Of a DNA stretch of 64,000 nucleotides, positions 1 to 64,000 are shown in pieces. The stretch is taken from NCBI GenBank assembly GCA_963815115.1, contig CAWFFN010000007.1, positions 1,024,001-1,088,000 on the forward strand, read 5' to 3'. Numbering within the stretch: the first letter of the stretch is position 1; every line of letters starts with the position of its first letter. Under the pieces are notes generated by a model. The model did no database searches, was not told where the DNA came from, and saw only the letters and a list, made by a program, of their open reading frames with translations. Origin of the DNA: an uncultured delta proteobacterium (GTDB lineage Bacteria > Desulfobacterota > Binatia > DP-6). The translations under genes and the position numbers were made by a program.

Positions 1-541
1 AGCTGAAGCAGGCCATGTCGCCGAGGCTTCCCGCGCGCCGTCCCTTGTACTCCGCGCCGTGCGCCTGCGCGGCGTCCTCGATGACGACGATCCCGTGGCG
101 GCGCGCGATCGCGACGATGGGGTCCATGTCGGCCGGACGGCCGTACAGGTGCACGGGGATGATCGCCTTGGTCCGGGGCGTGATCGCCGCCTCGACGGCT
201 CCCGGGTCCATGGTCAACGTGGACGGATCGACGTCCACGAACACCGGCCGCGCGCCGGTGTAGGCGATCGCCGACACCGTGGCGATGAAGGTGAACGGAA
301 CGGTGATCACCTCGTCGCCCGGGCCGACGCCGGCGGCGAGCAGCGCGAGATGCAATGCGCTGGTGCCGCTGTTGACGCCGATCCCGTGCTCGGCGTGACA
401 GTAGGCGGCGAACTCGTTCTCGAACGCCGCCACCTCGCTGCCGAGCGTGAACTCGCAGGTCTCCAGGACCGACGCGATCGCCGCGTCCACCTCGGGCTTG
501 ATCGCCCGGTACTGGGCCTTCAGATCGACGAAGGGAATCAC
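1..541 (-). CDS. DegT/DnrJ/EryC1/StrS PLP-dependent sugar aminotransferase (3' end runs off the window)
   Basis: Manual translation from GTG at 541: MIPFVDLKAQYRAIKPEVDAAIASVLETCEFTLG...GVNSGTSALHLALLAAGVGPGDEVITVPFTFIAT...VHLYG...IEDAAQAHG; GTGA overlap with upstream gene. Confidence 0.93.
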   Translation of the reverse strand, partial: MIPFVDLKAQYRAIKPEVDAAIASVLETCEFTLGSEVAAFENEFAAYCHAEHGIGVNSGTSALHLALLAAGVGPGDEVITVPFTFIATVSAIAYTGARPVFVDVDPSTLTMDPGAVEAAITPRTKAIIPVHLYGRPADMDPIVAIARRHGIVVIEDAAQAHGAEYKGRRAGSLGDMACFS

Positions 542-1566
542 GCCATGCGCTCCTGTCGCGGGAGATGGACGGTTTCGCCCTTGCCCCGCATCGAGCTCGT
601 CGCCGCCTCGATCAACTCCACGACGCGCACCCCCAGATGCCCGCCCGTCTGGGGTGCCGTGCCGTTCGCGATGCAGTCGACGAAATGCTCCCCGGCCACG
701 TGCAGGGCCTCCGTGCCGTCCAGCCGCGGAGCCCACATGTCGCCGGTCCGGTACCCGACGCGCATCTGGTAGATCTGCTTCGGGTCGTCCGTGAAGCTGA
801 TGCCCTTGTCGTACACCTTGACCTTCTCGCTCGGCTGCAGGTCGTCGTAGGTGATCATCCGCTTGCTGCCGCCGATCAGGATCTGCCGCACCTTCACGGG
901 CGCGAGCCAGCTGACGTTGGCGTGCGCGATGACCCCGGAGTCGTAGAACAGCGAGATGTACGCCAGGTTCTCGGGCGTCCCGGGGAAGTGGTTGATCCCG
1001 CTGGCGGACACCGCGACGGGATGCTCCTTCAGGAGGAAGTCCAGGATCGAGAAGTCGTGCACGCCAAGGTCCGAGATCACGTTCACGTCGCGCTGGAAGA
1101 GCCCGAGGTTCACGCGGATGGAGTCGTAGTAGTAGACCTGCCCGAGGTCGCCGTCCCCGATGATCTGCCCCATCTTCCGGACCGCATCGGTGTAGATGAA
1201 GGTATGGTCGACCATGAGCACGCGCTGGCGCCGCTCCGCCTCGTCGACCAGCTTGCGCGCCTGGAGCGACGTCTCCGCCATCGGCTTCTCGAGCCAGAGG
1301 TGCTTGCCGGCCTTGAGGGTCGCCATGCCGAGCTCGAAGTGAGTCGCGACCGGCGTGGCCAGCGCGATCGCGTCCACCGACGGATCGTTCAGGAGCTCGT
1401 GAAAGTGCGTGGTCACCTTCACGGCGGGGAACCGCCGCTGCACGGTGGCGAGCTTCGCCTTGTCGAGGTCCGCGACGGCCGCCACCTCGGCGCCCTGCAT
1501 CTCGGCGAAGTTCCGCACGAGGTTCGGACCCCAGTAGCCGTAGCCGATGATGCCGATTCTGATCAT
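538..1566 (-). CDS. Gfo/Idh/MocA oxidoreductase (WlbA/WbpB-like nucleotide-sugar 3-dehydrogenase)
   Basis: IGIIGYGYWGPNLVRNF Rossmann start, EKPM motif, DLGVHD; adjacent to aminotransferase. Confidence 0.9.
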   Translation of the reverse strand: MIRIGIIGYGYWGPNLVRNFAEMQGAEVAAVADLDKAKLATVQRRFPAVKVTTHFHELLNDPSVDAIALATPVATHFELGMATLKAGKHLWLEKPMAETSLQARKLVDEAERRQRVLMVDHTFIYTDAVRKMGQIIGDGDLGQVYYYDSIRVNLGLFQRDVNVISDLGVHDFSILDFLLKEHPVAVSASGINHFPGTPENLAYISLFYDSGVIAHANVSWLAPVKVRQILIGGSKRMITYDDLQPSEKVKVYDKGISFTDDPKQIYQMRVGYRTGDMWAPRLDGTEALHVAGEHFVDCIANGTAPQTGGHLGVRVVELIEAATSSMRGKGETVHLPRQERMA

Positions 1567-1955
1567 GCCGCGGTGCCCTTCTCGATGGAGATCAGCGCGA
1601 TGCCGGCGAGGATGACCGCCAGCCCCAGCACCTGTCGCCGGGTGAGAGACTCGCCGAAGACGACGACGGCACCGGCGGTCACCAGCGTGAACGTGCAGCT
1701 CACCAGCAGCGGATAGGCGACGCTCAGCCGCTCCGTGGCGACCACGCGGAACCAGACGACGCTGGCCAGAAAATACAGGATGAACCCGGTCGTGAAGCGC
1801 GGCTCCAGGAACAGGCGGACGAGCGAGCGCATCGTCTCGGCGAGACCGCCGAACGAGAAGCCGCCCGCGGCCACGATCCCCGAACGCAGCAGCAGATTGG
1901 CGGCCATCGTCAGGGCCGCGGTCACCAGGACCAGCACCAGACCACTTGCCGACAT
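1563..1955 (-). CDS. Small 4-TM SMR/EamA-family membrane protein (ArnE/F-like lipid-sugar flippase candidate)
   Basis: C-terminal 130 aa of ORF 1563..2459 from MSASGLVLVLV; LSVAYPLL and FGESLTRRQVLGLAVILAGIALI signatures. Confidence 0.8.
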   Translation of the reverse strand: MSASGLVLVLVTAALTMAANLLLRSGIVAAGGFSFGGLAETMRSLVRLFLEPRFTTGFILYFLASVVWFRVVATERLSVAYPLLVSCTFTLVTAGAVVVFGESLTRRQVLGLAVILAGIALISIEKGTAA

Positions 1956-1957
1956 CG

Positions 1958-2437
1958 TCAGCGCCCTCGCGTCCGCGCGTCGCCGACGACCTTTGCAGGC
2001 ACCCCGGCGACGATCGCGTGGTCGGGCACGTCGCGGGTGACCACCGCCCCGGCTCCGACGAGGGCGCCCTCGCCCACCGTCAATCCCCCCAGGATGGTGG
2101 CGTTGCTGCCGATCGACGCGCGCGATTTGACCACGGTCCGGATGACCTCCCAGTCTGCGGCCGCCTGGAGCGTTCCGTCCTCGGTGACGGCGCTCGGATA
2201 GGTGTCGTTGATGAACATCACACCGTGGCCGACGAAGACACCGTCCTCGATCGTCACCCCTTCGCAGATGAAGGAGTGACTCGATATCTTGCAATTGGAT
2301 CCGACGGCGGCGCCTTTCTGAATCTCGACGAAGCTGCCGATCTTCGTCCCACCGCCGATGCGACAGCCGTAGAGATTCACCTGGTCGGGGTGAAAGACCA
2401 CGACGCCGGGCGCCAGCTCCACGTCTTCCGCTATCAT
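1958..2437 (-). CDS. Hexapeptide-repeat N-acetyltransferase (WlbB/WbpD-like)
   Basis: NLYGCRIGGGTKIGSFVEIQ...KISSHSFICEGVTIEDGVFVGHGVMFIND...GAGAVVTRDVP; GGGAGG RBS before ATG 2437. Confidence 0.92.
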   Translation of the reverse strand: MIAEDVELAPGVVVFHPDQVNLYGCRIGGGTKIGSFVEIQKGAAVGSNCKISSHSFICEGVTIEDGVFVGHGVMFINDTYPSAVTEDGTLQAAADWEVIRTVVKSRASIGSNATILGGLTVGEGALVGAGAVVTRDVPDHAIVAGVPAKVVGDARTRGR

Positions 2438-2594
2438 GGCGTCCTCCCGTCCACCGCACCTCCGGAACGCCGCTGCCGTAGAAGCGGCCGCACGATACGC
2501 TGCCGGTACGGGCTCCGGCAAGCCAGGCCTCCGGCCACGGTGCCGGGATGCGTGCCGCGCTCGAGCCGGGACGGCTGCCGCACGGAGCCGGCCC

Positions 2595-3728
2595 TCATGC
2601 GGCGTGCTCCGCCACCATCGCGCCGCGCAGGACGCCGACGATGCGCTCGCTCGCGCGGCCGTCGCCGTAGGGGTTGTGTGCGCGCGCCATCGCGTCGTAC
2701 GCCGCCCGATCGTGCAGCAAGCGCTCGGTCTCGGCCACGATCCGGCGGCGCGAGGTGCCGACCAGCCGCGCGGTGCCGGCCGCGATGCCCTCGCCGCGCT
2801 CGGTGGTGTCGCGCAGCACGAGCACGGGCTTGCCGAGAGCGGGTGCCTCCTCCTGGATGCCGCCCGAGTCGGTCAGCACCAGATGGCAGCGACGGAGCAG
2901 GCCGACGAGCTCCCAGTAGCGGAGCGGCGGCAGGAGGTGGATGCGGGGATGCCCCTGCAGCACGTGGCGCACGGCACTCTGAACCTGCGGATTGAGATGC
3001 ACCGGGTACACCAGCTCGACGTCCGGGTTGCGATCCGCCAGCTCGCGGAGCGCCCGGCAGAGCTCTCTCAGAGGCGTCCCGAAGCTCTCGCGGCGGTGCG
3101 CGGTGACCAGGACGAGGCGGCGTCCCGCATCGACCGGCAGGCGCAGACCCCCCGAGCGGCCGGCGAGTCGCTCCACGGCCCACAGCAACGCATCCACCAC
3201 CGGATTGCCGGTGACGACGACGTGCGACGCGGGCACGTGCTCGTGCAGCAGCTGATCGCGCGCCTGCGCCGTGGGCGCGAAGTGCCAGCGCGCGAGCGTG
3301 CCGACGAGCCGGCGGTTCGCTTCCTCGGGAAACGGAGAATCGAGGCGATGGGTGCGGAGGCCAGCCTCGACGTGGCCCACGGGAATGCGCGCATGGAAGG
3401 CGGCCAGCGCCGCCGCCAGCGTCGTGGTCGTGTCGCCCTGCACCAGGACGAGCGCCGGGCGTACGGAATCCAGCACCGCGGGGAGCCGCTCGAGCACCCG
3501 AGCCATGACCTCGCTCGGTGTCTGGTTCGCGCGCATCACGCCGAGGCGGTGATCCGGCCGCAGGTCGAAGAAGCCGAGCACCTGGTCGAGCATCTCGCGA
3601 TGCTGATCCGTGGCGCAGACCACCGGTTCGAGATCGGACGACGGAGCCGCGAGCGCGCGCACCACCGGCGCCATCTTGATCGCTTCGGGACGGGTGCCGA
3701 AGACGCACAGGACGCGGGGCCTATCCAT
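2595..3728 (-). CDS. wecB: UDP-N-acetylglucosamine 2-epimerase (non-hydrolysing)
   Basis: VFGTRPEAIKMAP, VQGDTTT, HVEAGLR, PEEANRR, TDSGGIQEEAP, NPYGDGRAS. Confidence 0.95.
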   Translation of the reverse strand: MDRPRVLCVFGTRPEAIKMAPVVRALAAPSSDLEPVVCATDQHREMLDQVLGFFDLRPDHRLGVMRANQTPSEVMARVLERLPAVLDSVRPALVLVQGDTTTTLAAALAAFHARIPVGHVEAGLRTHRLDSPFPEEANRRLVGTLARWHFAPTAQARDQLLHEHVPASHVVVTGNPVVDALLWAVERLAGRSGGLRLPVDAGRRLVLVTAHRRESFGTPLRELCRALRELADRNPDVELVYPVHLNPQVQSAVRHVLQGHPRIHLLPPLRYWELVGLLRRCHLVLTDSGGIQEEAPALGKPVLVLRDTTERGEGIAAGTARLVGTSRRRIVAETERLLHDRAAYDAMARAHNPYGDGRASERIVGVLRGAMVAEHAA

Positions 3729-5305
3729 CACGAGGTGGCGCACAGGCGCCGGAGCGAGGTGGTGTCGAGCGCGTGGTGGCGATCGCGGTAGAGGTAACGA
3801 GGCCAGCCGTGCTCGTAGCGCTTCGGCAGCACGCGCAGGGCGGCGAAGCGATCGCCCAGATCGCAAGCCAGCACGTATTCGTCAGTCAGGAAGGCAAGCA
3901 CGTCGCGAGTCTCGAGAGGTTGGTTGGCGATGATGAAGGCAGGTCCGCCGGGGGCTAGCGCGGGCGCTGCGAGGCGGCGAACGACCGGACTGTCGGCCGC
4001 GTCGCGGCCCGGGCCCCGCACCAGGTCCTCGAGCGCCACCCAGTGGGCCGCCGGCCGGAGCGTGTAGCCGCTCGGCAGCTGACCCTGCCAGGGACCGAAG
4101 ACCGGGCCGCCCAGACCGCGCAGATATCCGACGAGATCCGCGTACGCCGCATGAGCCCCTGACGAAGGCAGAACGGGCCGTGGGTCATATGCGAGGGTGA
4201 TGAAGGCCAGGAGGAGTCCAATCGCCGGTAGCGGGCGCCGGTCCCATTCGGCCAGGCCGAGGGTTCCCACCAGGATGAACCAGGTCCCCATGGGGATGAA
4301 CACGTTCTCCGCGGACCCACGGTCGAGGGCCCCCATGAAGCCCGAGAGCATGGCGTAGACGAGCTGCACCCTCCAGGCATCGGGCCCCCGCCAGTGCCGG
4401 GCCAGGCTGACGACGCTCGCGGCGGCGAGCACGGGATAGAAGAGCCCGATGAACCCGAGATAGCGCAGCATCGACCGGGCGCGCAGATCGACACCCCAGT
4501 GCCGCGGCACCTCCCAGGTGAAGTAGTGAAAGTAGGGGCCGAAGAGCGCCGGGCCCGCGAAGACGTACAGGCCGGGACCGAGGACGATCGCCACGACCCA
4601 CGACGGCCAGCTCCGCAGCCCGTCGCGGAGCGAGAGGTACGCCAGTCCGCCGATCACGAAGAGCGCGCCGTGCTGCTTGAACCAGAACGACGCCACCAGG
4701 ATCGCCACGCCGGCCATGCTCCCGAGCTGCGAGCGCGTGCGGTCGAGCACGAACGTACCGGCGAGCGCAGCGAGCAGGAAGCAGGCATCGGAGTGCGCCG
4801 TGGCGAAGTAGCACTCCATGACGTCGTAGGCCGCGGCGAAGAGCCCGATCGCCACGAAGCCCCACCAGCCGCTGCCCGTCTTCTCGCGCAGCACCAGGAA
4901 GATGATGAGCGCGCTCAGCGCGGCGGCGGCCATCGAGATCAGCCGCAGGACGGGGAGGCTGACACCGCCCAGATACCCGACGGCCGCTCCCACCTCGTAG
5001 TAGAGCGGATTGTACGCCAGGGCGACGAACTCGGGGGCCGGCGCCGTGTAGATGGGACCGCCCGCCGCCGCGCGCTGGACGTGCTGCAGGACCGTGCCCT
5101 CCATCACGTCGAGGTCGAGGGGGAAGCCCACCTGCCGGGTCCAGAGGAAGCCGAGCAGCAGGAGGTTGGCCGCGGCGAGAACGACGAGGAGGGGCCGCAG
5201 CACGCGTCCGAGGCGGGGCCGACGGCGGAAGGGCAGCAGCAGGACGGCGACCAGCACGGCCGCGACGAAGGGCGCGGTCATGCGAGCGACGAACAGGCCG
5301 CTCAT
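3728..5305 (-). CDS. Polytopic GT-C-fold (GT39/ArnT-like) membrane glycosyltransferase
   Basis: Last 525 aa of ORF 3728..9007 from MSGLFVARM; FPLDLDVMEG loop, YNPLYY, FKQHG, many TM helices; ATGA coupling. Confidence 0.7.
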   Translation of the reverse strand: MSGLFVARMTAPFVAAVLVAVLLLPFRRRPRLGRVLRPLLVVLAAANLLLLGFLWTRQVGFPLDLDVMEGTVLQHVQRAAAGGPIYTAPAPEFVALAYNPLYYEVGAAVGYLGGVSLPVLRLISMAAAALSALIIFLVLREKTGSGWWGFVAIGLFAAAYDVMECYFATAHSDACFLLAALAGTFVLDRTRSQLGSMAGVAILVASFWFKQHGALFVIGGLAYLSLRDGLRSWPSWVVAIVLGPGLYVFAGPALFGPYFHYFTWEVPRHWGVDLRARSMLRYLGFIGLFYPVLAAASVVSLARHWRGPDAWRVQLVYAMLSGFMGALDRGSAENVFIPMGTWFILVGTLGLAEWDRRPLPAIGLLLAFITLAYDPRPVLPSSGAHAAYADLVGYLRGLGGPVFGPWQGQLPSGYTLRPAAHWVALEDLVRGPGRDAADSPVVRRLAAPALAPGGPAFIIANQPLETRDVLAFLTDEYVLACDLGDRFAALRVLPKRYEHGWPRYLYRDRHHALDTTSLRRLCATS

Positions 5306-7587
5306 CGCCGCCTCCCGTCCGGCGCCACGAGGTACGCCGCCACCGCATCCGCGACGCGGCGGTGGCCCGCCGCGGTCCAGTGCATGTTGCCCGGCTGATA
5401 GGGACAGGAGCCGCCGCGTAGCACGTCGCGCAGGTCGTGGTACTCGGCCCCGACCGCCGCCGCGAGCTCCGCTGCCCAGCGCTGCGGGCGTTCGGTGTCG
5501 AAGCGCCGTGCGTCGCTCAGGTCCGTGCCGCGCGGCCAGTAGGCGAGATCGTGGGGGTCGCACACCTGGCCCGGCGCCGGCACCATCAGCACGACGAGAC
5601 GCGCGCCGATGCCATGAACGACGGCCGCGATCTCGCGCAGCCGCTCGGCCGTGATCGGGCGGCCCCCCTCCAGCCCGGGCCGGTCGCGCTCCAGCGCCGC
5701 GAAGTTGCCGAGGCTGTACCCGCGTTTCGTCGGCGTGCCGGTCAGGCGGGCGTACAGCGGCTGCAGCAGCTCGACCTTCACCAGATCGCGCAGGGCCGGC
5801 AGGGCCAGGATGCCCGACCACGTAGCCGGGCTCGGCCGCGCGAACCCGATCGACTCCCGGAAGTCCGCCTCGCTGGTCAGCGCGTCGTCGAAGTCGTTGA
5901 CGAACATCTCGACGACGACGACGTCGGGGCGGAAGCGCGGGGCGAACTCCCGGATCACCGCGGCCTCCTGATTCGGCCCGTAGCCGGTGATCGCGAAGTT
6001 CAGCACCTCGGCGTTCGCGCCCAGCGTGCGCTCCAGGAGGCGGGGCCACGCGAGCTCCGTGTCCACGCCTTCCGCGCTGGTGAAGGCGTCGCCGGTGACC
6101 AGCACCCGGAACGTGCCGGGAACGCGGCGCTCCGTCCGGTCGGGACCGGGGAAGCCCAGCGCGTTGGAACGGACGACGTAGTCGTAGCCGAGCCACCGCA
6201 GCCGCGTCTCGGTCGACGGCTGGAGTCGCCAGCCGAAGGCCTCGTGCGGCTCCAGGCTGGGCCGCTCGCCCCAGCCCCAGACCTCGCGCGGATCGAAGCG
6301 CCGTACGGTCAGCTCCGCGCCGACCAGCACCAGCGCGATGCCACCTCCGGCGAGTCCGAGCGCGACCGCCACGCGGCGCCATCCCAGGCGCCGCAGGCGA
6401 GCCGCGCCGGAGCCGACCGTCCATTCGAGTGCGACGGCCGAAGCCACCGTGAGGATCAGCGCGGCGGCGACGCCCGCCGTGATGCGACCGAGCCCGCCGG
6501 CGGTCCCGTGCGGCACGCACAGCGCGACGAACGGCTGGTGCGTCAGGAAGAGCGAGTACGAGTGGCGCCCGAGCCAGCTCCACCCGCCGCGCTCGCCTCG
6601 GGCACCTGCCGGACGAGCCGCCGACGCATAGACCAGGCCGAACGCGCCAGCACCGAGCAAGAACGGCGCGACGGTCATGCCGAGCAGGCCGAGCGAGAGC
6701 ACGGTGCCGGCGACCCAGGCTGCGAGGGCCGCGAGCCGGGTCGTCCGCCGGCGCAGCCAGGCGTCGGTCGCCGCCGGCCGGGAGTCCATCCACCCCGCCA
6801 GCGCCATGCCGAGCGCGAACTCGGGCAGGCGCGTGACGAAGATGGCGCCGCGCGACCATGCGTCGAGGTAGTCGTGGAAGACGAGCAGGCCCGCGCCGCG
6901 CACGACGAAGGCGAGCCCGAGCGCGGCCACCAGGAAGCGGGTCGCCCCGAGCCGGCGCAGCGCGGCCCAGAGGAGCGGGTACACCGCGTAGAGCTGGACG
7001 ACGAGCCCGACGTACCACCAGGCCGGCGCGAAGTAGTACAGCTGGTACGGCGTCACCCGCACCGCGAGCAGGTCGAGCCAGAACGTGCGTTCGCCCGGAT
7101 CGAGCCCGCGTCCCACGAGCAGGCACGGCACCACGAACAGCAGGTGGGCCGCCCACCACAGCGGGAAGATCCGCCGCGCGCGCCGCCGCCAGAAGTCGGC
7201 GAGCGACAACCGCGTCGCCGCGCCTTCGGTGAGAAGGCCCCAGGTGAGCGCGAACCCGCCGACGATGAGGAAGAGCTGCACGCCCTGGTCGCCGGACCAG
7301 CCGATCCAGCGCGCCAGGTTGAGCGGGACGTCGCGCCACCCGTGACCCGTGAGCGGCGCCAGCTGGGCGATACGATCGGCGAGCGGTGGCCAGGCTGCGT
7401 CGGGATTGGCGGCGTAGGGGAACCCGAAGAGGCGCTCGGCGACGTGATTCCAGACGATCCACACGAGCGCGAGCGCCTTCACCACCTCGACCCAGGCGAG
7501 GCGGACCGTCCGCGCTGCTCGCGCCGGCACGAGACGCGGGCAGGCGAGCGCGCTCGAGCGCTCGGGGCATACGACTTCGGGTTGCAC
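5302..7587 (-). CDS. Acyltransferase-3 (OafA-like) fused to C-terminal SGNH/GDSL domain
   Basis: VEVVKALALVWIVWNH, GVQLFLIVGGF, RRARRIFP, WWYVG, SYSLFLTH; then RVLVTGDAFT, NFAITGYG, NDFDD, NMHWTAAGH. Confidence 0.85.
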   Translation of the reverse strand: MQPEVVCPERSSALACPRLVPARAARTVRLAWVEVVKALALVWIVWNHVAERLFGFPYAANPDAAWPPLADRIAQLAPLTGHGWRDVPLNLARWIGWSGDQGVQLFLIVGGFALTWGLLTEGAATRLSLADFWRRRARRIFPLWWAAHLLFVVPCLLVGRGLDPGERTFWLDLLAVRVTPYQLYYFAPAWWYVGLVVQLYAVYPLLWAALRRLGATRFLVAALGLAFVVRGAGLLVFHDYLDAWSRGAIFVTRLPEFALGMALAGWMDSRPAATDAWLRRRTTRLAALAAWVAGTVLSLGLLGMTVAPFLLGAGAFGLVYASAARPAGARGERGGWSWLGRHSYSLFLTHQPFVALCVPHGTAGGLGRITAGVAAALILTVASAVALEWTVGSGAARLRRLGWRRVAVALGLAGGGIALVLVGAELTVRRFDPREVWGWGERPSLEPHEAFGWRLQPSTETRLRWLGYDYVVRSNALGFPGPDRTERRVPGTFRVLVTGDAFTSAEGVDTELAWPRLLERTLGANAEVLNFAITGYGPNQEAAVIREFAPRFRPDVVVVEMFVNDFDDALTSEADFRESIGFARPSPATWSGILALPALRDLVKVELLQPLYARLTGTPTKRGYSLGNFAALERDRPGLEGGRPITAERLREIAAVVHGIGARLVVLMVPAPGQVCDPHDLAYWPRGTDLSDARRFDTERPQRWAAELAAAVGAEYHDLRDVLRGGSCPYQPGNMHWTAAGHRRVADAVAAYLVAPDGRRR

Positions 7588-7596
7588 GGGCCGCGT

Positions 7597-8841
7597 TCAG
7601 CGCGCCGGCACGCGCCAGGCGACGCGCAGGTGGAGACCCCAGGCGGCGAGCAGCGCTGCCGGGTTCAGCGCGGTGACGGCGAGCCAGCTCGGGCTTCCGA
7701 CGGCCATCCCGGACGTCATGGTCCCGGTGGCCAGGTAGTTCGCGCCCGGGATCGCGATGAGCGCCAGGATGGCCCAGCGCAGCGAGGCGGGTGCGACGAC
7801 CCCACGACCCCAGCGTCCGGTCCCCAGCGCGACCGCCGGCTGCACCAGCAGCACGCCGTCGTAGGCCTGGTGGTAGCTTCCGATCAGCAGGGTGAGGCAG
7901 GCGAGTCCGACCGCGAGCTGCGTCGTGGGTACAGTGCGATCGCCCCGGAGCCGCCGCAGGCCGATGACGCCCGCTGCCGTCACCGCCAGCCCGAGCGCGA
8001 TCTCCATCCAGCCGTCCGGCACGCGGCCGAGGACACGCGCGAGCAGCGCGACGAGGTCGATGCGGGCGAAGCTCGACCAGGCGTTGCTCGTGCCCTCCGC
8101 GGAGAATGCCGCCGCGCTGCCTCCGACCGACGCCATGAACGGCCCCACGCCGCCCGCCGCGTGGGCCAGCGGCACCAGCGCAACCGCCGAGAGGGCGACC
8201 GACACGACCGCTCCGATGACCACCGCGGCGACGTCGCCGCGGCCGAGCAGCATCAGGATCGCCAGGGGCACGCCGTAGGTCGGCTTGAGCATGGCGAGCG
8301 CGAGGCCGAAGCCGGCGAGAAACGGCCGGGGGCGCGCCCAGCGCAGGGCCGCGTAGGTCCCGATCGCCACCTGCACCGCAACCTGGCCGAGCAGCAGGTT
8401 CATGTGCCCCGGACGCGACAGCAGGAGCACCGCCGTGAGCCCGAGGACGCCGGCCGCCGTGACCGCCAGCCCGCAGCCAGCGATGGCCATCGCCGCCAGG
8501 GCGGCCGTCAGGCCGACCACGACCACGAGGTAGAGATCGCCCGCCTGGGCATGCGGCAGGAGCCCGAACGGGAGGTGCGCGAGGAGGGTCAGCGGGAGAT
8601 AGGGCGGAAACGGCTGCCCGACGGGATAGGTGCGCGCCTGTGCCGGCTGGTCGTAGGGATTGCGACCATCGAGGAACGCCACCACCGGGTAGTAGACTGC
8701 ATCGCGGAAGTCCTGCAGGACCCAGCGCGCCGGCTCGACCCGCCCGGGGACATTGATGCGCGTCACGGCGCGCTGGGCCAGGACGGCGAGGACCACGGCC
8801 AGCGCGACTCCCGCCGCGACCGTCCGGGTCTGCGCAGTCAT
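7597..8841 (-). CDS. GT87/DUF2029-family GT-C membrane glycosyltransferase
   Basis: From MTAQTRTV; QDFRDAVYY...GRNPY, PPYLP, NLLLGQ, LKP, YHQAYD; multi-TM. Confidence 0.8.
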   Translation of the reverse strand: MTAQTRTVAAGVALAVVLAVLAQRAVTRINVPGRVEPARWVLQDFRDAVYYPVVAFLDGRNPYDQPAQARTYPVGQPFPPYLPLTLLAHLPFGLLPHAQAGDLYLVVVVGLTAALAAMAIAGCGLAVTAAGVLGLTAVLLLSRPGHMNLLLGQVAVQVAIGTYAALRWARPRPFLAGFGLALAMLKPTYGVPLAILMLLGRGDVAAVVIGAVVSVALSAVALVPLAHAAGGVGPFMASVGGSAAAFSAEGTSNAWSSFARIDLVALLARVLGRVPDGWMEIALGLAVTAAGVIGLRRLRGDRTVPTTQLAVGLACLTLLIGSYHQAYDGVLLVQPAVALGTGRWGRGVVAPASLRWAILALIAIPGANYLATGTMTSGMAVGSPSWLAVTALNPAALLAAWGLHLRVAWRVPAR

Positions 8842-10337
8842 CCGCCGTCTCCCGCCCTGGCCTGGACGCTCGCCGCCTGCTCGAGGCAGTAGATGCGGAT
8901 GCCGCGCGTCTCGAAGGTGCCGCACGAGGCGAACCGCCGGCGCAGGTCGCCTTCGAGGGCACCGTCGGGATCCGACACCCAGGCTCGGCCGAAGACGTAG
9001 ATCGCACGTCCGTCCCGCCACGGGAGCCGCTCGGCCACCTCGTCCGCGGAGGTCGCGCTCACGACCGCCGGCGGCGCCGGGTAGTCGACGATCGGCCGCC
9101 CCGCCCAGTGGAAGCGCGCCAGATACGCCATCTCGCTCGAGGTCACGAGGAGCGGCTGCTCCGGCGCCACGTGCGCGTCGAGCCATGCCCCGGCGGCGAC
9201 GACGTCCTCGCGGCCATGGCCCGGTTCGGCGAGGTGGAGTGCGGTTCCCACCGCCAGCAGCAGCCCCACCGCGACGCCCGCCGCGGGTGCGAGCCGCGGC
9301 CAGCCGCCGCGCGCCGTCGCCCCGATCGCCAGCAGCACCAGGACGGCAGGCACGGTGGCCTGGAAGTAGCGTGGGTTCACCGGCGCCCCGGCGAGAAGGT
9401 GAACGGCGAACGGCGCCAGCAGCGCGGTGGTGAACGGCAGCATCAGCGTCAGCCGCGCGCGCCAGTCGAGCGCGCGCAGGGCGAGCATGGCGCAGGCCGC
9501 GAGCGCGGGGACGGCCGCCACGGCGATCGGCAGGTAGCGCAGCGCCGCCCGACTCCCCTCGGCGTGCAGCGCGAAGGTATCCGGCAGCAGGGTGTACCCC
9601 GCGACCAGCGACCACAGCGCTCCGGGCACCGCGAACCAGCCCAGCTCGTAGGTACCCCCGCCCCCGTGTCGTGCCACGAGGGCAGCCGCCAGGAGAGCGG
9701 CCGACGATCCCACGCTCGCCACCGCGGCGGCAGCGATCCAGGCGCGCAGCTCGCGCGGTCGGGCCGCGATGGCCGCGAGCACCGCACCTCCGAGGTAGAA
9801 CACCGCGTAGTAGTGCGTGGCGGCGAGGGCGAGCGCCGTGACGGCGAAGAGCGCGCCGAGGCGTTCGGTGCGCCCCGTCGTGAAGCGCGCCAGGGCCAGC
9901 AGGTTGGCCGCTGCCAGCGTCCCGACCAGCGCGTACATGCGCGCCTCCTGCCCGTGCTGCACCAGGAACGGCGACAGCGCCGCAAACCACGCCGTCCAGC
10001 GGGCCGCGCGACGGTCGGCGAGCGCGTCGGCCGCGGCCGCGGCGAGCGGGATCGCCGCCGCGCCGAGCACGGCGCTCGGCAGCCGGAGCGCCCAGGCCGA
10101 ATCACCCAGCAGGCCCCGCGCCAGCTTCGCCAGCACGAAATAGAGAGGCGGGTGATTGTCCGCCAGACAGAGGGCGAGCATGTCGCCCCACGACCGCCGC
10201 ACCCAGTCGGCCGTCATGACCTCGTCGAACCACAGCGGCGCCGTTCCGAGATGGAACAGGCGCAGCGCGAGGCCTACGAGAAGCGCTGCCAGGATCCACG
10301 TGTCCCGCAACGCCGCGTTGGTGCGGGGACTCGACAC
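8838..10337 (-). CDS. GT39/PMT-like GT-C membrane glycosyltransferase
   Basis: LWFDE, DNHPPLYF, LRLPS, QEARMYAL, THYY; GTG start after GAGGAG. Confidence 0.85.
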   Translation of the reverse strand: MSSPRTNAALRDTWILAALLVGLALRLFHLGTAPLWFDEVMTADWVRRSWGDMLALCLADNHPPLYFVLAKLARGLLGDSAWALRLPSAVLGAAAIPLAAAAADALADRRAARWTAWFAALSPFLVQHGQEARMYALVGTLAAANLLALARFTTGRTERLGALFAVTALALAATHYYAVFYLGGAVLAAIAARPRELRAWIAAAAVASVGSSAALLAAALVARHGGGGTYELGWFAVPGALWSLVAGYTLLPDTFALHAEGSRAALRYLPIAVAAVPALAACAMLALRALDWRARLTLMLPFTTALLAPFAVHLLAGAPVNPRYFQATVPAVLVLLAIGATARGGWPRLAPAAGVAVGLLLAVGTALHLAEPGHGREDVVAAGAWLDAHVAPEQPLLVTSSEMAYLARFHWAGRPIVDYPAPPAVVSATSADEVAERLPWRDGRAIYVFGRAWVSDPDGALEGDLRRRFASCGTFETRGIRIYCLEQAASVQARAGDGG

Positions 10338-10386
10338 CGTCTCCTCAGTCGCCCCCGGGGCACGAGAGCATGCGTGGCGCGGACAT

Positions 10387-11169
10387 TCAGCGTCCCGACG
10401 CCGGCACGCGGGTGGCGGCAGTCCAGCGCGTCGCCCGCCGCAGCTGATAGCGGCCCAGCACCATGCCGAGCCGGACCCTGACCGGATCGAGGAAGGCGCG
10501 CGCTCCCTGTCCCAGCGTGACGGTCGAGCCGGGGCTGTTGCGCCAGCGCACCGGCACCTCCGCGATCGGCACGCCGAGACGCTGCGCGAGTGCCAGCACC
10601 TCGACGTCGAAGCCGAAGCGCTCGATCCGGGCACGGGCGAAGATCGGGCCGACCACGTCGGCGACGAAGAGCTTGAAGCCGCACTGCGTGTCGTGAATGC
10701 CGCGCACGGCGAACAGCTGCACCACGAAGTTGAAGAGGCGTCCCATCAGGCTACGCGCCAGCGACTGGCGCTCCTCGATGAGGGTCCGGTCGAGCGCGCG
10801 CGAGCCGATGGCGATTCCTGCGCCCTCGTCGAGGGCACGCTCGAGCTTCGGAAGCTCCTCGATGGGAGCGGACAGGTCGGCATCGGAGAAGAGCACGCGC
10901 GCACCGCGCGCCGCCAGCATGCCGCGCCGAACGCTGGCGCCCTTGCCCATGTTCTCGGGATTGCGGATCACGCGGCCTCGCTCCCCGATGGGAGCCAGTA
11001 TCTGCTCGGCCGCGGCGGCGGTCGCATCGCTCGAGCCGTCGTCGACCACGATGACCTCGTACTCCATGTCACGGGTCTCGAGATACGCGACGATCCGCTC
11101 GAGCGATGCCGGCAACCGGCCGGCCTCGTTGTACGCGGGAATGACGATCGAGAGCTTCGGGGAACTCAT
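10387..11169 (-). CDS. GT2 polyprenyl/dolichyl-phosphate beta-glucosyltransferase-like protein
   Basis: LSIVIPAYNE, VVDDGSSD, NMGKGASVRRG, FSDADLS, DTQCGFKLF, FGFDVE. Confidence 0.92.
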   Translation of the reverse strand: MSSPKLSIVIPAYNEAGRLPASLERIVAYLETRDMEYEVIVVDDGSSDATAAAAEQILAPIGERGRVIRNPENMGKGASVRRGMLAARGARVLFSDADLSAPIEELPKLERALDEGAGIAIGSRALDRTLIEERQSLARSLMGRLFNFVVQLFAVRGIHDTQCGFKLFVADVVGPIFARARIERFGFDVEVLALAQRLGVPIAEVPVRWRNSPGSTVTLGQGARAFLDPVRVRLGMVLGRYQLRRATRWTAATRVPASGR

Positions 11170-12296
11170 CAGGATCCTCCGGTGGAGGTGACGGGCCACA
11201 CGGGCCCGGTGGGGCACGGCGTCGTTGCCATGCGGGCGGACGCCCGGCGCGGTTTGCGCGCGAGCGCGGGAGCTTCGATGAAGTGCCACGACAGCGCGGC
11301 GAGGACGAGCGTCGGCACGAAGGCGAGGGCGAAGAAGCGCGGCATGGAGATGCCGGTCCCCGCGGCCTGCACGATGGCCTGCTGGATCGGATAGGCGAAG
11401 ACGTAGAGGCCGTAGGAGAAGTCGCCGTACCGTCCGAATCCCTGGAGCGGCAGCGCGCGCCAGCAGCCCAGGAACAGGAGCAGGTAGGTCCCCGCGACGG
11501 GGAAGATCAGGCGTACGCCTCCGACCAGGGCGGCGGCGACGAGCGCCGCCGCGGCGCCGGCCGCGAGCAGCGCGCTGAACGGCACGCGGGCACGCAGGGC
11601 GTACAGCGCGCTGCCGGCGAAGAAGCATCCGACGAGTTCGAGCAGGGTCGTCGCGACGCTCGTGACCGGGAGGCCGAGCAGCGTCAGCAGGACCTGGCCC
11701 GCCAGCGCTCCTCCGAGGAGCAGCGGGCTGACGATGGTCCAGCGCGCGCCGAGCCACGCGCCCACCACGGCGACGAGGCCGTAGCAGAAGATCTCGTAGC
11801 GCAGCGACCAGAGCGAGGCGTTGAGCTGGTGCGGCACCGGGTTGTCGCCGAACAGCAGCGGCGAGGCGAGATGGCGGTGGAGCGCGATGCCGCCGAAGTG
11901 CGCCCAGGTGCTGCGTGCTTCGAGGTAGTCGAGCACGGAGCCGGAGGTCGCGAGCGGCCCCACGATGAGCGCGCCGAAGACGAGCGCGGCGAGCAACGCC
12001 GGGACCAGCCGGAGCGCGCGCTTCACGGCGAACCCACGCAGGTCGGGATCGCCGTCCCAGCTCTGCGTGATGAGAAATCCGCTCAGCACGAAGAACGCCT
12101 GGACCGCGAGGCTGCCGGCGTCGATCTGGCGGGTGAACGCGAACACCGGGTCCATCGAACGGCCAGCCAGGGCGTAGCAGTGCGACCAGATCACCGCGGT
12201 CGCCAGGCCGACGCGCAGGACGTCGAAGTTGTTGCGCCGCCGGTCGTAGGCGTTGGCGAATGACGGCAGGGCCGCCGATGAATTGTGTACAGACAT
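11169..12296 (-). CDS. Acyltransferase-3 (OafA/YrhL) O-acetyltransferase
   Basis: NNFDVLR, FFVLSGFLITQS, KRALRLVP, NASLWSLRYE, GDFSYGLYVFAYPIQQ, SWHFIE. Confidence 0.92.
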   Translation of the reverse strand: MSVHNSSAALPSFANAYDRRRNNFDVLRVGLATAVIWSHCYALAGRSMDPVFAFTRQIDAGSLAVQAFFVLSGFLITQSWDGDPDLRGFAVKRALRLVPALLAALVFGALIVGPLATSGSVLDYLEARSTWAHFGGIALHRHLASPLLFGDNPVPHQLNASLWSLRYEIFCYGLVAVVGAWLGARWTIVSPLLLGGALAGQVLLTLLGLPVTSVATTLLELVGCFFAGSALYALRARVPFSALLAAGAAAALVAAALVGGVRLIFPVAGTYLLLFLGCWRALPLQGFGRYGDFSYGLYVFAYPIQQAIVQAAGTGISMPRFFALAFVPTLVLAALSWHFIEAPALARKPRRASARMATTPCPTGPVWPVTSTGGS

Positions 12297-12493
12297 CGTG
12301 GAATGAGTGATTTCCCTCGTAAAACTAGTACCTTCGTCCCGCTTGCCCGGTTCGGGTGGATCGACTACGAGGGGCGGCCGGCCACCATGTAAGCGACGTA
12401 CCGAGGGCACGGCTTGCGTCAGGCCCTGTCCGCCGCGGCCGAGCACCGTCCACGTACTCTGCAAACCCACAGATCTGATGGAGATTCCCGCCG

Positions 12494-14515
12494 ATGAGCC
12501 CACGCCGACCGCCTGCCTTCGCCGCCCCTGCCCTGCTCGCGAGCGTGCTGCTGCTCGGTACCAGCGCCCTCGCCGCGCCGCTGCGCACCCTGTGGGTCGA
12601 TCACGACTCCAAGGGCGGGCACTGCAGCGACGGCTACTCGGCCAGCGATAACGCGGCTGCCAACGGGTCGAAGCCCTGGTGCACGCTGGGCGCGGCGGGA
12701 AAGGCCGCGCGCGCGGGCGATCTCGTGACCGTGCGGGGCGGGACCTACGCGGAGCCGATGGCGTGCGGCGGTGTCCCCGGCTGTGCGGGAATGTGCGTGC
12801 TGGAGCTGGTGAAGAAGGGGACCGCCGCCAATCCCATCACCTATCGCGCCTATCCCGGCGAGGTACCGACGATCGATCCTGCCGGCCAGGTTCCGAAGAG
12901 CGGCTCGGTGCCCGGCCTCGTGAATGGCGTCTGCGCCGGCATCAGCACCCCGGTGGGCATCTGCAAGGGAGGCTCCCGCGCGGGCCAGGACTGCACCAGC
13001 GACGACACCAACGCGAGCAGCGGGTGTCCCGGCACGTCCTGTCCCAAGTGCTGCGATCGGGGGCCGAGCTACCAGACCGTCATCGACGGCTTCCGGTTCC
13101 AGAACTGGAGTTTCACCGACACCAATCCGAGCTCGAGCAACACGAGCCACATCGCGTCGCAGTACGCCTTCTTCATCAACTGGGGCCTGGGCTCCCCGAC
13201 CGACATCACCATTCGCAACTCCGAGTTCGCGAACAACAACGGTGGTGGAGTGCTGCACGCCCACGGCACCGCGCGCGTCACCTTCGAGTACAACAAGGTG
13301 CACGACAACTGGACGCACGGCTGGACGTCGGCGGTGAACTTCTGGAACGCGGTCGGCAAGAACGAGGGCGCCAACGTGATTCGCGGCAACGTCATCTGGA
13401 ACAACCAGGACGATCCGCCGATCTGGTGCCTGCCCAGCTACTGCGGCGGCCCCACCTCGAACAGGAACGCCTGCGCCTGGGATCGGTACACCAACACGCA
13501 CCTCTCGACGGCCCAGGGCTACGGCTGCGCGTGCGGAGCGGACGCCGACTGCCAGAGCAACAAGTGCGTCGCGCGCGACTGCAGCGCCGCCAAGGGCGGC
13601 TGCGAGTGCGCCGGCGACACCGAGGGGCACGGCGTCATCCTCGACGTCGCGAAGGGCACCTGCACGCCCACCAACCAGCCCACCGCGACCTGCGGCTGGC
13701 TGCAGGATCCGGCGTGCACGGACGGCTGCACCGGAGCCGGCAAGCCGTACGCCTGCTGCACGGGCAAGGGCGCCGGCAACTGCTGCAACCAGGGCGACGC
13801 CGGCAACTTCGTGATCGAGAGCAACGTCTTCTACAACAACGAGGGCAACTGCATCGACCTGTTCAAGTCGGGCGGCGCCGCGGTCCGCAACAACACGTGC
13901 TGGAAGAACCAGCGCCGGCCGAGCGGCGGCGAGATCACCGCCTTCACGAATCGCTCGTCGATCTTCAACAACGTGGTCGTGCCGCGCAGCGAGAGCACCT
14001 GCTGGCAGTCCGCCAACCAGGGCGTCGACTGCACCAGCAACCCCGGCGTCTGCCAGGGAGGGATCTGCAACGACAAGTGGGCGCTGGCGCTCTACTCCAG
14101 CAGCGGCATCTTCCCCATCGATCCGACCACCAACAGCGAGGGCTACAACCTGCTGTGGTCGCCGACCACCCAGGAGATCGTGCAGTTCGCCGGGGGGTCC
14201 CGCGGAACCGTCCAGGAGTTTGTCAATGCCATGCAGCCACAGTACGGATACGGCGTGCAGGACCTCCAGAAGGACCCGCTGCTCGTGAATCCGACCGGGA
14301 ATCCTCCGGACTTCCGGCTCCAGGCCGGGTCCCCGGCCGCGGGATCGGGTAACTCCTCTCATCTGGCACCAGCCGACGTCACGGGAGCGTCGCGTTCACG
14401 GGCCGACCGGGGCGCTTACTCGCTGGGCGCCGGGGCGCCCCCGACGACGACCACGACGCAGCCGCCGACCGGAGCGCCGGCGCCGCCCACCCTGCTGCGT
14501 GTCGAGCCCCAGTAG
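12494..14515 (+). CDS. Secreted right-handed parallel beta-helix protein with Cys-rich inserts (polysaccharide lyase/hydrolase-like)
   Basis: Signal peptide; LWVD..GSKPWCTL..AGDLVTVRGGTY..GTAANPIT..YPGE N-cap; IRGNVIWNN/IESNVFYNN repeats; DPLLVN..DFRLQAGSPA..DRGAY C-cap; about 36 Cys. Confidence 0.8.
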   Translation: MSPRRPPAFAAPALLASVLLLGTSALAAPLRTLWVDHDSKGGHCSDGYSASDNAAANGSKPWCTLGAAGKAARAGDLVTVRGGTYAEPMACGGVPGCAGMCVLELVKKGTAANPITYRAYPGEVPTIDPAGQVPKSGSVPGLVNGVCAGISTPVGICKGGSRAGQDCTSDDTNASSGCPGTSCPKCCDRGPSYQTVIDGFRFQNWSFTDTNPSSSNTSHIASQYAFFINWGLGSPTDITIRNSEFANNNGGGVLHAHGTARVTFEYNKVHDNWTHGWTSAVNFWNAVGKNEGANVIRGNVIWNNQDDPPIWCLPSYCGGPTSNRNACAWDRYTNTHLSTAQGYGCACGADADCQSNKCVARDCSAAKGGCECAGDTEGHGVILDVAKGTCTPTNQPTATCGWLQDPACTDGCTGAGKPYACCTGKGAGNCCNQGDAGNFVIESNVFYNNEGNCIDLFKSGGAAVRNNTCWKNQRRPSGGEITAFTNRSSIFNNVVVPRSESTCWQSANQGVDCTSNPGVCQGGICNDKWALALYSSSGIFPIDPTTNSEGYNLLWSPTTQEIVQFAGGSRGTVQEFVNAMQPQYGYGVQDLQKDPLLVNPTGNPPDFRLQAGSPAAGSGNSSHLAPADVTGASRSRADRGAYSLGAGAPPTTTTTQPPTGAPAPPTLLRVEPQ

Positions 14516-15842
14516 CCCGGCACGCGCGGCCACCGAGGCGAGCGCGGCGGAGCGGCCGCGCATCGCCTACATGACCGGGGAGTACCTGCGGCTCTCCCCC
14601 TTCGTGTTCATCCATCGCGAGGTGGCCGCCCTGCGCCAGCAGGGCTTCCACGTCGAGACCTTCACCATCCGCGGCCTGTCCGATCCGGGCGAGGCCGTGA
14701 ACGACGTCCAGCGCGAGGAAGCGAAGAGCACCTTCGCCGTCCTGCCGCCGTCTCTCGGCCGCCTCCTCGGCTCCCACGCCGCGCTCCTCACCCGCTCGCC
14801 CGAGCGCTGGTGGCGCGCCCTCCGGCTGGCGTGGGCGACGCGGCCGCCCGGGCCGGCAGCGCTCTTCCGCCAGCTCGCCTACTTCGCGGAGGCCGGCATC
14901 GTCGCCGAGCGCATGCGCGAGCGCGGCCTGGTCCATCTGCACAATCACTTCGCCAGCTCGAGCGGCACGGTGGCCATGCTCGCCGCCGAGCTCGGGGGCT
15001 TCACCTTCAGCATCTCGGAGCACGGACCGGACATCTTCTACGCGCCGGAGTGGTGGCGGCTCGACGCCAAGTTCTCGCGCGCCCTCTTCGTCGCCTGCAT
15101 CAGTCATTTCTGCCGCAGCCAGGTGCTCATCTGGACACCGGTGGAACGCTGGCACCGCGTGCACATCGTGCATTGCGGCGTCGATCCGGCCGAGTTCGTG
15201 CCGCGTCCGCACGGCGGCCGGGGCCGCCGGCTGCTCTTCACCGGGCGTCTGGCCGGCGTGAAGGGCGTGCCGATCCTCCTCGAGACGCTCGCCCGCCTGC
15301 GCGAGCGCGACCCCGGCCTCGAGCTGACGCTCGCGGGTGACGGACCCGACCGCGCGAAGCTGGAAGAGGAGGCGCGCCGGCTCGGCGTCGCCGATGGCGT
15401 TCACTTCCTCGGCTATCAATCGTCCGCCCAGGTGCGATCCTTGCTGCAGGAGACCGACGTCTTCGTGCTCCCGAGCTTCGCCGAGGGCGTACCGGTGGTG
15501 CTGATGGAGGCGATGGCGTCCGGCGTGCCGGTGGTGGCAACGCAGGTCGCGGGCGTCTCCGAGCTGGTCGAGGACGGCGTCTCGGGCTTCGTCGTCCCCC
15601 CCGGCGACGTCGACGCGCTCGCCGGGGCGATCGCCAGGCTGCTCGACGACTCCGAGCTGCGCGGCCGCTTCGGTGCCGCGGGGCGCCGCGCCGTCGAGCG
15701 CGAGTTCGACGTGGGGCGCGAGGCCGGCTGGCTCGGCGAGGTCATCTCGTCGGCGCTCGAGGGAGTCGTGCTGCCGTTGCGTCCGACGATGGCCAGCGCC
15801 GCGCTGCCCGAGAACGCGCCGCGCACCTGGCCGATGCCGTAG
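14499..15842 (+). CDS. GT4 glycosyltransferase (WcaL-like)
   Basis: FIHREV, HLHNHF, HGPDIF, HCGVD, GRLAGVKG, LPSFAEGVPVVLMEAMASG. Confidence 0.92.
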   Translation: MSSPSSPARAATEASAAERPRIAYMTGEYLRLSPFVFIHREVAALRQQGFHVETFTIRGLSDPGEAVNDVQREEAKSTFAVLPPSLGRLLGSHAALLTRSPERWWRALRLAWATRPPGPAALFRQLAYFAEAGIVAERMRERGLVHLHNHFASSSGTVAMLAAELGGFTFSISEHGPDIFYAPEWWRLDAKFSRALFVACISHFCRSQVLIWTPVERWHRVHIVHCGVDPAEFVPRPHGGRGRRLLFTGRLAGVKGVPILLETLARLRERDPGLELTLAGDGPDRAKLEEEARRLGVADGVHFLGYQSSAQVRSLLQETDVFVLPSFAEGVPVVLMEAMASGVPVVATQVAGVSELVEDGVSGFVVPPGDVDALAGAIARLLDDSELRGRFGAAGRRAVEREFDVGREAGWLGEVISSALEGVVLPLRPTMASAALPENAPRTWPMP

Positions 15843-16726
15843 GCGAGCACCCCCGGCACGATGAGCGGCAGCGCGCGAACGAGAGCGAGCAGCTGCCACG
15901 GGCACCAGCGCGCCAGGCGGAAGACGATCTTGGCGAGCTTCGCCAGCGGCGCCACCGGCAGGAGGGCCAGAAAGAGAAGCATCGAGGTCGAGTCCGCGAA
16001 CGGGACCACGCGGCGCGCCATGGCGGTGTACTTCCCGAGCAGCATCTGGTTGCGCAGGTAGGGCCGGAGGCGGCGGCGGTTGTCGTGGAACACGCACATG
16101 GCGGGCGAGAACAGGATGCGGCCGCCGGCCATGGCGACACGGCGCGAGAAGATCAGGTCCTCGGCCGCCCGGATCTCGACGAAGGGACCGAAGCGCGCGT
16201 ACGCCGACCGTCGCATGACCAGGTTGCCCGAGAGCGCGAACCACATCTGGCGCCGCGGGGTCTCGCGCAGGAACTCGCTGAACATGAGCAGCTGCTCCGC
16301 CCGGCTGACCGCCGAGTCGCGGTTGGCGTTGCCGATCGAGCCGCAGATCAGATCGCTCCCGGACTCGGCCGCGCGCACGACCTCGTCGATCCAGTCGGAT
16401 GCCGCGTAGGCATCGCTGTCGATGAACGCCAGGATCTCCCCGCGCGCGGCCGCGACGCCCGCGGCGCGGGCGCGAGCCGCCAGCGCGCGCTCCGGCAGCT
16501 GGATGGTGCGGGCCTCGGGGAGCTCGCGCGCTGCCTCGGCGCAGGTGTCGTCCTCGCCCGAGTGCACGACGATCACCTCGAAGAGCTGGCGCGTCTGCTG
16601 AACCGCGAGCGCGGCCATGCACTTGCCGATGGTGCGCGCCGAGTTGAGGGCCGGAACGATGACGGACACGAGCGGTGTCCGGGCTTCGCTCTCGCTCACG
16701 ATGTGCATCGACATCACCGGCCTCAT
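15416..16726 (-). CDS. GT2 glycosyltransferase with C-terminal TM segments and long read-through tail antisense to the GT4 gene
   Basis: VSVIVPALNS, AFIDSD, AAEDLIF; ATGA coupling at 16723-16726; last ~130 aa are low-complexity antisense translation. Confidence 0.8.
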   Translation of the reverse strand: MRPVMSMHIVSESEARTPLVSVIVPALNSARTIGKCMAALAVQQTRQLFEVIVVHSGEDDTCAEAARELPEARTIQLPERALAARARAAGVAAARGEILAFIDSDAYAASDWIDEVVRAAESGSDLICGSIGNANRDSAVSRAEQLLMFSEFLRETPRRQMWFALSGNLVMRRSAYARFGPFVEIRAAEDLIFSRRVAMAGGRILFSPAMCVFHDNRRRLRPYLRNQMLLGKYTAMARRVVPFADSTSMLLFLALLPVAPLAKLAKIVFRLARWCPWQLLALVRALPLIVPGVLAYGIGQVRGAFSGSAALAIVGRNGSTTPSSADEMTSPSQPASRPTSNSRSTARRPAAPKRPRSSESSSSLAIAPASASTSPGGTTKPETPSSTSSETPATCVATTGTPDAIASISTTGTPSAKLGSTKTSVSCSKDRTWADD

Positions 16727-18236
16727 GCGGCGGCGCTCGCCCGCGTGCGCTCGGCCGGCGTGGCCGGTCCGGTTGGCGTCCGGGACATGATCTCGTCCGA
16801 CGACTCCACGAGCCGCGCAGCTCCGACGGCGACCCCGAACAACATGAACACGAGCTTGTAGGTGGCCGCTCCGCTCACGTGATCCATGTTGAGCGCCCAG
16901 ATGAGCGTAATCAGCGACCAGAACAGCCAGAGCCCGGCACTTTGCAGCTCGACGTCCGCAGATTCTTGAGCCGAGAGGCCGCCTGCAAGGCCACCCGGAA
17001 CAGGCAGATGAACGCCAGCAGGCCGAAGATGCCGGTCTCAGCCCAGGTCAGGAAGAACTGATTGTGAACGATGAAGACCCATCCCTCGGCGCCTGCCCTG
17101 GCGGCGTAGTCGCGCACCTGGCTGGTCCCGGTGTTGAGACCGATACCCACGAGGGGATGCGCCTTGATCATCTCCACGGCGATGAGTACGAGTCGCTTGC
17201 GCGTCTCGTAGTCGTCCATGTGGTTCTGCTCCACGCGCGCGGCGATGAACGGCCACGCGACCAGGAGCACCAGCAGCCCGCCCCCGGCCAGCGCGACGAG
17301 GCGCTCCGCCCGCAATTGACCTCGGCGAACGGCGGCCCACAGGATCCCGCCGCCGCCGAGAATGAGCCCGATCCAGGCGGTCCTGGTCTGGGTCAGCAAA
17401 AGCGCGAAGCCTCCGATCCCGAGCTGCAGATTGAGCCAGAGTCGATCCCTCGTGCCCATCGGCTGGTAGAGGCGGCTCAGAGCCGACAGCAACCCCACGA
17501 CCAACATGGTCGCGGCGGCGGACGGGGTGTTGAGCGTCCCGGTAAACCGTCCGCTGAGGGCCACGACGTCCTCGCCAGGCAGGCCGCGGCTGAGCGAGAC
17601 CTGCGCACCGGTCACGAAGCTGACGATGATGAGCACGCTTTGGATGAGGAGGGTCCACGCCACGAGTCGTTGCACGAGCCGCAGGCCGTCACGCGTAGTC
17701 GACTGATCGGCGACGGCGAGCTCGATGAGCGCCAGCGTCAGGATCTCAAAGAGACCGAAGGTCACGAGCTGGCGGTCAGTCGTGCTCAGACTCGACGCGA
17801 CGCCGGCGCCGAACATCACGATCATCCACCACATCGTGCGACGGTCGACGAAGAGCGGTGGGCCGAGTCGCCGCGCTGCCATGAGGGTCCGGAGCGCCAG
17901 GAGGAGTGCAGCGACGATCAGGATCGGGGAGATCAGGATGCCGTACGGACCCGCCGGCTTGAAGGGGCGGAACGAGTACGCGATCGCGACGTCCACCTGA
18001 TACGAGAGCAGCAACGTGGCGAACAGGAGCCGCTCGAGCGACCCCGCCCGCCGGAGAAGGCTCGGAATGAAGGCGAGCAGCACCGCCGCGCCGAGCCCGT
18101 ACACCGCGAACCGCGTCTCCTGACCGAAGAGGTAGATCACGGCGAGGCCGATGACGAGGCCGACGCCGAGGCCGGGCAGAAAGCTGCCCTGCCGCGCTCG
18201 TCGTCGGGTCGCGTCGTCGAGCACCGCCGGTGTCAC
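16723..18236 (-). pseudogene. O-antigen ligase/Wzy polymerase family protein with a 1-nt frameshift near 16963 (pseudogene or sequencing error)
   Basis: RFTGTLNTPS, TQTRTAWIG, HPLVGIG, VHNQFFLTWAETGIFG; after CTC AAG AA the hydrophobic C-terminus (SADVELQSAGLWLFWSLITLIWALNMDH...) continues in another frame to a TGA at 16723 coupled to the next ATG. Confidence 0.8.
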
Positions 18237-19672
18237 AGGGCCACCCGCTTCGCGCCGCGCGCCACGGGCCATCCCAGGCTCTGCCGCAACTCGTCCAGCG
18301 GCACGAGTCCGAGCATCAGACAGGCGACGCCAAACGAGATCAGTGCAACAGAGGTGGCGATGATCGGGCCGGTGAACGAGAGGCTCCACAGCACGACCAG
18401 CGCCGCCGTGGTCGCGACGGCCACGCGCAGGAGATCCGGCCCGAGGGCGAGTGGCGCCGCCCAGCGGACGACGCCGGCGTACTGCAGGACCGCGTACACG
18501 GACGACGCCGCCAGCACCGCGACCGCCGCGCCCGCCGCGCCGAAGCGCGGGACCAGCAGCAGCGCGCCGCCCGCGCTCACCGCCATGCTGACCAGATTGA
18601 CCCCCAGGTCGACCGCCTGGCGATCGGCCGCGAACAGCACCTGCGCCAGGACGATCGCGATCGAGAACGGAAGCACCGCCCAGGCGAGGATGCGCAGGAT
18701 GTCGGCGGCTCCGGCGAGGTCCGCCCCGAACAGGAGGTGGATCACCGGGCCGGCGCACCCATAGAGCCCCAGCACGATCGGAACCGAGAGGAGCAGGCCG
18801 TTGCGCGTCGCGCGCCGGGCCGCGGCGGCGTACTCGATCTGACCGGCGGCGCGCAGCCGCGCCAGCACCGGATACATCGCGCGCGCGAAGGCGGGCGTCA
18901 CGGTGCGCGCGAGATCGACCATGCGCAGCGCGGCGCTGTACAAGCCGACGTCCCGCCAGCTCCCCAGGCTCGAGATGAGGAAGACGTCGGCACGGGCGTA
19001 GAGTGCGTTCACCACCGGGATCAGGCCGGTGACCGGTACGTAGCCGGCGAGCCGCCAGACGATCCGCCGGTCGAGACGCCCGCCACGGACGCCGCGGTGC
19101 CGCAACGCCAGCACGAAGACGAGCGCCGCCGCCACCCGCAGCGCGAGCAGCAGGACGGCGATGGCGACGACCCCGAACCCGCCGAGCACCAGCCCGGTGC
19201 CGATCGCGGCCCGGACCGCCGTCTCGGCCAGGTTGATCACCACGAAGTCGCGGGCATTCTCGAACGCCAGCAAGATCGCCTCGGCGCACTGCGTGACGGC
19301 CGAGGGCAGCACCGTGAGCGCCGTCAACCCGAGCGCCAGGGCCATGTCGCCGTCCGAGACCCGGAGCGCGCACACGCCGAGCGCCACCGCGACGAGAGGG
19401 AGCACGAGCGCGGACGACAGGGCCACCGCGTTGACGAACCAGCGGCCAGCGTCCTGCGGCCCCTGGGCCGCCTCGCGGGTGAGAACGACCGGCAGGCCGA
19501 ACCCGGCGGCCGACATGCAGAACACGAACACGCTCATCAGGAGCGAGTACTTCCCGAGTGTCTCGACACCCTGGAGGCGGCTGATGGCCAGCACCAGGAC
19601 GAGCGAGAACATCGGCGCGAGCAGGTTGCTCACCGCGATGAACGCGAAGTTCCTGGACACGGCTCGACTCAT
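18233..19672 (-). CDS. wzx: Wzx-type polysaccharide flippase
   Basis: MSRAVSRNF, LGKYS, FGLPVVLTRE, RADVFLISSL..VGLYSAA, LVPRFGAAGAAVA; ~12-14 TM. Confidence 0.88.
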   Translation of the reverse strand: MSRAVSRNFAFIAVSNLLAPMFSLVLVLAISRLQGVETLGKYSLLMSVFVFCMSAAGFGLPVVLTREAAQGPQDAGRWFVNAVALSSALVLPLVAVALGVCALRVSDGDMALALGLTALTVLPSAVTQCAEAILLAFENARDFVVINLAETAVRAAIGTGLVLGGFGVVAIAVLLLALRVAAALVFVLALRHRGVRGGRLDRRIVWRLAGYVPVTGLIPVVNALYARADVFLISSLGSWRDVGLYSAALRMVDLARTVTPAFARAMYPVLARLRAAGQIEYAAAARRATRNGLLLSVPIVLGLYGCAGPVIHLLFGADLAGAADILRILAWAVLPFSIAIVLAQVLFAADRQAVDLGVNLVSMAVSAGGALLLVPRFGAAGAAVAVLAASSVYAVLQYAGVVRWAAPLALGPDLLRVAVATTAALVVLWSLSFTGPIIATSVALISFGVACLMLGLVPLDELRQSLGWPVARGAKRVAL

Positions 19673-20706
19673 CAGCCTGCGACCCTTCGAGCTCCCGGCG
19701 ATTCGATGACATCCTCGTCCGCCGGCAGGTGGCCTTCGCGGCGCAACCACGCCTCGCAGATGGCCATGCCGTCGTCGATCGAGGTACGCGGCGACCAGCC
19801 GAGCACCTGCCGCGCGCGGTCGATGTCGACGCTGGTTCGCTGCGCCATCAGGCGGACGTCCATGCCCTGCAGGCGTCGCGGTCGCTGCGTCAGCACCCCG
19901 TACACGCGCAGGATCTGCATCTCGAGCTTCGCGCGCCACAGCGGCACCGCCGGCGGCAGCGGCTTGTGGCACATGCGCGCGAAGTAGCCCAGGTACTCGG
20001 CCCACGTCACCGGGCGCTCGCCCGAGACCAGGCAGGCAGCACCGGCGACGCCCGGCGCTTCGGCGGCCGCGCACATGGCGTCGACCAGGTCTTCCACGAA
20101 GATCAGGTTCGCGAGCCCGCTGCCGCCGTCGACCAGGGCGACCTGCTCGAGCTTGACGCGCTCCAGATAGCCGACCACCCAGAGGGGCGCGGCCGGCCCG
20201 TACACCAGCGTCGGCCGCAGGGCCACCACCTCGACACCGCGGGCGCGGCCGAGCTCGAGCGCGAGGCGCTCGCCCTCCGCCTTGCTCACGCCGTAGGCGT
20301 CGCCGCGGCTGATCATCGGCGCGTCCTCGGTGAGCACGGCCGGCAGAGCGTCGCCGTGGACGGCCATGGTGCTCAAGTGCACGATGCGCCGCACGCCGGC
20401 CCTGGCCGCCGCCTCGATGACGTTGCGCGTGCCCTCGACGTTCACGCGGCGGGCGTCCTCGAGCGATTCACCGCCCCAGGCGCAGTGGAACACGACGTCG
20501 CATCCGGCCATGGCAGCCGGGAGCGACTCGGGGCGGGTGACGTCGCCGTGCACGCGCTCGAGCCCGGCGGCCGCCGGACCACCCGGGAGCCGCTGGCGCA
20601 CCAGCGCACGCACCGCCACGTGGCGGTCGAGCAGGCGGTCGACCACGCGCGTGCCGACGAAGCCGTTGGCGCCCGTGACGAGGACGCGTCGCATCCTGGG
20701 ACTCAT
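19672..20706 (-). CDS. NAD-dependent epimerase/dehydratase (extended SDR)
   Basis: VLVTGANGFVG, NVEGT, YGVSK (YxxxK), LRPTLVYGP. Confidence 0.92.
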   Translation of the reverse strand: MSPRMRRVLVTGANGFVGTRVVDRLLDRHVAVRALVRQRLPGGPAAAGLERVHGDVTRPESLPAAMAGCDVVFHCAWGGESLEDARRVNVEGTRNVIEAAARAGVRRIVHLSTMAVHGDALPAVLTEDAPMISRGDAYGVSKAEGERLALELGRARGVEVVALRPTLVYGPAAPLWVVGYLERVKLEQVALVDGGSGLANLIFVEDLVDAMCAAAEAPGVAGAACLVSGERPVTWAEYLGYFARMCHKPLPPAVPLWRAKLEMQILRVYGVLTQRPRRLQGMDVRLMAQRTSVDIDRARQVLGWSPRTSIDDGMAICEAWLRREGHLPADEDVIESPGARRVAG

Positions 20707-21683
20707 GCGGCGATCCTCCCGTAGCAGCTGTCGATGACGCCGATGGTGGCGCGGACCTCCGCGTCCCGCACCCGGAACGGCTCGCCGGTCTCGATCGCGC
20801 GGCAGAAGTGCGCGATCTGGGCGTCGTACATGTTGCGATCCTCGAGCAGCAGGGTCTGCATGCCGGCGCGCCGGCAGAGGCGCGCGTCCTCGGCGAACAC
20901 GGTCAGCTCGGTCGGCACGTAGAGCGAGGCGCGCGCCCAGCCGCGGGCGCCGCGCACCGTGAAGGAGTTGCCGAGCGGCGTCGAGAAGCTGGCCTGGAGC
21001 GACGCCTGTCCGTCGCCCGGGAAGCGAAGGCCGACCTCCGCGTCGGTCTCGACCTCCCAGCCGCTGGCGAAGGATCCGGCGTACTCGACGTGCGCCGGCG
21101 CCTTTCCCGCGATCCACACCGCGAGGTCGAGCACGTGGACGCCGAGGTCCATCAGCACGCCGCCGCCGGAGAGCGCGCGCTGGCGGCGGAAGTCGGTCCG
21201 GCAGGCGACGCCCTCGTAGGGACCGCCGATGCTCGCGCTCACGCGCTCGACCGGACCGAGCCAGCCCGCCTCGACGACCGTCTTCAGCATCTCGAGCTGC
21301 GGGCTGAAGCGCAGGCAGTGCGCCGTCATCAGGCGGCTTCCGCCGCGTGCCGCCGCCGCCAGCATGCGCTCGACCTCCTCGCCCGTGGTCGCGAGCGGCT
21401 TCTCGCACAGCACGTGAACGCCCTGCTCGAGGAGATCGCACGCGATGGCCGCATGGGTGGTGTTGGGCGTCGCGACCAGCACGGCGTCGACCTTGCCGAT
21501 CAGCCGGCGATAGTCGTCATAGGCCGCCGGCACGCCGGAGCGCTTGGCCACCTTGGCCGCCCATTCCCGGTCCCGGTCGACCAGGCCGACCAGCTGGAGC
21601 GAGGGACACCGGCGCAGGGCGGGGAGCTGGTGCAGGGTGACGATCGCACCGCATCCGACGATGCCGAAGCGCAGCGGCGTCAT
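20703..21683 (-). CDS. Gfo/Idh/MocA oxidoreductase
   Basis: FGIVGCGAI, HVLCEKPLA, GGGVLMDLGVH. Confidence 0.92.
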   Translation of the reverse strand: MTPLRFGIVGCGAIVTLHQLPALRRCPSLQLVGLVDRDREWAAKVAKRSGVPAAYDDYRRLIGKVDAVLVATPNTTHAAIACDLLEQGVHVLCEKPLATTGEEVERMLAAAARGGSRLMTAHCLRFSPQLEMLKTVVEAGWLGPVERVSASIGGPYEGVACRTDFRRQRALSGGGVLMDLGVHVLDLAVWIAGKAPAHVEYAGSFASGWEVETDAEVGLRFPGDGQASLQASFSTPLGNSFTVRGARGWARASLYVPTELTVFAEDARLCRRAGMQTLLLEDRNMYDAQIAHFCRAIETGEPFRVRDAEVRATIGVIDSCYGRIAA

Positions 21684-22552
21684 GCCGACTGCCTCCTGCC
21701 GGCCCGCGCCGACAGGCGCCGGCGCAGCGCCTGGGGAACCTTGCGCAGGTTGCGCGCGACGAGACCGGCGTCTTCCAGCGTGCGCCGCGCGGCGGCGGCC
21801 CCGTGCTCCCGCGCCGCGAGCACCGTGGCGCCGAGCGCGCCGGCGGCAACGCCGCGCAGGTCGGGCGCGACGTGCATGGCCTCCCACGACGCGACCAGCT
21901 CGTGGCGCGCGATGGCGCGGACGCCCGGCAGATCGCGCGGGTCGATGCCGGCGGCACGAGCGACCGCGCCTTCCACCAGCACGTCGCTCGGGCTCGCCAC
22001 CCACCAGTCGCCGGTCCCGGCGTGGGTGCCACAGGCGACCGCCAGGTCCGATGCGCCGAGGCGGTGCGCCTCGGACAGCAGCAGGCTGGTCGGCGCGCCC
22101 GGATTCAGGTGGGCGAGGATCTCGGCCTGCGCCTGGAGAACGCCGCCGATGCGCCAGCGGCGATCCGGGCGGACCGGAGCAACGGTGACGAGGAAGAAGG
22201 ACTCGAACCAGAGTCGCGGCACGTGCAGCGTGGAGCCCCGAGGACCGCGTACGACGACCGTGTCGTCGCGGTCGATGGTCAGCGTCGCCAGGCCGTTACG
22301 TTGGCCGCCACCCGACGCGAGGTCGAGGAGGTCGATGCGCAGCGCCGGCGAGCGCTCGCGCAGGGCGGCCGCGAGCGCCTGGGCCGTCTCGACCGCCAGG
22401 GAGGACTGGCCGCCCGAGCCGACGTGCAGGATGGCGCGCGAGGTGGCGCGCTCGAGCCAGCCGAGCGCGGCCACGCGGCCGACGAGGTCACGCAGGCGGG
22501 CCGCTCGGACCTGGCCGTCCTGCTCCAGGATCACCAATCTGGTTTCCGTCAC
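21680..22552 (-). CDS. Hypothetical protein, possibly a degenerate DUF362-like fold
   Basis: Coupled at both ends (GTGA/ATGA) with GGAGG RBS; HVPRLWFESFFLVTV and VASPSDVLVEGAVARAAGIDPRDLP loosely resemble DUF362 segments. Confidence 0.6.
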   Translation of the reverse strand: MTETRLVILEQDGQVRAARLRDLVGRVAALGWLERATSRAILHVGSGGQSSLAVETAQALAAALRERSPALRIDLLDLASGGGQRNGLATLTIDRDDTVVVRGPRGSTLHVPRLWFESFFLVTVAPVRPDRRWRIGGVLQAQAEILAHLNPGAPTSLLLSEAHRLGASDLAVACGTHAGTGDWWVASPSDVLVEGAVARAAGIDPRDLPGVRAIARHELVASWEAMHVAPDLRGVAAGALGATVLAAREHGAAAARRTLEDAGLVARNLRKVPQALRRRLSARAGRRQSA

Positions 22553-23355
22553 CACTCCTCCCTTTTCCGGCTCGAGATCAAGCGCCATACGAAGCGGGGG
22601 TTGCCCATCACGTAGCGGCGCCACAGCCTGCGAGGCTCGACGACGAGACGGAAGAGCCATTCGACCCGCAAGCGAAGCATCCAGCGAGGCGCGCGCGGGA
22701 CGCGGCCCGCGAGGTAGTCGAAGAGCGCGCCGACGCCGATCGAGACCGGCACGCCGAGCTGCGCGAGATGCGTCTCGATCCACTGCTCCTGGAGCGGGTT
22801 TCCCAGCGCCACCAGGAGGATGTGCGGCCGCGCGGCACGGACCTGCTGCACGACGCGCTCGAACGCTCCGTAGCCGGGCGCCGCGCCGACGATGCGAACG
22901 TGCCGGCCGCGCCGTGCCAGCATGCGGGCCGCCTGCTCCGTGACCTCCTGACGGCCGCCGAAGAGGAAGACGCGGACTTCGGCCGGACCGAGCGCGGCGA
23001 GCAGCTCCGGGACGAAGTCCGTCCCGACGAAGTTGTGTCCCGCGTCCGCGCGGGCGAGACGCGCAGCGAGCTCGATGCCCGCCCCGTCGCGCAGGACCAG
23101 ATCCGCCTCCTGGAGGAGGCCACGGTAGGCCGGATCACCACAGGCCAGGTTGAGCGTGTGGGCGTTGGCCAGGACCACCTGGTGCGGGCGCCCCGTCGCG
23201 ATCATGCCACGCACCCGCCCGACGGCCCCGGAGAACGAGCACAGCGTGAACGGCACGCCGAGGACGACGAGCTGCCGGCCGTCGTCGCCGGTCGGCTGCT
23301 CGCGGCGGTGCGTGATCCGCTCGGGGGCCGGCGTGCTCATGCTGGGTGAGCCCAT
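22549..23355 (-). CDS. WecB/TagA/CpsF (WecG-type, GT26) glycosyltransferase
   Basis: ANAHTL, DGAGI, GTDF, LVALGNPLQEQW, GVGALFD, RAPRWM..EWLFRL.VEPRRLWRRY. Confidence 0.93.
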   Translation of the reverse strand: MGSPSMSTPAPERITHRREQPTGDDGRQLVVLGVPFTLCSFSGAVGRVRGMIATGRPHQVVLANAHTLNLACGDPAYRGLLQEADLVLRDGAGIELAARLARADAGHNFVGTDFVPELLAALGPAEVRVFLFGGRQEVTEQAARMLARRGRHVRIVGAAPGYGAFERVVQQVRAARPHILLVALGNPLQEQWIETHLAQLGVPVSIGVGALFDYLAGRVPRAPRWMLRLRVEWLFRLVVEPRRLWRRYVMGNPRFVWRLISSRKREEW

Positions 23356-23356
23356 G

Positions 23357-24427
23357 TCAGCCGATCCTCGCGAGCGTCCCGGCGGCGGAGGCGAAGTCGG
23401 GACGGTAATCCTGCTCGCACGCGATCGTGTCGCCCAGGCGGAGCTGGCGTGGATCGCGCGGGCGCTCGAGAAAGCCGCGGATCATCGGCGGCGTCCACAC
23501 CGCCCAGTCCGCAATCAGGAGGAACGGCTTGGTGAGGCTCCGGCTGCGCGCGATGAAGAGCACGACCAGGAGCACGCCCAGGAAGAGCGGCGCAAGGAGC
23601 AAACCCTGGTTGCCCGTCAGCACGCTCGCGAGGCCGGCAACCAGGCCGAACGCGACCACCGCCTGGAACTGGAGATATCGCTTCATGCTGCGGGCGTGAG
23701 CGAGGAAGGTCCCCTGTCCGAGGGCCACGCGCAGGGTCTGCCCGTAGCCCTTGATGAGGTTCTCCCGGTAGCGGCGGCCGAGTTCCTGCAGGCTGCCGCG
23801 CGGACCGGTGCGGTGCGTACCCATGACGACCGGGAGCCGCATCACCGCGAAGCCGCTCTTGCGCAGGCGCGCCGCGAGCTCTGCCTCCTCGTAGGAGACG
23901 ATGAAGGGGTTGAAGGAGCCGACGCCGGCGAGCGCGACGCGCCGGTAGATCGCATTGCCTCCCAGCCCCTCGACCGCGGCCGGGGCGTCACCCGAGGCGA
24001 AGACGTCGGCGTTGCGGCCGACCAGGCGGCCGTCCTGGTAGTAGGCCTCGGGCAGCTTGCCGTCCACGGCCGCGACGTCCGGATGGGTCTCGAGAAACTC
24101 CAGGGCCGTCGCCACCCACGCCGCGTCGATCTCCGTGTCGCCATCGACGAAGAGGATGTAGCGGCTGCGCGTGGCCTCCTGGCCGACCAGACGTCCGAGC
24201 GCCGGCGAGAGCGGCGCGTCGGGGCGCAGCTCGATCAGCCGGATGGGCTGCCGGCGCGCGCGCTCCACGGTCCGGTCGCTGGAGCACGAGTCGACCAGCA
24301 CCACCTCGCTGCCGGCAAACGGCGCCACGGCCGCGACCGCCGAGCGCAGGGAGCTCTCGATCCACTGCTCCTCGTTCCGGCTGATCACCACCGCCGCCAC
24401 CAGCGGCTCGTTGCCGATCAATTCCAT
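23357..24427 (-). CDS. GT2 glycosyltransferase
   Basis: VVISRNE, VDSCSSD, ILFVDGD, SYEEAEL; C-terminal TMs. Confidence 0.88.
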   Translation of the reverse strand: MELIGNEPLVAAVVISRNEEQWIESSLRSAVAAVAPFAGSEVVLVDSCSSDRTVERARRQPIRLIELRPDAPLSPALGRLVGQEATRSRYILFVDGDTEIDAAWVATALEFLETHPDVAAVDGKLPEAYYQDGRLVGRNADVFASGDAPAAVEGLGGNAIYRRVALAGVGSFNPFIVSYEEAELAARLRKSGFAVMRLPVVMGTHRTGPRGSLQELGRRYRENLIKGYGQTLRVALGQGTFLAHARSMKRYLQFQAVVAFGLVAGLASVLTGNQGLLLAPLFLGVLLVVLFIARSRSLTKPFLLIADWAVWTPPMIRGFLERPRDPRQLRLGDTIACEQDYRPDFASAAGTLARIG

Positions 24428-25311
24428 ACGCCGGACTCCAGCGCCTCTCGATAGGTGGTCACGCGGCGCGCGGCCGCGATGGTCGCGAGGGTCTCGCGCA
24501 GCAGCGTCCGCTTTCGGGCGAGCGAGTCGCGCATGCCCGGATGGCGCTCCATGCGCGGGTCGACCGCGTCGTGATGCAGATCGAGCAGGTCGGCGGCGTG
24601 GAACTCGTAGAACACGGGCAGCGACGAGCGCAGCAGCGCATCGAGGTTCCGTCGGAACAGTCGCTCCGACACGAAGTAGGCGAACGTGTGATAGACCGGG
24701 AAGCGGAGCCACCGCGTCACCGCGATGGGAAATTCGGCCAGACCGCCCTTCCCGTCGTGCAGCATGTGCGGCCATGACGGCGCGAAGGCGTGGCCCAGCA
24801 CGTCCATGCCGAGAATCGAGCGCTTGCGGGTGCCGCGCCGGTAGGTCGCGAGCCGGCTGGCGAGGAGCGCGGGGGTCGGGAAGATCGACGAGTCGTAGCG
24901 GTACCCGGCCTCGCGCACCATGCGCAGCACGCGACGATCGACGTCCCAGGCCGGCGCCCGGAAGCCGATCACATCGCTCCCGATCGCCGCCGACAGGCGT
25001 CGGCGCGAGCCGTCGATCTCCTCGCGCAGCTCGGCGTCGCCGAGCGCGCTGAAGGGCTGCGGATGGGTGAGGGAATGGCTCGCCACCTCGTGCCCTGCCG
25101 CGACGGCCCTGCGCAGGAGGTCCTGCTGCGCCTCGGCGTCCCGGCCGATCGTGAACAGCACCCCGGGAACCCCGAGCTGGTCGAAGAGCTCGAGCAGGCG
25201 CGGGAGGGCGGTGCGATAGATCAGGTCGCACGGGGGCAGGTCGTCGAAGCCGTACCCCTGGAGGTGGCGGTCGATCGTGTCCAGGTCGCAGGAGAGGACG
25301 GCGTAGCTCAT
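24418..25311 (-). CDS. Polysaccharide deacetylase (CE4-like, EPS-locus type)
   Basis: LSCDLD, GHEVASHSLTH, IGFRAPAW, YDSSIFP, EFHAAD. Confidence 0.88.
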   Translation of the reverse strand: MSYAVLSCDLDTIDRHLQGYGFDDLPPCDLIYRTALPRLLELFDQLGVPGVLFTIGRDAEAQQDLLRRAVAAGHEVASHSLTHPQPFSALGDAELREEIDGSRRRLSAAIGSDVIGFRAPAWDVDRRVLRMVREAGYRYDSSIFPTPALLASRLATYRRGTRKRSILGMDVLGHAFAPSWPHMLHDGKGGLAEFPIAVTRWLRFPVYHTFAYFVSERLFRRNLDALLRSSLPVFYEFHAADLLDLHHDAVDPRMERHPGMRDSLARKRTLLRETLATIAAARRVTTYREALESGVWN

Positions 25312-26567
25312 GCCACGGCTCGCTTCCGGCCGAGGCTGTCCACCGCCGCGCGCACGGCTCCGGCGATGAACGCGACGTGCTCGTCCGTGTAGAACTCGTT
25401 CCAGGGCAGCACGACGACCCGCTCGAGGGCCCGCATGGTATCGGGATAGTCGGCCGGGTCGTAGGTGACGTCGGAGCCGCCGTCGCGCACCCGCGAGGCC
25501 CAGGGATACTGGCTTCTGCCGAACGTCTTTCGTTTCATGAATACCTGACACATGAAGGCCGGCTTCTGGATGTAGCGCGGCGCACAGAACACACCCTGCG
25601 CCTTCAAGGCGCCCCCGAGTGCATCTGCCCCGCCCTCGATCACCTCGGGGTCGACCATCAAGGGATACTTCCAGTAGACGTGCGTCGCTCCCGCAATTGG
25701 TCGAGGCGGCGTAATCCCTGGCAGATCAGCCAGTTGTGTCGTCAGCTTGGCAGCCGAGGCACGCCGGCGCGCCACCACGCGGTCGAGTTTCCCGAGCTGG
25801 GCACGGGCGACCGCACCCTGCAGGTCGGTCATGCGATAGTTCAGCGCGAGGAAGTAGTGATCTGGCTGCGGATCGCCGTACCCCCACGCCTTGTCGCTGA
25901 AGAGTGTCATCCAGCGGGCGTAAGCCGGGTCGGAGGTGATGGTGACGCCGCCCTCCCCCGTCGTCATGTGCTTGCCCTGCTGCAGGCTGAAGGCGCCGAT
26001 CGCGCCGATGGTGCCCACCAGCCGGCCGTCCTGCGTCGCGAGGTAGGCCTGCGCGCAGTCCTCGATCACGGGGATGCCGCGCGCATCGGCCAGCAGCTTG
26101 ATGCCGATCACGTCGCATGGGCTGCCGAAGAGATGGGTGACGATGATGGCCCGCGTGCGCGGCGTGATGCGAGCGGCCACCGTCTCGGGCGTGACGTTCA
26201 GGGTCACGGGGTCGACGTCGGCGAACACCGGAATCGCCTGCTGGTAGAGGATCGGGGAGATCGCGCCCATGTCCGTGATCGAGGTCGTGATGATCTCGTC
26301 GCCCGGCTCGGGATCGATGGCCGCGATCGCGGTGTGGCAGGCTGCCGTACCGGAGGTGACGGCGCGCGCGTGCGGCACCCCGTAGCGCTCGGCGAACGCA
26401 CGCTCGAACGCCTTCACCTGCGTGCCTTTCGTGCAGTTGAGGACGCCGGAGTCGATCACCTCGCGCAGGAGGGCGATCTCGTCGTCGCCCAGGTCGCGCC
26501 CGGTATGGTCGGCGTCCGAGGGGAGTGCCGTCGTGTTCATCATGGGGAAGCTCATGGGGAAACTCAT
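25308..26567 (-). CDS. DegT/DnrJ/EryC1/StrS sugar aminotransferase
   Basis: TSGTAA, EDCAQA, FSLQQGKHMTTGEGG, NYRMTDLQ. Confidence 0.93.
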   Translation of the reverse strand: MSFPMSFPMMNTTALPSDADHTGRDLGDDEIALLREVIDSGVLNCTKGTQVKAFERAFAERYGVPHARAVTSGTAACHTAIAAIDPEPGDEIITTSITDMGAISPILYQQAIPVFADVDPVTLNVTPETVAARITPRTRAIIVTHLFGSPCDVIGIKLLADARGIPVIEDCAQAYLATQDGRLVGTIGAIGAFSLQQGKHMTTGEGGVTITSDPAYARWMTLFSDKAWGYGDPQPDHYFLALNYRMTDLQGAVARAQLGKLDRVVARRRASAAKLTTQLADLPGITPPRPIAGATHVYWKYPLMVDPEVIEGGADALGGALKAQGVFCAPRYIQKPAFMCQVFMKRKTFGRSQYPWASRVRDGGSDVTYDPADYPDTMRALERVVVLPWNEFYTDEHVAFIAGAVRAAVDSLGRKRAVA

Positions 26568-26576
26568 GGGGAAGCT
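26541..26576. repeat. Three tandem 12-nt repeats (catggggaa[g/a]ct) across the aminotransferase start
   Basis: catggggaagct catggggaaact catggggaagct; encodes MSFP-MSFP-M. Confidence 0.9.
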
Positions 26577-26606
26577 CGGGGTCGCTGATCGAGGTCGAGG
26601 GATCGG

Positions 26607-27980
26607 TCAGCGCGCCGCCGCAGCGCGGCCGAGATCGTCGAGCAGGGTCGTGACGGTCTCGGCTGCGAGCGCAACGCTGGTGTTCCACGCGGTGACGCGC
26701 GGGTAGGCCTGAGCGGTGGTGCAGAGATAGAGCCGGCTGAGCCCGACGCGAGGAGCGGGGCGCCGGCGCAGGTAGCCGAGCGTCCATGCCGGCTCGACGT
26801 GCGGAGCGCGGAAGACGTACACCGCCTCCACATCCTGGCGTCGGAAGCGGGGGTAGAGGGTCGCCAGCCCGGCGGTCGCCTGCCCGGCAATGACGTCGTC
26901 GGAGCGGTTGTAGAGCTCGCTGCCGGCGTCGCAGTAGTTCATCAGGTAGCAGAGGTGCCGGCCGCCGGTCCATTCCGGCTTGATCACGTGGGTGGTCTCC
27001 ACCACCCCCTGGAAGGGAAAGCGGGGATCGACCACGGCGGTCCAGTAGAAGCGCTCGAGCCGCTGGCGCGACACCACCAGTGCGTTGACGACGCCCTGGT
27101 ACTCGAGCTCGGGCAGCGGCACGGCCGCGCCGAGCGCGCCCCGGGAGATGCGCGTCAGCAGGGGCAACGGGAGCGTCGAGACCACGCCGTCGAAGCGCTC
27201 CGTACCCGCGGCGGTGGTCACGCGCACGTCGTCCGCCGTCTCCGTGACGGCATTCACCGGACAGCGCAGGCGGACGTCGCCGCCGCGCGCGATGACGGCG
27301 CCGCGCAATGCCTCGGCCAGGCCGCGGTAGCCGCAGCGCAGGTAACCCTTGACCTCCTGGCCGCCGTCCTTCTCCCGGTTGAGCGTGTTCCACACCCAGT
27401 ACGCCGGCACGCCGTCGCGGCGATCGCCGAACTTGGCGCGCAGCAGCGGATCCCAGATGCGCTCGAACACGCGCGGTCCGAACAGGCCGCGCAGCCAGTC
27501 CACCGCCCGGATGTCGTCCAGGTCGACGCCGCGGCGCTTGAGCTTGGTGATGTAGAGCGCGCCCAGGCCCGTCCGCAGCCGATCCGGCAGGCCGAGGGCG
27601 CGGAACTTGAGAAGATCGAGGGGCGTGTTGAAGCCGTAGAGCTCCCCGTCGACGAGAAACCCCATCCCCGTCTCGCTCCAGTGCAGCTGATCGGCGAGGT
27701 CCATCTCGCCGATCAGCCCGATCAGCTCCGCGTCGCTGTCGAGAATGACGTGGTAGTAACGATCGATGCTGTAGCCGCGGTGCTCGAAGTGCGTGCCGAG
27801 GCCGCCGACCTGCCCGGCAGCCTCGAAGATCACGGGACGATGACCGGCCTTGGCGAGGAAGTGGGCCGACGCCAGCCCGGCGATCCCGCCACCGAGAACG
27901 GCGACGCGTAGCGGGCGCCAGCCGCCGCTCACGAGCCGCAGCGGGGGGCGCTCGTCCGAATGCGCGGTCCGCACGTTCAC
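26607..27980 (-). CDS. NAD(P)/FAD-dependent oxidoreductase (amine oxidase/protoporphyrinogen oxidase-like family found in sugar loci)
   Basis: VAVLGGGIAGL, FEAAGQVGGL, DRYYH, PLLRAKFG; AGGAGG RBS, GTGA coupling. Confidence 0.88.
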   Translation of the reverse strand: MNVRTAHSDERPPLRLVSGGWRPLRVAVLGGGIAGLASAHFLAKAGHRPVIFEAAGQVGGLGTHFEHRGYSIDRYYHVILDSDAELIGLIGEMDLADQLHWSETGMGFLVDGELYGFNTPLDLLKFRALGLPDRLRTGLGALYITKLKRRGVDLDDIRAVDWLRGLFGPRVFERIWDPLLRAKFGDRRDGVPAYWVWNTLNREKDGGQEVKGYLRCGYRGLAEALRGAVIARGGDVRLRCPVNAVTETADDVRVTTAAGTERFDGVVSTLPLPLLTRISRGALGAAVPLPELEYQGVVNALVVSRQRLERFYWTAVVDPRFPFQGVVETTHVIKPEWTGGRHLCYLMNYCDAGSELYNRSDDVIAGQATAGLATLYPRFRRQDVEAVYVFRAPHVEPAWTLGYLRRRPAPRVGLSRLYLCTTAQAYPRVTAWNTSVALAAETVTTLLDDLGRAAAAR

Positions 27981-29704
27981 GACGCCTCCTGGACCCGGAA
28001 CTCGGACCCTGGAAGACCGCGCTCCAGGCGGCCGAGGGCGATGCTCTGCCCCGGCTCGAGGAGCGGGACGGGCAGCGACAGCGTCTCCGATTCGCGCTCC
28101 ACCAGGATGCGCGCACCCGCCATCGGCAGGCGACCCTCGTTGGCGACGACCAGCCGATCCGCGACGACGCGCACGACCACGTGCTCGCGCGCCGCCCACC
28201 AGCGAGCGACGTCGCCGGCATTCGCCAGCCACACGTCGGGCCGGTCGAGCTGTCGCCGGACGAACGCCAGGTGGGCGCCTCGGCGTGCCGAATCGCGGTC
28301 GCCGAACACGCCGCCGTGCACGATGCCGACGTAGAGCCCACCGGTCTCGCCCACGAACGCGATCTTGGCGCGGACGGCCCGGCGAAGCTGGCGGATGTCG
28401 TCGCCCTGGAACAGCGGCTGGATGCAATCGGGCGCGCTCACCGGCAGCTCGAGGCACGCACTCGGCCGCAGGCGCCCGTCGCTGGCGACGATCGGCGGGC
28501 GATACGGCACGTTGACACGCACGCCGCCGCCGAAGTGATCGAGGCTCTCCCGATCGACGTCCGGGTACGACGAGTCGTACTCGAATCCCAGGCGATCGAG
28601 CGCCCAGACGAGGTCGGGAGAGCGGTCGAGGCGCGGGCTGCGAAAGCCGGTGATGGCACGATCGAGTCGTCGCTCGAGCATGGCGCGGGCGCGCTCGATG
28701 CCGGCGGCGATGTCGATCCGGGAACCGTCGAGCGTCTCGCCGCGATGCTCGAGCCCGTGGCACAGTACCTCCGCGCGGCGCAGGCCGGCTTCCGAACGCA
28801 CGAAGAGCGATCGGCTGGCCGGCCCGGCCACCAGGCCGAAGGTCGGGGGGTGTCCGCTACGCGCCACGCTGGAGAGAAGCTGCTCGAGCCCGGCGGTGTA
28901 GGCGTAGATGGACGGCTCGATGTCGTGCGTCAGGATGGCCGCCGAGTCGTAGGGAGCAGGCCAGCGCGCCAGCCGCACCAGCTCGCCGCCCGCTCGACGG
29001 ATCAGCGCCTTCAGCAGCTCGATGAGCAGCCAGCCGCTCGGATCCACCGGATACGTGCTGGCGCACGGGCCGAGGCCTCGCAGATGGCGATCGAGGCGCG
29101 CGTAGCTGCGGCGTTGCACGACGCGCCGGACGGCATCGGGGGCGCGGTAGTAGAGCGCCAGCGCGGAGCGCGTCGCACCGGGACGCAGCGAGCGCTTCGC
29201 CGGCTCGGGAAGGTACCCCTCGGTGATGAGATCGGTGAGCGCCGCGCCGAGGTCCAGCAGACACCACACCTGCGAGCCGCGCTGGACGACTGCCGGCGCA
29301 CGCCGCCCGTGGCCGTCGTGGACGGTCGCCAGCACGGTGCCGCCGAGCCCCGACGGCGCGAGATGGGCGGTGGCCCGCGGCAGGTCCAGCATGCCATCGG
29401 CATGGGAGCGCGCGAGGCGGCGGACGGCGGCCGGCCAGATCGGCTCGTCCAGCGAGATGCCGAGCGGGACGTCGGCCAGCGCCGGGAGGGGACCCTCGAT
29501 CCCGTCGTGCCCGCCGAGCACGACCGTCGGGACCTGGCGCGCGAGCTCGGCGGCGGCGCCGTCGAGCTGATCCGCGGTCACCACCAGCACGCGGCCCTCG
29601 AACTCGGCCGCGCGAGCGATGCGGCGCGCCGGAATCCCCTCGATGGCGAGCGCGGTCGCGATCCCGAAGCCGCGCCGGTCGTCGGCGATGAGCAGGTCGA
29701 TCAC
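27977..29704 (-). CDS. Polysaccharide deacetylase-like protein with N-terminal extension
   Basis: WPAPYDSAAILTHDIE, HGLEH, GFRSP, FEYDSS, LELPVS..D, HG. Confidence 0.75.
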   Translation of the reverse strand: MIDLLIADDRRGFGIATALAIEGIPARRIARAAEFEGRVLVVTADQLDGAAAELARQVPTVVLGGHDGIEGPLPALADVPLGISLDEPIWPAAVRRLARSHADGMLDLPRATAHLAPSGLGGTVLATVHDGHGRRAPAVVQRGSQVWCLLDLGAALTDLITEGYLPEPAKRSLRPGATRSALALYYRAPDAVRRVVQRRSYARLDRHLRGLGPCASTYPVDPSGWLLIELLKALIRRAGGELVRLARWPAPYDSAAILTHDIEPSIYAYTAGLEQLLSSVARSGHPPTFGLVAGPASRSLFVRSEAGLRRAEVLCHGLEHRGETLDGSRIDIAAGIERARAMLERRLDRAITGFRSPRLDRSPDLVWALDRLGFEYDSSYPDVDRESLDHFGGGVRVNVPYRPPIVASDGRLRPSACLELPVSAPDCIQPLFQGDDIRQLRRAVRAKIAFVGETGGLYVGIVHGGVFGDRDSARRGAHLAFVRRQLDRPDVWLANAGDVARWWAAREHVVVRVVADRLVVANEGRLPMAGARILVERESETLSLPVPLLEPGQSIALGRLERGLPGSEFRVQEAS

Positions 29705-30324
29705 GGCGACACGCCCGTCCCGTCTTCGGTCACCGTCCGGTCCCGGGCACCGTGCGCGCAGGACGAGGCGGCGTCGGATGCGCCGCCCGGCAGCGGCCGA
29801 CCGCAGATGCAGACCCAGCCGCGGATGCGCGCGGGATTCCCCACCACCAGCGCGTGTGGCGGGACGTCCGCGGTGACGACCGCGCCCATGCCGACCATCG
29901 CGTATGCCCCGATGGTCAGGCCCGGTCCGATGCGCGCGCCCGCTCCGATGGTCACGCCTTCCATCACGCGGCCGGGCAGCGTGTCCTCGCCGGGAGCGGA
30001 ATCGGCCAGCCCACCGCCGCGCGCGTCGAATGCCCGTGGATACCGGTCGTTGGTGAAGATCACGCCGGCCGCGATCATGACGCGATCGTCGATGGTGATC
30101 CCGGTCGGGATGTAGACCATCGCGTTGATCTTGACGAAGTCCCCGATCCGGACGCCGTAGGCGATGTAGGTCTTCTCGCCGACGATGCAGTCGTGCCCGA
30201 TGGTGGCCGGTCCCCGGACGTGGACGTTGTCCCACACCGCGGTGCGGTCTCCGATGCGGACGCCATCCTCGATCAGTGCGGTCGGGTGGATGTGCGGCGC
30301 GTCGCCGGCGCGCGCGCGGCTCAC
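29701..30324 (-). CDS. Hexapeptide-repeat N-acyltransferase (WbpD-like)
   Basis: IHPTALIEDGV.IG..TAVW, FTNDRYPRA, VGMGAVVTADVP, GNPAR.RGWVC.CG. Confidence 0.9.
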   Translation of the reverse strand: MSRARAGDAPHIHPTALIEDGVRIGDRTAVWDNVHVRGPATIGHDCIVGEKTYIAYGVRIGDFVKINAMVYIPTGITIDDRVMIAAGVIFTNDRYPRAFDARGGGLADSAPGEDTLPGRVMEGVTIGAGARIGPGLTIGAYAMVGMGAVVTADVPPHALVVGNPARIRGWVCICGRPLPGGASDAASSCAHGARDRTVTEDGTGVSP

Positions 30325-31361
30325 GCCTGCGCCCTCAGGCGCGGGCGAAGCTCTTCCGCGATGGGAAGGTCGAGGCTCTCGACCGGCATCCAGCTGCCGG
30401 AGCGCAGCGAGCGGTACGACGCGTCGACCGCCGCGACGGTGCGGAGGCATTCGTCGGCCGTGATCCATGGCGGCCGTGTGCCCGCCACCACGTCGACGAA
30501 CGCGCGCATCATGGCGGCGTGCGACGCGTGCCGGTCGTAGAGACCGGCGAGCAGCGGCCGGGGCTCCTCGCCCGCCACCCGCAGGCGCGACTGGCGCCAG
30601 CCGATGTCGATGCTGCCCTTGGTGCCGTGCACCATGACGTAGGTCTCGCGCTGCGTGGCGAGGCTCCAGCTGAGGTCGATGCGGCCGATCAGACCGGTGC
30701 CGATCTCGACCATGATGGTCGCGGAATCCTCGACCCCGAGCGCCTGCCCCGGCCTCAACTGGGTGGCGTGAACGTTCGTCACCCGGCCGAGAAGAAACGC
30801 GGCGAGGTCGAAGGCGTGGCTACCGTTGTCGATGAGCACGCCGCCGCCGGCGATGCTGCGGAGGGCGTTCCAGCGCCCGGACATGTCCACGCGGCTCGAG
30901 AAGTCGATCTCGAACGCGAGTGGCCGCCCGATGGCACCGACGGCGATCAGCTCGCGCGCCGCGATCACGTCGGGGACGTGGCGGAACTTGGTGGCGATGA
31001 GCAGGCGACGGCCGGTCCGCGCGGCGGCCCGGATCATGCGCATGGCGCCGTCGCTGCGGACGCCGAGCGGCTTCTCGCACAACACGTGCAGGCCGCGATC
31101 CAGGGCGGCGATCGCCAGGGGCGTGTGGTGCACCGGCGGCGCGCAGATGCTGACCGCATCGAGGCCGGGCATTCCGAGCAGCTCGCGGGTAGCGGGCGTC
31201 GCGTACAGCCCCTCCGCCCGCGCCGCCTCCACGACGCCCGGCGACGGGTCGGCGACGGCGACGATCTCCACGTCGGGGAGTGCACGCCAGGCTTCGAGGT
31301 GAACGCGGCCGGCACGGCCGAGTCCGATCACGCCGACCCGCATGCGCCTGCGCTCGGTCAC
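30321..31361 (-). CDS. Gfo/Idh/MocA oxidoreductase
   Basis: VGVIGLGRAG, HVLCEKPL, GGGVLIDNGSH. Confidence 0.92.
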   Translation of the reverse strand: MTERRRMRVGVIGLGRAGRVHLEAWRALPDVEIVAVADPSPGVVEAARAEGLYATPATRELLGMPGLDAVSICAPPVHHTPLAIAALDRGLHVLCEKPLGVRSDGAMRMIRAAARTGRRLLIATKFRHVPDVIAARELIAVGAIGRPLAFEIDFSSRVDMSGRWNALRSIAGGGVLIDNGSHAFDLAAFLLGRVTNVHATQLRPGQALGVEDSATIMVEIGTGLIGRIDLSWSLATQRETYVMVHGTKGSIDIGWRQSRLRVAGEEPRPLLAGLYDRHASHAAMMRAFVDVVAGTRPPWITADECLRTVAAVDASYRSLRSGSWMPVESLDLPIAEELRPRLRAQA

Positions 31362-32179
31362 GACGCCACCTGCGGCGTCCGCGCCCGACCGCGCGCCCAG
31401 CGCGCCGACAGGAGCGCCGCCATCAGGGCCAGGAGCCCGATGTGCGAGAGGACGGCGTCGCCGATCTTCAGCTTCGACTTCCCGAACCGGCGCGTCCCGA
31501 GCTGCATGGGCACCTCGCGCACGCGGTAGCCCTTGAGCATGCCCCGAAGCATGAGCTCCGCGACGGCGGCGAACCCGGCCGCCCGGAAGTGCGTCGCCTC
31601 GAGGACTTCGCGGCGGTACGCCCGGCACAGGCAGGTGAAGGTGTAGACGTCCTGTCCGATGAGCAGCTTGTAGAGTCCCGAGACGGCACGGCTGAGGGCG
31701 ACGCGCACCGTGCCACCCTGCGAAGGGACCGAGTCCGGGTGCCACGGCGAGGCGGTCGCAATGTCGGCGTCCCGCTCGAGCAGGTGAACCAGCTCCGGCA
31801 GTCGCTCCGGCAGGTACGTGCAGTCGCTGTCGATCGTGCACACGATCGGCGCGCGGGCATGGGCGAAGCCGGTGCGCATCGCGGCGCCGAGGCCGAGGTT
31901 GGTTCCGTGCCGCACGACGCGCATCCACGGGCGCACGCGGGCGGCGGCGAGCAGCGCCGTGAAGGTCCGGTCGCGGCTGCCGTCGTCGATGAAGATGAAC
32001 TCCCAGCCCAGCGCCTCCATGCCCTCCAGGCGCTCGAAGAGCGAGGGCAGGCCCTCCGCCTCGTCGTAGCAGGGGATGATGACGCTGACCGGCGGACCGA
32101 GCGGGGCGCTCTCGGGGGTGAGGACGACGGCGTCGGCCGTGCTCTCGACGGGCAGGCGTATCGCTGGCTGTGCACTCAT
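31358..32179 (-). CDS. GT2 glycosyltransferase (polyprenyl-phosphate sugar synthase-like)
   Basis: VSVIIPCYDE, IDDGSRD, NLGLGAA, TIDSDCTY, RRFGKSK. Confidence 0.9.
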   Translation of the reverse strand: MSAQPAIRLPVESTADAVVLTPESAPLGPPVSVIIPCYDEAEGLPSLFERLEGMEALGWEFIFIDDGSRDRTFTALLAAARVRPWMRVVRHGTNLGLGAAMRTGFAHARAPIVCTIDSDCTYLPERLPELVHLLERDADIATASPWHPDSVPSQGGTVRVALSRAVSGLYKLLIGQDVYTFTCLCRAYRREVLEATHFRAAGFAAVAELMLRGMLKGYRVREVPMQLGTRRFGKSKLKIGDAVLSHIGLLALMAALLSARWARGRARTPQVAS

Positions 32180-32211
32180 GGGAGCGATCTCTCGGGACCC
32201 GCGGCTCCGTG

Positions 32212-33612
32212 TCAGTAGGCACCGCGGCCGGTGAGCACCGCGGGAATGGTCTTGACCAGGATCTTGAAGTCGAGGCCGAGCGACCAGTTGTCGATGTACT
32301 CCATGTCGGTCTTGATCCACTCGTCGAAGTCCGGGACGCGGCAGTGCACCTGCCAGAGGCAGGTGATGCCGGGCTTCACGCTGAAGCGGCGCCTGTGCGC
32401 GCGGCTGTCGATCTTGAGCACGTCGCGGACGGGGAGCGGCCGAGGGCCGACGAGGCTCATGTCGCCGCGCAGCACGTTGAGGAACTGCGGAAGCTCGTCG
32501 AGGCTCAGCTGGCGGATGAAGCGACCGACGCGCGTGATGCGCGGATCCTTGCGGATCTTGAAGACGGGCCCGTCGGCCTCGTTCAGCCGTTCGAGGGCCG
32601 CCTGCTTCTGCTCGGCGTCGGGAACCATCGTGCGGAACTTGTAGAAGCGGAACCGTCGCCCCCCGAGTCCGACCCGCTCCTCGGCGAAGAGCACCGGGCC
32701 GGTCGAGTCGAGCTTGATGGCCAGGGCGATCAGCAGGCACACCGGCGCCGACAGGATCAGCGCGAGGCTCGACACGGTGACGTCGATGAGACGCTTGACC
32801 GCCAGCAGCATCGAGTCGGGTGGCCCGCTGAAGATGGAGATCACCGGCCGGCCGTCGATCTCGTCGAGCTGGGCTCGCGCCTGGACCAGATCGACCAGGC
32901 TCGAGAGCACGCGGATGGTGACGCCCTGCTCCTCGCACAGGCTGACCACGTCGCGAATCAGGGCCTGGTGAGCGTCGAGCGGCAGGGTGATGAAGACCTC
33001 GTCGATCGGGCGCGTCTCCAGCAGACTCGTCACCTGCTCCAGGGCGGCCCCCTCGTCGTGCGCGTGCACGTCGACGACGGACTCGATCGAGTACCCGAGG
33101 TCGCCGCGGCGGGCGATACGGGACGCGAGGTCGAAGCCGCCCTCGTCGCGTCCCACCAGCACCACGTTGCGGATGTTGTGGCCGTGACGGCGGACGGCGC
33201 GAGCGAGGATGCGGAAGGCGCGCCGCTCGAGGGCGAGCGCGATGAAGGTCATGCAGGCGAAGGCCGGGCCGAACGACGGCGTCGCGTAGTCGAAGTCCAT
33301 CAGGCGACCGGCCGCATACAGGGGTATCGCCGAGGCGACCGCCACGCCGGCCAGATCGCGCCACTCACGCGCGACCGAGGTGAGGCGGTACGAGCGGTAC
33401 AGCCCCAGGGTCCGCATCATCAGGTGGCAGTAGCCGAGGAAGGCGACGAGGAAGAGGACGTTCTGCACCTGGATGCGCATCTCGAGAAGGCTCACCCAGG
33501 GCTGCTCCTGATGGAGCTGGCTCACCACGGCCAACACGAAGGTGGCGGTGATGACCGCGAGGTCCGCGAGCTTCAGGAAAGTGAGGAGGGCGTAGCGGTA
33601 GGGATTCGTCAT
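32212..33612 (-). CDS. Priming undecaprenyl-phosphate sugar phosphotransferase (WcaJ/CpsE family)
   Basis: KRLIDV, FYKFRTM, DPRITRVGRFIR, SLDELPQFLNVLRGDMSLVGPRP, KPGITCLWQV, YIDNWS. Confidence 0.96.
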   Translation of the reverse strand: MTNPYRYALLTFLKLADLAVITATFVLAVVSQLHQEQPWVSLLEMRIQVQNVLFLVAFLGYCHLMMRTLGLYRSYRLTSVAREWRDLAGVAVASAIPLYAAGRLMDFDYATPSFGPAFACMTFIALALERRAFRILARAVRRHGHNIRNVVLVGRDEGGFDLASRIARRGDLGYSIESVVDVHAHDEGAALEQVTSLLETRPIDEVFITLPLDAHQALIRDVVSLCEEQGVTIRVLSSLVDLVQARAQLDEIDGRPVISIFSGPPDSMLLAVKRLIDVTVSSLALILSAPVCLLIALAIKLDSTGPVLFAEERVGLGGRRFRFYKFRTMVPDAEQKQAALERLNEADGPVFKIRKDPRITRVGRFIRQLSLDELPQFLNVLRGDMSLVGPRPLPVRDVLKIDSRAHRRRFSVKPGITCLWQVHCRVPDFDEWIKTDMEYIDNWSLGLDFKILVKTIPAVLTGRGAY

Positions 33613-33678
33613 GATGTGTCTGTCGTGCTCAGTCGTTCCGTTGCAGTGTGAGACGTTTGCTGGAGCAGAAGCGGGGCG

Positions 33679-34209
33679 TCAGGCGAGGCGGAGCCACTCT
33701 TCGGGGAGCTCGACCCGGGTCGGGCGGTGGAGGAGGTCGAGCAGGACGAGCACGCGCTGGCGCGCCGTCAGGCGCCGCTCCACGACCGCGGCGAGGCCCC
33801 GGAGCGGCCCGCTGGTGATGGTGACCGGGCGGCCGGCGACGACGGGGTTGACCTCGATGACTCCGTCGGCCCCTGCGCGGGCGCGCAGGTACGCGATCAC
33901 CTCGGAAGCCACCCGGGCCGGCGTGTCTCCGAACGCGACGAGGCGCAGCGCGCCGCTGCAGCTCGCCAGTCCGCTCTGGTGAACCGGGTCGGGTTGGCAG
34001 AAGACATAGCCCGGAAACATCGGACCGACCTCTCCGCCAACCGCCGGGCGCGGCCACTGCCGCAGGAGCGGCAGATAGGTCGCGACCCCCTCGCGCACCA
34101 GGACCGCCTGGACCGCGCGCTCCTTGTGGCGCTTGGTCTGCAGCACGAGCCACCCGCCATCGGCGGATAAAGCTCCGCCGTACGGGCGCGAATCATGTCG
34201 AGCCGACAT
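33679..34209 (-). CDS. NusG/RfaH-family operon-specific transcription antiterminator
   Basis: WLVLQTKRHKE, YLP, PMFPGYVF, LVAFG; KOW ITSGPLRGL..RVLVLLDLL. Confidence 0.9.
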   Translation of the reverse strand: MSARHDSRPYGGALSADGGWLVLQTKRHKERAVQAVLVREGVATYLPLLRQWPRPAVGGEVGPMFPGYVFCQPDPVHQSGLASCSGALRLVAFGDTPARVASEVIAYLRARAGADGVIEVNPVVAGRPVTITSGPLRGLAAVVERRLTARQRVLVLLDLLHRPTRVELPEEWLRLA

Positions 34210-34282
34210 CTTCCTCCCGGCAAGATCACCCTACCCCTCCCAGGGGTGCGCTCTCGCCGCCTCTATATGGCTTGCTGTGTGG

Positions 34283-35059
34283 TTACTCCGCTGCCAGGTA
34301 GCGCCGGAGAAAGACCGGAACCGGATTGCGTACCTGGTTCAAAACCACCCCGAGCACGGTGCCGCCGGCCCGTTCGAGCTGCTGCCGGGCCCGTGCCAGG
34401 GCATACCCCCGGGTAATGCCGGCCCTGGCCACGAGAACGACGCCGTCGCAGAAGACGCTCGCGAGGGTGCCGTCGGCATGGCGCAGGATCGGCGGTGCAT
34501 CCAGAAACGTATAATCGTAGGTCGCTCGTTGCGTGTCAAGCCAAAACGCGAGTTCTTGCGATCGGAGAAAGGTCTCCTTGTCCGGAACCGCTCCCGGGCT
34601 CGGGACGACCGTGAGCCGTCCCCGTCCCCAGGGCGTCGACGGCGGTACGTCCTTCGTGCGCACCAGCTCGGCGAGATCGGCCCCGCGGGCCGCGAGGCTC
34701 GTCGTGAGGCCCGCCGTGCGCAGGTCGGCATCGACGAGCAGCACGTTCAGCCCCCCGCTGGCGAGGCTCTCGGCAAACTCCCGCACCACCTTGGTGCAGC
34801 CCTCGCTGCCGTCGCAACCCGCGAACACCAGCGATTTGAGCGGCTTGCCGCCGGAGGCGACCATCAACCGCTCACGCAGCATGGCATATGCGATGGGCAC
34901 CGCTCCCGGCGTCAGTCGCTGTACGGGTGCGACAGTTCGTCGCGGCACCGCCACGATCGTCGGATCCGCGACCGGTGCCGGAGCCGGCACGATGATCGGT
35001 GCCGTTGCGGCGGGTGGTGTGGATACCCGCCGGTTCAGAGATTCGAAATAGGCGCTCAT
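34283..35059 (-). CDS. CpsD/CapB-type BY-kinase domain, stand-alone, with degenerate Walker A
   Basis: GSEGCT in place of GEGK[ST]; LLVDADLR, FLDAPP, DGVVLV, GVVLNQ. Confidence 0.85.
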   Translation of the reverse strand: MSAYFESLNRRVSTPPAATAPIIVPAPAPVADPTIVAVPRRTVAPVQRLTPGAVPIAYAMLRERLMVASGGKPLKSLVFAGCDGSEGCTKVVREFAESLASGGLNVLLVDADLRTAGLTTSLAARGADLAELVRTKDVPPSTPWGRGRLTVVPSPGAVPDKETFLRSQELAFWLDTQRATYDYTFLDAPPILRHADGTLASVFCDGVVLVARAGITRGYALARARQQLERAGGTVLGVVLNQVRNPVPVFLRRYLAAE

Positions 35060-36468
35060 TCGTGCACTTGTCCGCCGTTCTCGGATTGCCCGGACGGACC
35101 AGAAGGGAACCGCACGACCGCGCCTGCCATCACCACATTGACGTCGTGGAGCTCGGGATTGAGTCGGCGTACCTCGCCGAGGAAGGCCCGCCTGTCGCCG
35201 AGCTCACCAAAGAGCTGCCGCGCGACGCTCAAGATGCTTGCCCCGGGCGGGATGCTCACCGTTCGATGCCCGGCGTCGTCGGCATCCCCGCGAGCGCCCG
35301 TCGAGGGCTCGCTCGCGTCGGGGCCGGCGGGCGCCGTGGCGGCCACGACTGCGACCGGCGCCGCTGGCGCCGCGGCCGCAACGCGCGGCGGATCGGATGG
35401 GGCGACCGCCGGCGGGGACGGCGGAGTCACGGGCTCGGGCGACGCTGCCGGTGCAGGTGGGTCCGCGGGCACGGGCGGTGGCGTCGCCGCGGCGACCTGC
35501 GTCGCACCGCCGGCCCGATCGCCCGATGCCGGCGAGCCGAAGAGCAGCGCGCTCGACACGAGCGCCACCCCGGCCGCGGCGCCGAGACCGATCAGGCGCC
35601 GCCAGGACCATCCCGTCCAGCGCGGCAGGCGGCGAAGCGCGGCTTGACCGAGCAGGCCCGGCCGGCGCTCGTCCATCTCCGCGATCGCTTCCTGGGCAAC
35701 GCGTAGCGACACCGTCGGCTCGCTGCGCCCGAAGCCGAAGAGCAGGGCGTTGTGACACAGGATGTTCGCCCGGCGCGGGATGCCGTGGGCATGCCGCACG
35801 ATGGCGCGCAGGGCTGCCCGCTCGAAGAGGCGCTCGTCGCCGCCCACCTGCTTCAGGCGGTGGAGGATGTAGGCCTCCATCTCGCCCTCGTCGAGGGGGT
35901 TGATGATGGCGCGGACGCTGACTCGCTGCTGCAGCTGTCGGAGGTTCTGCTGCCGCAGGCGTTGCTGCAGCTCCGGCTGACCCACGAGCACGATCTGGAG
36001 CAGCTTGTGCGTATAGGTCTCGAAGTTCGACAGCAGGCGCAGCTCTTCGAAGGTGGCGTCGGTGAGGCTCTGCGCCTCGTCGATGACCAGCGCCGTTCGT
36101 CCGCCCGCGGCGTCGCGCTGCAGGAGCAGGCGCTGCAGTATCTCGAGCAGCACCAGGCGCGAGGCGCCGGGGGGCGGCTGCTCGCCGAGGTCCTTCAGGG
36201 CGGCGGCGAGGAGGTCGTCGAAGGTGTGAGCCGCATAGGGAACGTATGCCGCCGCGACCTCCGGTCCGAGCTGGCCGAGCACGCTGTAGAGGATGGTGGT
36301 CTTGCCGGTGCCGACCTCGCCGATGAGCGTGATGAAGCCGCGGCCGTTCAGCAGGCCGTACTGCACCGCCGCCATGGCCTCCCGATGCTTGGCACTGAGG
36401 AAGAGGAAGGCGGGATCCGGGGTGAGGCTGAACGGCTCACCCGAGAGCCTGAAGTGTTCGAAGTACAT
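35056..36468 (-). CDS. ExeA/GspA-family AAA ATPase with TM, Pro/Ala linker and LysM-like C-terminus
   Basis: YFEHFRL..EPFSLTPDP, GEVGTGKTT, IDEAQ, LRLLSN, LVGQPEL, GIPRRANILC; C-term IPPGASILSVAR..RRLNPELHDVNVVMAG. Confidence 0.9.
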   Translation of the reverse strand: MYFEHFRLSGEPFSLTPDPAFLFLSAKHREAMAAVQYGLLNGRGFITLIGEVGTGKTTILYSVLGQLGPEVAAAYVPYAAHTFDDLLAAALKDLGEQPPPGASRLVLLEILQRLLLQRDAAGGRTALVIDEAQSLTDATFEELRLLSNFETYTHKLLQIVLVGQPELQQRLRQQNLRQLQQRVSVRAIINPLDEGEMEAYILHRLKQVGGDERLFERAALRAIVRHAHGIPRRANILCHNALLFGFGRSEPTVSLRVAQEAIAEMDERRPGLLGQAALRRLPRWTGWSWRRLIGLGAAAGVALVSSALLFGSPASGDRAGGATQVAAATPPPVPADPPAPAASPEPVTPPSPPAVAPSDPPRVAAAAPAAPVAVVAATAPAGPDASEPSTGARGDADDAGHRTVSIPPGASILSVARQLFGELGDRRAFLGEVRRLNPELHDVNVVMAGAVVRFPSGPSGQSENGGQVHE

Positions 36469-36479
36469 CGGCGGGGTTT

Positions 36480-37961
36480 TCAGGAGCGATCCGGCAGAGC
36501 GACCAGCGTGTCGAGGTGCGCGTAGCGCCGCACGTCGGCGCTGCTCTTCACGGTGCTGTCGAAGTGATCCCGGGCGAGCCCGAGGCCGATGCTCAGGAGC
36601 AGACCTCCGAGGAGAGCGAAGACGAGGATGCGGCCCTTCTTGGGAGCCACGGCCTCGAGCGGAAGCGGCGCCTCCTCGATGATGCGCAGGCGCAGCAGCT
36701 TGCTCTGCTCGACCGCGTTCGACAGGCGCGACTGCTCCGCCGAGCGCACGTAGGACAGGTAGGTCTCCTCGTCCATCTTCACCTGGCGCTCGAGCCTGGC
36801 CAGATCGAAGCTCCGGCTGTCGAGGAACTCCGCCTTCTTCTTGTACTCGTCGGCCTCCTTGCCGAGCGCTGCCTCGCGTCCCTTCAGGGCGGCCAGGTTG
36901 GCGCGTCCGCCGACCAGATCGGTGCCGGCGTTGGTCACCGCACCATCACCCGCCGGTCCGGCCGTGAACGAGTCGTAGCCCGAGATGGCCTTGCGCAGCC
37001 GATCGATCTGGCTCTCGATCGCCTTCACGCGCTCGCTGTCCGGCTTGTACTTGCCGATGAGGTCGGCCCGCTTCGCCTCGAGCTCGATGAGCTCCGGCGT
37101 TGCGACACGGCCGCCCTTGCCGGCGAGCGTCTGCTCGAGAAACGCCATGCGCTTCTCCTGCTCGACGCGCGCGATCCGTGCCCGCGACAGCTCGGCGTTG
37201 AACTCGTTCAGTCGCTCGTGGACCTCGGCCTGCTGCCCGGCGAGGGTGCCCGCTCGCTCGCGTGCCGATCGCAGCTCGGACTCCGAGCCCGCCAGCTTCC
37301 TGCGGAGCAGCTCGCTCTGCTCGTTGAAGAAGTCCTGGGCCTCCGTGATCTGCTGCAGCTTCGCGTGGTGCTCCACGTAGGCCCGCATCAGGCGGTTGAC
37401 GAACTCCTGGGCCCAGGCCGGGTCGGAGCTCATGTACCCCACGTCGATGATGTTCGAGGGATGGGCGTTCGACGTCTCGAGGCGACCGAGGACGTCCCGC
37501 GTCTGCCAGTAGAGAGGACTGTCCGGCTTCAGGTTGTCGATGTTGTGGAGGCGCTTGTAGGCCGTGCGAATGAACGAGGCTGGCGCGTGCAGCACCCGGG
37601 CGACCAACGAGTCGGACTTTGCCGGCTCGTCGTCGTCCTCCTTGGGCGGCTTCATGTCGGCGAGCACGCTGTCGATCACCTCGCGGCTGCGGAGAATCTG
37701 GAGCTGCGAGTTGATCTCGCCGTCCGAGACCTCGTCCGTGCGTACGAGCGACGGTGCGTGCTCGCCTCCCGACACCTCGGCCCGGTCGGTGGTGAGGAGG
37801 ATCTTGCCCGCCGTGCGATAGACCGGCGGAAGCACGAAGATTCCGAAGACGGCCGTCACCACGATGCCGAGGTAGACTCCGGTGATCAGCTTCCAGCGGC
37901 GGAAGACGCCCTGGACGGCCTCCTGGACGAGCGTGAAGACTGCTTGTTCTTGCGGTGACAT
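36480..37961 (-). CDS. GumC/Wzz-type polysaccharide co-polymerase (Wzc N-terminal part)
   Basis: Two TMs flanking coiled coil; FRRWKLI, PPVYRT, QILRSR, APKK..ILVFALLGG, DSTVKS. Confidence 0.9.
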   Translation of the reverse strand: MSPQEQAVFTLVQEAVQGVFRRWKLITGVYLGIVVTAVFGIFVLPPVYRTAGKILLTTDRAEVSGGEHAPSLVRTDEVSDGEINSQLQILRSREVIDSVLADMKPPKEDDDEPAKSDSLVARVLHAPASFIRTAYKRLHNIDNLKPDSPLYWQTRDVLGRLETSNAHPSNIIDVGYMSSDPAWAQEFVNRLMRAYVEHHAKLQQITEAQDFFNEQSELLRRKLAGSESELRSARERAGTLAGQQAEVHERLNEFNAELSRARIARVEQEKRMAFLEQTLAGKGGRVATPELIELEAKRADLIGKYKPDSERVKAIESQIDRLRKAISGYDSFTAGPAGDGAVTNAGTDLVGGRANLAALKGREAALGKEADEYKKKAEFLDSRSFDLARLERQVKMDEETYLSYVRSAEQSRLSNAVEQSKLLRLRIIEEAPLPLEAVAPKKGRILVFALLGGLLLSIGLGLARDHFDSTVKSSADVRRYAHLDTLVALPDRS

Positions 37962-37971
37962 GCGCGCTCCC

Positions 37972-38733
37972 TCAGAAGATCGGCAAGCCGATCGGAATCT
38001 GCGGCAACATCTTGGTGATGTATTGGTTGACGATCTGGTTCATGTTCGCGATCCGGCTCTTCGGTACGTAGACGAGGTCATTCGGCTGCAACGCGACGTC
38101 CTGCGTGTAGTCCGAGCCGCTGAGCGCCTGTTTCAAGAACAGCCGGTATCCTTCGTAGTGGTCCCCGGCGCGCCGCACGAGCACGACGTTCTCCAGGCTG
38201 GCCTCGACGTTGAATCCGCCGGCGCTCTGGATGGCCTGCAACGCCGTCAGGCCGTCGGTGAAGCTGAGCGTGGTCGGCTTGTTGACCTCGCCGCCGACGA
38301 AGACCTGGCCGCCGAACGAGCGGACGATGACGGCGATGCGCGGCTCCTCCAGCTCCTTCGAATACGCCTGGACCAGACGGTCCGCGAGCTCGTCGGTGCC
38401 CACCCCCGCGGCCTCGATGTCGCCGATGAGGTCGAGAGATATCTTGCCGTCGGCACGGACGGGTTCGTCCTCGATGTTGAGCTCCGGCGTCTTGTAGAAA
38501 CGGACGCTGAGCTTGTCGCCGACCCGGACGTGGTAGGGCTGGTTCTCGACGCCGAGCGCGGTCATGTTCGCGCTCGCGCGTCCCGACGGCGAGGGGAATG
38601 CACACCCCGCCACCAGGGCTGCCGCGACGGCGAGCAACGCGGTGCCTGCCTGGACCACGGGCCGTCGGCCGAGCGCTCCATAGGAAGCGCGAAACTCAGA
38701 CTTTCGGGCGGGCTTCTGGTTCGAGCTTAGCAT
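37972..38733 (-). CDS. wza: Wza/OPX polysaccharide export lipoprotein
   Basis: Lipobox LVAGC; YHVRVGDKLSVRF, VRADGKISLDLIGDIEAAG, VFVGGEV, LQPNDLVYVP. Confidence 0.92.
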   Translation of the reverse strand: MLSSNQKPARKSEFRASYGALGRRPVVQAGTALLAVAAALVAGCAFPSPSGRASANMTALGVENQPYHVRVGDKLSVRFYKTPELNIEDEPVRADGKISLDLIGDIEAAGVGTDELADRLVQAYSKELEEPRIAVIVRSFGGQVFVGGEVNKPTTLSFTDGLTALQAIQSAGGFNVEASLENVVLVRRAGDHYEGYRLFLKQALSGSDYTQDVALQPNDLVYVPKSRIANMNQIVNQYITKMLPQIPIGLPIF

Positions 38734-38760
38734 CGCGGGTCCCTTGCACCTTCCTGTTGA

Positions 38761-38777
38761 AGCAACGCCTGTGCCGG
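38761..38777 (-). promoter_or_regulatory. Putative sigma54 (-24/-12) promoter of the EPS operon
   Basis: Minus strand CCGGCACAGGCGTTGCT = GG-N10-GC close to consensus TGGCAC-N5-TTGCW, about 30 nt upstream of the wza ATG. Confidence 0.7.
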
Positions 38778-39412
38778 CAAATTCGTTAGCAAATACCATG
38801 GGCTCTCTATGAGTCGGCCAGCGATTCGTGCGGCGCTGCAAAGCGTCAATCGGGTTCAGGCATGACTGCAAGTTACTGGGGTCTCTTCCCAGGCTATGAC
38901 GCGGCGAGAGTACCGATTGGGGCGACGTTTTTTTCACCTGGCCCTCCCTCGCGACCCGGTTTTGGTCTCCCCCCGGGAGACCCGATCGGGGCGACGCCCG
39001 GCCAACCCCCGAGTGTCCGGTGGGGCGCGTATGCGAGGTGACGCGTCCGCGGATTCGCCCGGGGCGTCGGGCCGCACCCGTGTCCAGGTCCAGGGGGCAA
39101 ATTGACCCGGCTTGCGAACGCGCAACACTTCCGGCGAACCGGCAGTCGCCGCGCTCGACTTGCGCCCTGCGATGCCGGCCGCTCCTCCCCGCCGGCCGCG
39201 GGACGGATGGGCGGCCCGTCTCAGCGGCGCCCCCGTGCGCCGTCGCCTCATCCGGGCCACGGCTGCCTTGCGCGCCCTCTCCCCGCCGGTCGCCACCTGC
39301 CCGGCGGCACCCGCCCGTGGCGAATTCGGCGTTTTCATGGCAGCTAGTCCCCTCGCAACAGTTGTCTCAGTATATGTGAATCAGATATGTCTCTGGTTCG
39401 GAGGACCAGTCA

Positions 39413-39724
39413 ATGGCGGCGGGGAATCGACGAGGAATGGCCGGCCGTCGCTGGGGACGGCGAGCGGGTCGATGCAGCGTGTGCCGAAAGCGCAAGGACC
39501 GGGTGCATCGCAACCGCCTATCCGGACGGCTCGTGTGCGCGACCTGCGGGGATCGCGCCCGGCTCCGCGTGGGATCGTGCCGCGGCTGCGCCGAGCGCAA
39601 GGTGCTGCAGGCGCGCGGGCGGTGCTACGCCTGCTACAAGCGCGAATGGCGGTTCGCGCGCGAGCACGAGGCCGGGGCGCGGGTAGCGCGCCGCGTGCCA
39701 GGCGCCAGCCGCCGGCGCGCCTGA
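39413..39724 (+). CDS. Small Arg-rich protein with four CxxC motifs (putative double zinc ribbon)
   Basis: CSVC, CATC, CRGC, CYAC; GGAGG RBS 8 nt before ATG; AT-richer upstream segment; GC3-rich codons. Confidence 0.75.
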   Translation: MAAGNRRGMAGRRWGRRAGRCSVCRKRKDRVHRNRLSGRLVCATCGDRARLRVGSCRGCAERKVLQARGRCYACYKREWRFAREHEAGARVARRVPGASRRRA

Positions 39725-39734
39725 GCCCGAGGGC

Positions 39735-41033
39735 TCAACGCCAGCGCCAGAGCCGTACGGCCTGATCCGGACCGTCGGACACCTCCACGAGCTTGAGGAT
39801 CAACAGCGGACCGCCCGCAGTGGATGCCAGCGTCGCCCCGTCCGGTGACCACGCCACCGCGGTGACGACGTCGTCGTGCCCGGCGAGGGTGTCCATCAGT
39901 GCCCCGGAGGTCGCGTCGAAGAGGTAGATCCGCGCGTCGGCACCTCCGGCCGCGAGGACCTGGCCATCCGGATGCCACGCGAGACCGTGAAACGAGACCG
40001 GCCCCGGCGCTTCGCGCTGCAGAACGGTCCCGCTCGTGGCGTCGTACACCGACACGGTGCCGTCCGCGCCCGATGCCGCCACTCGCGTCCCGTCCGGCGA
40101 CCAGCGCGCATTCCAGATCACGCCGTGTCCCGAGTCGCTCCAGCGCGGGGTACGCGTGACGAGCGCGGGCTGCTGCCGGAACCAGCTCGCCTGCTTCTGG
40201 TAGGAGAGGCGCGCGAAGGCGGTGATGGTAGCGTCGCTCCATCGCTCGCGCTCGGGATCGACGTCCCAGACCGCGACCCGGCCGCGTCGGTCGCCCGTGA
40301 CCAGCGCGCGTCCGTCCGGCGCCCAGTCGACCGAGAGGAAGTTTCCGACGCCGCCGTCGTACCACAACGCGACCACGCGCCACGCCGCCTGCCCGGGACT
40401 CACCTGCCAGATGCGCACCGTACGGTCCCGGCTTGCCCCGGCCAGCCAGCGCCGGTCGGGGGAGAAGGCGAGCGACATGATCCAGCCGTCGATCTCCCCG
40501 AGCTGCCGAAGCGCGCCGTCCGCGGGCAGGAACTGGCCGGGACGGCATGCCGTGCTGCCGGGCCCATCGGGGTTCCACACCTTCACGGCATGATCTCCGC
40601 CGCCGTCGGCGAGAAGCTGGCCGTAGTAGGGGCTCTCGATCCAGGCGTTCGACACGGCCCAGAACCAGTGACAGGCGAAGCTCTTCACGAGCACGCCGGC
40701 GGCGACGTCGGCGATGCGAGTGTCGTAGCGCAGCCGGGTGACCTTGTCGCGGAAGTGGCCACCGACGGCGATGCGCCCGCCGTCCGGTGACCACGCGAGG
40801 CTCAGCCCGCGACCTGGCAGCGCGATCGCACCCGCGGGCTCGAGGAGCACGTCGGTGGGTCCGCTCTTCGGTGCATCGCCGTCGTGCGCGTGCTGGCGCC
40901 GCGCCTTGCGCTCACCGGGGACGCGCTCTCCGCGCGTGTGCGCGAGGGCGCCCACCGTCGCGAGCGTCACCACGAGCGCGGCAACGCCGGCCAGCATGGC
41001 GGTGCGTCGGTGGTGGGCATTCGGTCGCGCCAT
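39735..41033 (-). CDS. Secreted/membrane-anchored WD40 beta-propeller protein
   Basis: Repeated LAWSPDG/LAFSPD/VDWAPDG/ARWSPDG/LAWHPDG, GHDDVVTAVAWSPDG; N-terminal hydrophobic segment. Confidence 0.9.
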   Translation of the reverse strand: MARPNAHHRRTAMLAGVAALVVTLATVGALAHTRGERVPGERKARRQHAHDGDAPKSGPTDVLLEPAGAIALPGRGLSLAWSPDGGRIAVGGHFRDKVTRLRYDTRIADVAAGVLVKSFACHWFWAVSNAWIESPYYGQLLADGGGDHAVKVWNPDGPGSTACRPGQFLPADGALRQLGEIDGWIMSLAFSPDRRWLAGASRDRTVRIWQVSPGQAAWRVVALWYDGGVGNFLSVDWAPDGRALVTGDRRGRVAVWDVDPERERWSDATITAFARLSYQKQASWFRQQPALVTRTPRWSDSGHGVIWNARWSPDGTRVAASGADGTVSVYDATSGTVLQREAPGPVSFHGLAWHPDGQVLAAGGADARIYLFDATSGALMDTLAGHDDVVTAVAWSPDGATLASTAGGPLLILKLVEVSDGPDQAVRLWRWR

Positions 41034-41990
41034 CGCTGCACTCGTCGGGACGCCGAGCCGATAGCACGCGCGCGCGGCGCCGCACATCGTACGGAAGGGC
41101 AATCGTGTGAGCACGCGAGCCGGAAGCGCTCGCCATGCGTACCCGAGTGGACTGATCCCGCGTGGTTCACCTTTCCGACTGTCGATGGCCAGCGCGGGTG
41201 CTGCGAAAACGCGCGCGCGCGAACTTCCACATCTTCGCACCGTACGATCTTGAACACCGCTACCACGGCACGTACACCGACTGCGATTTCCCGCGCCCGA
41301 CTCGCATTTCGCTCGCGATACGAGCTGCGGGCGACGTGCCGTGGGGATCGGCGCCGCGCGCCAGGCGCGCCGCTCGGTCGCCCATCGGAGCCGCGATCGT
41401 GACGCGTGGCACGTGCTGCAGAGCGACGGTGGTGGGACACGGCTGCTTGCACCGCGATCGACGCGACGCCGGCACCGCGGTCGAGCCGTCGGACCGGTCT
41501 CTCCGCAGGGTCCCGCGCCCGGGTGCCCTCCGCGTGACGGACCGTGTCGACGTCGATATCCTCGAGTTCATCCCAGTCCGGGGCCTTCCTTCCGGGACCC
41601 GCACGACCTCGACGCTGCTCGTCGAGAACCCGGCCGGCCAGCCGTCGAGGGGGATGAATAGACGCCACCAGGGCGCGTCTACCAGGACGTCCATGTCCGC
41701 TGGCGCTGCCGCCCGGCGGGTCTAGGTCCGCAGAAGTGGCCGGGCGGTAGCGCCCCCCCTCTCGGGGGTCGTCGGGACAGGGCGACCTTGGCCACCCGCA
41801 CGGTCGCGTGACACGGAGACCGGCCTGCGATCGTCTCCCGGGGTGCAACACGCTTCCGCCGGATTCATCCCCGCATCAGACGTCCCGTTTCCGTTCACCG
41901 CATTCGCCTGCGCGGCCGGGCTCACCTCACCCGTCCTCCCGCTTCTCCTCCGGGCCCGGCCGCGCTATCACTTCGCCCCGCGGCGGGAGG

Positions 41991-42653
41991 TCAGGGCGCG
42001 GCCGGAGGGGCACTGCGCACCGTGCGCGCCAGCTTGCCGGCGGTCTCACCGAGCGCGCCGTCGAGCATCTCCCGGCGCGTGACCCATCTGCCACCGCCCT
42101 GGAGAAAGCGCGGCAGGTCGAGCAGATTCTGGCTCAGCGGTTGCTGCGTGTGCTCGAAGCGCTCCCGGGCGATGACGCTGCCGCTCGCCGCATCGACCAG
42201 CACCGCCTGATACCACACCGTCGCTGGCGTCCTCGCGCCCCACGCGGATCCTTCACGTTCCGTATACCGCGTGAGCGCACCGAGAACCGCGAGCCGTGCC
42301 CCGACCGCCTTCGCCACTCGCATGGCCATCGCGGGGTCGTAGCGGCTGGCACCTGCCGGCGGCGCGGCCTGCTGGACGAGCGCGGGGTCGATGATGGACA
42401 CACCGTTCCGAGCGAGGTCCTGGCTGAGCGTGACCGCGATGTGCTCGCCCATGTCGTCGGGGACCGGCGGGTCGTCACGGCGCTCGGCGAAGTTCGCCGT
42501 CGGATCGAGCTCCCCGCCGACGCGGAAGGGGATGACCGCGATCGCACCGATCGCGGTCGCCACCCCGGGGGTGACCACGGGCGTGCGCGCGCGCGGCGCA
42601 CAGGCTGTCACCGCGAGCACAGCGAGCACCGGGACCAGCACCGCGCGCGGCAT
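41991..42653 (-). CDS. Lipoprotein (CsgG/LpoB/TolB-N-like fold candidate)
   Basis: Lipobox AVTAC; IAVIPF, VAKAVGA..VLG....Y.ER.GS, LVDAASGSVI. Confidence 0.7.
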   Translation of the reverse strand: MPRAVLVPVLAVLAVTACAPRARTPVVTPGVATAIGAIAVIPFRVGGELDPTANFAERRDDPPVPDDMGEHIAVTLSQDLARNGVSIIDPALVQQAAPPAGASRYDPAMAMRVAKAVGARLAVLGALTRYTEREGSAWGARTPATVWYQAVLVDAASGSVIARERFEHTQQPLSQNLLDLPRFLQGGGRWVTRREMLDGALGETAGKLARTVRSAPPAAP

Positions 42654-42744
42654 GCGTTCCCCTCGTACACCAGTCGCACGGGCCGAGTCGATGCACGTAC
42701 GCGCTTGCCCCTGTCGGCGAGGCTCGGCTACAAGCCCGCCGCGC

Positions 42745-43506
42745 ATGGCGACGGTGCGGAGCGACGACCAGCCGGGAGGGGTCCGCGTGCTCACGCTCGC
42801 CCGGCCGCCCGCCAACGCGCTCGACGAGACGCTCCTCGTCGATCTGGGGGCGGCGCTCTCCGCGGCACGCGGCGACGACCACGTGCGCGCCCTCGTGCTC
42901 ACCGGGGCCGGCACCTTCTTCAGCGGCGGATTCGACCTCGCCGCGCCGCGACGGGATCAGGAAGCCGCCCGCTCGTTGCGCGCGCTCTACCGCGACGTGC
43001 ACGCCAGCTTGCTGGCCTTCCCGAAGCCCACCGTCGCGCGTCTCGCGGGCCACGCCGTGGCCGGCGGGCTGGTGCTGGTCCTGGCCTGTGACTACCGGCT
43101 CGGCCGGGAAGGCGACTACCGCGTGGGACTCAACGAGGTGGCCATCGGGGCGTCGTTCCCACGCGTCGCGTTCGAGATCGTGCGCCTGCGCCTGCCCCAT
43201 CCGCGAGCCAGCGAGCTGCTCCTCGGCGCCGCGCTCTATCCCGCCAGCCAGGCCGTGCGACTCGGCGTCGTCGACGAGCTTCTACCTCCGGACACCTTCG
43301 ACGCCACGGTCCTGCGACGCGCCCAGCGCCTCGCTGCCTTCCCGCGCGAGGCCTACGCGCACACGAAGGCAATGCTCGTGGCGGACGCGCTCGCGCACGT
43401 TGCAGCGGAGACGCCGGCCGAGGAAGCCGCGGGCGCCGCGGTGTGGACGACCGCGGAGAGCCGTGCCGCGCGCGCGGCGCAGCGAGCGAAGCTGCGCTCG
43501 CCCTGA
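42745..43506 (+). CDS. Enoyl-CoA hydratase/isomerase family protein
   Basis: LTLARPPANAL, FFSGGFDL, PKPTVA..GHAVAGG, CDYR, GLNEVAIG. Confidence 0.93.
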   Translation: MATVRSDDQPGGVRVLTLARPPANALDETLLVDLGAALSAARGDDHVRALVLTGAGTFFSGGFDLAAPRRDQEAARSLRALYRDVHASLLAFPKPTVARLAGHAVAGGLVLVLACDYRLGREGDYRVGLNEVAIGASFPRVAFEIVRLRLPHPRASELLLGAALYPASQAVRLGVVDELLPPDTFDATVLRRAQRLAAFPREAYAHTKAMLVADALAHVAAETPAEEAAGAAVWTTAESRAARAAQRAKLRSP

Positions 43507-43513
43507 GGGCGCC

Positions 43514-44554
43514 TCAGAGGGACGCTGCCCGCGAGGGCTCCGAGGCCACGGGGCTCGGCACCCCCCTCGCCTCGTGCAGCACGGTCTCGAGACGCGAGTT
43601 GCCGGTCTCCACCCCTGCCGCCTTGAGCGTGCTCGATCCGGCCGGGGGGATCCGGCTACCGAGGTTGTAGAGATCGGGATGCGCCTCGACGAACACCTGG
43701 CCGTTGCGCACGCCGACCTTGATCGGTTGATAGATGAACTCCCCCCTGGTCCCGACCGGCACGAGCGGGAACAGCAGCTCGACGTCCTCGGGATAGAGCC
43801 GCGTGCAGCCGTTGCTGACCGTCATGCCCATACCCCACGGGATGTTGGTGCCGTGAATCCGATACGGTTCGAGACTGAGCTCGAAGCGGTACTTGCCGAG
43901 CGGATTGTCGGGATCACCGCCCTTGATCATGCGGCGGTAGTCACCCTTCTCGCGGATGTGGTCACGCAGGATTCCCGGCGGGATGACCCAGGTGGGATTC
44001 ACGGTCTTGCCCGTCACGGAGAACTTCCCCATCGGCGTGCGCCGGTCGTCACGGCCGAGCCCCAGTGGATAGGTCCGCACCACCGTGGTCCCGGGATCGT
44101 GGGAATCGGGCTCGAAGTAGTACAGCCGCAGCTCCGCGACGTTCACGACCAACCCTTGATACGAGCAGCACGGCAGCACCCACGACGTCGGCAGCACCAC
44201 CTTCGACCCCGCCGGCGGCGACCAGATGTCGACGCCCGGATTGGCATCGGTGATCTCGTTCACCCCGAGGTCGAAATAGCGCGCGATGTCGAGCAGCGAC
44301 TCGCCCTTGCGGACGCGATAGCTGCCCACCTCGCCGATCACCGTCTGCTCCGGCGGCTTGCCGGGTGCCGGGGTCGGGATCTTGTACACCCGCAGCGGCT
44401 TCTTCGCGTACGCCTCTTCCGTGAAGACCGGAAGACCGCTGGTGTCCCGCGGCGGGTGCACGGCCGGTTGGGGCGACAGGACCGCTACTCGCTCGGCGCA
44501 CCCTGTCAGCAGGATGCCCACGAGGCCCAGGCCAAGCGCGCCTACCCGGTACAT
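43514..44554 (-). CDS. L,D-transpeptidase (ErfK/YcfS/YnhG family) lipoprotein with LysM
   Basis: Lipobox LLTGC; YRVRKGESLLDIAR, NPLG, YRIHGTN..SNGCTRL catalytic motif. Confidence 0.93.
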   Translation of the reverse strand: MYRVGALGLGLVGILLTGCAERVAVLSPQPAVHPPRDTSGLPVFTEEAYAKKPLRVYKIPTPAPGKPPEQTVIGEVGSYRVRKGESLLDIARYFDLGVNEITDANPGVDIWSPPAGSKVVLPTSWVLPCCSYQGLVVNVAELRLYYFEPDSHDPGTTVVRTYPLGLGRDDRRTPMGKFSVTGKTVNPTWVIPPGILRDHIREKGDYRRMIKGGDPDNPLGKYRFELSLEPYRIHGTNIPWGMGMTVSNGCTRLYPEDVELLFPLVPVGTRGEFIYQPIKVGVRNGQVFVEAHPDLYNLGSRIPPAGSSTLKAAGVETGNSRLETVLHEARGVPSPVASEPSRAASL

Positions 44555-44652
44555 GGTCTCATCACGCGTCGGCAGACCGGCCGTGTCAAGCCATGAGGTG
44601 TTCTCCCGCTCCGGCCGGCCGCCGGCCATGGAGCCCCAGCCCCGGACCCGGC

Positions 44653-45117
44653 CTAGCCGCGAAGGACCTCGAGTGCCTCGTCGTGACCGAGTACTCGCGT
44701 CATGCGCCGGGCGATCAGCCATTCGCCGCCGCGTTTCACGAGGGACCAGCGGTTGAAGCTGACGCGATGGACGCGGGTGCCCTCGGGGCTCGCCAGGTAG
44801 ACGCGCGAATATCCGGTCGCGACGGCGCGCTCACCCTCGAGCGTGATCAGGAATGGTCCCATCTGATGGGCGCAGCGACCGACCATCGCCTGGTGCCGGT
44901 CACCGGCGATCATGGCACCGACCGCGGCGCGTCCCTCCATCCTGCCCACGTCCACGTCGTATACGCCGTCCTCGGTGAAGACCGCCGCCGCACCGCTGGC
45001 ATCGCCGGAATCGACCGCAGGGCCGTAGCGGGTGATCACATCGTGGATCGCCACCTGATCCTCGAGCGCCTGGACGCGGCGGGCCAGGTCGGCGACCGTC
45101 CGTTCGAGATCGGTCAT
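44653..45117 (-). CDS. SnoaL/NTF2-like protein
   Basis: LEDQVAIHDVITRYGPAVD, VFTEDG, EWLIARR. Confidence 0.88.
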   Translation of the reverse strand: MTDLERTVADLARRVQALEDQVAIHDVITRYGPAVDSGDASGAAAVFTEDGVYDVDVGRMEGRAAVGAMIAGDRHQAMVGRCAHQMGPFLITLEGERAVATGYSRVYLASPEGTRVHRVSFNRWSLVKRGGEWLIARRMTRVLGHDEALEVLRG

Positions 45118-45248
45118 CCAAGCTCGCTATCAGCAGCGTCCTCGCAGCCGCAAGGCGATGACGCGCACGCGCTCCCCGGACTCCGCGGCGAGCGACGCCG
45201 ACGCCCGGGCGCTGCCGCGGACGCCGGCGGCCGATCGGCGGCGGTCAG

Positions 45249-47390
45249 CTAGTGCGGCGCGGCATGCTTGCCGCCGTGACCGGCATGCGAGGAGCTGCAG
45301 GCGACCTGCGGAGGCAGCACGAGGTCGGTGAGCGTCGAGCGTCCCCCGGCGTCGAGTGACTCGCCGCCGGCGGTCAGCCCCTGCGCCACTCCCGACGTCA
45401 CACCCCCGCCCGAGTTCACGTAGTAGCTCCCGATGAGTATGAACATCTCGTTCTCGGTGCTTTCCCCGCCCGTGATCGGGCAGGCGTCGCACACGCCGTC
45501 GCGAGCACCCGGGCTCGAGTCGCAATCGCGATCGAAACCCGGCCCGCAGCGGGCGCCGACCTTGCCCGCGGTGCAGGCGACTGGACTGCAGCGGAAGCCC
45601 TGGGGCGGGACACGCGACGCCCGCGTCACCGTGTTGGCATCCGGCGAGCCGTCGGCGGCCACGCCGTTGTTGTAGAGCGAGCAGTAGTGCAGCACGCGCT
45701 GCGCGGGATCGGGCGAGTCGAAAGCCAGCGGGGGATTGAAGATCAGATCGGCCGGGTCGTTGTAGACGAAGTTCTGGTAGAGCAGCGAGCCGTCCGGCGC
45801 CGTCACCGTGAACTCCTTCCCGCGCTTGTGGGTGTGCGACGAGAGCTGGAACAGCCGGGCGCCCTGGGGCAGCTGCTGGTCGTTGCAGATGCGCTGCGTC
45901 GTGTAGGGCGCGGCGTCCGCGTTGAAGATCGCGTTGATGTTGAAGATCGGCTGGATCGGATAGCGCTGGCTCGAGGCGAAGTAGTAGTTCAGCCGGGCGT
46001 GCATGGTGGTGTCTTCGTCGGTCAGGTTGAAGGCATGTGAGTTCCAGTAGAGGATCCCCTTCATGGGGATCTGCGCGAAGGCACCGTCGACGTAGCTGAT
46101 CGCCGCCTGGGCCTTCTGGGCGCCCCCGATGGCGAAGAAACCCTGTCCACCGCTGGTCGGACCGAACCCGATGCAGGCGAAGGACTGCTGGATCTCGCTC
46201 ATGCAGATGCCGGTCCCGCAGGACGTGACGTCCGTCGGCTCGCACACCTGTCCCGCCTTCTCTCCGCCGTTGCACGTCCACTTGCCGAAGGCCGGGTCGT
46301 GGGCGCTCGCCGTCCCGAAGTAGCGGTTGAGGATCAGGTGGTGGCTCTGCGGATCCTGCCGCAGCTCCTGCCCGGAGAAGCGGAACATGGTCCCCGTCGG
46401 ATCCCGGAACTCCGTGGGAACCTGCGAGGTGACGTCGTAGTAGGTGGCGAAGCAGATCTCGTGCTCGCTGTGCGCTTCCAGGTGCCACGTCGGCATGACC
46501 AGCTGCACGCCCTCGCCGGGCGCCGGCGGATCGAGCGGCTGGATGATGATCGGCTTCGACGGCGGCAGGCACGCGTTCAGCAGCTTGTCGGTCCCGGCGA
46601 CGGTCCCGGTCTCGGGCGCGCCGCTGTAGATCCACAGGCGCAGCAGCTCGAGCTCGTCCGTGCTGAGCGGCGGCAGGCCGTTGGGCATCGGCGCGCCCGG
46701 CACCTGCACGCCAGGCGGGAGCTGCGACGTATCGGTCGCCGCCGCGAGCTTGAGCCAGAGGAAGCTGCGCCGCTGATCGCCGGGCTCGACGCGGTTGAAG
46801 GGGCTGGCGGTCGACTTCACCTGGAAGAGGTTCTGGTAGGCGACGTCGGGTGAGAGGTCGAGGCCGCCCTGCTTGGCCGTGCTCCCGTGACACGCCTGGT
46901 CGGTGCAGCCGTGCTTCTCGAAGATGACCGACTGGATTCCCTTGAAGGTGCTGTCGAAGGCCGCGCTCTGGGCGCAGGTCGTGATCCCCAGGTCGAGCTG
47001 AAGCCTGCTCTTCGGCTTGCGGCTGCGGAGCACCCCGTGCAGCTCGCCGCAGCCGGCGTCGACCGTCGCCACCAGGACCACCTTGCGGTTGCTCCCGCAG
47101 GGCTTCCAGCGCGTGTGGACCTTCCACCCCTTGCGCGTGCGTCGAGGGCGCGAGACGACCGAGCTGCAGTCGGTGCTCACGGTGACGCCCGTGGCGTCGA
47201 TCGCGATGGCCTGGAGCATCGAGGTGGGCGTGCTCCCGACCTTGGGATCGGCCGACTGGCCGAGGATGAAGCGGCCGGAGCATGTCGGAGCGGGCCGCTG
47301 CTTCTTGGCTGCGGCCGGCGTCACCAGGACGCCTGCGACGAACACGGACGCCGAGACGAGCAGAGTGGCGAGAGCACGGGTCGTCCACAT
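45249..47390 (-). CDS. Secreted protein: cytochrome c-like domain + PHM/DBH-type type II copper monooxygenase domain
   Basis: Signal peptide; CTDQACHG..GGLDL..PGD..SFL..K..MP..L..WI..GA; SHHLIL, NSHAFN, SHTHKRG, ENEMF. Confidence 0.7.
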   Translation of the reverse strand: MWTTRALATLLVSASVFVAGVLVTPAAAKKQRPAPTCSGRFILGQSADPKVGSTPTSMLQAIAIDATGVTVSTDCSSVVSRPRRTRKGWKVHTRWKPCGSNRKVVLVATVDAGCGELHGVLRSRKPKSRLQLDLGITTCAQSAAFDSTFKGIQSVIFEKHGCTDQACHGSTAKQGGLDLSPDVAYQNLFQVKSTASPFNRVEPGDQRRSFLWLKLAAATDTSQLPPGVQVPGAPMPNGLPPLSTDELELLRLWIYSGAPETGTVAGTDKLLNACLPPSKPIIIQPLDPPAPGEGVQLVMPTWHLEAHSEHEICFATYYDVTSQVPTEFRDPTGTMFRFSGQELRQDPQSHHLILNRYFGTASAHDPAFGKWTCNGGEKAGQVCEPTDVTSCGTGICMSEIQQSFACIGFGPTSGGQGFFAIGGAQKAQAAISYVDGAFAQIPMKGILYWNSHAFNLTDEDTTMHARLNYYFASSQRYPIQPIFNINAIFNADAAPYTTQRICNDQQLPQGARLFQLSSHTHKRGKEFTVTAPDGSLLYQNFVYNDPADLIFNPPLAFDSPDPAQRVLHYCSLYNNGVAADGSPDANTVTRASRVPPQGFRCSPVACTAGKVGARCGPGFDRDCDSSPGARDGVCDACPITGGESTENEMFILIGSYYVNSGGGVTSGVAQGLTAGGESLDAGGRSTLTDLVLPPQVACSSSHAGHGGKHAAPH

Positions 47391-47464
47391 GGATTCCCCC
47401 TTACCTCGGTCCGCGCCGCACGGGGAGCCGCTCCGGTGCCGCGCGATACCTTCCTATCGCGAGC

Positions 47465-47481
47465 AGCACGGCGCATGCCAG
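47465..47481 (-). promoter_or_regulatory. Putative sigma54 promoter upstream of the cytochrome c/Cu-monooxygenase gene
   Basis: Minus strand CTGGCATGCGCCGTGCT (GG-N10-GC). Confidence 0.5.
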
Positions 47482-47712
47482 CGGCGTGGCCCCCGTCATT
47501 CCGGGCTCGGCACGCCCCTCCGCACGGTCCGATGCGCGGTCGAGCGCATGACGCGTTGTGCGCCCTCCCGGGTCGTCCGCCTTTCAGGGGATGCCTTCCG
47601 CGACCTGCGCGCGCAGGCTATACGAAACCTCGCTGCAAGACCTGGCGAGCCACTGCGATAGCGGGGTCCCGTCCCTGCCCCCTCCGGCCGGCGTGGCGCC
47701 GTCTCGCACGCC

Positions 47713-50700
47713 ATGATCTGGCCCCCGTTTCTCCAGGGCCTGGTCGACCGGGCCTCGTCTTCCCGGGCTGCCTTCAAGGACTCCCAGGAGCCGATTCGGG
47801 CCGAGCTGTTCAGCGTCGAACGCCTCGAGCAGCACGCCGAGAGCCTCGCCGCCGCCCAGCGAGTCACCGACGATCCCGGCCGCGGCCGTCCCCTCGCCCC
47901 CCGCGTGCGCGACAATGCCCGCGCGCTGCTCGAGTCGTATCGCCTGCTCGTCGAGGCCATCCGCGAGGAGCGCATCGTATCGCCCGCGGCGGAGTGGCTG
48001 GTCGACAACTTCCACATCGTGGACGAGCAGCTGCGCGAGATCCGCGACCACCTCCCGTCGGGATACTACCGCGAGCTACCGAAGCTGGCGGAGAAGCACC
48101 TGGCCGGATATCCCCGCGTGCTCGGGCTGGCGTGGGCCTTCGTGGCGCACACCGACAGCCGCTTCGACCCCGACGCGCTGCGCCGCTTCGTTCGTGCCTA
48201 CCAGCGCGTCCAGCCGTTGCTGATCGGCGAGCTGTGGGCGATCGCTATCACGCTGCGCGTCGTCCTGGTCGAGAACCTCCGCCGCCTCTCGGAGCGCATC
48301 GTCGCCGCTCGTGAGGAGCGGCAGCGGGCCGACGAGCTGGCGGACGGGCTCCTCGGCCTCGGCGGGCGGCCTGCCGCCGAGGCGGCTGCCGCCCTCGGTC
48401 GGCTCGATCGCGGCGCGCTGCCGAGGAGCTTCGCGGTTCAGCTGGTGCAACGGCTTCGCGAGCAGGATCCCGCCGTGGTGCCTGCCCTGCGCTGGCTCGA
48501 CGAGCACCTGGCGGCGGAGGGCACGAGCAGCGAGGACATCGTGCATCGCGAGCACGAAGCCCAGGCCGCCATGAACGTGACGGTGCGCAACGTGATCACG
48601 AGCATGCGCCTCATGTCGGCGCTCGACTGGAAGGAGTTCTTCGAGAGCGTCAGCCTGGTCGACGAAGTCCTGCGGGCCAAGAGCGCCTTCCTCGACATGG
48701 ACTTCGCGACCCGCGACCGGTACCGCCATGCGATCGAGCAGCTGGCGCGCCGCTCGGGCCACCCCGAGACCGATGTGGCCCACCGCGCCGTCGCCAAGAC
48801 CGCGGCCGCCGGCGACGATCCCACCGGGCGACGGCGAGATCCCGGGTATCATCTCATCGCCGGCGGGCGCGCAGCGTTCGAGAGAGAGCTCGGCTTCAAT
48901 CCGGGGCTTCGCCGCCGGCTCCTGAGAGCCTACGTGGCAGCGGGCACCCCGGCGTATCTCGGCACCACCGCGATCCTGAGCCTCGTCATCCTCGCCCCGC
49001 CCCTCCTGCTCGCTGCCCGCGGCGGGGCCGGACCGTTCGCTCTGCTCGCGTTCGGGCTCCTCGGGCTGTTCCCGGCCACCGACCTCGCGATCGCCCTCAC
49101 CAATCGCGGCGTGGTCGAGCGCATCAGGCCCGCACCGCTGCCGAAGCTGGCGCTGCGCGACGGTATCCCGGCGGAGCTCCGCACCATGGTCGTCGTGCCC
49201 ACGCTGCTCACCAGCGTCGCCGACGTGGAGCAGCAGATCGACGGACTCGAGATCCACTCCCTCGCCAACTCGGACGCCGAGCTGCGCTTCGCGCTCGCGT
49301 CTGACTGGATCGACGCGCCGACGGAGGAGATGCCCGAGGACGACGTGCTGCTCGCCGCGGCCCGGGCCGGGATCGCCCGCCTGAACGAACGCCATGGTCC
49401 GACGCCGGACGGTGGAGACCGCTTCTTCCTCTTCCACCGCCGGCGAATCTGGAACCCGAGCGAAGGCGTCTGGATGGGCTGGGAGCGCAAGCGTGGCAAG
49501 CTGCACGAGCTCGACCGCATGCTGCGAGGCGCGTCCGATACCAGCTTTCTCCCGGTTTCGCCGCCGGTCCCCGAGGGCGTGCGGTACGTCATCACGCTCG
49601 ACGCCGACACCCGGCTGCCCGGCGGAACCGCACGGCAGCTGGTGGGGACGATGGCGCACGCCCTCAATCGCCCGCGCCTCGACCCCGCCACACACCGGGT
49701 CGTGGAGGGCTACGGCCTGCTCCAGCCGCGAGTCACCCCGACGCTGCCCGAGGACGGCCAGGGATCGCTCTACCAGCGCATCTTCTCCGGCCCGTGCGGT
49801 ATCGATCCCTATGCCGCCGCGACCTCGGACGTCTACCAGGACCTCTTCGGGGAAGGGTCGTACACCGGAAAGGGCATCTACGACGTCGACGCCTTCGAGG
49901 CGGCCCTCGACGGACGCGTCCCCGACAACTCGCTGCTGAGCCACGATCTCTTCGAGGGGCTGTTCGCGCGGGCCGGCCTGCTCACCGACGTCTCCCTGTT
50001 CGAGGAATTCCCCTCCAACTATCTGGTTGCAACGGGGCGCCAACACCGTTGGGCACGAGGAGACTGGCAGCTGCTCCCGTGGCTGATCGGATGGGTGTCG
50101 GCGCCGATCTCCATCATCGGCCGCTGGAAGATACTCGACAACCTGCGGCGCACACTGTCGCCGCTGGCCGTCTATGTCCTCCTGGTGGCGGACTGGACGC
50201 TGCCCGTGGGCAGGCCGGGAATGTGGACGACGTTCGTGTTGGCGGCCGTCATCCTCGCGGCGCTCGTCCCGGTCCTGCACGAGGTCGTGCCCCGGCGGAG
50301 CGGCATCTCGAAGCGCAGCCACGTGCGTGCGGTTGCGGCCGACCTGGCCGTTGCCGGCTCGCAGGTGGCGCTCACGTTCACCCTGCTCGCCCACCAGGCG
50401 TTCGTCATGGGCGACGCGATCGTGCGGGCTCTCGTCCGCCTGATCGTCACCAGGCGGCGCCTGCTCGAGTGGATGACCGCCGCGCAGGCGAAGGCGGGAC
50501 AGGATCTCTCGCTCGGGGCCTTCGTCGTGCGCATGGGCGGCGCCATCGTGCTCGCGGTGGCCGCAGCCGCGCTCGTCCTGGGCTTCGGCCGAACGGGGGC
50601 GTGGCCGCTGGCCTTGCCGTTCGTCGCCCTCTGGGTGCTGTCGCCGGCGGTCGGCTGGTGGATCAGCCAGCCCCGGGAGGGCGCCGTCGCCGAGCCGCTC

Positions 50701-53700
50701 GGCGACGACGACGCGCGCATGCTCAGGACGACCGCGCGGCGGACCTGGCGCTTCTTCGAGACCTTCGTCGGATCGGAGGCTCACGCGCTCCCTCCCGACA
50801 ACTTCCAGGAAGACCCCCATCCGGTCGTGGCGCATCGCACGTCGCCGACCAACGTCGGTCTCTACCTCCTCTCCACCGCTGCGGCCCACGATTTCGGCTG
50901 GCTCGGGATCCTCGACACCCTCGATCGCCTGGCCGCGACGCTCGACACGCTGAACGGCCTCGAGCGCTTCCGGGGGCACTTCTACAACTGGTACGAGACG
51001 CGAGAGCGACGGCCCCTCGATCCCAAGTACGTCTCGACGGTCGACAGCGGAAACCTCCTCGGCCATCTGCTCGCGCTCGCGCAAGGCTGTCGCGAGCTGA
51101 TCCACCGCCCGCTCCTCGATGCAGAGGTGCTCTCGGGCATCGGCGACACGCTCCTGGTGCTGCGAGAGACCATGGACAGCCTGGCCGACGATCGGCGCAC
51201 GCTCACCGTGACGCGCAAGACCCTCGCCGACGCCGTGGACGCCGTGGCCGCCGCGCTCGAGCCGATTCCCATGAGCACCGCTGCGTGGGGCGCCCGGTTC
51301 GCCCAGCTCGAGACGCTGGCCGACACGATGACCGACATCGCGCGCACCCTGGCCGCCGAACGTGACGACCCCGCGGCCCGCGAGCTCGCCGCCTGGGCGG
51401 AGGCCGTGCGCGCGGGCGTCGCGAGCTGGGCGCGAGACCTCGACGCGCTCCTGCCCTGGGCACGACCGCCGCAGGCGGATCCCGCGATCGAGTTCCCCGT
51501 CCCGACTCCCGCGAGCGCTCCCGACACGTGCGAGGCCATCGTCGCCCGCCTCGCGGACCGTCCCGCCCAGGCGGCGCTCGTCGAGCGCCTCGAGCGGTCC
51601 GCGAGCGCCTGTGCCTCCCTCCGCCGACGGCTCGAGACCCTGGGGCGCCTGGCCGACGCGATGGCAGGCGAGATGGACTTCCGCTTCCTCTTCGACGCCA
51701 CGCGCAACCTGTTCCGGATCGGCTTCCGCGTGGCCGACGGCGAGCCCGATGCAAACTACTACGACCTGCTCGCTTCCGAGGCGCGCCTCGCGAGCTTCGT
51801 CGCCATCGCCAAGGGCGACGTCCCCACCTCCCACTGGTTTCAGCTCGGTCGCACGATGACGCCCGTCGTTCGCGGCTCCGCGCTGGTGTCGTGGTCGGGC
51901 TCGATGTTCGAGTACCTGATGCCCGAGCTGGTGATGCGGTCGCCCGCGGGAAGCCTGCTCGAGCAGACGTGCGAGCTGGCCGTGCGACGGCAGATGCAAT
52001 ACGGCGCCGAGCGCAAGGTCCCGTGGGGGATATCGGAATCGGCCTACAACGTCCGCGGGCTCGATCTGACCTATCAATACTCGAGCTTCGGGGTGCCCGG
52101 CCTGGGGCTCGAGCGCGGTCTCAGCGAGGACCTGGTGGTCGCTCCGTACGCCACCGCGCTGGCGGCGATGGTCGATGGACCCGCGGCGGCCCGGAACCTG
52201 ACCCGGCTCGCCGCTGCGGGGGGCCGCGGTGCCTACGGCTTCTACGAGGCGCTCGACTACACCGCGACCCGCGTTCCCGAGGGGAGCACCGTCGCTCCCG
52301 TGCGCGCCTACATGGCGCACCACCAGGGCATGACGCTGGTGGCCCTCCTGAACGTGCTCCACGACGGCGTCATGCGGCGGCGCTTCCATGCCGAGCCGAG
52401 CGTGCAGGCCAACGATCTGCTGTTGCAGGAGCGAACGCCGCGCGATGTGGGCGTCGCGCGCCCGCGGGTCGACGAGGTCAACGCGGCTCGCCACGTCCGC
52501 GATGTCGCTCTACCGGTGCAGCGGCGCGTCCGCTCACCGCACGGGCCGGTCCCCCATACCCACCTGCTGTCGAACGGCCGGTATGCCGTCATGCTGACCG
52601 CCGCCGGCTCGGGATACAGCCGGTGCCACGACCTGGCGGTGACCCGCTGGCGCGAGGACGTCACCCGGGACTGCTGGGGCCAGTACGTCTTCCTGCGCGA
52701 CACGCAGCGCGGGGAGGTCTGGTCGGTCGGCTATCAGCCCACCGGGGCGACACCGGACGCCTACGAGGCGGTGTTCGCGGAAGACCGCGCCGAGTTCCGC
52801 CGCCGCGACGGCGCCATCTCGACGACCATGGAGGTGGTCATCTCTCCCGAGGACGACGCCGAGGTGCGCCGCATCTCGCTCACGAATCTCGGCGCCCGGG
52901 CACGCGAGATCGAAGTCACCTCGTATGCCGAGGTCGTCTTGGCGCCGCCCGCAGCCGATGCGGCGCATCCGGTGTTCTCCAACCTCTTCGTCCAGACGGA
53001 GTTCGTGCCCGACGTCAGCACCCTCCTCGCCTCCCGCAGGCCTCGCTCGCCCGAGGAAGCGCCGGTCTGGGCCGCGCACCTCGTCGTCGTCGAGGGCGAG
53101 ACGGTCGGCGGAGCACAGTTCGAGACCGACCGGGCGCGATTCCTCGGTCGCGGGCGGGGCATCCGCACCCCCATGTCGGTCATCGACGGCCGGCCACTCT
53201 CCAACACGATGGGCGCCGTCCTCGATCCGATCTTCAGCCTGCGCCACCGGATCCGGCTCGCCGGGGGCGCCAGCGCGCACCTCACCTTCTCGACCCTGGT
53301 CAGCTCCTCCCGCGAGGCGGTGCTCGACCTGGCCGACAAGTACCACGATCCGTCGATCTTCGAGCGTGCAGCCACGCTCGCCTGGACGCGCGCCCAGGTC
53401 GAGCTGCACCACCTTCGCGTCGAGCCCAGCGAGGCGCACCTCTTCCAGCGGCTGGCCAGCCGCATCCTGTACTCCGACCGGTCTCTGCGTCCGTCGCAGG
53501 AAGCGCTGGAGCGCAACGTCGCCGGGCAGTCGGGGCTCTGGGCTCACGGCATCTCCGGCGATCTCCCCATCGTCCTGGTGCGCATCGACGAGGAGGAGGA
53601 TCAGGAGATCGTCCGGCAGCTGCTGCGTGCCCACGAGTACTGGCGCATGAAGCAGCTCGCGGTCGATCTCGTGATCCTGAACGAGAAGCCGGTGTCGTAC

Positions 53701-56397
53701 GCCCAGGATCTGCAGACGACGCTCGAGACGATCGTCCGCACCAGCAGGTCCGGCCAGCTCCAGCCCGGAGAGATCCCGCAGGGCGGTGTGTTCGTCCTGC
53801 GCGCCGAGACCATCAGTCCGCAGGAACGCGATCTCCTGCAGACCGCCGCGCGCGCGCGCCTGCTCAGCCGCCACGGCACGCTCGCCGAGCAGGTGACGCG
53901 CATGGAGGCGCCGGAGACGGCCGCACCACCTCCCTCCCGCAGCATCACTCAGGCGCCGCCGGCCGACGACGCCCCGCCGCCCCGGAGGCCGGAGCTGGAG
54001 TTCTTCAACGGTCTGGGAGGTTTCACGACGGACGGCAAGACGTACGTCACCATCCTCGGCGAGGGGCAGTGGACTCCGACACCATGGATCAACGTGGTGT
54101 CGAACGGCGCGTTCGGGTTCCAGGTCTCGGAGTGCGGCGCCGGCTACACCTGGGCGATCAACAGCCACGAGAACCAGCTGACGCCATGGTCGAACGATCC
54201 GGTGAGCGACCCGGCCGGTGAGATCTTCTACGTCCGCGACGAGGAGACCGGCGAGCTGTGGGGTCCGACCGCGCTGCCCATCCGCGAGGAGCACTCCACG
54301 TACCTCGTGCACCACGGCCCGGGCTACAGTCGCTTCGAGCACACGTCGCACGGGATCGCGCTCGACCTCCTCCAGCTCGTCCCGGTCGACGACCCGCTCA
54401 AGATCTGCCGGCTCACGCTCGAGAACCGCTCCGGCCGGCCGCGCCGGCTGAGCGTGACGGCGTACGTCGAGTGGGTCCTCGGCGCGTCGCACAGCGCGAG
54501 CGCGCCGTACGTCGTCACCGAGATCGACAAGGGGACGGGCGCGCTGCTCGCCCGCAACCCGTGGCATCCGGAGTTCGGCGGCCGGCTCGCGTTCGCCGAC
54601 CTGCGCGGGCGCCAGACGAGCTGGACGGGCGATCGCACGGAGTTCGTCGGACGCAACGGCACGCTCGACCACCCGGCGGCTCTCGAGCGTCCCGGGCCCC
54701 TGTCGGGACGCGTCGGAGCTGGACTCGACCCGTGCGCCGCGCTGCAGGCGTCGATCGAGCTGCGAGCGGGCGCGCGCGCCGAGGTGGTCCTGCTGCTCGG
54801 CCAGGGAGCGACCGCCGACGAGGCGCGCTCGCTGATCGCGCGCCATCGCGCGGCCGACGTCGACGTCACCCTGACAGCCGTAGCGACCCGCTGGGACGAC
54901 ATCCTGTCGGTCGTGCAGGTGCGTACGCCCGACCGCTCGCTCGACGTGATGCTGAACTCCTGGCTGCTCTACCAGGCGCTCTCCTGCCGGGTCTGGGCGC
55001 GGGCCGCGTTCTACCAGGCGAGCGGCGCCTACGGCTTCCGCGACCAGCTCCAGGACCTGATGGCGATCACCCTGGCGCGCCGCGACCTCGCCCGCGAACA
55101 TCTGCTGCGTGCGGCTGCACGGCAGTTCGTCGAGGGCGACGTCCAGCACTGGTGGCATCCACCTTCCGGCAGAGGGACGCGCACACGCATCTCCGACGAC
55201 CTGGTCTGGCTACCCTATGCGGCGATCCACTACCTCGAGACCACCGGCGACATGGGTCTCCTCGACGAGGTCGTGCCCTTCATCGAGGGTCCGGTGCTCG
55301 CTCCCGATCAGCTCGAGGCTTACTTCGCGCCGACCGTCTCCAGCCAGACCGGCACCTTCTTCGAGCATTGTGCCCGCGCCCTCGACCGCAGGCTGGAGGT
55401 CGGCAGCCACGGCCTCCCGCTCATGGGAACCGGCGACTGGAACGACGGCATGAACCGCGTCGGCCCGGCGGGGCGCGGCGAGAGCGTGTGGCTCGGCTGG
55501 TTCCTCCACACCACGCTGTGGGAGTTCGCGCGCATCGCCGACCTGCGCGGCGAGGCGAAGCGGGCGGCAAAATGGATGCAACACGTGACCGCCCTGAGGG
55601 CGGCGCTCGAGCGCTCCTGGGACGGCGACTGGTACCGGCGTGCATACTTCGACGACGGCACCCCGCTGGGGTCGGTCAGCAACGCGGAGTGCCGCATCGA
55701 CTCGATCGCCCAGTCCTGGGGAGTCATCTCCGGCGCTGCCATGCCGGCTCGCGCCGAGCGCGCCATGGCGGCGGTCGAGGAATACCTCGTGCATCGCGGC
55801 GACGGCCTCGTCCTGCTGTTCACGCCGCCCTTCGATCAGACGCCCCTCGATCCGGGCTACATCAAGGGCTATCTGCCGGGCGTTCGCGAGAACGGTGGGC
55901 AGTACACGCATGCTGCCATCTGGGCCGTCCTCGCCTTCGCGGCGCTGGGCGACGGTGACAAGGCCGGCGAGCTGTTCGCCATCCTGAACCCGATCAATCA
56001 CGCGAGCACGCGCGCCGGCGTGCACCGCTACAAGGTGGAGCCGTACGTCTCCGCCGCCGACGTCTACGCGGCGCCGCCGCACGTGGGGCGTGGCGGATGG
56101 ACCTGGTACACGGGATCGGCGGGCTGGATGTACCGCGCCGGCATCGAGTGGATCCTCGGGTTTCGCCTGCGCGGCACGACCCTGCACCTCGATCCCTGCA
56201 TCCCCCGCGCGTGGCGCGGCTTCGAGGTCTCGTTCCGCTATCACTCGTCGCGATACGAGATCCGGGTTGAGAACCCGCGCGGCGTGACGCGCGGAGTATC
56301 GGGCGTGGAGGTCGACGGGCAGCGGCTCGAGGACGAAGGGGGTATTCCCCTCGCCGACGACGGCGGGACCCACCAGGTACATCTCGTTCTTGGCTGA
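47713..56397 (+). CDS. ndvB: Cyclic beta-1,2-glucan synthase (Cgs/NdvB/ChvB; GT84 + GH94 phosphorylase domains)
   Basis: 2894 aa; [83 protein letters not shown]. Confidence 0.97.
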
Positions 56398-56513
56398 GCA
56401 CCCGCCCGGCGTCGTCTGCCACCCGGACCCGGACGGCTTCGGCGGCGAACGCGGCTGTGCTAGCGGGGCGGCGGGACGTCGTGCGGAGCATCGTCGAACA
56501 GGGCGCCCGTCGC

Positions 56514-58361
56514 ATGAGCCAGCCCCTCGCCGGCGTCGTCCTGGTCGCGATGCTGGCGGGAGGCTGCGCCGCCCGGTCCTACGAGGGCGTGACCTTCGTG
56601 CGTCAGGGACAGCTCCTCCTGGCGTCCCGCGACACCCCGCCACCGACCGATGCGCCGGGGTGGGTCTCGGTGGAGCTGCCCGACATCTGGACCGTTGCGC
56701 GCCGTCGCCTCGGCACCGCCGGCTGGTATCGCTTCACTCTGTCCCTGGAAGAGGCCCCCCGTGACCTGTGGGGCGTCTACCTGCCTCGAGTCGGCATGAA
56801 CGCCGCCGTGTACGTGAACGGCGAGCTGGTCGGGGACGGAGGGCCGTTCAGGCCCGAGATCGCTCGCAACTGGAACCGGCCGCTCTACTTCACGGTTCCG
56901 GCGGGTCTCCTGCGCGCGGGACCGAACGTGGTCGAGGTGCGTCTCGAGATGCCGCCGGGCTCGCCCGGCATGCTGCAAGCCGTCGCGCTCGGTCCCGACC
57001 CCGTGCTGCGCCGCGCCTGGGAGTGGCGCTCGCTCGAGCAGGTGACCGTCGCCCAGGTGGTGTGCGCCGCCACGCTCGTGATGGCCCTCCTCGTGGGCGT
57101 GCTCTTTCTGCCGCGCGATCGCACCGGCGAGTATCGCTGGTTCGTGGCTGGGATGCTGTTGTGGGCGCTTCCGGCGCTCGACACCCTGCTGCGCCACCCA
57201 CCGCTCCCGACACCCGTCTGGGAGTGGACCACGCAGACCGCCCTCAACTGGGGAATCCCGTTCTGCACCCTGGCGGCGCACCGCGCGCTCCACATCCGCC
57301 GGCCGCGCCTCGAGGCGGCGATCGTGGCCATCGCGGTCGGGGGTGCCCTCATACGTGCACTGATGCCCCCCCTCTACGCCTTCCGCGTCACCCTGGTGTG
57401 GCTGCTGTGGACGATCGGCCTCGGCGTCTACCTCGTCTGGATCTTCGGACGCGCGGCGCGCAGCGGGCAGTACCGCCGGAGCCGTGCCTTCCAGATCGCC
57501 GGGCTGCTCGGACTCGCGCTCGGGATCCACGACATCATCTTCCTGGCCGCTGGGCTGCCCGCCGGTGGTCCCCTCCTCTCCCCCTACATCCCCGCCGTCG
57601 CCATGCTGGCGGCCGGCTGGGTCATGGTCGCCAACCTCGGCACCGTGCTCGTGCAGTCGGAGGAGCTCAACGCCGAGCTCGAGCAGCGCGTCGCCGACAA
57701 GCACAGCGAGCTCGAACGCAACTACGGCCGCCTGCGGGAGCTCGAGCGTGAGCGCGCGATCGCCGGCGAGCGCGAGCGGATCATGCGCGACATGCACGAC
57801 GGCATGGGAGGACAGCTGGTGTCGACGCTCGCGATGGTCGAGTCGGGCCGTTTCACCTCCGACACCGTGGCCGATGCCATCCACGCCGCGCTCGACGACA
57901 TGCGCCTCGTGGTCGACTCGCTCGAGCCGGTCGAGGGCGATCTCCTTTCCGTCCTGGCCATGGTGCGCGGCCGGCTCGAGCCGCGCCTCGCGCGCCACGG
58001 CATCCGCTTCGACTGGCAGGTGACCGATCTCCCGCCCCTTCCCGCCTTCGGCCCCGAGCGCGCCCTTCACGTGCTGCGTGTGGTCCAGGAGGCCGTCACC
58101 AACGTTCTCAAGCACGCGCAGGCGAGCACGATCACGATGCGGACGGGCATCGACCCTGGACCCGGCTCCGCCCGCGGGGTGTTCGTCGAGGTATGCGACG
58201 ATGGCCGGGGCTTCGATGGACCGCGTGCCGGCGGGCGCGGCCTGCCCAACATGCAGCGGCGCGCCGCGGAGCTGGGCGGAGATCTCTCGGTATCCACGTC
58301 CGGACCGGGCACGACGGTGCGCCTCTGGTTGCCGCTCGGCGACGCTACTCGTCCAGCCTGA
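56514..58361 (+). CDS. Membrane sensor histidine kinase (HisKA_3) with extracellular jelly-roll domain and ~7 TMs
   Basis: WVSVELPD..GWYR..VYVNGELVG; ERERIMRDMHDGMG; QEAVTNVLKHA, DDGRGF, GRGLPNM. Confidence 0.92.
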   Translation: MSQPLAGVVLVAMLAGGCAARSYEGVTFVRQGQLLLASRDTPPPTDAPGWVSVELPDIWTVARRRLGTAGWYRFTLSLEEAPRDLWGVYLPRVGMNAAVYVNGELVGDGGPFRPEIARNWNRPLYFTVPAGLLRAGPNVVEVRLEMPPGSPGMLQAVALGPDPVLRRAWEWRSLEQVTVAQVVCAATLVMALLVGVLFLPRDRTGEYRWFVAGMLLWALPALDTLLRHPPLPTPVWEWTTQTALNWGIPFCTLAAHRALHIRRPRLEAAIVAIAVGGALIRALMPPLYAFRVTLVWLLWTIGLGVYLVWIFGRAARSGQYRRSRAFQIAGLLGLALGIHDIIFLAAGLPAGGPLLSPYIPAVAMLAAGWVMVANLGTVLVQSEELNAELEQRVADKHSELERNYGRLRELERERAIAGERERIMRDMHDGMGGQLVSTLAMVESGRFTSDTVADAIHAALDDMRLVVDSLEPVEGDLLSVLAMVRGRLEPRLARHGIRFDWQVTDLPPLPAFGPERALHVLRVVQEAVTNVLKHAQASTITMRTGIDPGPGSARGVFVEVCDDGRGFDGPRAGGRGLPNMQRRAAELGGDLSVSTSGPGTTVRLWLPLGDATRPA

Positions 58362-59028
58362 CCAGCCCGAGCTGCAACGCCTCGTACACCGCCTCGCCGC
58401 GGGAGTGGACCTCGAGCTTCCGGTAGATGTTGCGAACGTGCGTGGTGACGGTGTGGGCGGAGACGACCATCAGGCGCGCCGCCTCGGCGTAGCTGAAGCC
58501 CTTCACGATGAGGGTGAGGACCTCGTGCTCGCGCTCGGACAGGTGCGGCAGGGCGCCGTCGCCGGGGTCCCGCACCGGCGTCGCGGCTGCGGGCGGGGCG
58601 AGGCGCTTCAGCAGGTAGCGCGCAATCGGCGGGCTGATCGGCGAGCCGCCTTCGACGAGCTCCATGATGGAATCCCCGATGTAGTCGGGGGAGCCGTCCT
58701 TCAGCAGGTAGCCGAGCGCGCCCGCCTCGATCGCGGCGACCACGTGCTGCTCGTCGCCGAAGATGGTGATCACCATCGCCAGGGTGGGTGCGCCCTGCTG
58801 CCGCAGCCCACGGATGAGATCGATGCCGTTGCCGTCGGGTAGGCCGAGGTCCGTCAGGAGCACGTCCGGAACGGCCTTCGCCAGCTCGGCGCGCGCCTCG
58901 GCGAGGCATCCCGCCGCGGCCGCCAGGCGGAGGCGCGGGTGGGCACGCACCGCGCTCGCCAGCCGGACGCGGGTGTTCTCGTCGTCCTCGACGAGGAGCA
59001 CGGCGTGGCGGGCCTTGGGCGAGGTCAC
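58345..59028 (-). CDS. NarL/LuxR-family response regulator
   Basis: LLVEDD, DVLLTDLGLPDG, GYLLKD; LSEREHEVL..G.SY.E.A..HTVTTHVRNIYRKL. Confidence 0.95.
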   Translation of the reverse strand: MTSPKARHAVLLVEDDENTRVRLASAVRAHPRLRLAAAAGCLAEARAELAKAVPDVLLTDLGLPDGNGIDLIRGLRQQGAPTLAMVITIFGDEQHVVAAIEAGALGYLLKDGSPDYIGDSIMELVEGGSPISPPIARYLLKRLAPPAAATPVRDPGDGALPHLSEREHEVLTLIVKGFSYAEAARLMVVSAHTVTTHVRNIYRKLEVHSRGEAVYEALQLGLVRLDE

Positions 59029-59092
59029 GGGGCATTCTATGCCATGCGGCCCTCGCGCGCTCCTCCCCAGAATTGGGGAGCGCGCAGTCCCT

Positions 59093-60199
59093 CTAGCGGG
59101 CGCTGTAGCGGACGCGGAAGAGACGCAGGCCGATGGCGAGGGTGGCGCCGCCGTAGACGAGCAGCATGATGCTGGGCAGCACGATGGCCTCGAGGCCACG
59201 CTGGCGCAGGATGAGGTCGTTCAGGCCGCGCATGGCCCACGTGGTGAACACCGCGGGCGCGATGCGGCTCATCCACTCGGGCTGCATCGACTGAGGCCAC
59301 CAGAGACCACCGAGGGCGGACACGGCCATCACCAGCGAGAGGCCGAGCGGCAGGGTCTGTTCCCGCGACCGCGCGATCCCGGCGACCAGCATGCCCGCCG
59401 CCACCACCGCGAAGACCGACGCCAGCGTGAGGAGCAGCATCGCCAGCGGCGACGAGCCGAGCGAGACGCCGAACAGCCAGTGTCCCCAGGCCAGCAGCAA
59501 GAGCATCTGCACCACGCCGACGACGAAGCGCGCCGCGAGCTTGCCCAGCAGGATGCGGGTGAAGCCCCCGGGGGCGACCAGGAGGCGAGAGAGCGTTCCC
59601 CAATCACGCTCGTCGTGCATGCTCATGGACGTGCCGAAGACGACCGCCAGGAGCACGAACATCAGCGCGAATCCGGGGACCCGCTGCTCGAACACCGAGA
59701 CCGAGAGCCGGTTGCCGGTGAGATTCTCCTCGCGCAGCGTGATCTTCTCCTCGGAGAACGGATCCGCGAGCGCCGCCGCCTCCTTGTCCATCAGGAGCAG
59801 GAGCACCTTGACGCCTTGCAGGTCGCTGCCGGCGGCCGGGTCGGTGAGGAGCAGGATCTCGCTCGATCGGCCCTGGAGGTACTGCTTGCTCAGCTTGGGC
59901 GGGAAGACGATCGCCGCGGCGGCGTCGTGCTTGTCCCGCACCAGGTGCTCGGCTTCGGCGCGGCTGACCTCGCGCACGTCCGCGTGGTCACCGAGGAGCT
60001 TGATGAATGTGCTCGCCACCGGGCCGCCGTCCTCGTTCACCACCGGCACCATGAGCTTGGGGCCGTCGTCGCCGTGGAAGAGGCCCTGCGCGATCACGGT
60101 GATGACGATGATCGGCATCAGGAGCGCGAAGGCGAGCGCCGAGCGGTCGCGGAGGAAGATGCGGAGGTCCTTGCGGAACACGGCGAACATGGTGGTCAC
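59093..60199 (-). CDS. ABC-2 type exporter permease
   Basis: KDLRIFLRDR, ERDWGTLSRLLVAP, LLGK, LGGLWWP..QPEWM; 6 TM + periplasmic loop. Confidence 0.92.
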   Translation of the reverse strand: MTTMFAVFRKDLRIFLRDRSALAFALLMPIIVITVIAQGLFHGDDGPKLMVPVVNEDGGPVASTFIKLLGDHADVREVSRAEAEHLVRDKHDAAAAIVFPPKLSKQYLQGRSSEILLLTDPAAGSDLQGVKVLLLLMDKEAAALADPFSEEKITLREENLTGNRLSVSVFEQRVPGFALMFVLLAVVFGTSMSMHDERDWGTLSRLLVAPGGFTRILLGKLAARFVVGVVQMLLLLAWGHWLFGVSLGSSPLAMLLLTLASVFAVVAAGMLVAGIARSREQTLPLGLSLVMAVSALGGLWWPQSMQPEWMSRIAPAVFTTWAMRGLNDLILRQRGLEAIVLPSIMLLVYGGATLAIGLRLFRVRYSAR

Positions 60200-60792
60200 G
60201 AGCCCCCGCCCTGTCCCTCCGCGACTTTCGCGCGCAGGCGGTCGAGCAGTCCCTGGAACGAGTCCTTGGCAACCGCGGCATCGAACTGGGCGCGGAAGTT
60301 TCGCGCCAGGCTCACGCCCTCGACGCTGATGTCCGTCGCTTTCCAGGTGTCACCGGAGCGGCGCATCGTGTAGTCGACCGCGAAGCGATCGCCCGAGGTG
60401 ATGACCTCGGTACCTACCCGGGCCTGGTCGCCGTTGACCGTCTCGCTGCCGTAGGCGAAGTCGGGGGCGTCGAAGAGGAGAAGGCGCTGCGTGTAGGTGC
60501 GCACGAAGAAGTCGTGGAACAGCTTGTAGAACTCCTCGGTCTCGGCCGGGCTGCGCCCCTCGAGGTGCGGGCCGGCGGCCAGCTTCGCGAGGGCTTCGGT
60601 ATCGAGGAATCCGCGTAGGAGATCGCTCAGCGCCGCCAGCTTCTGCTTCCGGTCGCCGCTGCCACGGACGATCGTGTTGCTGCGCTCCAGCACGCTGCGA
60701 GTGACCGCCATGGGCCCCTCGGCGGCGGCCGCTGGTCTCAGGCTGGCGACCGCGAGCGCCGTGGCGAGAAGAACGGCCCCGCGCCGCGGCAT
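60196..60792 (-). CDS. MlaC/Ttg2D-like periplasmic lipid-binding protein
   Basis: Signal peptide; FLD...A...AG, FFVRTY, VDYTM..WKATDISVEGVSLARNFRAQF. Confidence 0.9.
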   Translation of the reverse strand: MPRRGAVLLATALAVASLRPAAAAEGPMAVTRSVLERSNTIVRGSGDRKQKLAALSDLLRGFLDTEALAKLAAGPHLEGRSPAETEEFYKLFHDFFVRTYTQRLLLFDAPDFAYGSETVNGDQARVGTEVITSGDRFAVDYTMRRSGDTWKATDISVEGVSLARNFRAQFDAAVAKDSFQGLLDRLRAKVAEGQGGGS

Positions 60793-61787
60793 CAGTCCCG
60801 CAGTTCCTTTCCCGTGAGGTCGAGGAAGACGTCGTCGAGGGTGACGGGCGTGACCCGCGTCCGCAGGATGCCGTGCCCGAGCGCGGACACCGCGCGGTAC
60901 ACGCGCGGCAGCGCCTGCTGTGCCCGCGTGGTGAAGATGCGCAGGTCGTTACCGACCACCTCGACCTTGCGCACGCCGTCGACCGCCTCGAGAGGCGCAA
61001 CCGTCTCGGGGGGCTGGAGCAGGCGCAGATCGATCACCTCGGTGGCGTTGGAGAGCGCCAGGAGCTCGGGCAGCGTCCCACACGCCACCACGTGGCCATC
61101 GTCCATGATCGCGATGCGATCGCACAGGTTCTCCGCTTCCTCGAGGTAGTGCGTGGTGTAGAGGATGGTGGTGCCGCGCGTGCGCAGCGCGCGCACGGCG
61201 TCGAAGATGTGCGCCCGTGACTGAGGGTCGACCGCCACCGTGGGCTCGTCGAGGAGGACGAGCCTGGGCGCGCTCACCAGCGCGCAGCCGAGATTGAGGC
61301 GCCGCCGCATGCCGCCCGAATAGGTCGCGACGCGGTCGTCCTTGCGCGACGACAACCCCACGACCTCGAGCGCCTCGATCACGTGCTGCCGCCGCTGCGC
61401 CCGCGGCACGCCATAGAGCTCCGCGAAGAAGGTGAGGTTCTCCTCGGCCGTCAGGCTCGGGTAGAGAGCCTCTTCCTGGGGTGCGACGTTGAGGAGCCGG
61501 CGCGCGGCATCGACGTCGTGCACGACGTGCTTGCCCAGCACCCAGGCGTCGCCGCTGGTCGGACGGATGCGCGTCGAGATCATCGAGAGGAGCGTCGTCT
61601 TGCCCGCGCCGTTGGGTCCGAGAAGGCCGAAAATCTCGCCTTCGGGAATATCGAGCGATACGCCGCGTACGACCTCGCGGCCGGCGTACTCACGCCGGAG
61701 CTCGCGCAGGACGACCGCTGATCTGACAGCTCGCAGCTGGGGTCGTGGCTGTTCGGGGACGACGAAGGGACGAACGGAGGTCTTCAT
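60792..61787 (-). CDS. ABC-2 type (DrrA-like) exporter ATP-binding subunit
   Basis: GPNGAGKTT, YSGGMRRRLN, LLDEPT, YTTHYLEEAE. Confidence 0.95.
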   Translation of the reverse strand: MKTSVRPFVVPEQPRPQLRAVRSAVVLRELRREYAGREVVRGVSLDIPEGEIFGLLGPNGAGKTTLLSMISTRIRPTSGDAWVLGKHVVHDVDAARRLLNVAPQEEALYPSLTAEENLTFFAELYGVPRAQRRQHVIEALEVVGLSSRKDDRVATYSGGMRRRLNLGCALVSAPRLVLLDEPTVAVDPQSRAHIFDAVRALRTRGTTILYTTHYLEEAENLCDRIAIMDDGHVVACGTLPELLALSNATEVIDLRLLQPPETVAPLEAVDGVRKVEVVGNDLRIFTTRAQQALPRVYRAVSALGHGILRTRVTPVTLDDVFLDLTGKELRD

Positions 61788-62776
61788 GGTCTCCTATCTC
61801 GCAATGCAACGATCGGCGCGTCGGAAGGTTGCGCCACATCGGAAGGTTGCGCCACAAAAGTGGGTTCCTGCCCGAACATTCGCTGCCATTCGCGGCTGCG
61901 GCTCGCAAGCGCCCGCTCGACGACGACCCGGCGGCGCTGGAGATAGCCGTTGCGGGCCGCGCTATAGAGATCGAGGACGCTGTCCTCGACATCGGCGAAC
62001 AGGCGGAGGTTCAGGGAGCGCTCGTTGACGGCGGTGACGATCGATTTGGCCCGATTGGCAAAGAAGGGGAGAACGTAGCTGATCGGATCGAGGAGGCCGT
62101 CGATGCCCCGGCCGATGGCATCACGCACGTTGAGCGGCGGGAAGGTCGGCAGTACCAGAAAGGGCCCGTCGCCGACGCCGTACATCGCGAGCGTCTGACC
62201 CGCATCGGCGTTGCTCGGCTCGATGTGGAGAGTCGATGCGACGTCGAAGAAGCCCGCGACCCCGACCGTCGTGTTCACGGTGAAGCGCGCCACCTCGCGC
62301 GCCGCACCAATCGGCCGGGCCTGCAGGATGCTGTTCACGAGCCGCCGCGGCATGTCGAGGTTGTCGAAGAACCGCGAAAGACTCCGGCGTGCAGGCTCGG
62401 GAGCGACCTTCGACCATCCGGTGGCCGCCGGCTTCACCAGATACCTGTCGAGGATGTCATGGTTGAAGAAGAACATCTTCTCGTTGAATGGCTGCCAGGG
62501 ATCCCAGTCGTCGGCCTCTTCGAGGCTGTCCGACGCGCCCGGGTCGTCGAGCAGCCGCGCGCTCCGCACGCCGCCGTCCGGACCGGGCCCGGCCCCCGGA
62601 CCCCCGAGACCCGGCGAGCGGGCACAGCCGACGCCCATCATGACGACGAGCAGGCCGACCGCGACCAGCAACCGCCTCGGTGTCTCGATCTGCATGTGTT
62701 GATTCATGACTAGGGCCAGAGCATCCGCCGTTCGATGCGTCTGGCTTTTCCCTGGTTTCACCCTCGCATTTTCCAT
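61784..62776 (-). CDS. mlaA: VacJ/MlaA-family outer-membrane lipoprotein (true start may be ATG 62707)
   Basis: Lipobox GVGC; DPWQPFNEKMFFFN, FFDNL, RFTVNTTVGVAGFFDVA, DAGQTL..YGV..GPFLVLP, DLY..ARNGYLQRR. Confidence 0.88.
   Translation of the reverse strand: MENARVKPGKSQTHRTADALALVMNQHMQIETPRRLLVAVGLLVVMMGVGCARSPGLGGPGAGPGPDGGVRSARLLDDPGASDSLEEADDWDPWQPFNEKMFFFNHDILDRYLVKPAATGWSKVAPEPARRSLSRFFDNLDMPRRLVNSILQARPIGAAREVARFTVNTTVGVAGFFDVASTLHIEPSNADAGQTLAMYGVGDGPFLVLPTFPPLNVRDAIGRGIDGLLDPISYVLPFFANRAKSIVTAVNERSLNLRLFADVEDSVLDLYSAARNGYLQRRRVVVERALASRSREWQRMFGQEPTFVAQPSDVAQPSDAPIVALRDRRP
61821..61856. repeat. Perfect 18-nt tandem duplication in the mlaA 3' end (VAQPSD x2)
   Basis: tcggaaggttgcgccaca repeated twice. 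Confidence 0.9.
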
Positions 62777-62867
62777 TGCAGCTTACACGTTCCTCGCTGC
62801 GTTGCGGATGTGCACGATTGCATACCGCCCTCGGCCGTCTCAGATGGATTGCTGAAGCAAAGCACTA

Positions 62868-62884
62868 AGCAAATTCCCTGCCTG
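62868..62884 (-). promoter_or_regulatory. Putative sigma54 promoter of the mlaA-ABC operon
   Basis: Minus strand CAGGCAGGGAATTTGCT (GG-N10-GC, TTGCT at -12). Confidence 0.5.
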
Positions 62885-63413
62885 GGGCTGACTGCTTACC
62901 TTACGACCGACCCGACCCGTCGGATCCCCGACGGGGTGTAGCTGGATGGCGAGGAGGTCTACCCGGTCAGCTCGTTCCGTCCGGTCGAGTGTTCAGCCCG
63001 GCTGGGCGCTCAGACCCGTCGAGAGCGAGTCACTCGTTGGACGCTACATGCTGAGAGGCAGGTTGTTTACCAGGATCACGAGGCAGATGCCAATCAGCCA
63101 TGGGCTGCCAACCGGCCGCACCCCGGGGCGGCAGATGTTGGCGCCCGCAGCCTCCACCGACCAGCTATTGGCGTGTGCGGCCGCCTCTATTCGCATGTGC
63201 GGCCGCCTCGGCGGAAGTCAAGCGAGTTCGGGCTGCGAGTCACCCCGCGCTTCGAGCGAACCCGGCCACGCTGATTCGAATGGTGTATCTCCGCAGCAGC
63301 TCGCCGCCATGATCACACCGGCGCCGCGCTGCGCGAAGTACTGGGCAAGGCGCCCGTCAGCAGCCGCGATCTCGGCGAGCGCCGATCCGTGCTATGTCCC
63401 GCCGCCGCCGCTC

Positions 63414-64000
63414 ATGGCGCACCGAAGCAATGCAATCCGGGTCCTCGCCGCCGCGCTTTCCGTCGCGACGGCGGCCCCCACGAGCGCGGGGGTACGGTCG
63501 GGGTGTCGTGGGGCACCCGCCCGTCAGACGGCGGATTTCGCCAGCCGCGGGCCACGACCGGTGGGTGTTCGGACATTGCACTTCGTCGACCAGACGCGCG
63601 CCACACCGCCGCACGGTTCCTTCGCAGGAACGCCCTTTCGCACGCTCGACACCGAGGTGTGGTACCCCGCCGCAACGCCGACGGGCACGGCGCTCCGCGA
63701 CGCTCCACTCGACACCGGCGGGGCACCCTACCCGCTCGTCCTCTATGGCCACGCGCTGCAGGACAGCCGTCTGGGCGAAGCGTACCTCGCGGAGCATCTC
63801 GCCAGTCGCGGCTATGTCGTCGCCTCGGTCGACTTCCCGCTCGGCAAGCTCGGCGCACCGGGCGGCGCGACGCCCGACGACCTCGCGAGCCAGCCTGGCG
63901 ATCTGCGCGCGGTTCTGGAGCATCTCCTCGCCGGAGACGGCGGATTGGCGGGCGCGGTCGACGCCGACCGCGTCGGCGCGAGCGGCCTCTCGCTCGGCGC
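63414..64000 (+). CDS. Secreted alpha/beta hydrolase (dienelactone hydrolase/PAF-acetylhydrolase-like), 3' end runs off the window
   Basis: Manual translation: GPRPVGVRTL..D..R..EVWYPA..PYPLVLYGH..HLASRGYVVASVDFP..DRVGASGLSLG (GxSxG). Confidence 0.88.
   Translation, partial: MAHRSNAIRVLAAALSVATAAPTSAGVRSGCRGAPARQTADFASRGPRPVGVRTLHFVDQTRATPPHGSFAGTPFRTLDTEVWYPAATPTGTALRDAPLDTGGAPYPLVLYGHALQDSRLGEAYLAEHLASRGYVVASVDFPLGKLGAPGGATPDDLASQPGDLRAVLEHLLAGDGGLAGAVDADRVGASGLSLG

Follow-up and report, generated by a model that had tools for sequence, protein, structure and literature searches.

An ATPase-MlaC-permease operon that looks like an undescribed route for lipids across the bacterial cell envelope

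The window analyzed here is a stretch of 64,000 nucleotides (C7:1024001-1088000) from the genome (G000) of an uncultured soil bacterium. Its minus strand carries four tightly packed ORFs in the order mlaA, ABC ATPase, mlaC and ABC-2 permease (Table 1). ORF checks recovered the positions, order and overlaps read in the first-pass annotation; the junctions are ATGA (mlaA/ATPase), TGATG and GTGA, so that neighboring genes share 4, 1 and 4 nt. Profile searches likewise upheld the families proposed for the MlaA, MlaC and permease products and identified the fourth as an ABC ATPase.

Table 1. Genes and sequence elements of the operon, in order of transcription
Feature	Position	Strand	Basis
Sigma54-type -24/-12-like element GGCAGGGAATTTGC, upstream of mlaA	62869..62882	-	Sequence pattern
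mlaA/vacJ-family outer-membrane lipoprotein gene	61784..62776	-	PF04333, E 1.2e-60; 330 aa as longest ORF
ABC ATPase gene, DrrA/ABCA-like, with possible C-terminal DrrA-type domain	60792..61787	-	PF00005, E 5.7e-33
mlaC-family periplasmic carrier gene	60196..60792	-	PF05494, E 6.4e-34; Sec signal peptide, no lipobox
ABC-2 (type V fold) permease gene	59093..60199	-	PF12698, E 2.2e-30
GC-rich hairpin immediately past the stop codon of the permease gene	59048..59091	-	RNA fold, -27.7 kcal/mol, z -2.43

The mlaA product covers positions 3-193 of the 195 in the PF04333 profile and scores 126.6 bits against the MlaA equivalog NF011672, below its cut-off of 375. Translation probably starts at the ATG at 62707 (MNQHMQ...), which matches the orthologues and precedes a lipobox-like GVGC aligned with their LAGC, VAGC and LTGC; profile match and motif together place the protein in the MlaA family of the Mla system. 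The ATPase has DrrA as its best NCBIfam match (TIGR01188, 283.3 bits versus a cut-off of 312.45), scores 20.7 against a cut-off of 27.4 for the DrrA C-terminal domain PF13732, and is only ~30% identical to the MlaF-position ATPase of the same genome. Among proteins of solved structure, its sequence comes closest to the nucleotide-binding domains of ABCA7, ABCA3, ABCA4 and ABCA1 (E 1e-86 to 1e-75). MlaC matches HpnM best among NCBIfam models, at only 69.5 bits versus a cut-off of 160.1 (TIGR03481), and reaches only 28.7 bits on the E. coli-type equivalog NF011697 (cut-off 195). The permease, whose ABC-2 membrane domain is also recognized above cut-off by PF01061, PF12679 and PF12730, probably begins a few nucleotides beyond the mlaC stop, at the ATG at 60190, because orthologous permeases begin MLAVF. 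It is laid out as one transmembrane helix, a periplasmic alpha/beta domain of ~120 aa (~residues 45-165) and five further transmembrane helices, with 23 of its 55 invariant columns in the periplasmic domain.

Predicted structures (AF2) agree with these assignments. The MlaC model (pLDDT 89.9) is placed by Foldseek with the MlaC family, its top matches being the lipid-bound MlaC/Ttg2D structures 8dte, 6hsy, 2qgu and 5uwa (query TM-score 0.66-0.75; 0.66-0.85 on MlaC/Ttg2D structures when normalized to query or target length). All 12 matches at E<=0.001 belong to this family, and most are described as phospholipid-binding or lipid-bound. For the permease model (pLDDT 80.7), the best match is the ceramide-bound Tribolium protein ABCH-9C (8yzp; E 4e-9), followed by the T. 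maritima ABC-2 periplasmic domain 3cni, ABCA4/7/3, ABCG5/8, KpsM and NosY; its similarity to the eukaryotic lipid exporters is only at the level of the fold (TM-score 0.52, 20% identity).

The first-pass annotation suggested a survey for recurrence of the four-gene order. What recurs, well beyond the source genome, is a unit of three genes. The order ATPase-MlaC-permease was found in 9/9 loci of the genome collection, in all 30 best loci of a search of the class (28 of them new) and in 20/20 larger loci, four of which repeat loci of the collection; these counts overstate the number of independent observations because all instances come from one class, in which kin are not independent. Among 80 metagenome loci, 73 could be judged for the ATPase, which lies upstream of mlaC in 71, and 74 for the permease, which lies downstream in 73. 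The source genome itself holds a paralogous second copy of the core (C5:401-404k, 43-60% identical). Overall, 43 of 151 sampled genomes of the class (Binatia-like MAGs) gave a match at E<=1e-25, 40 of them at an identity of at least 40%. Among the 30 best-scoring loci of a phylum-wide sample of 201 genomes, the ABC-2 arrangement appeared in only two genomes of the same family, and the other 28 lie beside MCE, MMPL or OEP genes or none of them. The core order is not a product of chance, being kept in every examined locus of the class, across several families. Flanking genes differ among loci and give no clue to the substrate.

Both mlaC and mlaA are distinct from the canonical orthologues. In quick trees sampled within one phylum, the 28 MlaCs associated with ABC-2 genes group in a single clade (SH-aLRT 100 and 99) apart from the MlaCs beside MCE genes, and the window MlaA joins others associated with ABC-2 or MMPL genes, outside the clade of MlaAs from mlaFED operons (L021, L109-L113). 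The MlaA lineage is not exclusive to the ABC-2 module, since its closest relatives (62-65% identity) adjoin HpnN-like MMPL genes in sister genomes that lack the module. Profile searches of the window returned no match to MlaD or MlaE (PF02470, PF02405) or to MMPL proteins, in line with the earlier reading; for MlaF, a generic ATPase, a family model cannot establish absence. The inner-membrane partner encoded in the operon is the PF12698 ABC-2 permease, with neither an MCE protein or MlaE nor an HpnN-type transporter beside it. Elsewhere in the genome, MlaD and MlaE genes occur at four loci, and the search for separate mla and hpn genes that had been suggested recovered a mlaF-mlaE-mlaD/mlaA-mlaC operon (C9:1597-1600k) and a separate HpnM (C9:1626k, 198.9 bits). 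Because the arrangement is conserved, MlaC and MlaA sit in clades of their own and both a mlaF-E-D-A-C operon and an HpnM are encoded separately in the genome, the grounds on which the first-pass annotation would have given up its proposal were not found.

The proposal that MlaA is the outer-membrane partner would hold only for a minority lineage that includes the window; most relatives have a TolC-family outer-membrane protein (OEP) instead. An OEP orthologue was found in 31 of the 40 module genomes, within ~3 kb of the module in 26 and on another contig in five; for the four examined of these five (all but G327), the contig of the module ends at or within ~0.4 kb of it. Nine module genomes, the source genome among them, gave no OEP match, and precisely these nine have an adjacent MlaA, so that the two partners are distributed in a complementary manner among the 40. 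The OEP of the relatives has no match at E<=1e-10 in the source genome (100% completeness), no OEP gene is present in the window, and five OEP-type genomes hold no MlaA closer than 40% to that of the window. In the larger loci, an OEP gene (PF02321) adjoins the core in 19 of 20, in three different arrangements, and MlaA does so in the remaining one. Of the 80 metagenome loci, 43 were not judgeable; among the other 37, MlaA lies upstream in 19 and downstream in convergent orientation in 8, an OEP lies downstream in 8, and 2 have neither gene nearby. Genes for HlyD-type membrane-fusion proteins were found neither in the flanks of 15 related loci (~5-7 kb each side) nor among the window genes.

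We favor, with a probability of about 0.57, the view that the operon specifies a self-contained trans-envelope system for a membrane lipid or another very hydrophobic molecule, assembled from components of two machineries that are otherwise distinct. The substrate would be extracted from the inner membrane by a homodimeric ABC-2 permease (ABCA/ABCH/ABCG fold), whose periplasmic domain is conserved and which would draw its power from the DrrA/ABCA-like ATPase. The substrate would then be loaded onto a dedicated carrier, the soluble MlaC-type protein whose gene separates those of the ATPase and the permease; the loaded carrier would cross the periplasm and dock at an outer-membrane partner, presumably the MlaA-type lipoprotein in the source lineage and the TolC-family OEP in most relatives. 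Net transport would probably run outward, from inner to outer membrane, a direction read only from how TolC-family proteins and transporters of the ABC-2/type V fold usually behave. We infer the physical contacts among the components and the lipid nature of the cargo; ABCA lipid transporters are the nearest relatives of the ATPase, and the permease model most resembles an ABCH protein with bound ceramide. Against this view, no working model is known for a TolC-family partner that operates without a membrane-fusion protein. A full-text literature search returned no description of such a system, and the ATPase-MlaC-permease operon appears to represent a way of moving lipids through the envelope that has not been described.

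Several known systems share part of this design. Closest kinship in ATPase sequence and in permease-model structure, as well as the large extracytoplasmic domain, link the module to the eukaryotic ABCA/ABCH/ABCG lipid exporters, and extrusion of a lipid to a soluble acceptor would be a concept shared with such exporters (ABCA1 with apoA-I; Tribolium ABCH-9C with ceramide); here, however, the transporter consists of separate half-size subunits and the acceptor would be an MlaC-fold protein. In LolCDE-LolA-LolB and NosDFY-NosL, too, an ABC extractor of the inner membrane works with a carrier or partner in the periplasm and with a lipoprotein that acts as acceptor at the outer membrane, and NosY is among the structural matches of the permease, but carrier and acceptor are not homologous to those of the window. 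The Lol ABC transporter has a different ABC fold. The Mla system of Proteobacteria (MlaFEDB-MlaC-MlaA) likewise joins an MlaC-fold lipid carrier and an MlaA-family lipoprotein to an ABC transporter. Unlike Mla, the window operon has no MCE protein (MlaD), MlaE permease or STAS protein, has an inner-membrane engine made up of a DrrA/ABCA-like ATPase and a permease of the ABC-2/type V kind, and encodes an MlaC and an MlaA outside the mlaFED-linked clades, and most of its relatives have a TolC-family protein in place of MlaA.

The same machine might nevertheless run in the opposite direction, as a retrograde or lipid-homeostasis system like Mla: MlaA (or the OEP) would pass misplaced outer-membrane lipid to MlaC, and the ABC-2 transporter would return it to the inner membrane. 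Some ABCA-family members are importers, and the window proteins retain complete MlaA and MlaC domains as well as an intact MlaC fold. In the E. coli model, as described in PMC10665443, MlaA and MlaC act in this retrograde sense, although the direction of Mla transport itself has been disputed. We consider this reading unlikely, if worth keeping in view, given the complete mlaFED-A-C operon already in the genome, an exporter-type engine with no MCE ring to take lipid from MlaC and a partner in most relatives that is known as an exit duct, none of which is decisive. The notion that there is no system, with mlaA and mlaC serving canonical MlaFED and merely adjoining an unrelated ABC-2 drug pump, is hardly credible. 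All four genes do belong to common families and short overlaps are frequent in high-GC operons; yet chance adjacency is already contradicted by synteny, since the order is kept across families and again in the paralogue, and by the MlaC tree, and an MlaC and an MlaA are already encoded within the canonical operon.

Two further readings concern the cargo. Tripartite ABC pumps such as MacAB-TolC and YbhGFSR invite comparison, as the ABC genes adjoin a TolC-family gene in most relatives; in E. coli YbhGFSR, an ABC-2 pump, YbhS and YbhR are the permeases and YbhG the membrane-fusion protein. The module, whose permease and ATPase resemble DrrAB (the ATPase below the DrrA cut-off), could expel xenobiotics or secrete a hydrophobic metabolite, with MlaC as a binding adaptor that replaces the membrane-fusion protein, itself missing from the scanned flanks, and passes its cargo on to MlaA or the TolC-family duct. 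This is quite improbable: all structural matches of MlaC at E<=0.001 are MlaC/Ttg2D-family proteins, most of them described as binding phospholipid or lipid, the module of family f88 is set amid housekeeping genes, between serA-purA and a fabI-like gene, and the exchange of the OEP for MlaA, which is not a duct, fits poorly with release to the medium. Export of hopanoids or other triterpenoids in place of HpnN appears very unlikely in turn. Like HpnN/HpnM/VacJ-like proteins of hopanoid producers and BstA-type sterol transporters, the operon combines a non-MCE inner-membrane transporter with MlaC-like and MlaA-like proteins, and the MlaA lineage that precedes the ABC-2 module here is found immediately in front of HpnN-like MMPL genes in four sister genomes (G249, G258, G323 and G307; the HpnN-like L204 scores 556 bits on TIGR03480), with one relative having OEP, MlaC and MMPL in a row. 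The source genome encodes two shc, hpnE, hpnH and HpnM; its best HpnN score is 76 bits (cut-off 751.85), and tblastn with the MMPL gave no match. The engine in the window is an ATP-driven ABC-2 transporter, HpnN a proton-driven RND protein. Against hopanoid export, the window MlaC, for all that HpnM is its top match, falls far below a cut-off that another protein of the genome passes; and the window genes include none for hopanoids. Moreover, across the class, genomes with the module carry HpnN-like genes no less often (14/40) than those without it (41/111), and G299 carries both an MlaA-linked module and an HpnN above cut-off.

As to the limits of the transcript, the hairpin, matched in stability by only 2 of 200 shuffled sequences, is a possible operon end; it has no T tract and was not picked up by a terminator consensus scan. 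At the other end, the sigma54-like element noted in the first-pass annotation is present but not significant on its own, because GGCA-N6-TTGC matches twice in the window versus 1.54 times expected by chance. The argument for a putative sigma54 promoter lies solely in its conservation: a comparable -24/-12 element occurs upstream of mlaA in 10 of the 15 loci examined (window counted). The sigma-54 gene rpoN is encoded in the genome.

Conserved gene order, an MlaC clade of its own, a paralogous duplication and complementary outer-membrane partners make a dedicated envelope-spanning transport system, with MlaC as its putative periplasmic carrier, the simplest account of the operon. Profile searches bore out the first-pass annotation of its four proteins (see the table), as well as the claim that MlaD, MlaE and MMPL are missing from the window (0 matches within it). 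The genes join at ATGA, TGATG and GTGA; comparison with orthologues suggests that the true start codons are at 60190 (permease) and 62707 (MlaA), both ATG. The signal peptide of window MlaA includes a lipobox-like GVGC; that of MlaC is of Sec type, and MlaC has no cysteine. The proposed sigma54-like promoter does not exceed chance in the window itself; a comparable element recurs 5' of mlaA at 10 of the 15 loci inspected, and rpoN is encoded in the genome. A search for RNA data found none, the 5 runs listed being soil or peat runs available as contigs and presumably DNA. A GC-rich hairpin directly follows the permease stop; scans for sigma70 promoters and intrinsic terminators found none. The neighboring response regulator and histidine kinase were left out of the system because they are not conserved next to these genes in relatives.

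Coordinates of the operon and of other features discussed (window positions unless another contig, C5 or C9, or a fetched locus, L, is named)
Feature	Position	Strand	Assignment or remark
MlaA gene	61784-62776	-	PF04333, E 1.2e-60
ABC ATPase	60792-61787	-	best curated family DrrA TIGR01188, 283 bits, just under cut-off
MlaC gene	60196-60792	-	PF05494, E 6.4e-34
ABC-2 permease	59093-60199	-	PF12698, E 2.2e-30
sigma54-like element	62869-62882	-	window alone: not above chance
Response regulator	58345-59028	-	LuxR-type
Histidine kinase	56457-58361	+	
2894-aa ORF	47713-56397	+	GH94 supersandwich, catalytic and glucoamylase-like domains
Exopolysaccharide cluster	1-39000		
NusG-like gene	33679-34209		
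Second ATPase-MlaC-permease set	C5:401-404k; L019 6172-8813	+	L019 = C5:395000-410000
Canonical mla operon	C9:1597-1600k		
435-aa MlaD/MlaA frame	L021 5675-6982	-	
Convergent MlaA/MlaC pair	C9:1626k		
Conserved 593-aa ORF	L023 7818-9599; L130 1800-2606		no Pfam match

The recurrence expected of the four-gene order held in part: its ATPase-MlaC-permease core (hereafter the module) was present in all genome loci examined, but MlaA as the fourth gene was not, most relatives having a gene for a TolC-family outer-membrane protein (OEP). The core order was seen in 9/9 loci of a species-genome collection, in all 30 best loci of a 151-genome class sample and in 20/20 loci fetched with ~7 kb flanks (four repeat species-collection loci), counts that are not independent observations, every instance belonging to a single class of uncultured bacteria. 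Of 80 metagenome loci, 73 could be judged for the ATPase, which is upstream in 71, and 74 for the permease, which is downstream in 73; the system is common in soil metagenomes, one scan of which returned 268 related stretches. MlaC matches at E<=1e-25 occur in 43 of the 151 class genomes, 40 of them at >=40% identity, and gene order was inspected in 38 of these 40. By family, the matches fall in f1 (10/17), f88 (18/18), f90 (5/8), f92 (4/5), f97 (2/2), f86 (2/8) and f5 (1/17). The three weakest genomes (33-34%), which include both f86 matches, were left out of the MlaC-locus inspection; one of the three, G258, has MlaC genes adjoining MMPL and MCE genes. Among the best 30 loci of a 201-genome phylum sample, the module arrangement appears only in the two genomes of the window's family. 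The MlaCs of the other 28 show <=34% identity, with an MlaF-like ATPase and/or an MlaD or MlaA gene alongside in 17, an HpnN-like MMPL in 5, an OEP gene directly before MlaC in 4 and no such neighbor found in 2. Locus L030, labeled 'Actinomycetota', has genes 83-87% identical to those of a paralogous cluster in the window's genome; its genome carries no kinship assignment, and the locus was therefore not counted as evidence from another phylum.

Maximum-likelihood trees (quick method, SH-aLRT support) unite the 28 ABC-2-linked MlaCs in a single clade (support 100 and 99), which lies apart from MlaCs beside MCE genes and falls into a loose group (94) together with those linked to MMPL and most of those linked to OEP. 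The subfamily is small: a clade profile run against 1.84 billion representative proteins retrieved 11,214 MlaC-family proteins, only ~40 of which exceed roughly 140 bits before scores flatten. The AF2 model of MlaC (pLDDT 89.9) superposes on lipid-bound MlaC/Ttg2D structures, and its nearest ESM Atlas clusters are generic MlaC/Ttg2D ones, with nothing further. MlaC fusions were considered as Rosetta-stone links and rejected; the search for longer proteins gave 3 matches, all with partial domains (such as half an MlaA with a third of MlaC, or an ABC-domain tail with MlaC), which we judged to be gene-call or frameshift artefacts.

The outer-membrane partner divides the module loci. An OEP gene (PF02321; best NCBIfam TIGR01844) is adjacent in 19 of the 20 larger loci, immediately 3' of the permease in 11, divergently oriented to the ATPase in 7 and upstream on the same strand in 1; in the twentieth, MlaA stands directly 3' of the permease. 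A search with one OEP matched 35/151 class genomes. Thirty-one of the 40 module genomes have an OEP, <=~3 kb from MlaC in 26 and on another contig in 5; contig ends were inspected for four of these five (all but G327), and in those four the module's contig ends at or within ~0.4 kb of the module. The module genomes lacking an OEP match number 9 and coincide with those that have MlaA next to the module, placed upstream as in the window (7), convergent downstream (1) or downstream on the same strand (1). The window's genome gave no OEP match at E<=1e-10, and no MlaA of five OEP-type genomes exceeds 40% identity to window MlaA. The partner was not judgeable in 43 of the 80 metagenome loci; those with enough flank have MlaA upstream (19), MlaA convergent downstream (8), an OEP downstream (8) or neither (2). 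Scans of flanking ORFs from 15 loci revealed no HlyD-type adaptor gene.

The MlaA tree tentatively suggests that MlaA joined the module on more than one occasion. Window MlaA belongs to a class-specific clade (31/47 rows, support 93), outside which lie the MlaAs of mlaFED operons. Its upstream-type members (15 rows) are sister to MlaAs preceding HpnN-like MMPL genes in G249, G258 and G323, three module-less genomes of the same family, and at a second locus of G307; the lineage is thus not exclusive to ABC-2. Convergent-type MlaAs make up a separate clade (99), which the single downstream MlaA (L106) joins at weaker support (85). At the MMPL loci (L204-L208), these closest relatives of window MlaA sit directly upstream of HpnN/BstA-like genes, and in L204 the MlaA frame continues into the MMPL gene as an open frame of >1100 aa with one TGA reported.

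Two rival readings would have MlaA and MlaC of the operon serving a distant mlaFED, or the operon handling hopanoids in place of HpnN. The window's genome (6.9 Mb, 100% complete by marker genes) does encode a separate Mla system, a presence that had been raised as a check: its canonical operon, mlaF-mlaE-mlaD/mlaA-mlaC, lies beside hpnE, hpnH and squalene-hopene cyclase, and three further MlaE/MlaD loci occur elsewhere. On the same contig, a convergent MlaA/MlaC pair includes an MlaC that passes the HpnM model (198.9 versus a cut-off of 160.1), on which window MlaC scores only 69.5 bits. Because the genome thus has its own mlaFED-A-C and HpnM, the operon's MlaA and MlaC are extra copies and not partners of a distant mlaFED. 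A second module, whose three proteins are 60, 43 and 52% identical to the window's, has no adjacent MlaA or OEP.

A hopanoid-specific role has a low probability, and is possible for the window's genus: the window's genome has hpnE, hpnH, two genes for squalene-hopene cyclase (shc) and one HpnM that passes its cut-off, while its best HpnN-like score is 76 bits against a cut-off of 751.85, and 0/4 sampled genomes of the genus have an HpnN-like match at E<=1e-60. Across the class, however, HpnN-like genes are not rarer in module genomes (14/40) than in others (41/111). Gene context was tried as a guide to the substrate and dropped, since module flanks vary (an exopolysaccharide cluster, a cyclic-glucan synthase-like gene and a two-component pair in the window; serA, purA and a fabI-like gene in family f88; P450, luciferase-like or RecQ genes elsewhere) and offer no consistent biosynthetic neighbor.

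In the dedicated system, the ABC-2 engine would move a membrane lipid outward via MlaC. We favor this direction, which like contacts and cargo is inferred, because of the ABCA/ABCH/ABCG exporter/extruder fold and the usual TolC-family partner. Among solved structures, the ATPase is closest in sequence to the nucleotide-binding domains of ABCA7, ABCA3, ABCA4 and ABCA1. The permease model (AF2, pLDDT 80.7) has one transmembrane helix, a ~120-residue periplasmic alpha/beta domain and five further helices; structurally it matches the ceramide complex of insect ABCH-9C best, followed by the periplasmic domain of a Thermotoga ABC-2 protein, ABCA4/7/3, ABCG5/8, KpsM and NosY. Across 28 orthologues, 23 of the 55 invariant permease columns fall in the periplasmic domain. 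Complex prediction for a permease dimer with mature MlaC, run with own alignments and without controls, scored 0.30 and 0.24 against a mark of 0.32 and was used as evidence neither way.

It is still debated by what means lipids traverse the periplasm and which way Mla-type carriers move them. The operon shares with Mla, Lol and ABCA1/apoA-I a common logic of ABC engine, soluble carrier and acceptor. It lacks the MCE protein and MlaE that define Mla, the defining features of HpnN/HpnM and, among its neighboring genes, the adaptor that defines tripartite efflux pumps. Here the genes for MlaC and MlaA are linked to that of an ABC-2 transporter with an exporter fold, and in most relatives the tie is to a TolC-family protein, with no membrane-fusion protein seen in the flanks. 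A bolder and rather doubtful extension is that MlaC serves as a plug-in shuttle, linking MCE-ABC, HpnN-like RND or ABC-2 engines to MlaA or TolC-family ports, the latter acting as MFP-free docking or insertion sites for carrier-borne lipid; MlaC with an exporter-fold ABC would then be a natural anterograde MlaC route. Transporter-less OEP-MlaC pairs in four other class genomes and 4/28 phylum loci, and one genome with OEP, MlaC and MMPL in series, lend it support. Should the ABC-2 system itself operate as proposed above, MlaC carriers would not be confined to MCE partners, carrier-mediated lipid traffic would be added to the roles of TolC-family proteins, and the direction of MlaC-mediated transfer could be followed in a simple set of three or four proteins suited to reconstitution. 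The system is known only from uncultured bacteria. Full-text searches, incomplete in coverage, found no description of an MlaC-ABC-2 or MlaC-OEP system. For Negativicutes, a phylogenomic Mla study (PMC10665443) reports mlaEFD followed by tolC and tamB, and a term search of it showed no ABC-2 link.

OEP-MlaC pairing seems, from gene neighborhoods, to be widespread and undescribed. OEP genes directly adjoin MlaC-like genes, without an ABC-2 module, at L200-L203 (G076, G203, G211 and G303) and, in other phylum families, at L038, L040, L051 and L053. G211 has OEP, MlaC and HpnN-like MMPL genes consecutively; in both G076 and G303, two genes for lipid A late acyltransferases lie next to the pair, together with a DAHP-synthase-family (KdsA-like) gene in the former and a SIS+CBS (KdsD-like) gene in the latter. 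Some MlaA-type loci have, after the permease, a conserved 593-aa ORF without counterpart in the window. In G283 (L024/L063), the permease is apparently frameshifted, because three pieces match in different frames; a second, distant ATPase and ABC-2 permease pair follows.

In the canonical mla operon, MlaD and MlaA share one 435-aa open frame comprising an MCE domain, an Arg-rich low-complexity stretch, a signal-peptide-like segment and the MlaA domain, which may represent either a genuine fusion or a pair of cistrons that no stop codon separates; L043 and L048, of another family, likewise show MlaD-MlaA matches that are contiguous. The second module is flanked on one side by a divergent myo-inositol-1-phosphate-synthase-like gene, a DVU_1553-family AMP ligase, a KAS II-like gene and a 3-hydroxyacyl-CoA dehydrogenase, and on the other by a GDSL hydrolase and a DltB-like MBOAT. 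This cluster, which recurs in L030 at 83-87% identity, looks like a specialized lipid or acylation cluster with its own exporter. Besides the two-component pair, the rest of the window holds a large exopolysaccharide cluster encoding a Wza-like export protein, a GNVR chain-length protein, an initiating sugar transferase, a Wzx-like flippase, several glycosyltransferases, aminotransferases, an acyltransferase-SGNH fusion and a NusG-like protein, and, just upstream of that pair, the GH94-type 2894-aa ORF, which looks like a cyclic beta-1,2-glucan synthase.
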